Below, piece by piece: positions 1 to 33,894 of a DNA stretch of 33,894 nucleotides. Location of the stretch: positions 1 through 33,894 of the forward strand of contig JAOZSP010000002.1 of NCBI GenBank assembly GCA_029939615.1, in the 5' to 3' direction. Source of the DNA: Candidatus Izemoplasma sp. (GTDB lineage Bacteria > Bacillota_I > Bacilli_A > Izemoplasmatales > Izemoplasmataceae). The notes under the pieces are model-generated. The model ran no database searches. It worked only from the letters and a program-made list of their open reading frames with translations, and had not been told where the DNA came from. A program made the translations under genes and the position numbers. Numbering within the stretch: position 1 is the stretch's first letter; the number at the start of each line of letters is the position of its first letter.

Positions 1-30
1 AAAATTGTCAATTACCTCTTTATAATGCGA

Positions 31-59
31 TTGACAAATTCTTAGATATAGGTTAAACT
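31..59 (+). promoter_or_regulatory. sigma-A/sigma-70 promoter for the protease-lipoprotein operon
   Basis: TTGACA (31-36), 17-bp spacer, TAAACT (54-59); predicted transcription start near 66. Confidence 0.75.
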
Positions 60-65
60 TAAAGT

Positions 66-150
66 AATTAATACGATAACTATATAACAATATAAATACG
101 CAAAGTCTCAGAGCTAAACTATGAAAATATTATGCTGGCTGGATTGTGCA
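66..150 (+). ncRNA. c-di-GMP-I (GEMM)-like riboswitch aptamer, variant or degenerate
   Basis: ACGCAAAG core (98-105). P2 helix AGTCTCAG (104-111) pairs with CTGGATT (139-145). Tetraloop-receptor-like GCTAAA...TATGC (113-118, 131-135). Upstream hairpin TATAT-AACA-ATATA. It lies between a promoter and a leader terminator. The 5' half deviates from consensus. Confidence 0.6.
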
Positions 151-155
151 AACTC

Positions 156-187
156 TGTAGACTTTTATTGGTCTGCATTTTTATTTA
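156..187 (+). terminator. Leader intrinsic terminator (putative riboswitch expression platform)
   Basis: Stem TGTAGAC (156-162) / GTCTGCA (171-177), then TTTTTATTT, all upstream of the RBS AAGGAG. Confidence 0.7.
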
Positions 188-209
188 CATAATTATAAAG
201 GAGTACCCT

Positions 210-926
210 ATGAGAAAACTACTAATAATATTTCTATTACTTTTTACTACCGGTTGTGAACAAATTGATGAAGAAGCTTTAAAAGAAGAAATAAAACAAG
301 AATTAGTAGATGAATTACAGTTTGATATGGATGATATGAATAATCATCTAATAGCTTTATCAAATAACGCTAAAGCTTGTACTGTATCAATTGATGTTAC
401 ATTAACTGAATCTTCTAGTACTCATGGCTCTGGAGTTGTTTATAAGAATGAAGGTAATGATTACTATATATTAACAAATGAACATATTATTAGATACAAT
501 CAAAGTGTTGAAGTGTATTTACCTAGTGAAGATAGATATATAGAAGCGATAGTTACTAAAGAAGATAGTGAAGTTGATTTAGCGATATTAAAAATATCTT
601 CTTTAACAGAAATAGATATTTGTGAAATAGTATTAGCTAGTTATGAAGTTGGTGAATTAGTTATTAGTGTTGGTGCTGCGGTAAGTATTGATTATTCAAA
701 CACAGTGACTTTAGGTGTTATCTCACGGATAGAAGATAACTTAATACAACATGACGCTGCAATAAATCCTGGTAATAGTGGAGGACCACTATTTAATATG
801 AATGGACAATTAATTGGGTTAAATGTCTCTAAAATAAATACTACTACTTTAGGAAGCACAAAAGTATCAGTTGAGGGGATAGGATTTAGTATAACAGTTG
901 AAGAAATTCTTTTATTTATCAATTAA
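210..926 (+). CDS. Trypsin-like (S1C/HtrA-type) serine protease lipoprotein without PDZ domain
   Basis: Triad motifs TNEHII, DLAILKI and INPGNSGGPL. Signal peptide with lipobox FTTGC. Start moved from 132 to ATG 210 because AAGGAG precedes it. Confidence 0.9.
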   Translation: MRKLLIIFLLLFTTGCEQIDEEALKEEIKQELVDELQFDMDDMNNHLIALSNNAKACTVSIDVTLTESSSTHGSGVVYKNEGNDYYILTNEHIIRYNQSVEVYLPSEDRYIEAIVTKEDSEVDLAILKISSLTEIDICEIVLASYEVGELVISVGAAVSIDYSNTVTLGVISRIEDNLIQHDAAINPGNSGGPLFNMNGQLIGLNVSKINTTTLGSTKVSVEGIGFSITVEEILLFIN

Positions 927-967
927 GATAGACTACATATAGATAATAAAAAAAGGAGATGATAGTT

Positions 968-3900
968 TTGAAAAAATTACTAATGTTTGTATTTTTAATT
1001 ACCGCAACTTTAACTTTGACAGGATGTGATTTCGGTAAAGAAGAAATCGATGATTTTATTGATCCCGATAGACAATTAATCTTAGATGATTGTCAAGGAA
1101 TGGGAGATTATATTGTAGTTGATGGAGTATGTATACTAATAGGTGATATAGTATCTCAAAATATCGTAATAGGAGGAGACGAAACAAGAGTTCAGTATCT
1201 TAATGGTGTTGAATTAATGAGTGGGTTTGTAGCTGATTTAGCAGGCTCAAAAGGTTTAGCGGTCGTTTCTAAAGAAGTGTTTGAAAACGATATTAATTTA
1301 GGAGGATCAACTTATTATGATTTAATAAATTTAGCTGCTGACGATGATCCTGAAGAAGACGCTGAGAATATCATTGTAAAACTAACAGAAGAAGGATTTT
1401 TTGAAGAAGTTGGATTTACTAATGAAGCGGGAGTAGATGTTGTAATCACTTCAAATCCTTTAGCTTTAGAAGTGTTTGGAGCATATACAATTGTTGTTTT
1501 TGAAGTGGATTTAGGGTATGAGTATTATACTCCTGATTTCACTCAAAGAGTATTTGATTCACTTCATGCAGGTGGAGTATATTTGATTCATAACGAATCT
1601 GGAAAGATGTTTGCCACTAAAGAAATAGAACAAGTGGAAAACGTATATACTTATACTGAAAATCATTCAAGAAACATTAACATAATGGTTACATTGAATG
1701 TGCCAGTAGTTGAAATTCAATATGTTTTTCAACTTGATGAATTTGGTATGCCAATTTTTGGTGATGATGGTATTGAACTCTATGATGAAGTAGAAGTACC
1801 ACTTTTTGATCAAGATGGTAATCCAATAGTATTTACTGAGGGACCTATTTTAACAGAGTTTCTAGAAGTACCAGTAGTAGAATACTACAAGGTTCAACAA
1901 GTAGATGAAGATGGTAATCTTGTTTTTGATGAAAACCAAGAGCCTGTTTATGATGTTGTTGAGGAACCAGTTTTAGATGAAAATGGTAATCCGAAAATTG
2001 AACTACAAGAAGTGCCAGTTTTAGATGATGACGGAAATGTTCAATATCAACAAGAATTTGAAGTTGAATTATACATTGAAGATATAAAAGCAATAACGAT
2101 TACTGAATATTCAGCAAGCGTTACAGATAATCCGGTATCAAATATTGCACATCGATTTGCGGATAAAATTATAGCTGAATATTACAACTGGAATTATTAT
2201 CGTGTAAATAATTACATGATAACATCATTTGGTTTTGCTGCTAGTGAAGAAAATATTTTCTATACTGAAATGAAAGTAGACGAAGATGATGGTAGTAAGA
2301 GTGAAAACTTTGTAATGAAAATTTCATTTGATAGTACTACTAATGAAATACTACTTGAAGAGTATCTAAATGCTACAAAAGCAGGATTCACAGAATGTGA
2401 AATAATTATTGATCCTATTAGTGATAACATTATTTGTGATTCTTGGGATGGTAATCTTAAAGTGTACTCATCAACATACGGCTTAAAAGTAATTCCTGAT
2501 ACTGAGAACTTTAATCCTGTAACGTTCCCTAACGGAGAACTTTACTTCTATGATTCTATGGAAACTTACGTTGAAGAATTAGGATATTATACAACACTGT
2601 TATATACAATTAATGATGATGGAACACTAGAATCATATTTTATTGAACTTGGTGAAAAAGAAGAAGTTTGCTTTGGTGCTTGTTATAATAGTATAAATGT
2701 TAATTTCTTTAACCAAGCTGGTGAAGCATATGGAAATATTGGATATGTAGATTTACAGTTATCTGATGGTGACAAAATGTTTTTAAATGCTGATCTTCAA
2801 GTTCAAAGTATTGGTGAATTTTCTTCAGAAAGACCTGAATGTACTGATACAAATGGATGTTGGTATAACACTAAAAACGAAGTAATAGATGCTGCAGGAG
2901 AATTTGTTACATCATTTGAATCATCAGTTGTTATTTATCCAGGAGATCCTGTTCCGGGATACTTAGTAACATATCAATTAGATTCTCAAACGGTATATGA
3001 ATATGAACAAATGTATTCAGATGATGACTTGATTTGTGATAATGAAATAGGATGTACTAGCCATATTAATCTTGTTGACTATTCAATAAACTCTGAAGGA
3101 TATTGGATGTATGATAGTATTATTGTTGAAGACGGTGAAAAAGTCATAGAAAGTATTGAATTAGCTGAAACAAATACTGCTGTTTATGAGTATACAAAAG
3201 ATGTAGTTGGTGAAGTATGTGGATTTACTACTTGTGAAGAGTATGTAAACATTCAATTCTATGATTTTGCGGGTGAACTATTAAGTGAAACTAATACTTT
3301 GATTCAAATCGCAGAAGGAGAAACAATACCTCTTAATATCGAATACCATATTACAGGAGATACAACAGTAACAGAAAAAACAAATCTTTGTACAACCTCT
3401 ACAGGATGTTATGAGTATTATGAGACATCTGATAGTATTCACTATTATATTTTCTACGAACAAGGGGATACAATGTATGAAACAATTGATTTTGCAGACA
3501 CAGATAAAACAGTTGTTACAAGTAAAACACTAACTAATGAAATATGTACTGATATTAATGGATGTTATGGAGGAGAATCTGAATATATAATCGTTGATAA
3601 CGAGGGAGTAGAATTATATAATTTCTCTAATTATGCTTTCGCTGAATACGGTTATAGAGTTCCTTTCAAAGTAACAGTTAATATTAATGATGTAACAATA
3701 AGATATCGTAAAGAATCACTAATCGATGATATGATTTGTGAGGAAACAATTTGTCGAAGCCATGTGGAAATTGTAATTGGTACTACTATTAATAATGTTT
3801 CACTTGGTTGGGCAGATATTGCATTCGCACAAGATGAGAAAATCATGATAAGGATTATCTTAGATGACGATACAGTGAAAACAGTAGAATCTGAAATGAT

Positions 3901-4579
3901 TTGTGATATTGCTGAAGGTTGCTATATCTATTCAAGCAACTACATAATTGTAGATTCAGAGGGAACTGAATTCCAAAATGAAGATCCAAATTGGTATAAA
4001 CAACATCTACCAGTATTCTTCGCTAATGGTGATAGTATTCCAGTTGATAATCAATTTGAAGTAACGTTCGAAATAATTGCTGCTGAATATCTAAAAAATA
4101 GAATATTTGTCCATGAGTTCTTATATAACTTAAACAATGTAATTGTTCTTGATGAAAACTTATATTTAATTGAACAACAATCTTGGGCTATAGGAAATGA
4201 TAATTTCATTTTAGAGTTTAACGAAACAACAGGAAGATATTCTGCGAAATATACAAACATATCAGCAATAACAGAAATAACTGCATTCGGAGATGGATTT
4301 ATTGCAATAAACGATGATGAAACTGCTATTATGCATTTCTCATATAATACAGAACTATCAAGTGAGGATTACTATTACTTTGATATCGAAAATTTAACAG
4401 AAGGATTATTAATTAACGGAGTAAATGATCTAATCGTTGACTATGATGGTTCAATCTACTTCAAAGGAGTAGACAACTTTATTCAAGATATTACTGGTTC
4501 AATAAGTGAAGATGGTGTTGTTACTATCGATACTGAATTTGTTGAACGACAAATAATTAGAGTAAGACCAATAAACTAA
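968..4579 (+). CDS. Giant (~1200 aa) acidic surface lipoprotein with DxxG hairpin repeats and Cys-pair repeats; function unknown
   Basis: Lipobox LTGC after a KKLL-hydrophobic signal. Very D/E-rich. TTG start at 968 is 9 nt from AGGAG, whereas ATG 959 abuts the RBS. Confidence 0.85.
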   Translation: MKKLLMFVFLITATLTLTGCDFGKEEIDDFIDPDRQLILDDCQGMGDYIVVDGVCILIGDIVSQNIVIGGDETRVQYLNGVELMSGFVADLAGSKGLAVVSKEVFENDINLGGSTYYDLINLAADDDPEEDAENIIVKLTEEGFFEEVGFTNEAGVDVVITSNPLALEVFGAYTIVVFEVDLGYEYYTPDFTQRVFDSLHAGGVYLIHNESGKMFATKEIEQVENVYTYTENHSRNINIMVTLNVPVVEIQYVFQLDEFGMPIFGDDGIELYDEVEVPLFDQDGNPIVFTEGPILTEFLEVPVVEYYKVQQVDEDGNLVFDENQEPVYDVVEEPVLDENGNPKIELQEVPVLDDDGNVQYQQEFEVELYIEDIKAITITEYSASVTDNPVSNIAHRFADKIIAEYYNWNYYRVNNYMITSFGFAASEENIFYTEMKVDEDDGSKSENFVMKISFDSTTNEILLEEYLNATKAGFTECEIIIDPISDNIICDSWDGNLKVYSSTYGLKVIPDTENFNPVTFPNGELYFYDSMETYVEELGYYTTLLYTINDDGTLESYFIELGEKEEVCFGACYNSINVNFFNQAGEAYGNIGYVDLQLSDGDKMFLNADLQVQSIGEFSSERPECTDTNGCWYNTKNEVIDAAGEFVTSFESSVVIYPGDPVPGYLVTYQLDSQTVYEYEQMYSDDDLICDNEIGCTSHINLVDYSINSEGYWMYDSIIVEDGEKVIESIELAETNTAVYEYTKDVVGEVCGFTTCEEYVNIQFYDFAGELLSETNTLIQIAEGETIPLNIEYHITGDTTVTEKTNLCTTSTGCYEYYETSDSIHYYIFYEQGDTMYETIDFADTDKTVVTSKTLTNEICTDINGCYGGESEYIIVDNEGVELYNFSNYAFAEYGYRVPFKVTVNINDVTIRYRKESLIDDMICEETICRSHVEIVIGTTINNVSLGWADIAFAQDEKIMIRIILDDDTVKTVESEMICDIAEGCYIYSSNYIIVDSEGTEFQNEDPNWYKQHLPVFFANGDSIPVDNQFEVTFEIIAAEYLKNRIFVHEFLYNLNNVIVLDENLYLIEQQSWAIGNDNFILEFNETTGRYSAKYTNISAITEITAFGDGFIAINDDETAIMHFSYNTELSSEDYYYFDIENLTEGLLINGVNDLIVDYDGSIYFKGVDNFIQDITGSISEDGVVTIDTEFVERQIIRVRPIN
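1694..2050 (+). repeat. Acidic D-x-x-G beta-hairpin repeats inside the giant lipoprotein
   Basis: LDEFG, GDDG, FDQDGN, VDEDGN, FDENQ, LDENGN, LDDDGN. LxVPVVE recurs 56 aa apart (1694, 1862). DNA repeat CCAGTTTTAGATGA at 1967 and 2015. Confidence 0.8.
2669..4080 (+). repeat. Eight degenerate 52-65 aa Cys-pair repeats inside the giant lipoprotein
   Basis: CFGAC (2669), CTDTNGC (2840), CDNEIGC (3035), CGFTTC (3218), CTTSTGC (3389), CTDINGC (3545), CEETIC (3737), CDIAEGC (3902). Each is followed by a G(D/E)x-hydrophobic-like turn. Confidence 0.8.
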
Positions 4580-4594
4580 TAACTACAATACATT

Positions 4595-4631
4595 AAAAAA
4601 AAATACTGTTCAATCGAACAGTATTTTTTTT
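4595..4631. terminator. Bidirectional intrinsic terminator
   Basis: A-tract, TACTGTTC-aatc-GAACAGTA, T-tract, between convergent genes. Confidence 0.9.
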
Positions 4632-4643
4632 ACTTCATATGAT

Positions 4644-5093
4644 TTACTCTTTTTTAGAATTTCCACCTAGTAATCCTTTGATATCTAATAAGATATCTTC
4701 CATTTTAGGTTTTACATCATCCATAATATCTTCTACTTTATCCATAACTGTATCTTCTGTTTTTTCAAAAGCATCAGATACTCTATTAACAAACTTAATA
4801 ATAAGAAATACGACTAAAGCAATAATAAAGAAATCAAAGACGCTTTGAATGAAATTACCGTAGTAAATAGCGTTTTCAACTATTCCTGCTGCTTCATCAG
4901 CCTCGGTGATAACATATTTGAAATTACCAAAACCTTCTTCTCCAACTAATAAACTTATAATAGGAGTTAAAATATCTTTTACTAAACTATTAATTATATC
5001 TTTAAAGGCTGCCCCTATAATAAAGGCAACTGCTAAATCCATTACATTTCCTTTATTAATGAATTTCTTAAATTCATTATAAAACTTTTTCAT
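4644..5093 (-). CDS. mscL: Large-conductance mechanosensitive channel
   Basis: EFKKFINKGNVMDLAVAFIIGAAF and YGNFIQSVFDFFIIA; C-terminal EDILLDIK; RBS AAGGAG. Confidence 0.95.
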   Translation of the reverse strand: MKKFYNEFKKFINKGNVMDLAVAFIIGAAFKDIINSLVKDILTPIISLLVGEEGFGNFKYVITEADEAAGIVENAIYYGNFIQSVFDFFIIALVVFLIIKFVNRVSDAFEKTEDTVMDKVEDIMDDVKPKMEDILLDIKGLLGGNSKKE

Positions 5094-5227
5094 GAAATCA
5101 CTCCTTTTTAATATTTAAACATATTTACTGTGTTTAATAAAGAATTGTGTGATATTTTTGTATTTTGTCATGCATTATAGGGTATAATTAGTATGAAGGA
5201 AATAGACATGATGAGGAGGTTTTTTTA

Positions 5228-6331
5228 ATGGATGAAAGAAAATGGGTTTCATGGGAATTTGTAGAGGATTTTATGGTAAGTGCATTTCAAAAAATAGGTG
5301 TTCCTTTAGAAGATGCTAAAGTATGTGCTGATGTATTAATGGAAAGTGATCGAAGAGGAATAGAATCACATGGTTGTAATCGTTTTAAACCAATCTACAT
5401 TGATCGCATAAACGCTAAAATACAAAAGCCAGTCACAAAGATAGATATCTTAAGAGAAACAGCTACAACAGCTGTATTAGATGCTAACGATGGAATGGGA
5501 ATGGTAGTGAGTAAAAAAGCAATGCAAATGGCTATTGATAAAGCTAAAGAATACGGAATGGGTATGGTAGCTGTTAGGAATAGTACTCATTATGGTATTG
5601 CTGGATATTATGCTACTATGGCAAGTGACGCTGGAATGATTGGTATTACAGGAACTAACGCAAGACCTAGTATCGCTCCTACTTTTGGAGTTGAAAATAT
5701 GTTAGGAACTAATCCTTTAACTTTTGGTATTCCAACAGATGAAGAATTTCCCTTTGTTTTAGATTGTGCTACTAGTATTACCCAAAGAGGTAAAATAGAG
5801 TATTATTCTAAAATTGGAAAAGATACACCTGAGGGAATGGTTGTTGGAAGAGATGGGTTGCCTAAAACAAACAGTAATCAAATATTAAAAGATTTATCAA
5901 GTGCTAAAGCAGCACTAGCTCCATTAGGAGGAATTGGTGAAGAACTTGCAGGATACAAAGGTTATGGCTACGCAACAGTAGTTGAAATAATGTCAGCTGC
6001 TTTACAAGCAGGAAATTTCTTAAAAATGTTAACAGGAAAAGACAAAGAAGGAAAACTAGTGCCTTACCATTTAGGGCATTTCTTTATTGCTATTGATACA
6101 GAAGCATTTATGGGATTAGATACCTTTAAGAAGATATCAGGAGAGATATTAAGAGATTTACGTAATAGTGAGAAAGCTCCAGGGGAAGAGAAAATTTTTA
6201 CTGCTGGAGAAAAAGAATATATTATATGGCAAGAACGTAAAAATAAAGGAGTACCATTAAATGAAGCAGTTCAAAATGATTTAAAAGAAGTAAATGAAAT
6301 GCTTCAATTAAATAAGAAGTTACCATTTTAG
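5228..6331 (+). CDS. Ldh_2-family (type 2 malate/L-lactate dehydrogenase-like) NAD(P)-dependent oxidoreductase
   Basis: DRRGIESHG, VRNSTHYG, GTNPL, LDCATS and GYKGYG motifs; RBS GAGGAGG. Substrate cannot be assigned. Confidence 0.9.
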   Translation: MDERKWVSWEFVEDFMVSAFQKIGVPLEDAKVCADVLMESDRRGIESHGCNRFKPIYIDRINAKIQKPVTKIDILRETATTAVLDANDGMGMVVSKKAMQMAIDKAKEYGMGMVAVRNSTHYGIAGYYATMASDAGMIGITGTNARPSIAPTFGVENMLGTNPLTFGIPTDEEFPFVLDCATSITQRGKIEYYSKIGKDTPEGMVVGRDGLPKTNSNQILKDLSSAKAALAPLGGIGEELAGYKGYGYATVVEIMSAALQAGNFLKMLTGKDKEGKLVPYHLGHFFIAIDTEAFMGLDTFKKISGEILRDLRNSEKAPGEEKIFTAGEKEYIIWQERKNKGVPLNEAVQNDLKEVNEMLQLNKKLPF

Positions 6332-6443
6332 TAATATAGTGATATTAAGCAATAGATATATTGACAAAGTATCCTTTGATAAAGTGCTTAGTCTCTTTAG
6401 AGTTGTCTCATCAAGATATTTGGGAGACAATGAAATAGAACTT

Positions 6444-6534
6444 TGTGTATACGGTATCGTAAACAAAAGTATAATGTATGTGTATACATTATTGTAAACA
6501 AATATATTGACAATGTGTATACTAAATCGTATAC
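6444..6534. repeat. Three operator-like direct repeats with an exact 35-bp period
   Basis: TGTGTATAC-N3-AT-YGTAWAC at 6444, 6479 and 6514. Each unit has two GTAWAC hexamers 12 bp apart. Confidence 0.8.
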
Positions 6535-6535
6535 T
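6507..6535 (+). promoter_or_regulatory. sigma-A promoter of the Fic gene
   Basis: TTGACA (6507-6512), 17 bp, TATACT (6530-6535); RBS GAGGTG follows. Confidence 0.8.
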
Positions 6536-6552
6536 TTTATTGAGGTGATTAA

Positions 6553-7791
6553 ATGAGTGAATCAAAAAAGACATTTAGCGATTTTTTAAAAATTATCAAC
6601 GATGTGGATGAGTATCCAAACTTATCCAAACTTAGATATAAATATTTCTTTAACCAAAGTGATATAGAAGAGATGCAAAAACTTAAATATCAGAATAAAC
6701 TATACAGTGTTCTTCCTTTGAAATCGGATACTGATAGTAGTTTGCTATATTTATTTACTGAAAGTATTAAAAGAAACCTATTAGGGAGTGTTGATCTAAT
6801 AGTTGATTCAAAAATAGAGGAATTAAATCAAGTGGATAATAAAAACATTATTAACGGGTTCATTTCTTCTGAAATTGAGAATAGCCTATTAATTGAGGGA
6901 GTACATAGTTCAAGAAAAAAAATAGAAAAGGTTAGTAAAAAGGATTACTCAGAGTTAACTAATAATAAAGAAGTAATTATTAAAAACATGCTGGAAGGAT
7001 ATAACTTTATACTGGAAAACAAAATTACTATAGATAACATTTATAAATTATATAATATTTTAAGTCATAATTGTCTTAAATTAGATGAAAAACTAATAGA
7101 AGAAAACATGTATCGACATGCAGGAGTTGATATTATTGGACCTTCAGGCATTGCTGTTGACAGTGGGGTGGATTATAAACAGTTGCCTAGACTAATGGAA
7201 CAATTGGTTGAATATATCAATATTAAGAAAACACGATATGAACATTTAGTTGCACCTCATATAATTCATTACTATTTAATTTATCTACATCCTTACTTTG
7301 ATTATAATGGTAGAATGTCACGTGTGTTGTCTTTTTGGTATACACTGAAGAATGTACCATCTATAAGTCTGCTTTTCACTAGTGAAGCTATAAATAATCC
7401 TAAGAATAAGAAGTATTATTATAAAGCTATAGAATATTCTAGAGAAGCAAACAATGATATTACTTTCTTTATAGAGTATCTAACTAAAATTTCATTTGAG
7501 ACAACAAAAAGTTATATTAATTTTTATAAAATTATAAATTCGATGCTCGGTAATGGAATGATTCTAACCAATGCAGAAATGAACGCTGTTAAAACTGTAC
7601 TGTCTATAGAAAGAATAGGGGCAGGATATTTTAACTGGAAAAAGTATAAACTTTATGAATTTAATGATCTAAAAAAACAATATATACTTAGACTGTTGAA
7701 TAAACTAAGTGAATACAAAATTCTCTTAAGAACGGAGCGAAAAACAGCATATTTATATATAATTAATTATAAGAAATTTGATTTACTATAA
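6553..7791 (+). CDS. Fic-domain protein (class II, N-terminal inhibitory helix) with a possible C-terminal winged helix
   Basis: Active-site motif HPYFDYNGRMSR; inhibitory (S/T)xxxE(G/N) motif SLLIEG. The basic C-terminal segment (KKQYILRLLNKLSEYKILLR..YLYII) resembles a wHTH (inference). Confidence 0.9.
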   Translation: MSESKKTFSDFLKIINDVDEYPNLSKLRYKYFFNQSDIEEMQKLKYQNKLYSVLPLKSDTDSSLLYLFTESIKRNLLGSVDLIVDSKIEELNQVDNKNIINGFISSEIENSLLIEGVHSSRKKIEKVSKKDYSELTNNKEVIIKNMLEGYNFILENKITIDNIYKLYNILSHNCLKLDEKLIEENMYRHAGVDIIGPSGIAVDSGVDYKQLPRLMEQLVEYINIKKTRYEHLVAPHIIHYYLIYLHPYFDYNGRMSRVLSFWYTLKNVPSISLLFTSEAINNPKNKKYYYKAIEYSREANNDITFFIEYLTKISFETTKSYINFYKIINSMLGNGMILTNAEMNAVKTVLSIERIGAGYFNWKKYKLYEFNDLKKQYILRLLNKLSEYKILLRTERKTAYLYIINYKKFDLL

Positions 7792-7816
7792 AAAAAGTCC
7801 TTCTCTGGACTTTTTT
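7790..7816. terminator. Bidirectional intrinsic terminator
   Basis: A-tract, GTCC-ttctct-GGAC, T-tract, between convergent Fic and rhomboid genes. Confidence 0.8.
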
Positions 7817-8436
7817 TAGTGTAAGACTTTAAAAACATTCCTTCTGATAACTACATATGATAACAAGAAACCAGATGCTATTCCAGCAACATGCCCAGAT
7901 ATACTTATACCTGAAGCCATAAAAGTGAATATGATGTTGATAGCTATTAATCCCCATATCGATTGTGAGTCTTGTTGTGTTATCATATCTTTACGGTATA
8001 ACGTAATATATAGTAAACTTCCTAAAGCACCAAAGATTGCTCCGCTTGCTCCAATTGTAACGGTATTAGCATTACTTAGTAAGACAACAGCTACTCCACT
8101 TATAATCATACTTCCAAAATAGATGAAGGAGAATTTTTTACTGCCGATCATTCTTTCTAAGGCACTACTTAATGTTAAGAGACCAATAATGATATTTGAA
8201 GCAAAATGAATAATACTTCCATGTAAGAAGGCGGCAGTGATAATTCGCCAGTATTCTCCGTCTATTACTAAAGAAGGTAAGATGCCACCTAAATCTACTA
8301 AATTGTAATTATCGAAACCACCAGTTGTTAATACTACTATTAACATCAATGTGTTTATGATTATTAATATTGAAGTTACTGGACTATTTTTATAAAATGT
8401 TTTCCAGTCACCTCGTCTTGTAAATACTGAATACAT
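7816..8436 (-). CDS. Rhomboid-family intramembrane serine protease
   Basis: EYWRIITAAFLHGSIIHFASN, catalytic GASGAIFG and GHVAG; multiple TM helices. Confidence 0.93.
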   Translation of the reverse strand: MYSVFTRRGDWKTFYKNSPVTSILIIINTLMLIVVLTTGGFDNYNLVDLGGILPSLVIDGEYWRIITAAFLHGSIIHFASNIIIGLLTLSSALERMIGSKKFSFIYFGSMIISGVAVVLLSNANTVTIGASGAIFGALGSLLYITLYRKDMITQQDSQSIWGLIAINIIFTFMASGISISGHVAGIASGFLLSYVVIRRNVFKVLH

Positions 8437-8447
8437 ATGTGTTCCTC

Positions 8448-9320
8448 CTAGAATTTAAGTTTTTTAAATAGAGTAGGATATAAACCTAGTCCTATAAACG
8501 CTATTAAGCCATATCTTACTAAATCTAAAATATGTAATAAGATTGAACCTTCGCTCGCGAAGGTATCAAAAAGGATTCCTAGACCAAGTTGAATAGATAC
8601 CATTATTATTAATCCACTTACAACTCTTATTGCTTTTTTGGATAGTGGAATATCCATATTGAACTTAATATATTTCTTTTCATAGTACATTGCGAAAGTA
8701 AATCCTAATAATAAACCATAGCTTTTATATAAACTTTCATCAGTAAAAATGAATAAGAATGGTAGAAATACTAATAATACTATAAGATATATCTTAAATA
8801 AAGCTTTATCATTATTTTTTATTTTATTAAAGAATTTATGGAAAAAGTATGCAGTTGTAACACCTAATACTAATGAAACTAAAACGTCTTCTAAGAAATG
8901 AACTCCTAAATACATTCTTGATAACGCCATTAAAATACATAAAATTCCAGCAACTATAAATATATTCTTTTTCTTAGACCAAAATGCTTCAGCAAATAAA
9001 AAGGCTGTAAAGTTTTGAGTATGTCCACTTGGGAAAGACATTCCAGTAGATGTTTCAGGTCTTAAGTTAGTAATTCTACTAGGATATTTTTCAAAAGGAC
9101 GTTTCGCAGCTACTATTACTTTGATGATACTGTTAAGGATTCCTGTAAAGAATAAAGTGAACGCAAGAAACTCACCTAATTTTTTATCATAAGCATAATA
9201 AATGGTACCTAAAATTAAAATATAAATATATTCCTCACCTAAAAAGGAAATGGTATTAAAGAAAGAATCCCAAAAGCCATTTTGCCATGATTGTATAAAT
9301 TCAACTATTTCAATAGTCAT
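8448..9320 (-). CDS. PAP2-family membrane phosphatase
   Basis: K-x6-RP (KVIVAAKRP), SFPSGH and SRMYLGVHFLED. Start placed at 9320 from RBS GGAG spacing. Confidence 0.9.
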   Translation of the reverse strand: MTIEIVEFIQSWQNGFWDSFFNTISFLGEEYIYILILGTIYYAYDKKLGEFLAFTLFFTGILNSIIKVIVAAKRPFEKYPSRITNLRPETSTGMSFPSGHTQNFTAFLFAEAFWSKKKNIFIVAGILCILMALSRMYLGVHFLEDVLVSLVLGVTTAYFFHKFFNKIKNNDKALFKIYLIVLLVFLPFLFIFTDESLYKSYGLLLGFTFAMYYEKKYIKFNMDIPLSKKAIRVVSGLIIMVSIQLGLGILFDTFASEGSILLHILDLVRYGLIAFIGLGLYPTLFKKLKF

Positions 9321-9461
9321 AATATCAACTCCCATCATTCATCATTATAACATATATATTATAATGTGAAAAAATGAATCAATGAAACTTGTTTTAATAA
9401 TTATAAAGATTTGATAAAATGAGTATAGAATACTTACATTATCATTTGAAAGGATGAGTTT

Positions 9462-10361
9462 ATGTATCCTAAGAAATTACCTAAAAATGCGACGATTGGA
9501 ATAGTTGCCCCAAGTAGCCCAGCAAGAGAAGGAATAGTCTTAAAAGGAAAAGAAGTTTTAGAACAACTAGGATTCAACGTTGTTTTAGGTGAGAGCTGTT
9601 TTAAGAGATACGCTGGCTATTTATCAGGAACTGACGATATAAGAGCTAATGATATAAATAAGATGTTTATGGATAAAACAATTGATGGTATTATCTGTTT
9701 AAAAGGTGGGTATGGAAGTCCTAGGATTGTTGATTTAATTGATTATGAGACTATTATCGAAAATCCTAAGTTCTTTAGTGGATTTAGTGATGTAACTGCC
9801 TTGTTAAATGCGATATATTTAAAGTGTGATTTGGTAACTTATCACGGATTAATGCTAACTGTCGATTTTATTAAGCAAAATGATATTTCAATTAATTCTT
9901 TTTTTGATTGTGCAATAAATCAAAAAAAGAATTATGTAATTCAAAGTGAAGATGCAGTAGTAATTAATGAAGGTACGGTAGAAGGGGTTTTAGTTGGGGG
10001 AAATCTAAGTTTAATATGTGCAATGAATGGTAGTGAGTATATGTTTGATCCTCCAAATAAAATATTACTGTTAGAAGAAATTCATGAAGAGGTGTACCGC
10101 GTAGATAGAATGCTTCAAAACTTACGTTTATCGGGAGTTTTAAATAAAGTCATAGGAATAGTTGTTGGTGGTATTACAGCACCTAAAGAGCAACTAGATA
10201 AAGAGTATAGTTATTATCAGTTGTTTAGAGAGTTCTTAGAACCTTTAGGAATTCCAGTTATATACAATTTTCCAATTGGACATGTTACCCCAAGGTACAC
10301 AGTTCCAATTGGTGGTAAAGTAATACTTAATACTTATAAAAAAAGTCTTAAAATTATTTAG
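9462..10361 (+). CDS. S66-family peptidase (LD-carboxypeptidase / MccF-like)
   Basis: IGIVAPSSP, KGGYGS, GFSDVT (Ser), GGNLS, LEEIHE (Glu) and PIGHV (His). Confidence 0.92.
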   Translation: MYPKKLPKNATIGIVAPSSPAREGIVLKGKEVLEQLGFNVVLGESCFKRYAGYLSGTDDIRANDINKMFMDKTIDGIICLKGGYGSPRIVDLIDYETIIENPKFFSGFSDVTALLNAIYLKCDLVTYHGLMLTVDFIKQNDISINSFFDCAINQKKNYVIQSEDAVVINEGTVEGVLVGGNLSLICAMNGSEYMFDPPNKILLLEEIHEEVYRVDRMLQNLRLSGVLNKVIGIVVGGITAPKEQLDKEYSYYQLFREFLEPLGIPVIYNFPIGHVTPRYTVPIGGKVILNTYKKSLKII

Positions 10362-10373
10362 GAGGTTCAAATT

Positions 10374-11093
10374 ATGAAAAGATATATTGAAATTAAGTAT
10401 AACGATTACCTTTTAAGAGGATATCATCATGATAATAAGTCAGAGGAAGTAGTTATCATGTTCCACGGATTTACGGGAAACAAATCAGAATCAAAATTAA
10501 TGTTTAAACAGTTATCAGAAAAATTTGATAAAGAAAATATTGATTCTATAAGAGTCGATTACTTAGGACATGGAGAAAGTGACGGCTTGTTTAAAGATAT
10601 GGTTTTTAGTGATTTGTTGTTACAAGCAAAAACGGTTATCGAATATACAAGAAGTATTGGATATGAGAAAATCAATCTTCTAGGATTTTCAATGGGAGGA
10701 TTAATTACATTACATCTACTTGAAGAAAGTATCAATAAAGCAATAATGATATCTCCGGCAGTTGACTTTTATGATAATATCAAAAAGGCATTTGAAACAC
10801 ATAAAAGGTTAAAAAATGACAATATAGATATAGGTGGATTTGAACTAGGATATAGTTTTTTGACTTCTTTAGAAGGATTGAATCCAAAAATATATGCTAA
10901 ATCATATTGTAATCCAACATTATTCATTGTGGGTAATGAAGATAAGGCAGTTAACTTTGAAGAAGTAACTAGAGTAAGTGATGAGTTTGATAATACTAAA
11001 TTACATGTATTTGATAAGGGAGATCATTTATATAGTAGTCTAGACTACTATCAAAGGTTAGAAAAGACGATTGTTGAATTTTTAAAAAGGTAA
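10374..11093 (+). CDS. Alpha/beta hydrolase (esterase/peptidase-like)
   Basis: HGFTG oxyanion motif, GHGESDG, nucleophile elbow GFSMGG, GNEDKAV (Asp) and GDH (His); RBS AGGAGG. Confidence 0.9.
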   Translation: MKRYIEIKYNDYLLRGYHHDNKSEEVVIMFHGFTGNKSESKLMFKQLSEKFDKENIDSIRVDYLGHGESDGLFKDMVFSDLLLQAKTVIEYTRSIGYEKINLLGFSMGGLITLHLLEESINKAIMISPAVDFYDNIKKAFETHKRLKNDNIDIGGFELGYSFLTSLEGLNPKIYAKSYCNPTLFIVGNEDKAVNFEEVTRVSDEFDNTKLHVFDKGDHLYSSLDYYQRLEKTIVEFLKR

Positions 11094-11095
11094 GT

Positions 11096-11129
11096 AAAAA
11101 GCGATATTTCAAATTTGAAATATCGCTTT
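11096..11129. terminator. Bidirectional terminator (perfect 32-bp palindrome)
   Basis: AAAGCGATATTTCAAA|TTTGAAATATCGCTTT (11098-11129), between convergent genes. Confidence 0.8.
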
Positions 11130-11136
11130 AATATTA

Positions 11137-11334
11137 TTAAGTTTGTGTTAGTTCGCAGTCCAAAGGATCAATGACTTCATCATCTCTAACAGAGCAATGA
11201 GGACTATTACAAGCATCACAACCTGCTTTATTTGTTCCCTTTGGTACAGGGGTGTTCTTGTTTAATAAAGATATTCCTAAATACATTCCGATTACAACTA
11301 CTAAAATACTTAAAATTAATAAGAAACTATTCAT
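11137..11334 (-). CDS. Small single-TM protein with a Cys-rich tail (CxxCxxxxC)
   Basis: MNSFLLILSILVVVIGMYLG...GCDACNSPHC; RBS GGAG before ATG 11334. Resembles FeoB-associated Cys-rich membrane proteins (inference). Confidence 0.7.
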   Translation of the reverse strand: MNSFLLILSILVVVIGMYLGISLLNKNTPVPKGTNKAGCDACNSPHCSVRDDEVIDPLDCELTQT

Positions 11335-11402
11335 AATATCAACTCCATGAATACAGTATAGCACGCTATAAGGTTATGAGAAATGAAGACGCAATTATTC
11401 TT

Positions 11403-11429
11403 TTAGCACTCATTACTTGACAGTGCTAA
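11403..11429. promoter_or_regulatory. CIRCE element (HrcA operator)
   Basis: TTAGCACTC-N9-cAGTGCTAA, one mismatch to consensus TTAGCACTC-N9-GAGTGCTAA, upstream of a heat-shock gene. Confidence 0.92.
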
Positions 11430-11445
11430 CAAGAAGTTGTATAAT
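11417..11445 (+). promoter_or_regulatory. Consensus sigma-A promoter of htpG
   Basis: TTGACA (11417-11422), 17 bp, TATAAT (11440-11445). Confidence 0.9.
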
Positions 11446-11488
11446 ATTTCTTGTTATACTACAAAATAGATACTTAGGAGGCATATAT

Positions 11489-13378
11489 ATGGCAAAAACA
11501 AAACAATTTAAAACAGAATCAAAAAAGTTATTAGATTTAATGATTAATTCAATTTATACCCATAGAGAAATCTTCTTGAGAGAATTAATAAGTAATGCTA
11601 GTGATGCAATTGATAAAAGACATTATTTAGCGTTAACTGACGCGGATAAAGCTGATGATTATGAAATGTTTATTGCTTTAGATAATGATAAACGTACTTT
11701 AACATTATCTGACAATGGTATTGGGTTTACAGAAGAAGAATTAATTAATAATTTAGGAACTATTGCTAGAAGTGGTAGTAAAGAATTTAAAGAAGGATTA
11801 GAAAACGCTGATATTGAAATTATCGGACAGTTTGGAGTTGGGTTCTATAGCGCTTTTATGGTATCTAAAAAAGTTACTGTAATAACAAAAAGTGTTAACA
11901 GTGAACAAGCTTATAAATGGACCAGTGATGGTACTAGCAACTATACAATAAGTGAAGCTGAGAAGGATGATTTTGGAACTGATATTATATTAGAACTTCG
12001 AGATAACAATGAGGAAAACGAAGAAAACTACGATGACTATTTAAGTGAGTATTTTGTTAAGAAGCTTGTTAAGAAATATAGTGATTATGTTCGTTATCCT
12101 ATCAAAATGGATGTAACAAAAACTGATTACCCCGAAGATAAAGATGAGAAGCCTATAACTTATATGGAAACAGAAACATTAAATTCAATGATTCCTTTAT
12201 GGAGAAGAAATAAAAGTGAAATAAAAGATGATGAATATAATGATTTTTATAAACATCAATTTAATGACTTTGATGATCCACTTAAAGTTATTCACTCAAA
12301 AGTAGAAGGAATGATAACTTATACTAGTTTATTATTCATTCCTAAGAAAGCGCCATTTGATTTATATAGTGAGAAATTCGAAAAAGGATTACAACTATAC
12401 AGTAAAGGTGTCTTCATTATGGATAAGAATAAAGAACTTATTCCTGACTATTTCCGATTTGTAAGAGGGTTAGTTGATTCTAGTGATTTAAGTTTAAACT
12501 TAAGTCGTGAAATGTTACAACACGATCGTCATTTGAAGAAAATCGCTGCGAATGTTGAAAAGAAAATCAAATCAGAACTTGAAAAAATGCAAAAAAATGA
12601 TCGTGAATCATATAACGAATTATATAAAACATATGGTATTAATCTTAAATATGGTATTTATGAAGGATACGGTATCAACAAAGAACTTCTACAAGACTTA
12701 ATTATGTTTAAAACAACTAAATCTGACGAATATGTTACATTGAAAGAATATACTGATAACATGGATAAGAAACAAAAAGTAATATATTATGCATCAGGTA
12801 AATCAAAAGACTCTATTTTGGCTTTACCACAAATGGACTTAATCAAAGACAAAGATTACGAAGTATTATTATTTACTGATGATATCGATGAATTTATGGT
12901 AAATATATTAATGAAGTATGATGATAAAGAATTTAAATCAATTAATCAAGGTGATTTAGATTTGATTGATAAAAAAGATGAGAAGGTTTTAGATAAACTT
13001 TCTAAAGAAAAAGAATCTTTACTTCAAGCACTAAAAGCTGGATTAAGTGAAAAAGTAACAGATGTTAAATTATCAAAAAGATTAAAAGATAGTCCTGTAT
13101 GTTTAGTTAGTGGAGAAGGACTAAGTATGGAGATGGAAAAAGTTCTAAAAAATATGCCGAATAGTAAAGATGCTAAGGCAACTAAGATTTTAGAAATAAA
13201 TCCAAATCATGAAATCTTTAAAACACTAGAGAAAGTATATGAAACTAATCCTGATAAAATTACTAAGTATGCTAAAATCTTATATTCTCAGGCATTACTG
13301 ATTGAAGGATTACCACTGGAAAATCCTGTTGAATTTAGTAATTTAATGATTGAATTTATGATTGACAAAGTAGAATAA
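11489..13378 (+). CDS. htpG: Molecular chaperone HtpG (Hsp90)
   Basis: EIFLRELISNASDA, DNGIG, NLGTIARSG, IGQFGVGFYSAF, SREMLQ and LEINPNH; RBS AGGAGG before ATG 11489. Confidence 0.97.
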   Translation: MAKTKQFKTESKKLLDLMINSIYTHREIFLRELISNASDAIDKRHYLALTDADKADDYEMFIALDNDKRTLTLSDNGIGFTEEELINNLGTIARSGSKEFKEGLENADIEIIGQFGVGFYSAFMVSKKVTVITKSVNSEQAYKWTSDGTSNYTISEAEKDDFGTDIILELRDNNEENEENYDDYLSEYFVKKLVKKYSDYVRYPIKMDVTKTDYPEDKDEKPITYMETETLNSMIPLWRRNKSEIKDDEYNDFYKHQFNDFDDPLKVIHSKVEGMITYTSLLFIPKKAPFDLYSEKFEKGLQLYSKGVFIMDKNKELIPDYFRFVRGLVDSSDLSLNLSREMLQHDRHLKKIAANVEKKIKSELEKMQKNDRESYNELYKTYGINLKYGIYEGYGINKELLQDLIMFKTTKSDEYVTLKEYTDNMDKKQKVIYYASGKSKDSILALPQMDLIKDKDYEVLLFTDDIDEFMVNILMKYDDKEFKSINQGDLDLIDKKDEKVLDKLSKEKESLLQALKAGLSEKVTDVKLSKRLKDSPVCLVSGEGLSMEMEKVLKNMPNSKDAKATKILEINPNHEIFKTLEKVYETNPDKITKYAKILYSQALLIEGLPLENPVEFSNLMIEFMIDKVE

Positions 13379-13382
13379 GATG

Positions 13383-13418
13383 AAAAATGATTACATTTTG
13401 AATGTAATCATTTTTTTT
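13383..13418 (+). terminator. htpG intrinsic terminator
   Basis: AAAAATGATTACATT-ttg-AATGTAATCATTTTTTTT. Confidence 0.88.
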
Positions 13419-13493
13419 GATTCTACCACTTTGAGCTATCTAAGAGGTAGATGAATTATGAATAATGACGTTTTAGACCTATCTAAACGTAAG

Positions 13494-13537
13494 AAAACAC
13501 CAATCTTAGTTCCACGTGGAACTAAGATTGGTGTTTT
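13494..13537. terminator. Perfect 44-bp palindrome, probable terminator of the HD-GYP gene
   Basis: AAAACACCAATCTTAGTTCCAC|GTGGAACTAAGATTGGTGTTTT. Confidence 0.7.
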
Positions 13538-13582
13538 GGAATTTTTATATGTAATCTTTTTTCTTCTAGAAAAACTAAATTT

Positions 13583-15595
13583 TTAGTGTTCACTAAAAAT
13601 TGATTTTAGTTGTCCTTCTTTTATTAGTTCAATCATGATGTCAGAAATGTCTGGATTAAACTGGGTACCTTTATACATTGTTAGTTCTTTAATTATTTCT
13701 TCAGGATTTTTTTGCATTGAGTACGGTCTTAATGTGGCCATAGAACTTACGCTGTCAGCAACACATAGAATTTGGGATCCAAGAGGTATTTTGGATTTGG
13801 CTAGTCCATCAGGATATCCACTACCATTCCACCACTCATGATGGTGTTTAACTAATAAAGCAATTTCTTTAAGTGAAGAACTTTTACTTAATATTTCGAA
13901 ACCGAAGATTGGATGTTCTTTTACTTTTTTATATTCTGATAATGTTATTTTTGATGGTTTATTTATTATTTCGCTTGGAACTCCAATTTTACCAATATCA
14001 TGAACAATACCTGCCCAATATATTCTTGATACTTCATCTTCTGGTAATTTCATTCTTTGTGCGATTATTTGAGATATTTCAGCAACGTCTTCACTGTGCC
14101 CTCCTGTATATTTATCATATAGTTCTAGTGTTCTAATTAAACTGAGCACAATTTCATCTTTTAAATCATTGTTTCTTAATGATAACTTATTCATATCAAA
14201 GAATGAGTTGATTAGTTTTTGAAATGCAGCTATATTATTAAAATCTTCTTGGGATATTGTGTTTGGACTTCCTTCTTTTATATCAAAAGAAATTACTCCG
14301 TACTCTGAATCAAAGACTTCTATAACAATTATTATTGATTCCTTTAATTTAGGAATTGAATTAGAGAATAAAGGAAATCTCTCTTTAAGAATTTTTTCAA
14401 ACTCCATAGCAAAATCATGTGTGTGTCTTGGGGTTATCCTTTCCCAATTAATGGAATTCGATTTAATGTCTAAATTATTTAAGAAGTCTAAGTCGTAGCC
14501 TTTAGCAGATAGAAACTCAATATTATTATCAGTATTTGTAAAACAGAAAGAACCGTCTATCTTATCAAATAACTTCATTGCTATTTTGTGAATATCTATT
14601 AGATAACTATTTTTATATGTAATATCTTCAGTATCAAGAGTATCTTTAACTTTTATCAAACTTAGAGTTGATTCCATCATTTCTTCTAGGCGTTCATTAG
14701 TTTTAATTAGGGACTTATTTTGTTCAATTACTTTTATAACTAGTGTTTTTCCGAAAATAGAGATGATAATTGCACTCATCAAAAATAGATTAAAGCCAAC
14801 GATTGAGTGGTTATCGACTGCCATGTCATTAATTTGAAAGTACACAATATTGTAGGTTAGGATATATGCATAGCTTAAATATATCATCATTCTGTAATTG
14901 TAGTTAAAAATAGTAGTCATGAAGAAGATAAGAATAATACTTGCATAAATAGTAAACTTAAAATTTGGGAATAGATGCATAAAGTATATATAACTTACTA
15001 TAATAAACAAAATTATAAAGATAGAAAAGGAAAGTAATTTTTTTAATGTAATAGAAAAATAATCATCCTTTTTCCCAGAATATATTACTGTCGTTGTAAA
15101 TATCGAAATACTTACTAAAGCCATTATAAGAATTTGACTAAAGATATTGATGAACGAGGTGTCAGTTTGAAAACTGAAATAGATACTGGAGGGAACAGAT
15201 ACAACTAATGAAGTGATGAATACGGATAGAAGATATAGAAAACCTGTTTTTATTGATTCTGGCGTTTCACACTTAAACCTTGTTGTTAAGGCGTCAAAGG
15301 CAAGCATAGGGACTAATGACATTGCGCAAATTGCCATGCCGAATATGAAAGAATCAAAAAATGAATTATTTATGAGAATACGGATAAAAAATCCAGATGA
15401 AAATAGTCCAGTAATAATACCTGGCAGTGCTTTTTTCCCAAAAGTTTTGTAAAAACCAATGGCTAAACCTAAGAAAATCATTATGGGATAATGATTGTCA
15501 AGCTTTTCTATAAAAAGTTCTTCGAGAATAACTGTAACAGCAAGAATGATGCCGATAGCAATATTCTTGTTAATATTTGACGCTTTTCGTAACAT
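13583..15595 (-). CDS. Membrane-bound HD-GYP cyclic-dinucleotide phosphodiesterase (multi-TM sensor, GAF-like linker, HD-GYP)
   Basis: DKYTGGHSEDV, VHDIGKIG, HHHEWWNGSGYPDGL, VADS and RPY; hydrophobic N-terminal ~290 aa; RBS AGGGGTG. Confidence 0.9.
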   Translation of the reverse strand: MLRKASNINKNIAIGIILAVTVILEELFIEKLDNHYPIMIFLGLAIGFYKTFGKKALPGIITGLFSSGFFIRILINNSFFDSFIFGMAICAMSLVPMLAFDALTTRFKCETPESIKTGFLYLLSVFITSLVVSVPSSIYFSFQTDTSFINIFSQILIMALVSISIFTTTVIYSGKKDDYFSITLKKLLSFSIFIILFIIVSYIYFMHLFPNFKFTIYASIILIFFMTTIFNYNYRMMIYLSYAYILTYNIVYFQINDMAVDNHSIVGFNLFLMSAIIISIFGKTLVIKVIEQNKSLIKTNERLEEMMESTLSLIKVKDTLDTEDITYKNSYLIDIHKIAMKLFDKIDGSFCFTNTDNNIEFLSAKGYDLDFLNNLDIKSNSINWERITPRHTHDFAMEFEKILKERFPLFSNSIPKLKESIIIVIEVFDSEYGVISFDIKEGSPNTISQEDFNNIAAFQKLINSFFDMNKLSLRNNDLKDEIVLSLIRTLELYDKYTGGHSEDVAEISQIIAQRMKLPEDEVSRIYWAGIVHDIGKIGVPSEIINKPSKITLSEYKKVKEHPIFGFEILSKSSSLKEIALLVKHHHEWWNGSGYPDGLAKSKIPLGSQILCVADSVSSMATLRPYSMQKNPEEIIKELTMYKGTQFNPDISDIMIELIKEGQLKSIFSEH

Positions 15596-15716
15596 AAAAT
15601 CACCCCTGTAAAATTGATTTCGTATAATTTATTATAGGATAGAAAAGTGTATTTCACAAATAATTTATCGGGTAAAATGTATTTCAAGCAAGTATATGTG
15701 TAACTTATTATATTAA

Positions 15717-15745
15717 TTGTATTGAGATATTAAGTATAGTATAAT
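15717..15745 (+). promoter_or_regulatory. Probable promoter of the ABC transporter pair
   Basis: TTGTAT, 17 bp, TATAAT. Confidence 0.55.
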
Positions 15746-15807
15746 ATGAAAAGCAAAAGAATATTTACTGAATGAAAGGACAGTTTTCATGAACTGAGGT
15801 GGAAGTA

Positions 15808-18048
15808 ATGCTTAAATTAGTTAATGTTTCAAAATATTACCACAGTAATGATGTTGTAGCACTCGGACTTAGAAAAGTAAGTCTGGAATTTAAACTTGGA
15901 GAGTTTATAGCTGTAACTGGTGAAAGTGGTAGTGGGAAAAGTACATTATTAAATGTAATTAGTGGATTAGATACTTATGAAGATGGGGAAATGTATGTTA
16001 ACTCCGAAGAAACATCATATTTTTCGATTGAAGAATGGGAAAGTTATCGTCGACAATATATTGGTTTTGTTTTTCAAAACTATAATATTATTGATTCTTA
16101 TAGTGTTTTAGAAAATGTGATGATTGCTTTAACAATTCAAGGGTATGATCCGATAAATAGAAAAAAAAGAGCTTTAGAATTAATAGATAAAGTAGGTTTA
16201 TCTAGTCATGCTCATCATAAAGCATCTAAATTATCAGGAGGGCAAAAACAGCGAGCTGTTATTGCAAGAGCTTTAGCAAAAGATTGTCCGATAATTGTTG
16301 CAGATGAGCCAACAGGTAACTTAGATAGTGAATCTAGTAAGGTTGTTATGTCTTTGTTACAAGAAATATCAAAAGATAAACTTGTTATAGTAGTTACACA
16401 TAACTACTCACAAGTAGAAGAATATGCTACTAGAAAGATTCGTTTGTTTGATGGTGAAGTTGTTGAAGATAAAAGAACGAGTAATAGAAAAGATGTTAAT
16501 GATAGTGTTGAATTAGCTACTCATAAAATGAATCTTGGGGATTTAAGTTTGATTTCTTTAAGAAACTTATTTAGAACACCTAGAAGAACTATCTTTACAA
16601 TGATTGTAGCAATGTTTATCGCTATTATATTCACATTTAGTTATGGTAGTTATGTAAGTGAAACTAATGGTGGTATTTCTTTTCAGGATACTGGATATTT
16701 TACTAATGTTACTGAATCAAGAATTGTAGTTACTAAATTTGATAATTCAAAATTTACTCCTGCTGAATTAGATAGCTTATCGGGACTTGATAGGGTTAAT
16801 TATTTATTAGAGCATGATGTAGTTTTGGATTCATATATTATGTCATACGTTTCAGAATATGATTATGTTTATACTAGGAGTAACTTGATAAATCCTGCAA
16901 GTATGTTAAGCACGAAAGACATAAAATTGGGTAGGTTACCTACAAGTACGTATGAGATTGTTGTTGAAGATTTTGATGAGTATTCACTTGGAGATACTAT
17001 TAAATTAGGATATGATCATCCTGAGTTTACCTCTAGTGATGATTTTGTAAATAACACGGGAATTGCTTTTGAGATTGTTGGTATTGTAAAGAACATTAAT
17101 CCAAATTCTTGGGAACAAAGAATGTATTTCCACGATGATTTTATTGAATCAGACATCGTTAAAGTAAATGCATATATTACTGGGCGTTGGGGTCAAGCAT
17201 ATGTTCGATATAATCTAATGTTGACAGGTGAGGATATTGGTGTGAATCTTAGCTATAATAATTATCTTATTGATGATACGTTGAATGATGGTGAGGTTGA
17301 AATAAGTTGGGATATCTTAAATGAACTATCTTTGATGGTAGACCAACTACCTTATGAGGGAAATGCTGATTTCTTTTTAGGGCTTAACTTTACTTTAGAT
17401 GGTGAATCAAACTTTTTTGAGACTACTACTGATATTGAAATAGTTGACGAGTACACTATGGATTCTGATAGAGGATATAATACAATCGTTATGAATCAAA
17501 ACACATTTAACAGTTTGATTCCAGATGAGACTTATCAAATAAGTATATTAGTCACAGATACTTATGACGCTGAAAAAGTATTAGAGGAACTTGAAGATTT
17601 AGGTTATAATGCTATTTACCCTTCAAACATTGGGAATGCATTTGATGAGATTATTCAATTGCTTTCTGGGTTATATTTTGCATTTTTGATGGGGTTATTA
17701 ATGATAGTTATTTACTTCATTAGTTATATTGTTTTAAGAAATGTTCAAAATTCTAAGAAAAAAGATTATTTAATCTTTAGATCTATAGGTGCAAGTAAAA
17801 AAGATTTAAACAAAGTAACAATTTTAGAACTATTATTTACAGTAACATTGGCTTATATAGTTACAATGGTACTGCTTTATGTAAACGAATTATTTGATAC
17901 ATTTATTCCTCAATATTTACGATTCTTTACGGTGTATAGTTATATTACTATTTTCCTATTATTAACAGTTTTATCACTGTTATTAGGGAATAGATTTAAT
18001 AAAAGAATATTTAGTAATTCTGTAATTACTTCATTAAAACAAGAGTAG
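15808..18048 (+). CDS. MacB/FtsX-type fused ABC ATPase-permease (copy 1)
   Basis: Walker A GESGSGKST, signature [20 protein letters not shown]; one TM, a large extracellular domain, three TMs with RSIGAS. ATG 15808 follows GAGGTGG. Confidence 0.92.
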   Translation: MLKLVNVSKYYHSNDVVALGLRKVSLEFKLGEFIAVTGESGSGKSTLLNVISGLDTYEDGEMYVNSEETSYFSIEEWESYRRQYIGFVFQNYNIIDSYSVLENVMIALTIQGYDPINRKKRALELIDKVGLSSHAHHKASKLSGGQKQRAVIARALAKDCPIIVADEPTGNLDSESSKVVMSLLQEISKDKLVIVVTHNYSQVEEYATRKIRLFDGEVVEDKRTSNRKDVNDSVELATHKMNLGDLSLISLRNLFRTPRRTIFTMIVAMFIAIIFTFSYGSYVSETNGGISFQDTGYFTNVTESRIVVTKFDNSKFTPAELDSLSGLDRVNYLLEHDVVLDSYIMSYVSEYDYVYTRSNLINPASMLSTKDIKLGRLPTSTYEIVVEDFDEYSLGDTIKLGYDHPEFTSSDDFVNNTGIAFEIVGIVKNINPNSWEQRMYFHDDFIESDIVKVNAYITGRWGQAYVRYNLMLTGEDIGVNLSYNNYLIDDTLNDGEVEISWDILNELSLMVDQLPYEGNADFFLGLNFTLDGESNFFETTTDIEIVDEYTMDSDRGYNTIVMNQNTFNSLIPDETYQISILVTDTYDAEKVLEELEDLGYNAIYPSNIGNAFDEIIQLLSGLYFAFLMGLLMIVIYFISYIVLRNVQNSKKKDYLIFRSIGASKKDLNKVTILELLFTVTLAYIVTMVLLYVNELFDTFIPQYLRFFTVYSYITIFLLLTVLSLLLGNRFNKRIFSNSVITSLKQE

Positions 18049-18056
18049 GTGACAAC

Positions 18057-20486
18057 ATGATAAAATTAAAAGGGTTACAAAAATACTATAACCGTAAAAA
18101 AACAAATGAAATACATGTAATAAACGATATTAATTTAGATTTGCCAGATAAAGGATTAGTTGTTTTACTTGGTCCTTCTGGAAGTGGGAAAACAACATTA
18201 TTGAATGTTCTTGGAGGACTAGATAAAGTCCATCAAGGTTCGATTACTTTTGGTGATGAGCAAATCGAGAAATATAATTCAAAAGTATGGGACAAAATTA
18301 GAAATAGAAAAGTTGGATATATATTCCAAAATTATAACTTATTAACTAACTTGACAGTGTATGATAATATTTCACTTACTTTAAATATGGTAGGAATCAC
18401 TGAAAAAGAAGAGATTGATAAAAGAATTGATTACATATTAGATAGTATGGGAATGATAAATTACCGTAAAAGACGTGCTTTTCAGTTGTCAGGAGGACAG
18501 CAACAACGTGTTGCGATAGCTCGAGCTTTAGCTAAAAACCCATCAGTTATAATAGCTGATGAACCAACTGGGAACTTAGATAGTAAAAACACACAAGACA
18601 TAATGAATATTATTAAGCAAATCTCATTGAACAAACTAGTAGTTTTAGTAACTCACGAAGAGGAAATTGCTGATTTTTATGGAGACAGAATAATCCGCCT
18701 TGAAGATGGGAAAATAATTAGTGATATTTCAAATACATCAAACGGTAGCTTAGATGTTCAACATGAAACTGATATCTACTTAGGTGATATGCGCTCAGTA
18801 TCTAATGTATTAGATGATAATTCATCATTAAAAGTATATACTGATGAAGATATTGAAGATAAATTAGATATAAGATTAATTGTTAAGAATAAAACAGTTT
18901 ATATTGATGTTAAATCTAAAGAGTATCAAAAAATTCAATTACTTGAAAAAGATACTGAAATTAAGATATACGATAAGAAATATGAAAAGTTACAAGCAGT
19001 AGATTTTGTAGAAACTGATTTCAATTTAGAATCAATAATTACAGAAGCAGATACTGAAAATGTTAAACACAGTGTAATAAGCATTAAAGACAGCTTAAAA
19101 TTAGCTGTAAAAAGGTTAAAAGGATCCTCTAAATTAGGAAAACTATTTTATGTAGGATTTGCTGGAGGAGCAATTCTTATTGCTCTAGCAGTTGGTATGT
19201 TAAGTGGTATCTTAACAATGGGATCTGATGAATTTTTACAAGGAGCAAAGGAAATGGTTGTTTTTGATAAGAATACAATGGATTATGATGATCTTGTATT
19301 GTTAGCTGATGATCCTTCTGTTAATTACTTCCAAGTTATTGGTTCAATTAATATAAGAGTTGGTTTACCAACGATATTCCAAAATTTTGATAATAGTGTT
19401 GCTTTATCAAAGGATGCTGTTTATAGTGAATATCTAAATGAATCAAAGATTATTTATGGTAATGATAAGGGAGTTCAAAATTATAATGAATTCGTTATTG
19501 ATAAACGAATAGCTGATCAATTGTTAAAAAATTCAACATACAACTATTTAGGAATTACAACGTATAAAGATTTATTAGATATTGATTACTATATTACACT
19601 AAGTGGACCAGAAGGACCATTTCAGTATGAAGTGAAATTAGTCGCAATTGTTGATGATGAAAGTGCAGTTATTTATGCTACACAGGAACTTATCTTTATG
19701 TCTCAGTTTCAAGTTGGGATATACGAGATTTTCGAAGACGATATTACATTAGAACAAGGGTTTGAAATAGAAGAAGATGATGAGTTCCTTGTTTATGATT
19801 TGGAAATATTAGAAGCGCCTTTAGCATTAAATACTGTTGAATACTTTGATAAGACTTTCCATGCAGTTGGTGCTTATACAAGTGATACTAATGTTCCTAT
19901 GGTTTTAATTAAACGAGATCATATAGGGGAAACATATTTTGATGACGTTTATGTATTGCCAAACGCTAATGTATACTTCCATTCAAATGATGTTGATAAA
20001 ACTATAAAATATTTAATAGAAGAAGGTATCGAATCAGAAAGCTCATATCAAGAACAGTATGATGTTTATCGTTCTAATCGTTTAAGTGATAGCTTAGGAA
20101 CAATAATCTTTACATTTGTTGTCTTATCTGCTTCTGCTATCAGTTATTTCTTTATTATAAGATCTAGTTTATTATCAAGAATTTATGAAGTAAGTGTTTA
20201 TAGAGCTCTTGGAGTAACAAAGGGCGATATTCGTAAAATATTTACTACAGAGATAGTTCTTATTACAACAATAACAAGTATTGTAGGATACCTTGGTACA
20301 ACACTTATAATGTACCGTATTCAACTGTTGGCTGAAGATTATATGGATCTAATCTATATATCACCGCTAAGTATCATATCAGGAATTATTGTTATTTATA
20401 CTATTAATATTATTTCAGGACTTATACCTGTATCAAATTTATTACTAAGAACACCAGCTGAAATATTAAGTAAATACGATTTCTAA
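18057..20486 (+). CDS. MacB/FtsX-type fused ABC ATPase-permease (copy 2)
   Basis: [29 protein letters not shown]; C-terminal FtsX segment [10 protein letters not shown]; long acidic insert before TM1. Confidence 0.92.
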
Positions 20487-20511
20487 AAAAGCACATTTTG
20501 TGCTTTTTTTT
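20485..20511 (+). terminator. Intrinsic terminator
   Basis: AAAAAAGCACA-ttt-TGTGC followed by a T-tract. Confidence 0.85.
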
Positions 20512-20538
20512 GAGTACATATAAAATCCAACTTAATAG

Positions 20539-20549
20539 TGTGCTATAAT
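20539..20549 (+). promoter_or_regulatory. Extended -10 promoter for the OLD-like operon
   Basis: TGTG-c-TATAAT (TRTGn-TATAAT). Confidence 0.6.
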
Positions 20550-20568
20550 TATAGTAGGTGGTGGTTCT

Positions 20569-21750
20569 ATGATTGAACATATTTTCATTAAAAACTACAA
20601 GGCATTTAAAAAAGAAAATATACCTTTAGATAGAAATACATTACTAATAGGTTCAAATAGTTCAGGGAAGACTACAGTTTTAGAGGCTTTAGACCTATTT
20701 TTTAACAATGTATTACATTATCACTATATTATTGATAAGACAAAAGACGTTATAGTTGAGATCCATATAAATGATAATAGATATCGCAAAGTATACAAAG
20801 CACCTAGGTATAACATTGATTTTTCTATTTGTATTGGAGATATGTTTGATATAAATCATATTAAGTATTTATATATCCCAAAAATAATTGATAATCCTAA
20901 GTTATTGAATGACATACTGACTATTAATTTGACAGGTAAAGTATCTCCTGAAGAGCAAGTGAACATTTTCAAAGTATCCGACTATATAGACGGAGTCATT
21001 GGAAATAGTAATTATAAACTATTTAAGACATCATCAAAATATGAAATGAATATTGATGATAATGTGGAACTTAATAAGGAAGATTATTGTCGCATTGTTT
21101 CTAATATAACTTATCAACACTTGATTATCGGAATTGATAATTATGAAGACAATTTCGATATAGATGCGTTAAATAAAATTATAAAATATTCCTATCAAAC
21201 AATCTTTATTACCAACGATAAGAAGATAGTTAAGGACTATAATTATTTCGTCTTTGCACTTTATAAAGGAAACAAAATTGACGATTTAGATACCATTAAG
21301 AAGAGACTATATAAAGGATTTAATAAGATATATCTGCTAGTTGAAGGGAAATACGACGTAAATTGGTTCGAAACAGCTTTGAGACTTTTAAATAAAGATG
21401 ATAAGTATACTGTCATTCCTTGTGGTGGTAGTGGGAACATTGCTTATGTTGAAGAACAATTGATTAAAGAAGGATTTAAAACGATAGTAGTTATGGATGG
21501 AGATACTCTAAAAAAAGGTTCCTTAAAAAGAGATGTTATTGAACAATACGCAGATGTAAGTTATATTAATAATCGATTTAGTTTGAATCTAGAATATATG
21601 CCTAAAAAGAAACATGCTTTTTTCAAAAAGTTTTACGTGAAAGATGATGTAGTAAAAAATGTGTTAAGCCGATGGGCAAAAAAGAATTTAACATTGCAAA
21701 ATGAATTTGTAAAAGAGTTAGATATAATCCTAACAAAAGGAGTGGTTTAG
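20569..21750 (+). CDS. Compact OLD-family-like protein (ABC-type ATPase N-terminus plus TOPRIM domain)
   Basis: IKNYKAF and Walker A GSNSSGKTTVLEAL; TOPRIM motifs LLVEGKYD, IPCGG and MDGD, then IEQY. Walker B and H-loop appear degenerate. Confidence 0.75.
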   Translation: MIEHIFIKNYKAFKKENIPLDRNTLLIGSNSSGKTTVLEALDLFFNNVLHYHYIIDKTKDVIVEIHINDNRYRKVYKAPRYNIDFSICIGDMFDINHIKYLYIPKIIDNPKLLNDILTINLTGKVSPEEQVNIFKVSDYIDGVIGNSNYKLFKTSSKYEMNIDDNVELNKEDYCRIVSNITYQHLIIGIDNYEDNFDIDALNKIIKYSYQTIFITNDKKIVKDYNYFVFALYKGNKIDDLDTIKKRLYKGFNKIYLLVEGKYDVNWFETALRLLNKDDKYTVIPCGGSGNIAYVEEQLIKEGFKTIVVMDGDTLKKGSLKRDVIEQYADVSYINNRFSLNLEYMPKKKHAFFKKFYVKDDVVKNVLSRWAKKNLTLQNEFVKELDIILTKGVV

Positions 21751-22223
21751 TGGATTATTATATAGAGTGTCGAAACGTTTTTAATAGGAAAAATATTAGT
21801 ATTTTTGATTCTGAGGATGAGGTAGTTGCTAATGTTGAATTTCATAAAGCATCAGACAAGTATCAAATTGAGATTAAAAATATTTTTACTAATAAGACAT
21901 ATTACTGTAAATCAAATCCTTTGAGGATTAAAAAGCGATACATCGTTTTTGATGGTAATCAAAAACAGGTTTCCAATATAGGCCTAGGAGTAAAAATTAT
22001 TCATAGTATTATTGAAGCAGATAAATATTATTTTGTTAAAGCTGCTTTTTGGAAAATTAAATATACTATTTATGATAATAGAACTGTAATAGGTGGTTTA
22101 AATATTATTAGAAAAAATAGAAAAAGATTTTATAAAATCACGGTGAACAACGATGATTTTGTCATTGTTCTATCATTGTTTTTGCTAGCGCAAGCCGTTA
22201 GAATAAAAAGTATAGTTATATAG
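21750..22223 (+). CDS. Divergent LURP-one/tubby-C-terminal-like protein
   Basis: GTG start overlaps the upstream stop; RBS AAGGAG. Same length and layout as the next ORF (YYxxxxxF...IxD, beta-rich body, hydrophobic terminal helix). Confidence 0.6.
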   Translation: MDYYIECRNVFNRKNISIFDSEDEVVANVEFHKASDKYQIEIKNIFTNKTYYCKSNPLRIKKRYIVFDGNQKQVSNIGLGVKIIHSIIEADKYYFVKAAFWKIKYTIYDNRTVIGGLNIIRKNRKRFYKITVNNDDFVIVLSLFLLAQAVRIKSIVI

Positions 22224-22233
22224 GAGGATTATT

Positions 22234-22734
22234 ATGAGATATTATGTAAAACAAAAAGTGTTTTCTTTAAGAGATAAATTTAAAATTCTTGATGGATCAC
22301 AAAATGAATTGTATCAAGTTGCTGGAAAATTTTTCAGTATTCAAAATAAACTAGAACTGCTTAATATGGATGGCTCTCAAGTTCTAAACTCTAAGAAGCA
22401 AATATTATCGATTTTACCGAAATACTTTGTATATACACCTCACGGTGATCAAGTTGCTGAAATCGCAAGAAAGTTTGCTTTTAAGCCTAAATTTATTGTT
22501 CAAGTAGGGCATGAGGAACTTATGGTTGAAGGTTCACTTTTTGGACATTCATTTGGTATTTTTAATGGTGATGTAGAAGTTGCTTCAATTCAGAAAAAGA
22601 TTATTTCATGGGGAGATACATATGAAATAAATATTGAGGACGAAACGAAAAAGGAATTGTACTTATTCATTGTAATAATTATAGATCAAGTAATTCATGA
22701 ATCTAAAGGCCGTTCAAGAGGAATTAATACATAG
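22234..22734 (+). CDS. LURP-one-related (scramblase/tubby C-like) protein
   Basis: YYVKQKVFSLRDKFKI and SIQKKIISWGDTYEI, terminal helix VIIIDQ; RBS AGGAGG. Confidence 0.88.
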   Translation: MRYYVKQKVFSLRDKFKILDGSQNELYQVAGKFFSIQNKLELLNMDGSQVLNSKKQILSILPKYFVYTPHGDQVAEIARKFAFKPKFIVQVGHEELMVEGSLFGHSFGIFNGDVEVASIQKKIISWGDTYEINIEDETKKELYLFIVIIIDQVIHESKGRSRGINT

Positions 22735-23379
22735 TTGGAGAGTAAATGCTTGATTTGTGGAAATCCTACAAATCCGCTTAGTGATAAACAACTAAAAGTC
22801 ACATATAGGGTCTGCCCAAAATGTGACTTAATTTCTAAGGAAAAAGAGTATCATTTAAGCGATAAAACAGAAAAGGAAAGATACGATTTACACCACGATA
22901 CTAGTACAAATCAGGGGTACTTAAACATACTTAATAATTTGATTAATTTGTACGTTAGACCGCTCAAAAGCGTAAAAACAGTACTCGATTATGGCTCTGG
23001 ACCCTATCCAACGCTAAAAAAACTATTATCAGAAGAAGGATTTGAAGTGAATGATTTTGATCCTTTTTATAATAATAATATAGAGTACCAAAACTATAAA
23101 TATGACTTGATAATTTCAACAGAAGTATTTGAGCATTTTAGCAATCCAATTAAGGAAATAAAACACCTGCTATCATTAATGAATGACAGAGGGTATTTAT
23201 TAATAATGACTAACTTTAGAACAATGCCAGCTGATGAATTTACATCATGGTGGTATCGCAGAGATGAAACACATGTTTCTTTTTTTAACAAGAATACATT
23301 TGATTATATTTCCAAGGAGTTTGATTTGAAAGAGATTGATTGTAATAATAAAAATATCATTTTATTTCAAAAGAGATAG
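22735..23379 (+). CDS. Class I SAM-dependent methyltransferase with N-terminal zinc ribbon
   Basis: CLICG...CPKC, motif I VLDYGSGP, YDLIISTEVFEHF and WWYRRDETHVSFF; TTG start. Confidence 0.88.
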   Translation: MESKCLICGNPTNPLSDKQLKVTYRVCPKCDLISKEKEYHLSDKTEKERYDLHHDTSTNQGYLNILNNLINLYVRPLKSVKTVLDYGSGPYPTLKKLLSEEGFEVNDFDPFYNNNIEYQNYKYDLIISTEVFEHFSNPIKEIKHLLSLMNDRGYLLIMTNFRTMPADEFTSWWYRRDETHVSFFNKNTFDYISKEFDLKEIDCNNKNIILFQKR

Positions 23380-23396
23380 GAATTCATGGTGGAAGT

Positions 23397-25742
23397 ATGA
23401 AAAAGATTAAAATAACTGCCAAAGAAATTGTTCAGTTTATTTATTCTGGTGGGGACTTAACAAGCGAATTTAAATCTAATAAGCGTGCGCTACAAGGGAT
23501 TGATGCGCATGCTTTTTTGCAAAACAAATATGGAGAAGATGATGAGAAGGAAGTTAGAGTTGAAACTCTTTATCATTATGAAGGATATGAGTTTTATATT
23601 ACAGGGCGAATGGACGGACTTATAAAAGAAAAAGGTAAACTTATTATTGAGGAAATTAAGAGTACATTAATGGATTTGCCTTTAATAGATATTGATTCTA
23701 GACCTGAACATCTTAGCCAAGCTAAAATGTATGCATATTTATATTGTAAAACTAAGGGCATAAAATCTATAAATGTTCGTTTAACTTATATAACAGTGGG
23801 TGATTATGAAGTGAAATCATTTAATAAGCGATATAACCTCACACAGTTAGAGAAATTTTTCAAAAAAACAATTGTTGAGTACACAAAATGGCTAGTGATA
23901 TATGATAATCACCAGTTGACTAAACTTAAATCATTAGAGGGGTTATCGTTTCCTTTTGAAGATTACCGAGAAGGACAATATAAGTTTATGGGAGCAGTAT
24001 ATAAAACACTAATTAATGAGGACATTTTGTATAGTATTGCACCTACGGGTATAGGAAAGACTATTGCGGCACTTTTTTCCAGTTTAAAAGTTATCAAAAA
24101 TGAAAAAGATAAGATATTTTATCTAACTGCGAAAAACGCTGGTAAGAAAATTGTTGTAGACACTGTGAATTTATTAAAAGACAATGGGCTAGTTTGTAAG
24201 ACGGTAGTTATTAATTCTAAGGAAAATATGTGTATGATGGACAAAGTAGATTGCGACCCTGAAATATGTCCTTATGCAAAAGGGTTCTTTAACCGTTTAA
24301 AAGAGGGATTGAACGATATTTTTGTACATCAAGATGTGTATGATATGGAGTTAATCAAAAGTTATGGAGAGTATCATAAAATATGTCCGCATGAATTTAG
24401 TTTAGCAATTTCTAATTACTCTGATATTGTTATTTGTGATTATAACTATGCTTTTGATCCGAGAGTTCATTTAATTCGATATTTTGATGAAGAATACTTT
24501 AATCCTATGCTTTTAATTGATGAGGCACATAATATGATTGACCGCTCACGTTCTATGTACTCCAGTTTTATTAAGAAATCATCATTAATCGCTCTTAGAA
24601 GAAGTTCAAGCAAAGTAAAACCAGCGATTAGATCACAAATCAATAAATTAGTTAAGTATATTGATAGTTTTGTTGATGAATACGAGATTATTAAGGCTCA
24701 GTTTTACTATCAGGAAGAACTAGATTACGATTTAGTGAGATTGATTGAAAGAATTACTACTAAGATTGAACAAATCTTATCAGAAAACAAGAAGTTTTCT
24801 AATCGTGATAAGATTTTAGATGGATATTTTGAATTAATTCAGTTTGTGAGAATAAGTGAGTATTATAGTGATAGCTTTAGATATATAATTGAAGTGATTG
24901 ATGATGATATAGTTATTAGTCAAAGATGTCTAGATGCTTCTAAGTATATTTATGATACTATTGATAGAAGAGCTAAAGGAACTGTATTTTTTAGTGCTAC
25001 CTTAGAACCCGTTGATTATTACGTTAAATTGATAACGAACGGTGAAGGTAAAAGTATTCAGATACAGTCTCCATTCAAACAAGATAATCTTGGGCTATTT
25101 ATTGATGATTCTACTTCTACTAGGTACCGAGATCGTGAGAGAAGCATTGATGCTATAATAGATTCTATCTATGGAATGCTTGAAACTAAAATAGGAAATT
25201 ATATAGTTTTCTTTCCCTCTTATAGGTATCTAAATCGTGTTTTAGAGCACTTTAAGAGCGAGGACTATGAAATATTAGTCCAATTAAGAAATATGACAAC
25301 TAAGGGAAGAAAAACTGTTTTGGACAAGTTTGATACCGTCGGGATGGTATCAAAAGTAGGTTTCTTTGTTATTGGTGGAAGTTTTAGCGAAGGAATTGAT
25401 TATATTGGCGATAAACTAAGTGGTGTTTTAGTTGTTGGAGTAGCTCTACCGCAGTTTAATAAATATAATGAGCTATTAAAGAACTATTTTGAAAAGGAGT
25501 TTGGAGAAGGATTTGACTATGCTTATACATATCCTGGAATGAATAAAGTTATCCAAGCAATTGGAAGAGTTATTAGAACAAACGATGATGTAGGAGTAGG
25601 GATTCTATTTGATGATCGCTATGCACACTATAAGTACAAAACTCTTTATCCTAAAAATTGGAATCATATAAAAACAATCAAACGAAATACATATCTTCAA
25701 AACTATTTGGAAGATTTTTGGCGTAAGAAAAATAAAATTTAA
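23397..25742 (+). CDS. DinG/XPD (Rad3)-family Fe-S DNA helicase with an N-terminal PD-(D/E)XK nuclease domain
   Basis: GRMDG..IEEIKS..QAKMY nuclease motifs; APTGIGKT; four Cys (CMMDKVDCDPEICP...ICP); DEAHN, FSATL, SEGID and QAIGRVIR. Confidence 0.92.
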   Translation: MKKIKITAKEIVQFIYSGGDLTSEFKSNKRALQGIDAHAFLQNKYGEDDEKEVRVETLYHYEGYEFYITGRMDGLIKEKGKLIIEEIKSTLMDLPLIDIDSRPEHLSQAKMYAYLYCKTKGIKSINVRLTYITVGDYEVKSFNKRYNLTQLEKFFKKTIVEYTKWLVIYDNHQLTKLKSLEGLSFPFEDYREGQYKFMGAVYKTLINEDILYSIAPTGIGKTIAALFSSLKVIKNEKDKIFYLTAKNAGKKIVVDTVNLLKDNGLVCKTVVINSKENMCMMDKVDCDPEICPYAKGFFNRLKEGLNDIFVHQDVYDMELIKSYGEYHKICPHEFSLAISNYSDIVICDYNYAFDPRVHLIRYFDEEYFNPMLLIDEAHNMIDRSRSMYSSFIKKSSLIALRRSSSKVKPAIRSQINKLVKYIDSFVDEYEIIKAQFYYQEELDYDLVRLIERITTKIEQILSENKKFSNRDKILDGYFELIQFVRISEYYSDSFRYIIEVIDDDIVISQRCLDASKYIYDTIDRRAKGTVFFSATLEPVDYYVKLITNGEGKSIQIQSPFKQDNLGLFIDDSTSTRYRDRERSIDAIIDSIYGMLETKIGNYIVFFPSYRYLNRVLEHFKSEDYEILVQLRNMTTKGRKTVLDKFDTVGMVSKVGFFVIGGSFSEGIDYIGDKLSGVLVVGVALPQFNKYNELLKNYFEKEFGEGFDYAYTYPGMNKVIQAIGRVIRTNDDVGVGILFDDRYAHYKYKTLYPKNWNHIKTIKRNTYLQNYLEDFWRKKNKI

Positions 25743-25958
25743 ATAGTTTAGGTGTTCATAAAGAGAATATAATTTTGACACGTTTAGAAAAAGGGACACA
25801 AGGTGTTTTTATATTAGACAAAGGATTAAATCATACAAGTTCTTAAAAAATAAAAAAGTTTGTTAACTCAAGTGATTATCAAGTTAGTAGGGATAATACC
25901 TATTTAAGTAGAAAAAAGTATGAAAATGAAAATATATACTCGAAAATAGGAGGATATA

Positions 25959-26956
25959 ATGGAAGAATACATGAAAAAAGACAAGAATAACGAGTTGTTG
26001 AAATAGCGGCTGACCTGTATGGTGTAAACTAGCTTATATTATGAAAGTAGGAGGGTTTGAGAGCTTTGTTTTTGAGTTTTCTGATGGTAGTGAAAGTTAT
26101 ATTTTAAGGTTTGTTCATAGTAGTCACAGAGTATACGAACAAGTACTCGCAGAACTAGAATTTATTGAGTATCTTGATAGTAATAATTCCCCAGTTTCGA
26201 CTGTAATTCATTCAATTAACAACAAGACTGTTGAAAAAATTGAGATTGATGACATAAGATACCTTTCCGTTTGTGTATTTGAAAAGGCTCATGAAGTATT
26301 GGTTACTGAAACTGATCAAACTGATGAATTTTTTATAATGTTCGGTGAGAAATTGGAAAACTTCACAATCTCACAAAATCCTTTAATCCAATAAATAAAA
26401 GAATAGATTGGACAGAAGAAAATTATATGGGATAGCTGTAAAAGTTTTAGAAGAAAAAGACCGTAAAATCATTGAAATATACGAAAAATTGCTAGAAAAA
26501 ATAAATATATTGCCAAAAAACTGTGATAATTTTGGACTGATTCATACAGATATTCATTTCTATAATAAGTACATATATAAAGGAGAACTAACGTTTTTTG
26601 ACTGGGATGACTCGGCATATAAGCATTTCATTAGTGATTTAGCAATAGTGATATTTTACCACTTTATGTATAAAGATGTTTTACAAGAAGGTATAAACGT
26701 ACAAAGTCGGCATATTTTAGCGCTTTTAGTCGAAGGATATAATCGTCAAAATCTTCTAGATATTTCCTTCCTCTGGAAATTGAATGATTTTTTGCTTCTT
26801 CGATCAATTGTTATTTACATTCTTCTTGTTGCTGCAGCTACTTCAAAAAGTAAAAATCTTATACTCCATAGTTTCATTAGAAAAACTAGAAATTTTATTA
26901 TTAATTGCGTTCCATTTTTGGACATGAGTTTTGTTTTGGATGGATTTGAAAAGTGA
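25959..26956 (+). pseudogene. APH/homoserine-kinase-type phosphotransferase broken by four frameshifts
   Basis: RBS AGGAGG and ATG 25959. Successive -1 shifts join MEEYMKK / VVEIAADLYG / MKVGGFESFVFEF..FGEK / IGKLHNLTKSF..WTEENY / IAVK..GLIHTDIHFYN..FDWDD. Confidence 0.8.
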
Positions 26957-27112
26957 TTGGTCAACATTTAATTTTCAATAGACAGGATTAATATTAGCAA
27001 TTTTTGCTTATTCATTTATGTGAAAGCAGAAATTATGCTACTATTCTATATTAATTTTGACCAAACATTCATTGCCGCAATATTTCTACAATTCTATTCT
27101 GTCATATACACT

Positions 27113-27274
27113 AGTTTTCCTATACATGAACTTGATAATGTGATATTATCTAATCATTCCGGAGGTTATACTTCGAATACTAATAAGGAAGTAAATAAAG
27201 ATATATTAAATATTATTAGAAAACTTCGTGAGGAAAATTACGAAGATAGATTGAATTTAAAAAATTTATTATAA
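27113..27274 (+). pseudogene. 3' remnant of a D-isomer-specific 2-hydroxyacid dehydrogenase gene
   Basis: FPIHELDNVILSNHSGGYT matches the family motif PLxxLxNVILTPHxGxxT. The upstream NAD-binding part and any RBS are absent. Confidence 0.65.
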
Positions 27275-27286
27275 GGTGGAGTAAAC

Positions 27287-27955
27287 ATGAAAAGAGTATT
27301 ACTATTATTTTTAGCACTAGCATTAGGAGTAACTTTAACTGCATGTAAGGAAGATGAAGAAGTAGAAGAAATTGTGCATGAAGTGCCAAAAGAAATCTCT
27401 GTAAATCTTCAAGAACTTCAGTATGCAGAGTATCTAACACTTAATAATCCTGTTGTAACAATTACTGTTGAAGGGCTAGGAGACATAGTAATCCAGCTAT
27501 TTCCAGGAGTTGCACCAATTACTGTAGATAATTTTCTAAAATATGTTGCTGATGGAGACTATGACGATAATTTATTCCATAGAGTTGTTAATGGTTTTGT
27601 TATACAAGGTGGCCAACTAGAATCTCCTGAATGTAATATCCCTGGAGAAATGTTATCAAATGATTTTGATAATGAATTGATGCATTATCGTGGGGTAATT
27701 TCAATGGCTAGAGTTGGTGATGATTATGGATCTGCAAATTCTCAATTTTTTATTGTTCAACAAACTTCAACTTACTTAGATGAAGAGTATGCAACATTTG
27801 GTGGAGTAGTCGCTGGATTCAATGTGCTTGATTATATAGCTTCAATGCAAGCAAGTAATGGAGAATATCCTTATACACCAGTAGTTATTACTTCAATCAC
27901 TGTTGATCTTAATGGTTACGTTGCTCTAGATAGAGTTTGTGTAGAAGAAGATTAG
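27287..27955 (+). CDS. Cyclophilin-type peptidyl-prolyl isomerase, lipoprotein
   Basis: Lipobox LTAC; APITVDNF, FHRVVNGFVIQGG, GVISMAR, SANSQFFI and YATFGGV. Confidence 0.93.
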   Translation: MKRVLLLFLALALGVTLTACKEDEEVEEIVHEVPKEISVNLQELQYAEYLTLNNPVVTITVEGLGDIVIQLFPGVAPITVDNFLKYVADGDYDDNLFHRVVNGFVIQGGQLESPECNIPGEMLSNDFDNELMHYRGVISMARVGDDYGSANSQFFIVQQTSTYLDEEYATFGGVVAGFNVLDYIASMQASNGEYPYTPVVITSITVDLNGYVALDRVCVEED

Positions 27956-27988
27956 AAAGAATACATAATAAGTAATGAGATGTAGATA

Positions 27989-28027
27989 AGAGAGAGAATG
28001 AAATCAAGTTTTCATTCTCTCTTTTTT
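27989..28027 (+). terminator. Intrinsic terminator
   Basis: AGAGAGAATGAAA-tcaagt-TTTCATTCTCTCT followed by a T-tract. Confidence 0.85.
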
Positions 28028-28053
28028 AGTGTTATAATGTATTAGGTGGTTTG

Positions 28054-29151
28054 ATGAAAAAGTATGATGAAAGAGAAACATTGTTTTCTCGTGTATCTTT
28101 AACAAAAGATACTCAACAGTATAAGGAGTTTTATAAGAAGAATAAAGAACTACAAATTACTGATGATTCACAAAGACAGTTTTCCTTTAGAGATGTTTTA
28201 AGAAAAGATGAGTCTTATAAGAATCTCTTTTTTCCTTTAACGAAAAATAATAAATTAATCATTCAAAATCTTTTTGATATGGTTAAGAGGCAACATGTTA
28301 ATCCAAATAGGATTGACATGGATAATGGTTTTTCGGCTAATATAAAGGAAATAGGGAAGTATTATGGTGCTACTTCTGTTGGAATTGCGAGATTGAATGA
28401 TTATTCTTATTATTCTCATTTTGGAGGTCTTAGCAATTCTTTGAATATTGATAATTATGGTGAAGAGATATTACCGAAATATAAAACTGCTATTATTTTC
28501 ACTGTTTTGATGGACAAAGACATGATTAATAGAGCTCCACACTTTGAAGAATTGCTAGCTACAGAAGATGCGTATTTGAAAGTAGCTATAATTGGAAGTA
28601 GATTAGCTATGTACTTAAAAGAACTAGGATACAAATCAATGTTCGATTGTTCAGAGTATTATTTAGCTCCTTTAGTTCCTTTAGCTTATGACGCAGGACT
28701 TGGTGAAATTGGAATGTGTAACCATCTTGTGACAAAAGAGTATGGTAATAATGTTAGATTAGGAGCAGTGTTTACTGACTTAGTAATTGGTTATGATAAA
28801 CCTATTGATTTTGGCTTGAAAGAATTTTGTAAGGAATGCAAATTATGTTTAAGTAATTGTCCTTCTAATGCAATAAACTCTAAAACAAGAGAAGTTAACG
28901 GGAGACAATTTTATGAGTTTGACGATAATAAGTGTTTTGGAATGTGGATTAATTCAGGTACTGATTGTGGAATATGTATTTCATCCTGCCCTTTTACTCA
29001 AGGTGTCGATCAAGTAAAACTTGATCTTATAAAAAAGAGACCAGAGATGATTAAGAAAATTTTGGAAGAACATATTCAAAAATATGGTAGAAGAAACAAC
29101 ACTAAAAACAGTTTAGATATAGTTAAGAGGGGGGCGCGTAATGGAGATTAG
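28054..29151 (+). CDS. Cytoplasmic reductive-dehalogenase-like (cobalamin, 2 x [4Fe-4S]) protein
   Basis: DERETLFSR N-terminus, YYGATSVGIA, LAYDAGLGEIG..LVTKEYGNNVRLGAVFTDL, CKECKLCLSNCP and C-x10-CGICISSCP; no Tat signal. Start may be TTG 28051. Confidence 0.8.
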   Translation: MKKYDERETLFSRVSLTKDTQQYKEFYKKNKELQITDDSQRQFSFRDVLRKDESYKNLFFPLTKNNKLIIQNLFDMVKRQHVNPNRIDMDNGFSANIKEIGKYYGATSVGIARLNDYSYYSHFGGLSNSLNIDNYGEEILPKYKTAIIFTVLMDKDMINRAPHFEELLATEDAYLKVAIIGSRLAMYLKELGYKSMFDCSEYYLAPLVPLAYDAGLGEIGMCNHLVTKEYGNNVRLGAVFTDLVIGYDKPIDFGLKEFCKECKLCLSNCPSNAINSKTREVNGRQFYEFDDNKCFGMWINSGTDCGICISSCPFTQGVDQVKLDLIKKRPEMIKKILEEHIQKYGRRNNTKNSLDIVKRGARNGD

Positions 29152-29383
29152 TATAGATATTCATGGTTTTACTGTAGATGAAGCAAAAAGGGAAATAGAG
29201 AAATTAATCGCTAATTGTGGCGATAATATAAACGGAATCAGAGTAATACACGGGTTTCATAGAGGCAATAATTTACAAAACTTAGTGAGGAATCCAAATG
29301 GGATAAGAAGTAAAAGAATTAATAGACGGAAATATAGTATGAATCAAGGTGAAACAGTTCTTGAATTGTTAGAAAAGGGGTAA
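29141..29383 (+). CDS. Stand-alone Smr-domain protein
   Basis: IDIHGFTVDEA, RVIHGFHRG and NQGETV; overlaps the upstream gene by 11 nt. Confidence 0.85.
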   Translation: MEISIDIHGFTVDEAKREIEKLIANCGDNINGIRVIHGFHRGNNLQNLVRNPNGIRSKRINRRKYSMNQGETVLELLEKG

Positions 29384-29385
29384 TT

Positions 29386-29748
29386 ATGAAAAAAAGTAAT
29401 CCAATATATTTGGTAGTGGTGTTAATAGCTTTGTTTGTTTCGGGAGTGTCAATCTCAATAGTTTTTGTAGGGTTTTCATCCGTGTCAATGGTTTACCCCG
29501 TATTAGTAATAATCGCTATAGTAGTGATTATCTTGCTTTCTGCAAACTATTTATCATCCGGAGCTTTAGAAAAGAGGATGGAAATCTACTTGGAATGCCC
29601 ACATTGTGGGAAAGAGACGGAAGCAAATGGGAAATATTGTAAACATTGTGGAACTAGCTTAGAGTTAGAAGTGATTTGTGAGTATTGTGGACATAGAAAT
29701 AAAATTGATAGAGAAGTTTGTGAAAAATGCAAAGCAAATTTAAAGTGA
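29386..29748 (+). CDS. Two-TM protein with a double zinc ribbon
   Basis: Two hydrophobic helices, then CPHCG..CKHCG..CEYCG..CEKC. Confidence 0.85.
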   Translation: MKKSNPIYLVVVLIALFVSGVSISIVFVGFSSVSMVYPVLVIIAIVVIILLSANYLSSGALEKRMEIYLECPHCGKETEANGKYCKHCGTSLELEVICEYCGHRNKIDREVCEKCKANLK

Positions 29749-29779
29749 GAAAACAACTGACCATGCTGCTTATTAATAG

Positions 29780-30118
29780 ATGAAAAAGCAGATGATAAAA
29801 TTGAATTATAAAAGAAGTATAATAATAGGAGTAATATTAATGATTATATTATGTATTATGATAGTTTTTTCTTATATGTATAATCAAATTATATTGCTAG
29901 TATTATCTGCTATATCATTATTGGTCAATGCAATAATGATGTTAATTATAATGTCAATAGATATGTTCAGAAGAGACAAAATACTAGACATCGAAGCATT
30001 GAAGAAACAAGGATTAACGATTATTTCTTGTAAAGAGTGTGGAAAAGAGAATGTATTAGAGGATATATTTTGTATATTCTGTGGTGATAGACTAGGAGAA
30101 GAAAATGAACAGATATAA
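29780..30118 (+). CDS. Two-TM protein with a single zinc ribbon
   Basis: Two hydrophobic helices, then CKECG..CIFCG; start uncertain. Confidence 0.75.
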   Translation: MKKQMIKLNYKRSIIIGVILMIILCIMIVFSYMYNQIILLVLSAISLLVNAIMMLIIMSIDMFRRDKILDIEALKKQGLTIISCKECGKENVLEDIFCIFCGDRLGEENEQI

Positions 30119-31289
30119 AAGAAATGTAAAATTAGACTATTATCATACGTTTTTCAGGAATTTTAATGTAACACAAGGAATTTGGTTACTCTTTCTTGTG
30201 TCCAAAGGTTTTACACTTTTTGAAATTGGAATATTCGAAGGAATTTTTCATTTGGCAAGTTTATCGATGGAAATACCATCTGGAGTAATTGCAGATCTAT
30301 TCGGAAGAAAGACAAGCAGGGTTTTAGGAATTCTTTCGTATCTTGTATATGTACTAATAATGATATCTAGTACAAATGTAGCATTTATAGCCGTTTCGTT
30401 CATATTCTGCGGAATTTAATTTGCTTTTGAATCGGGTAGTGGTGAGGCATTACTTTATGATTCATTGATTAAAACGGACGATGAGGAAAAATATCTCAAA
30501 ATTACTGGAATAAAAGAAGTTTTATATCAAGCGAGTTCCAGTATTGCCTTACTTGTTGGTGGTTACATTGCAATAGTAAAGTACGAATTAAGTTTTGTAA
30601 TTGTCTTTATTACCTTTGTTGTCGCATTAATCCCTATTTTACTTATGAAGGAAACTATTCAAAAAAGTGAAAGGAAACATAGATCAATAATGGAATTAAT
30701 GAACGAACACTTTTTTGATAGTACAAAATTTATTTTTTCAGATAAAAGGCTAGTATTTTTGATTTTAATCGGATCAATGATGGCTGCTCCTGTAACTACG
30801 CTATTTCTCTATTTTCAAATATACTTAGGTGAGTTGAATTATAGTTTAGGAATGATCGGAATTTTGCTTGGACTTCATTCAATATTTGGAGCGTTAGGTG
30901 GGTTTTTCGCGGAAAAGCTAGAACGAAAATTTAATGAGAAACTTATTTTGTATATTGTACCGGTTCTTATTGTGATTTCTATTTTATTGTTACAATTTGA
31001 CCACATTATCTTTTTACCCTTTATCTTATTGGGATTTCTTGATAGTTTATTTTATATAGTACTTGGATACTACATAAATAAACTGGTTCCATCTGAGAAA
31101 AGGGCTAAAGTATTAAGTTTTAATAGTTTTTGTTTCAGTATTGTTATGATTATTTTATTTCCAATAATTGGAATAATTGGGACGAATGTATCATTAAAAG
31201 TATCGTTTTTTGTACTATCTATAATCATTTCGATTTTCTATATTTTGCTATTAATTGTGCTTAGAAAGATAAAGTATTTCGTCAAGTAA
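30105..31289 (+). pseudogene. MFS transporter with a single in-frame TAA at 30417-30419
   Basis: ORFs 30105 and 30465 share a frame. The gap reads CGI*FAFESGSGEALLYDSL, a typical MFS segment. Motif A-like EIPSGVIADLFGRK; RBS AGGAG. Confidence 0.85.
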
Positions 31290-31452
31290 TTATATGATTA
31301 TTTTTTTGAAAATAGGATAATATATTATAAATATAGTCTACTATTTGATAGAATTGTACTGTAAAGTGTTGCGATTTTTACTGTTTTTCAGAAATGATTT
31401 TATGAAAGAAATTATGTAAATATTAAAAAACTATAATGATTGAAGGTGTATT

Positions 31453-32277
31453 ATGTATAAAATTTTATCGAAGAAGAAACTTAATAATGATGTTGACCTA
31501 ATGATTATTGAAGCCCCTTTAGTTGCTAAAAATACGAAACCAGGGCACTTCATTATTCTAAGAGTAAATGAAGAAGGAGAGAGAATTCCACTTACTATTG
31601 TTGATAGCGATAAGAACAGTGTTACTATCATCTATCAGAAACTTGGTTATTCAACAAACCTATTGGGAACCCTAAGTGAAGGTGACTATATTTTTGACTT
31701 TGTTGGTCCACTTGGAAAAGCTGCTCATATAAGAGATGTCAAGTCTGTAATTGGGATTGCTGGTGGTGTAGGTGCAGCACCTTTATTTCCTCAACTCAAG
31801 GAGTACAAAAGAAGAGGGGTCAATGTTGATTTGGTACTTGGAGGACGATCTAAGGACTATCTGCTGTTGATTGATGAATACAAGGAGTTTTGTGATAATA
31901 TCTATTGCTGTACTGATGATGGTTCGTTTGGATTTAAAGGTTTTGTTACAGAATTTGCGTTAGATTTATATAGAACAAAACGGTATGACCAAGCCATTGC
32001 AATAGGTCCTCTAATTATGATGAAAAATGTAGTTTTGTTAAATGAGAAGTACGATTTACCTACGGATGTATCTTTGAACCCTATTATGATTGACGGAACT
32101 GGGATGTGTGGTAACTGTCGAGTTACTATTCACGGTAAAACCTTTTTCGCGTGTGTTGATGGACCGGATTTTCCTGGTGAAGGTGTGAATTTTGATGAGC
32201 TTATGACAAGACAAAAGTATTATGAAGAAGAAGAGCATATTTGCAATTTGGAGTTGATGATTAATGAAAATTCCTAG
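31453..32277 (+). CDS. nfnA: NfnA/SudB-type FAD and [2Fe-2S] small subunit of electron-bifurcating transhydrogenase
   Basis: GERIPLTI, GPLG, AGGVGAAP and DGTGMCGNCRV..ACVDGPDF. Confidence 0.85.
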   Translation: MYKILSKKKLNNDVDLMIIEAPLVAKNTKPGHFIILRVNEEGERIPLTIVDSDKNSVTIIYQKLGYSTNLLGTLSEGDYIFDFVGPLGKAAHIRDVKSVIGIAGGVGAAPLFPQLKEYKRRGVNVDLVLGGRSKDYLLLIDEYKEFCDNIYCCTDDGSFGFKGFVTEFALDLYRTKRYDQAIAIGPLIMMKNVVLLNEKYDLPTDVSLNPIMIDGTGMCGNCRVTIHGKTFFACVDGPDFPGEGVNFDELMTRQKYYEEEEHICNLELMINENS

Positions 32278-33640
32278 AGTTAAGATGGAACTGTTAGATA
32301 GTTTTACAAGACAATCAAATTTTGAAGAAGTTTCTTGTGGTTTTACGCTTGGCCAATCAAAATTAGAGGCTAGTAGATGCTTAGATTGTAAGAATCCTCG
32401 ATGTGTTACAGCTTGTCCCGTTCATATTAATATACCGTTGTTTATTAAGCAAATTATTACTGATGACATTAATGATGCTTATTTTACGCTGTATAAGGAC
32501 AATATTCTGCCAGCTATTTGTGGTCGAGTTTGTCCACAAGAGAAGCAATGCGAAGGCGCATGTATTGTAGGAATTAAGGGTGAGAGCGTAGCAATTGGAG
32601 CTCTTGAAAGATTTCTTGGAGATCACGCTCTTAAAAATGATGTAAGAGTGAATGATGCTATTATTGAGAATGGAATGAATGTTGCTGTAGTTGGAAGCGG
32701 ACCAGCAGGTCTAGCGAATGCAGCTAGTATGAGGAGATTAGGATATGGGGTAACAATATATGAAGCTCTTCATGAGTTTGGTGGAGTTTTAAAGTATGGT
32801 ATTCCAGATTTTAGGTTACCAAAAGACATCGTAGAAGAAGAAATTAATAGATTAAAAGATATGGGAATAAATTTTCTTAAAAATGTAGTAATTGGAAAGA
32901 CAATCACTATTGATCAATTGTTTAAAGATTATGGATATAAAGCAATCTTCCTTGGAAGTGGAGCTGGTCTCCCTAGTTCTTTACATTTACCAGGTGAAAA
33001 CTATAGTGGAGTGTATTATGCAAATGAGTTTTTGACTCGAGTAAATCTTATGAAATCACGTAATTTCCCACAAAGTCCTACCCCAGTTAGAACAGGTGAT
33101 AATGTTGCGGTGGTCGGTGGAGGAAATGTTGCTATGGATGCTGCAAGAACTGCAAAAAGATTAGGTGCGAAAAATGTCTTTATTCTATATCGTAGAGATA
33201 TGAATAGTTTACCTGCTAGACTTGATGAAGTTCATCATGCAATTGATGAAGGAATTGATTTTAGATTGTTATTAAATCCCGTTGAATTTATTGGGAAAGA
33301 CTACTTAATAAATCGAGTTAAGTGTGAAATAATGGAACTTGGTGAAGAAGATTCTTCGGGAAGAAGACGCCCGATGCCAACTGGAAAATTCAATTATTAT
33401 GATATTGACTCATGTGTAATTTCAATCGGACAAAAACCAAATCCAATCTTGAAAGATTCAACAAAAGATTTAGTAACTGATAAATGGGGAAGAATTGTAG
33501 TTGAAGATTTCCAAACTTCAATTCCAGGTGTTTTCGCTGGAGGAGATGTTGTTAGTGGAGCTGCTACAGTTATTCTTGCAATGGGGGCAGGTAAAGATGC
33601 AAGTCCTTATATGGATAAATATATAAAAAGCAATCTTTAA
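32264..33640 (+). CDS. nfnB: NfnB/SudA (GltD-like) large subunit of electron-bifurcating transhydrogenase
   Basis: RCLDCKNPRCVTACP, CGRVCPQEKQCEGAC, GSGPAG, GGGNVAMDAAR and FAGGD; overlaps nfnA; no gltB in the window. Confidence 0.85.
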   Translation: MKIPRVKMELLDSFTRQSNFEEVSCGFTLGQSKLEASRCLDCKNPRCVTACPVHINIPLFIKQIITDDINDAYFTLYKDNILPAICGRVCPQEKQCEGACIVGIKGESVAIGALERFLGDHALKNDVRVNDAIIENGMNVAVVGSGPAGLANAASMRRLGYGVTIYEALHEFGGVLKYGIPDFRLPKDIVEEEINRLKDMGINFLKNVVIGKTITIDQLFKDYGYKAIFLGSGAGLPSSLHLPGENYSGVYYANEFLTRVNLMKSRNFPQSPTPVRTGDNVAVVGGGNVAMDAARTAKRLGAKNVFILYRRDMNSLPARLDEVHHAIDEGIDFRLLLNPVEFIGKDYLINRVKCEIMELGEEDSSGRRRPMPTGKFNYYDIDSCVISIGQKPNPILKDSTKDLVTDKWGRIVVEDFQTSIPGVFAGGDVVSGAATVILAMGAGKDASPYMDKYIKSNL

Positions 33641-33649
33641 TATAGTTAT

Positions 33650-33678
33650 TTGACTTTTTGACCAAAAAGATGTAAAAT
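33650..33678 (+). promoter_or_regulatory. Probable sigma-A promoter
   Basis: TTGACT, 17 bp, TAAAAT. Confidence 0.6.
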
Positions 33679-33724
33679 TTCCTTAGATGCTTTGACTATC
33701 AAAATAAATTTCAGGAGGAATAGT

Positions 33725-33894
33725 ATGTCAAAAATTGGTCTTTTAGTTTGTGGAAATTCAGGGATAGATTATATCAATCATAAGTATGATCTTTCAGTAA
33801 TAAGATCTATGATTCTTATAGGGGAAGATGAGTATTCTGATTATATAGATATTAAGGCTGGAGATTTTTATAAGATACTAAAGGAAAATCCAGC
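33725..33894 (+). CDS. DegV-family fatty-acid-binding protein, 5' part (runs off the window; not in the ORF track)
   Basis: RBS AGGAGG; MSKIGLLVCGNSGID...ILIGEDEYSDYIDIKAGDFYKILKENP resembles the DegV N-terminal YxDxxDIxxxxFY pattern. Confidence 0.7.
   Translation, partial: MSKIGLLVCGNSGIDYINHKYDLSVIRSMILIGEDEYSDYIDIKAGDFYKILKENP

Follow-up and report, generated by a model that had tools for sequence, protein, structure and literature searches.

Pseudomonas LapA belongs to the RTX proteins and leaves the cell by type I secretion. LapG, a cysteine protease, is retained by the LapD receptor, and the control of this system is post-translational. In Clostridioides difficile, the gene for PPEP-1 (ZmpI, CD2830), a zinc metalloprotease of the Pro-Pro endopeptidase type, has a class I c-di-GMP OFF switch, while the sortase-anchored adhesins CD2831 and CD3246 are under class II ON switches (PMC6366702). 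As described in that source, the LapA/LapG or CD2831/PPEP-1 logic requires that the adhesin be controlled in the opposite sense to the protease (PMC6366702).

We analysed a window of 33,894 nt, the whole of the stretch of Candidatus Izemoplasma sp. contig JAOZSP010000002.1 under study, from a marine bacterium, which contains a unit of a small HtrA-type protease and a big acidic protein (Table 1). The unit resembles the PPEP-1 system in that c-di-GMP riboswitches govern a secreted protease as well as surface proteins; however, its protease is a serine protease, the anchor is a lipobox with an RPIN C-terminus, and a single class I switch, which goes with the big gene, stands in place of separate ON and OFF switches. 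With LapA/LapG/LapD it has in common a giant repetitive surface protein, a protease dedicated to it and a connection to c-di-GMP, but the LapA/LapG parts were not seen, as neither protein matches such families in Pfam or NCBIfam. The protease shares its domain and the GNSGG/GSSGG serine motif with HtrA/DegP/DegS (MEROPS S1C), from which it differs in lacking a PDZ domain, in its length of 230-242 aa and in forming its own clade.

In our preferred reading, to which we assign a probability of roughly 0.45, the unit would make a lipid-anchored propeller coat or spacer at low c-di-GMP, i.e., in the free-living state, together with a dedicated, though dispensable, protease for maturation or quality control. 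In the big protein, a beta-propeller would act as the hub from which two beta-rich arms project at the surface of a wall-less cell. As the initial annotation had supposed, the host probably lacks a cell wall: neither a transpeptidase nor a Mur ligase was found in the 90.9% complete genome. Surface building and lifestyle change in wall-less free-living bacteria have been little studied, and the locus offers a new protein family of unusual plan along with a dedicated protease for which a clean inactive control is at hand.

Table 1. Features of the unit and predicted parts of the big lipoprotein (window coordinates)
Feature	Coordinates	Strand	Basis
Sigma-70-type promoter candidate, TTGACA-17 nt-TAAACT	31..59	+	Position ahead of aptamer
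Class I c-di-GMP (GEMM-I, RF01051) aptamer, degenerate copy	65..151	+	Rfam score
Leader terminator	156..177	+	-10.2 kcal/mol, z -4.9
PDZ-less HtrA/trypsin-type lipoprotein protease, 238 aa	210..926	+	Lipobox, triad, Trypsin_2
Big acidic lipoprotein, undescribed family, 1206 aa	959..4579	+	ORF, Cys23 lipobox
Predicted propeller blades 1-2, residues 86-222	1214..1624	+	Mean identity 0.57; common to 477-589 aa lipoproteins
Arm 1, residues 223-392, predicted long beta-hairpin ribbon, DxxGN turns	1625..2134	+	Identity 0.51
Predicted blades 3-5, residues 393-563	2135..2647	+	Identity 0.56
Arm 2, residues 564-1047, eight degenerate units	2648..4099	+	Identity 0.40
Predicted blades 6-8 and closing strand, residues 1048-1206	4100..4576	+	Identity 0.64, best-conserved part
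Strong hairpin, likely bidirectional terminator common with convergent mscL	4596..4631	.	-17.0 kcal/mol, z -9.4

The unit and its accessory protease

All the parts listed in the initial annotation (promoter-like site, riboswitch, two lipoprotein genes and strong terminator) were located in the window. Support for the promoter candidate comes from its position just 5′ of the aptamer, since a scan for promoter-like sites gave 35 against 43.8 in shuffles, which is not above chance. The gap between the protease and the big ORF is 32 nt long and unstructured, and we infer that the two genes are co-transcribed. Runs of A and U flank the downstream hairpin on both sides. We discarded an alternative protease start at 132, which would fall within the aptamer, whereas the relatives begin at the equivalent of 210. 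The expectation that the unit is conserved and co-inherited was borne out. The flanking genes differ from locus to locus while the protease/big-gene pair persists. A complete chromosome record exists for one carrier, L044.

The protease has a lipobox (Cys16), the triad H92/D123/S190 and a Trypsin_2 domain (E 7.7e-22). Among PDB sequences it matches DegP/DegQ/DegS domains best (E about 1e-28), and it scores below all NCBIfam cut-offs (best 119.7 vs 416.2). The triad is invariant in 15/15 aligned proteases at 47-72% identity, and all 15 end directly after the protease domain, in agreement with the earlier description of a PDZ-less HtrA-type lipoprotein with an intact triad. In the protease tree the orthologs group in a single clade (support 100, long stem), separate from the PDZ-length HtrAs of the host, and its groups mirror the big-protein tree. 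An ortholog lies directly upstream of the big gene in 9/9 cases, and none was found away from the big gene in the 459 genomes searched; in occurrence, the protease depends on the big gene but not the reverse. As only 9 of the 21 big-gene genomes carry it, the protease is accessory. The other 12 gave no ortholog; several of them are fragments, and six have full upstream context. The protease is missing in L043, L045, L047, L049, L057 and L060, and in L036 the gene is stopped at codon 26. Loss or breakage has been repeated, namely in L043 within a protease-bearing clade, in L047/L067 and in L036.

Such losses would be expected if the protease had no functional link to the big protein and were a passenger travelling with its gene on a transferred segment. 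Acholeplasmataceae rows are nested among Izemoplasma rows in a quick version of the tree search, which suggests transfer. Nevertheless, a passenger would be at odds with a triad kept invariant at such divergence, with a pair that stays while its flanking genes change, and with a protease never met elsewhere in the genomes searched; we consider this explanation very improbable.

The big lipoprotein and its predicted architecture

The big protein is rich in acidic residues (D+E 19.2% vs K+R 4.2%) and has a conserved I.R.RPIN C-terminus. It has no Pfam, NCBIfam or PDB sequence match; at E 0.1, no Pfam family occurred in more than 4 of the 41 members, and repeats of the YVTN/PKD kind were not found. 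Judged by its sequence, it founds an undescribed family of predicted surface lipoproteins, with members in 17/158 genomes of its own order and 4/301 of a second order. The earlier description of an unrecognised acidic repeat protein of about 1200 aa stands for size and acidity, but not for plain repeats: BLAST self-comparison shows none, and the degenerate units are visible with profiles only. The N-terminal part matches lipoproteins of 477-589 aa that have no inserts (hhalign 98.8%, E 1e-16, 93 columns) and end in a comparable PIN/PLN/PLK motif. A search with the four short lipoproteins brought one further protein only, and arm 2 alone as query returned no shorter relatives.

The structural models (pTM 0.46 and 0.57) suggest a single beta-propeller into which two beta-rich arms are inserted, with the blades counted from our reading of the strand lists. 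Fold searches with both models returned mostly propeller proteins, aligned over discontinuous parts (390-1182 in one); a match to 6nau spans 93-836 (Z 6.8, rmsd 6.0, 156 aligned). The Z scores reach at most 7.8 and 6.8 and are tied among unrelated propellers, and the search tool cautions that values under 8 may reflect merely a common arrangement. Among the tied top matches are the archaeal YVTN/PKD surface-layer protein 1l0q (Z 6.8, rmsd 3.5, 118 aligned) and Bacteroides BT1954 (8bn0; Z 7.6, rmsd 4.1, 127 aligned). To neither does the big protein have a sequence relation; moreover, its predicted propeller is split by two long inserts and is not followed by Ig-like domains. Foldseek against PDB and viral models gave long matches of low TM (0.04-0.12) to DDB1-like multi-propeller proteins, which we take as 'propeller-like' only. 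No known enzymatic fold stood out in the fold searches, and since the arms were scarcely covered by them, we make no claim of a new fold.

The units of arm 2 are about 55-60 aa long with a Cys pair each, and number eight here and two to three in short homologues. The membrane-near core is conserved (0.56-0.64), while the Cys arm is not (0.40) and its number of units ranges between 2 and 8, which is the opposite of a stalk bearing a conserved tip. Adhesins often contain propellers and repeat rods. The pair could be an adhesin, which binds surfaces, and a shedding protease, which cuts near the lipid anchor and releases the cells; both are lipoproteins of one co-inherited unit, and a long, variable linker (residues 24-85) follows the lipid Cys. 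However, this linker shows little conservation (0.38) outside a Cys pair and no cut site that is evidently conserved, the conserved part of the protein is membrane-near, and the protease is missing in six loci and interrupted in L036. Against the coat or spacer, our preferred role, stands the patchiness of the big gene, which is not that of a general envelope component.

The leader and the direction of its switch

The assignment of the leader to a cyclic-dinucleotide class was confirmed by an RF01051 score above the cut-off (40.9 vs 35 bits), although the relatives reach 56-86 bits and the window copy is the lowest of the four c-di-GMP-I copies in the genome (the others, 51.8-66.5). We counted 18 GGDEF and 10 HD-GYP-like motifs in the genome. 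In Izemoplasmatales, c-di-GMP-I riboswitches score above the cut-off in 131/151 genomes, a wider network of which our literature searches found no description. The riboswitch follows the big gene, not the protease: it lies upstream of the former in 10/10 loci and upstream of the latter in 5 of the 8 loci that have one. In L044, L048 and L055, the riboswitch comes after the protease gene, which is thus outside its control. The notion of a switched protease is therefore not sustained, and neither is the analogy with LapA/LapG or CD2831/PPEP-1, since one OFF-layout switch precedes both genes in five loci.

Among 48 leaders examined, the terminator is separate from the aptamer in 10/10 units and 4/4 mreB leaders, while it overlaps the aptamer end in 13/19 leaders of small secreted AYW/AWF-type genes. 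The operon leader is thus likely of OFF layout, resembling those of the mreB cluster, and 13/19 leaders of the small SipW-type proteins have an ON layout, where 'SipW-type' denotes sub-cut-off matches in 3/12 proteins and grouping by eye. In the window, the 5′ arm of the terminator can pair with the P3 strand of the aptamer, forming a putative antiterminator (-15.0 kcal/mol, p 0.003, 300 shuffles). Pairing with the 5′ arm beats shuffles in 6/10 units, three of the six being close kin, and lies above p 0.05 in the other four; pairing with the 3′ arm beats shuffles in 0/10. The mreB leader of the genome gave p 0.385. Equilibrium folding of whole leaders was not discriminating, as the terminator dominates most of them, the window included (0.97). 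In the proposed mechanism, the aptamer strand would capture the 5′ arm of the terminator when no ligand is present and transcription would go on, whereas c-di-GMP binding would let the terminator form and turn the operon off. The direction of the operon leaders is measurable by ordinary reporters.

Since the switch is likely off at high c-di-GMP, a surface structure of free-living cells is likelier than a biofilm adhesin with a release enzyme. Class I switches may be ON or OFF and need testing individually, and Bc2, ahead of a collagen adhesin, is an ON example (PMC6366702), which favours the adhesin; the OFF layout and the single switch, allowing no opposite control, weigh against it, and we regard adhesin shedding as unlikely. 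Somewhat less probable still is that the propeller and arms catch outside proteins for the protease to cut, for foraging or dispersal at low c-di-GMP, the targets being either food or ON-regulated matrix proteins of the SipW type made by the cell itself. In PPEP-1 logic, too, a protease under OFF control acts on surface proteins under ON control (PMC6366702), the genome has ON-layout small secreted genes and SipW-type peptidases, and the tied fold matches include propeller-gated peptidases (S9 family). These S9 matches, however, are no better than unrelated propellers, the protease escapes the switch in three loci, and the big gene persists without it.

The same riboswitch class and layout lie ahead of a three-gene mreB cluster in four genomes, and MreB pairs of Haloplasma move syn3B cells, with three MreBs in Izimaplasma (bioRxiv 10.64898/2026.06.16.731841). 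The big protein might thus serve as a surface anchor or leg for this cluster at low c-di-GMP. We give this motility role little credence: by eye, none of the 25 listed loci has an mreB adjoining the big gene, only 17/158 genomes have that gene, no part of a lipoprotein extends into the cytoplasm where MreB is, and the cultured relative is non-motile according to its description (bioRxiv 10.1101/2020.11.18.388454). A broader conjecture, improbable as a whole, is a riboswitch lifestyle switch of wall-less Izemoplasmatales in which high c-di-GMP turns SipW-type fibre proteins on and the mreB cluster and a lipid-anchored propeller appendage of a new kind off, the arms of the appendage are length-tuned by added cysteine units, its own PDZ-less HtrA matures it, and an undescribed riboswitch class reads the operon in one Acholeplasmataceae clade.

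Using Vc2 numbering, mapped via the Rfam alignment, the window aptamer keeps G20 (position 75), C46 and A47 but has G21->A (76), C22->U (77) and C92->U (147), and its P2 tetraloop is ACAA (87-90), not GNRA (GAAA). G21, C46, A47 and C92 are reported as important in the class I aptamer (PMC9049102). The pocket bases are intact in L036, L037, L039 and L041, and the P3 arm of the window copy is intact and almost identical to that of the intact same-genus copies L102 and L106. Bases 81-188, with the ACAA loop, are identical in an independent sequencing run from another study. Having lost pocket and tetraloop bases, the window aptamer is probably deaf to its ligand, and operon expression in this genome would no longer track c-di-GMP; the locus would then show, in nature, the in-place decay of an aptamer. 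A search for the c-di-GMP-I-UAU variant gave no match. For this genome, cGAMP (GEMM-Ib, which needs A20 and a Hypr GGDEF) was rejected as ligand in view of G20; A20 is present in L044, L045 and L055. The deciding GGDEF position, which we take to be Ser in Hypr enzymes, is Asp in 18/18 GGDEFs of G000 and in the 12 parsed of 18 in G162.

In one Acholeplasmataceae clade, a structured alternative leader, as in L042 and L043, replaces the c-di-GMP-I aptamer at the operon; it has an AGCUAU/AUAGCU helix and a terminator. It has no Rfam match, and no remnant of the class I aptamer was detected in it, with no nhmmer score in 6/6. Found only at this operon (2/151 genomes in one search, 3/5 in another), it is a candidate new leader RNA.

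Layout and conservation of the two-gene unit

The promoter/riboswitch, two lipoprotein genes and strong terminator of the initial annotation were all located at 31-4631 of the window (see table), which is contig C157 of the genome G000 (1.63 Mb, 30% GC, 90.9% complete). Four runs, from two studies of vent and marine sediment metagenomes, contain contigs that span this stretch with few differences; the best-matching run may itself be where the sequence came from. Transpeptidase and Mur ligase were not found in G000 by searches whose controls were positive in 10 of 14 cases; a cultured relative is described as wall-less and non-motile (bioRxiv 10.1101/2020.11.18.388454). G000 carries 18 GGDEF and 10 HD-GYP-like motifs, indicating that c-di-GMP signalling is present.

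Features of the window and of the compared loci
Feature	Location	Strand	Remark
Promoter-like site	31-59	+	number of such sites not above chance by itself
RF01051 c-di-GMP-I aptamer	65-151	+	Rfam match, 40.9 bits (cut-off 35)
Leader terminator	156-177	+	z -4.9
Protease: lipoprotein, trypsin-like domain, no PDZ, 238 aa	210-926	+	
Gap between protease and big gene			32 nt, unstructured
Big gene: 1206-aa lipoprotein	959-4579	+	19.2% D+E
Strong hairpin facing mscL	4596-4631		z -9.4
Fic-domain gene in low-GC stretch	6553-7791		no link to unit seen
Membrane-anchored HD-GYP-like protein	13583-15595		no link to unit seen
RF01051 ahead of protease	window, L036, L037, L039, L041		
RF01051 between protease and big gene	L044, L048, L055		
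RF01051 ahead of big gene, no protease	L045, L057		
Protease ortholog with stop at codon 26	L036:464-1180 (G137)		big gene intact
A20 aptamer variants	L044:5847-5933; L045:5827-5910; L055:5832-5919		
Alternative leader	L042:5022-5185; L043:2930-3086; L046:5005-5162; L052:200-365; L053:5023-5185; L054:16-179		
mreB-like three-gene cluster	L001 (G000:C117:1256-4587)	-	intact c-di-GMP-I riboswitch, 66.5 bits
Other uncharacterised acidic repeat lipoprotein	L102:1670-3085; L106:1682-3082		>470 aa (locus edge cuts gene), behind riboswitch

The PDZ-less HtrA-type protease had been credited with an intact triad, and H92, D123 and S190 are indeed invariant in 15 of 15 orthologs (47-72% identity). In quick trees, the orthologs fall into a single clade, distinct from 12 other HtrAs, with the same groups as in the tree of the big protein; since kin share genes, this match shows co-inheritance, not binding. 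With an ortholog defined per genome by E below 1e-80, the protease occurs in 6 of 158 genomes of the Izemoplasmatales and in 3 of 301 genomes of a second order, that of G158, while the five weaker matches are longer HtrAs or an outgroup sequence. The proposed synteny of both genes and leader stood in part: all nine of these orthologs lie directly upstream of the big gene, but the protease is absent from 6 of 25 fetched loci and the position of the leader varies. It is directly upstream in 17 of the 25 (14 distinct after removal of three duplicates), and the other two have no upstream DNA. The dependence is one-way: the protease needs the big gene, and the big gene does not need the protease. 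It seems improbable that the protease is a passenger.

Family and predicted architecture of the big protein

The large protein, not recognised in the initial annotation, gave no match in Pfam, NCBIfam or PDB sequence searches. Its matches comprise 41 proteins, the window's own included, of 683-1283 aa and 37-60% identity, and the named homologues are all annotated as hypothetical. Of 158 genomes of the order, 17 carry the gene (one as a short fragment, one broken), as do 4 of 301 of the second, whose carriers are recorded as Acholeplasmataceae, Mariniplasma or Bacillota. The big gene of L070/L076 (G125) is interrupted by several stops. A profile of residues 62-250 matched 24 of 1.84 billion representatives: 19 family members or fragments, one repetitive protein and four lipoproteins of 477-589 aa (E 6e-6 to 8e-4). 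The latter align to residues 86-182 (probability 98.8%), have a similar C-terminal motif and look like an insert-free form of the big protein. P0052, P0053, P0054, P0057 and P0058 belong to this shorter family, which has no library matches.

The mature protein (pLDDT 74.5, pTM 0.46) and a natural 837-aa short form (pLDDT 74.6, pTM 0.57) were modelled with AlphaFold, and both models are almost entirely beta. Structure searches with both returned mainly propeller proteins, aligned to separated parts of the chain, with no Z reaching 8. From the strand lists of the models, rather than inspected coordinates, we infer eight predicted blades in three stretches (86-222, 393-563 and 1048-1206), split by two inserts. 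Insert 1 (223-392) is modelled as an extended hairpin ribbon whose turns carry DxxGN. Insert 2 (564-1047) has eight units, each with a Cys pair; in profile comparisons made without a shuffled control, units match one another (e.g., unit 2 with unit 6, median 29 bits), many other pairs weakly. Short homologues keep its outer units and lack the middle ones (profile positions 617-929, 687-941 and 682-925), as expected of an out-and-back arm. Mean identity drops from 0.56-0.64 in the blades to 0.51 in insert 1 and 0.40 in insert 2, a pattern suggesting a conserved part near the lipid anchor and variable parts that project.

Switching direction and proposed role

RF01051 was found in ten distinct units and not at L038, L040, L047, L049, L060, L067, L068 or L076. 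Aptamer and terminator do not overlap in any of the ten. Pairing of the terminator's 5′ arm with the aptamer exceeds that of shuffled sequences in six (window, -15.0 kcal/mol, p 0.003; the other four, p 0.10-0.56), and that of its 3′ arm in none. Judged from sequence, these leaders have an OFF-switch layout. According to PMC6366702, the functional class I switches of C. difficile are all OFF, and direction cannot be assumed across species.

Our tentative reading, at roughly 45%, is that the big protein would be made at low c-di-GMP as a two-armed surface hub that acts as a coat or spacer, with the protease as an accessory for maturation or quality control. An adhesin released by its sheddase is a distinctly less likely account. 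The unit loosely resembles riboswitch-controlled pairs of surface protein and protease but lacks their defining features. The suggested PPEP-1/CD2831 analogy found no support: PPEP-1-cut adhesins are under class II ON switches (PMC6366702), whereas in the window one class I leader of OFF layout precedes both genes. Somewhat less likely still is capture and cutting of outside or matrix proteins. The part classes of the unit are already known; the literature searched, which excluded subscription papers and bioRxiv supplements, held no mention of the big-protein family, the split-propeller plan or this lineage's riboswitch network.

The window's own aptamer is damaged. Relative to L039, it has G21 to A, C22 to U, GAAA to ACAA and a broken P2 pair; relative to L102/L106, C92 is changed to U (alternatively read as an insertion of 2 nt). 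G21, C46, A47 and C92 are given as critical in PMC9049102 and PMC7288161. Bases 81-188 are confirmed by a run of another study, and bases 65-80 rest on one run. Given the strong antiterminator pairing, the unit may be constitutive here, either on or off. A20 variants, also present at many family f2 loci, are common in the order; PMC6456294 connects them with cGAMP, and PMC6140456 describes G20A as bispecific. The Hypr-type Ser was not seen in the GGDEFs of two genomes checked.

Other leaders in the order

In one clade, the riboswitch is replaced at six loci by a conserved structured leader that ends in a terminator-like hairpin and stays with the big gene where the protease is lost (L043). Its alignment has 98.8% of cells paired and three base pairs in which both positions vary, a score equalled by 3 of 500 shuffles, for related rows from which the structure itself was derived. 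No Rfam match was obtained, nor any location besides this operon in the genomes searched, and it is a candidate new riboswitch or attenuator.

Among 48 leaders compared, those ahead of mreB clusters have a separate terminator (4/4). A role of the big protein as partner of MreB-based movement (bioRxiv 10.64898/2026.06.16.731841) would suit this shared layout, yet we consider it improbable. The arrangement of L001 recurs in G005, G006 and G126 (L094, L099, L105); the literature searched gave no account of Mollicute-type MreBs being controlled by c-di-GMP. The L102/L106 leaders have a P3 arm nearly identical to the window's, and both come from same-genus genomes lacking the big gene.

Of 19 leaders ahead of genes for small secreted proteins with AYW/AWF-type N-termini, 13 have a terminator that incorporates the 3′ strand of the aptamer itself (ON layout), one has a separate terminator and in five none was found; the other 15 of the 48 leaders are mixed. 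A SipW signal model gave sub-cut-off matches in 3 of 12 of these proteins, and G000 encodes SipW-type peptidases, one fragment lying downstream of a small secreted gene pair. Together they make a candidate for a TasA-like fibre system in bacteria without a wall. Loci of this type, mostly of ON layout, are L002 (G000:C180), L003 (G000:C175), L101-L120 and L133-L146; in the L002 and L003 leaders the 5′ bases are variant, and the UAU variant model gives them 48-51 bits, short of its cut-off.

Follow-up and report, generated by a model that had tools for sequence, protein, structure and literature searches.

The closest described relatives of the element considered here are the c-di-GMP-I (GEMM-I) riboswitches, for which we draw on excerpts of the published papers. 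In the Vc2 aptamer, one guanine of the ligand (G-alpha) contacts G20 and the other (G-beta) forms a Watson-Crick pair with C92 (PMC6140456), and the helix includes the pairs G21-C46 and C22-G45 (PMC11705072). The Clostridioides difficile Cd1 RNA is a transcriptional OFF switch in which aptamer and terminator coexist and compete with a transiently stable antiterminator that sequesters pocket bases; the excerpted sections of the same report describe no detectable P1 helix, a loss of binding when the tetraloop adenines were mutated, and little effect when the equivalent of G20 was changed to A or C (PMC9262584). Natural pocket variation is represented by the GEMM-Ib c-GAMP riboswitch (Geobacter Gs1761), which combines A20 with C92, and by c-di-GMP-I-UAU (RF03168) and c-di-GMP-I-GGC (RF03167), which vary at three pocket positions. 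The last letter of the name UAU we take to denote U92. Our literature search returned no account of degenerate c-di-GMP riboswitches and none of natural G20/U92 GEMM-I variants, and the papers it brought up did not name Izemoplasmatales, although the tables or supplements of Smith 2009/2010, Nelson 2015 and Weinberg 2017 may list G20/U92 variants.

The DNA that we analysed, called the window below, is a stretch of 33,894 nucleotides from Candidatus Izemoplasma sp. (contig JAOZSP010000002.1), which starts with a putative riboswitch and the operon behind it. In our judgement this element is probably an ancestral c-di-GMP OFF switch whose sensing half has decayed in one lineage, and which is now likely a ligand-blind attenuator. 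Its features are as follows, with pocket positions in Vc2 numbering (column 11 of the RF01051 model is G20):

31 to 59, forward strand: sigma-70-type promoter-like site, TTGACA-17-TAAACT (10/12 matches)
65 to 151, forward strand: degenerate c-di-GMP-I (GEMM-I type I) aptamer (RF01051, 40.9 bits, gathering cut-off 35, E 1.4e-6)
75 to 77, forward strand: G75, the retained Vc2 G20, followed by A76 at G21 and U77 at C22 (model alignment, orthologous leaders and census)
81 to 96, forward strand: P1b hairpin, all A-U with one A.A mismatch, loop ACAA (87-90) replacing GAAA (model alignment)
102, forward strand: A102, the retained Vc2 A47 (RF01051 alignment)
102 to 165, forward strand: predicted antiterminator, 102-108 with 159-165 and 109-113 with 153-157 (folding, conservation)
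104 to 145, forward strand: P2 with intact core, tetraloop receptor (CTAA 114-117, TATG 131-134) and GG bulge 137-138 (model, folding)
147, forward strand: U147, by position Vc2 C92 (RF01051 alignment)
156 to 187, forward strand: intrinsic terminator, stem 156-163/170-177 with U tail 178-187 (-9.4 kcal/mol)
198 to 203, forward strand: ribosome binding site AAGGAG, preceding ATG 210 (sequence)
210 to 926, forward strand: 238-aa trypsin-like serine protease, HtrA-like with no PDZ match (profile matches), with a lipoprotein-type signal (lipobox by eye)
959 to 4579, forward strand: 1206-aa acidic, cysteine-rich putative lipoprotein (open reading frame; no Pfam/NCBIfam match)

The preliminary description of this DNA had recognised a c-di-GMP-I-like element, and the covariance-model match, ungapped across all 87 positions, bears out that assignment. 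The same alignment agrees with it in placing A47 at A102 and C92 at U147, but G20, previously equated with C74, lies one base later, at G75, as judged from a posterior of * in every column and from the gapless alignment of the orthologous leaders in the same register. The C74 register would require indels that neither the model nor the orthologues need. Also in common with RF01051/Vc2, the window keeps the C44-G83 contact bases (C99 and the G137-G138 bulge) and a P2 that had rightly been called intact, since all 10 core pairs form and both receptor strands are present, and, in a host rich in c-di-GMP, it precedes genes for surface proteins. It differs in having no clear P1a, in U92, so that the base facing the ligand G-beta is U147 rather than C, and in two changes that had been overlooked: A76 faces C101 (a mismatch at 21-46) and U77 faces G100 (a wobble at 22-45), and because both partners are unaltered these changes are uncompensated. 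Given a two-base insertion, C149 could be a displaced C92. The absence of a GNRA loop had been noted correctly, although the loop in the model register is ACAA, and the AACA reported earlier (86-89) is the minimum-free-energy loop of the isolated hairpin; the receptor in P2 is thus kept and the loop that would dock into it is absent. Folded in isolation, P1b reaches -0.2 kcal/mol, versus -9.1 in the two closest related cassettes (L097 and L098). The window shares with GEMM-Ib the scaffold and an altered pocket base, but has G20 (G75) together with U92, and the genome yielded no Hypr GGDEF. Being G-A-U, it resembles the UAU and GGC classes as a variant of the three pocket positions, yet the UAU model gave no match at 65-151 of the contig (C157:65-151) up to E 10, and the GGC consensus has G at 47, where the window has A102. 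From its sequence we file the element as a degenerate homologue of c-di-GMP-I rather than a functional member; passing the Rfam cut-off is no guarantee that a switch works.

Because the aptamer begins 65 bases from the start of the contig and read depth in the best run was only about 7, we considered whether the odd bases are assembly errors close to the contig end, which we find extremely unlikely. A contig from run X1, which may be the source sample, spans 1-453 with zero differences, and one from run X5, of a different study, spans 81-293 and shows four differences, which all fall within 189-197. The loop and U147 were thus seen independently; bases 75-77 were seen in X1 only. Identity over 81-188 in the second study further indicates that the variant is not an accident of one strain. 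Another X1 contig joins the P2 region to a different, degenerate-looking 5' half at a loose end before window position 104, which may point to yet another decayed cassette in that community.

How unusual these bases are was gauged in a census of 96 aptamers, comprising 92 of 145 matches (the lowest-scoring ones and those in loci already examined) and the genome's own four. Position 20 was G in 91 and A in 5 copies, and position 92 was C in 82, U in 12 and G in 2, the G copies being probably one base out of register. A Watson-Crick 21-46 pair was present in 95 copies, the window being the single exception, and a GNRA loop in 86, with one of the 10 non-GNRA copies scoring 82 bits; only the window deviated at all of 21-46, 22-45, the loop and 92. 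When the P2 subfamily was compared separately (26 members, 32 conserved columns, two out-of-register rows dropped), the window differed at 6 columns, more than any other member, and 16 members differed at none; L012 and L015 differed at 5, largely with compensated pairs. The damage is uneven, with 5 of 14 conserved columns changed in P1b versus 0 of 17 in A47 and P2 (Fisher p 0.012, in a post hoc test of related sequences; p rises to 0.050 if the two dropped rows are retained). Such unevenness is not what plain neutral decay predicts, and selection therefore probably still acts on part of the element. The two halves also have different nearest relatives, P1b matching the orthologous leaders L036 and L037 best (21/27), and P2 matching L011, L097 and L098 best (32/33, versus 24 for the orthologues). 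This suggests, with low confidence since A-T drift could mimic the pattern, that the window copy may be a chimera in which P1b stems from the old protease leader and the P2-terminator half from a different cassette.

The expression platform is better preserved. The terminator, as previously described, is the sole terminator-like hairpin in positions 1-1000 (156-177 plus U tail). The proposed pairing of CAGAG (109-113) with CTCTG (153-157) is real and extends to a 12-bp antiterminator helix that, in folding predictions, removes the terminator 5' arm and sequesters A47, whereas the proposed TGCA/TGTA helix is unstable (+0.1 kcal/mol). The 7-base core of the antiterminator recurs at an identical 57-base spacing in L097, L098 and L120, and the 7-mer turns up in 0.35% of shuffled versions of 148-177. 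In transcripts that end at about 164-172 the antiterminator has a predicted probability of 0.92-0.98, the terminator wins in transcripts from 176 on, and L097 and L098 behave alike in both respects; the full-length RNA prefers the terminator by 7.5 kcal/mol (-21.7 vs -14.2 kcal/mol). Both downstream frames are open. Competition between the two helices, together with the core conserved in three related cassettes, supports the earlier suggestion of ligand-induced termination, and the cassette is thus a predicted c-di-GMP OFF switch. The predicted logic is that of Cd1, a ligand-dependent aptamer and terminator against an antiterminator, but the window antiterminator takes the P2 5' strand including A47, the window platform is short, and Cd1, according to the excerpts of PMC9262584, binds its ligand and needs its tetraloop. 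As in Cd1, a P1 helix is not evident.

Mechanistically, folding predicts that in the absence of ligand 102-113 would pair with 153-165 and remove the terminator 5' arm, and that bound ligand would lock A102 and the base of P2, and the terminator would form. With loop-receptor docking and the pair under the pocket lost and U at 92, affinity would probably be too low for switching during transcription. Read-through into the protease-lipoprotein operon would then be fixed and partial, set by the race between P2 and the antiterminator. Folding also indicates that U147-C149 can pair with G100-A102, which would extend P2 and close the pocket without ligand.

The operon places the element in an evolutionary context. 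True orthologues of the protease occur in 5 of 76 other genomes of the family (55-72% identity), and in four of these an aptamer lies directly upstream of the protease; the fifth has a canonical aptamer between the protease and the large gene. The orthologous leaders (L035, L036, L037, which equals L068, and L038) align in the window register without gaps, and all carry G20/A47/C92, GGC and GAAA at 56-59 bits. The conserved structure in relatives that bears on the preliminary description accordingly holds for canonical aptamers, present in these four distinct leaders, but not for the window's altered bases, which are in none of them. Of the 32 loci from a metagenome scan, one held a true protease orthologue, and its leader matched L037 exactly. 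Of five additional large-gene loci, two had an A20/C92 aptamer and three had no match. Judged from sequence comparison, the operon is commonly under riboswitch control, but this control turns over, its states being an aptamer before the protease, one between the genes, one of A20 type, or none found.

The closest aptamer-terminator modules, L097 (located before a GGDEF gene) and L098, are 81-86% identical to the window and both canonical. A third copy of the cassette has U92, a G22.G45 mismatch and an altered receptor region, and folding predicts that its antiterminator prevails even in the full-length RNA; its sequence marks it as a second, independently decaying copy:

L120 1488 to 1615 (G072:C203:391-476), minus strand: L120 cassette, just downstream of another aptamer

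The full variant of the window was found in none of 158 genomes of the order (BLAST), none of 151 genomes searched with a cassette model, and none of 19 pattern matches in genome contigs, and viral contigs gave 0 matches.

Whether the host could make another ligand was judged from its signalling genes. The genome (91% complete) has 22 GGDEF matches, one DAC gene and three other, canonical c-di-GMP-I aptamers. Hypr GGDEF domains are distinguished by Ser or Thr replacing Asp at the specificity residue, according to excerpts of PMC9140294; this residue was Asp in all 19 readable domains, the remaining 3 of the 22 being degenerate. No SMODS match and no cGAMP synthase (Hypr GGDEF or CD-NTase) was found in this genome, the PF21654 search having been run without a positive control. 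No Hypr Ser/Thr was seen in G070, which has GAU (G20/A47/U92) aptamers (12 motifs read from 14 matches), or in G004, which has an A20 aptamer (15 motifs read from 21 matches), so the pocket variants of this group do not go along with a known cGAMP synthase; moreover, A20 pockets can bind c-di-GMP, as stated in the excerpted part of PMC6140456. The window also encodes an HD-domain protein of 670 aa (13583-15595, minus strand) that resembles HD-GYP c-di-GMP phosphodiesterases.

The preliminary description had left two options, decay or another ligand. Decay fits better, since the changes are private to one lineage, uncompensated and absent from orthologous leaders, and the case for a changed ligand leaned partly on the misaligned G20. 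What remains of that case is that G20 with U92 would suit a flipped 3',3'-cGAMP (guanine on G20, adenine paired with U92) or a related dinucleotide, and we regard this as highly improbable. Pocket geometry makes an A-U pair at 92 plausible (PMC6140456), a G20A/C92U aptamer binds c-di-AMP (PMC7288161), selectivity can shift when the base of the tetraloop stem is changed (PMC9262584, each from excerpts), U92 arose several times in the order, and the genome has its DAC gene. Yet an RNA that had swapped ligands should have retained its scaffold, precisely the part damaged here, and the uniformly Asp-type GGDEF domains, the missing SMODS match, the absence of the full variant from every other genome searched and the lack of a UAU match all speak against it. 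Since U92 is common in the order, it is by itself no sign of either decay or a new ligand.

A more serious rival, although still an unlikely one, is a c-di-GMP OFF switch that works on, detuned to high c-di-GMP, with G20, A47, C44-G83 and P2 holding the ligand and a G-U wobble at 92. That the damage is uneven, that the variant persists in a second study, and that U92 occurs in 12/96 and non-GNRA loops in 10/96 copies all count against decay and leave room for such a sensor. In its favour are also the retained G75, A102, C99, GG bulge, receptor and complete expression platform, the abundance of GGDEF genes and canonical aptamers in the host, and the alternation of U92 and C92 aptamers before one gene type in a sister subfamily. 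In Vc2, C92U strongly reduced the response to c-di-GMP, with partial recovery at high c-di-GMP (excerpts of bioRxiv 10.1101/617340). Set against this are a 21-46 pair missing in no other census copy, a barely stable P1b and the abolished binding of tetraloop-mutated Cd1 (PMC9262584, excerpts), and the lesions are cumulative; in combination they lead us to infer that the RNA is largely ligand-blind. A decayed sensing half in front of a retained terminator thus remains our preferred account. Such a copy matters little in itself, but would offer a snapshot of riboswitch turnover in which the sensor half erodes while the terminator logic persists.

A different, intact-looking G20/A47/U92 (GAU) subfamily offers a more promising case of an altered or detuned pocket than the copy in the window. 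It comprises 22 copies (L250-L271, e.g., L255, L257 and L268) in 19 of 158 genomes, from seven genera and two families, with G20 in all 22 and a GNRA loop kept in most; C92 copies with a matching pattern number 16 in 14 genomes. Most GAU copies precede a gene with what we take, by eye, to be a SipW/TasA-like N-terminus, and genes of this type also follow their C92 sisters. In several GAU copies a downstream strand pairs with the aptamer 3' end ahead of a U run (by eye), suggesting ON switches. It is conceivable, but we think very unlikely, that the Izemoplasmatales repeatedly evolved a GAU pocket that reads another dinucleotide (e.g., a flipped 3',3'-cGAMP from an unrecognised synthase), with the 22-copy subfamily as its core and the window as an independent arrival with a remodelled P1b. 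If this were true it would amount to a new riboswitch specificity pointing to an unknown dinucleotide pathway, and the intact-looking subfamily would be the place for a test. A20/C92 (GEMM-Ib-like) aptamers were also seen in the group (L291, L292, L158, L206, L204, L185, L272, L275, L277 and L286), two of them preceding orthologues of the 1206-aa protein, and L274 carries C at position 20. A canonical c-di-GMP-I aptamer (L001, G000:C117:4504-4587, minus strand) lies ahead of three tandem MreB-like genes (by eye), an arrangement that recurs in many relatives and links c-di-GMP to cell-shape genes in the group.

The promoter described earlier was found again as a promoter-like site (TTGACA-17-TAAACT); such sites are no commoner than in shuffles (5 vs 7.2), so the call rests on conserved position, a TTGACA-17-hexamer lying at a similar distance 5' of the aptamer in L097 and L098. 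The mechanical open reading frame of the protease does cover part of the aptamer, as had been pointed out, because it starts at ATG 132, but homologues start at a Met matching 210. The resulting 264-aa product was rejected: its extension is absent in homologues, and three longer homologues have internal insertions instead. The 1206-aa gene is likely co-transcribed with the protease and follows it in L035-L039, L290 and L292; its product has internal repeats (by eye). Counting the present genome, 7 of the 300 searched in the class have the gene, frequently downstream of a c-di-GMP-I aptamer. The protease and giant-lipoprotein operon is a further likely member of the group's c-di-GMP regulon. 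Elsewhere in the window, an APH-family phosphotransferase (26041-26956) and an MFS transporter (30105-31289) each appear as two consecutive open reading frames and are possibly frameshifted. An AAA ATPase that has an OLD-like TOPRIM match may, together with the overlapping 157-aa open reading frame behind it (20569-22223), form a defence module.
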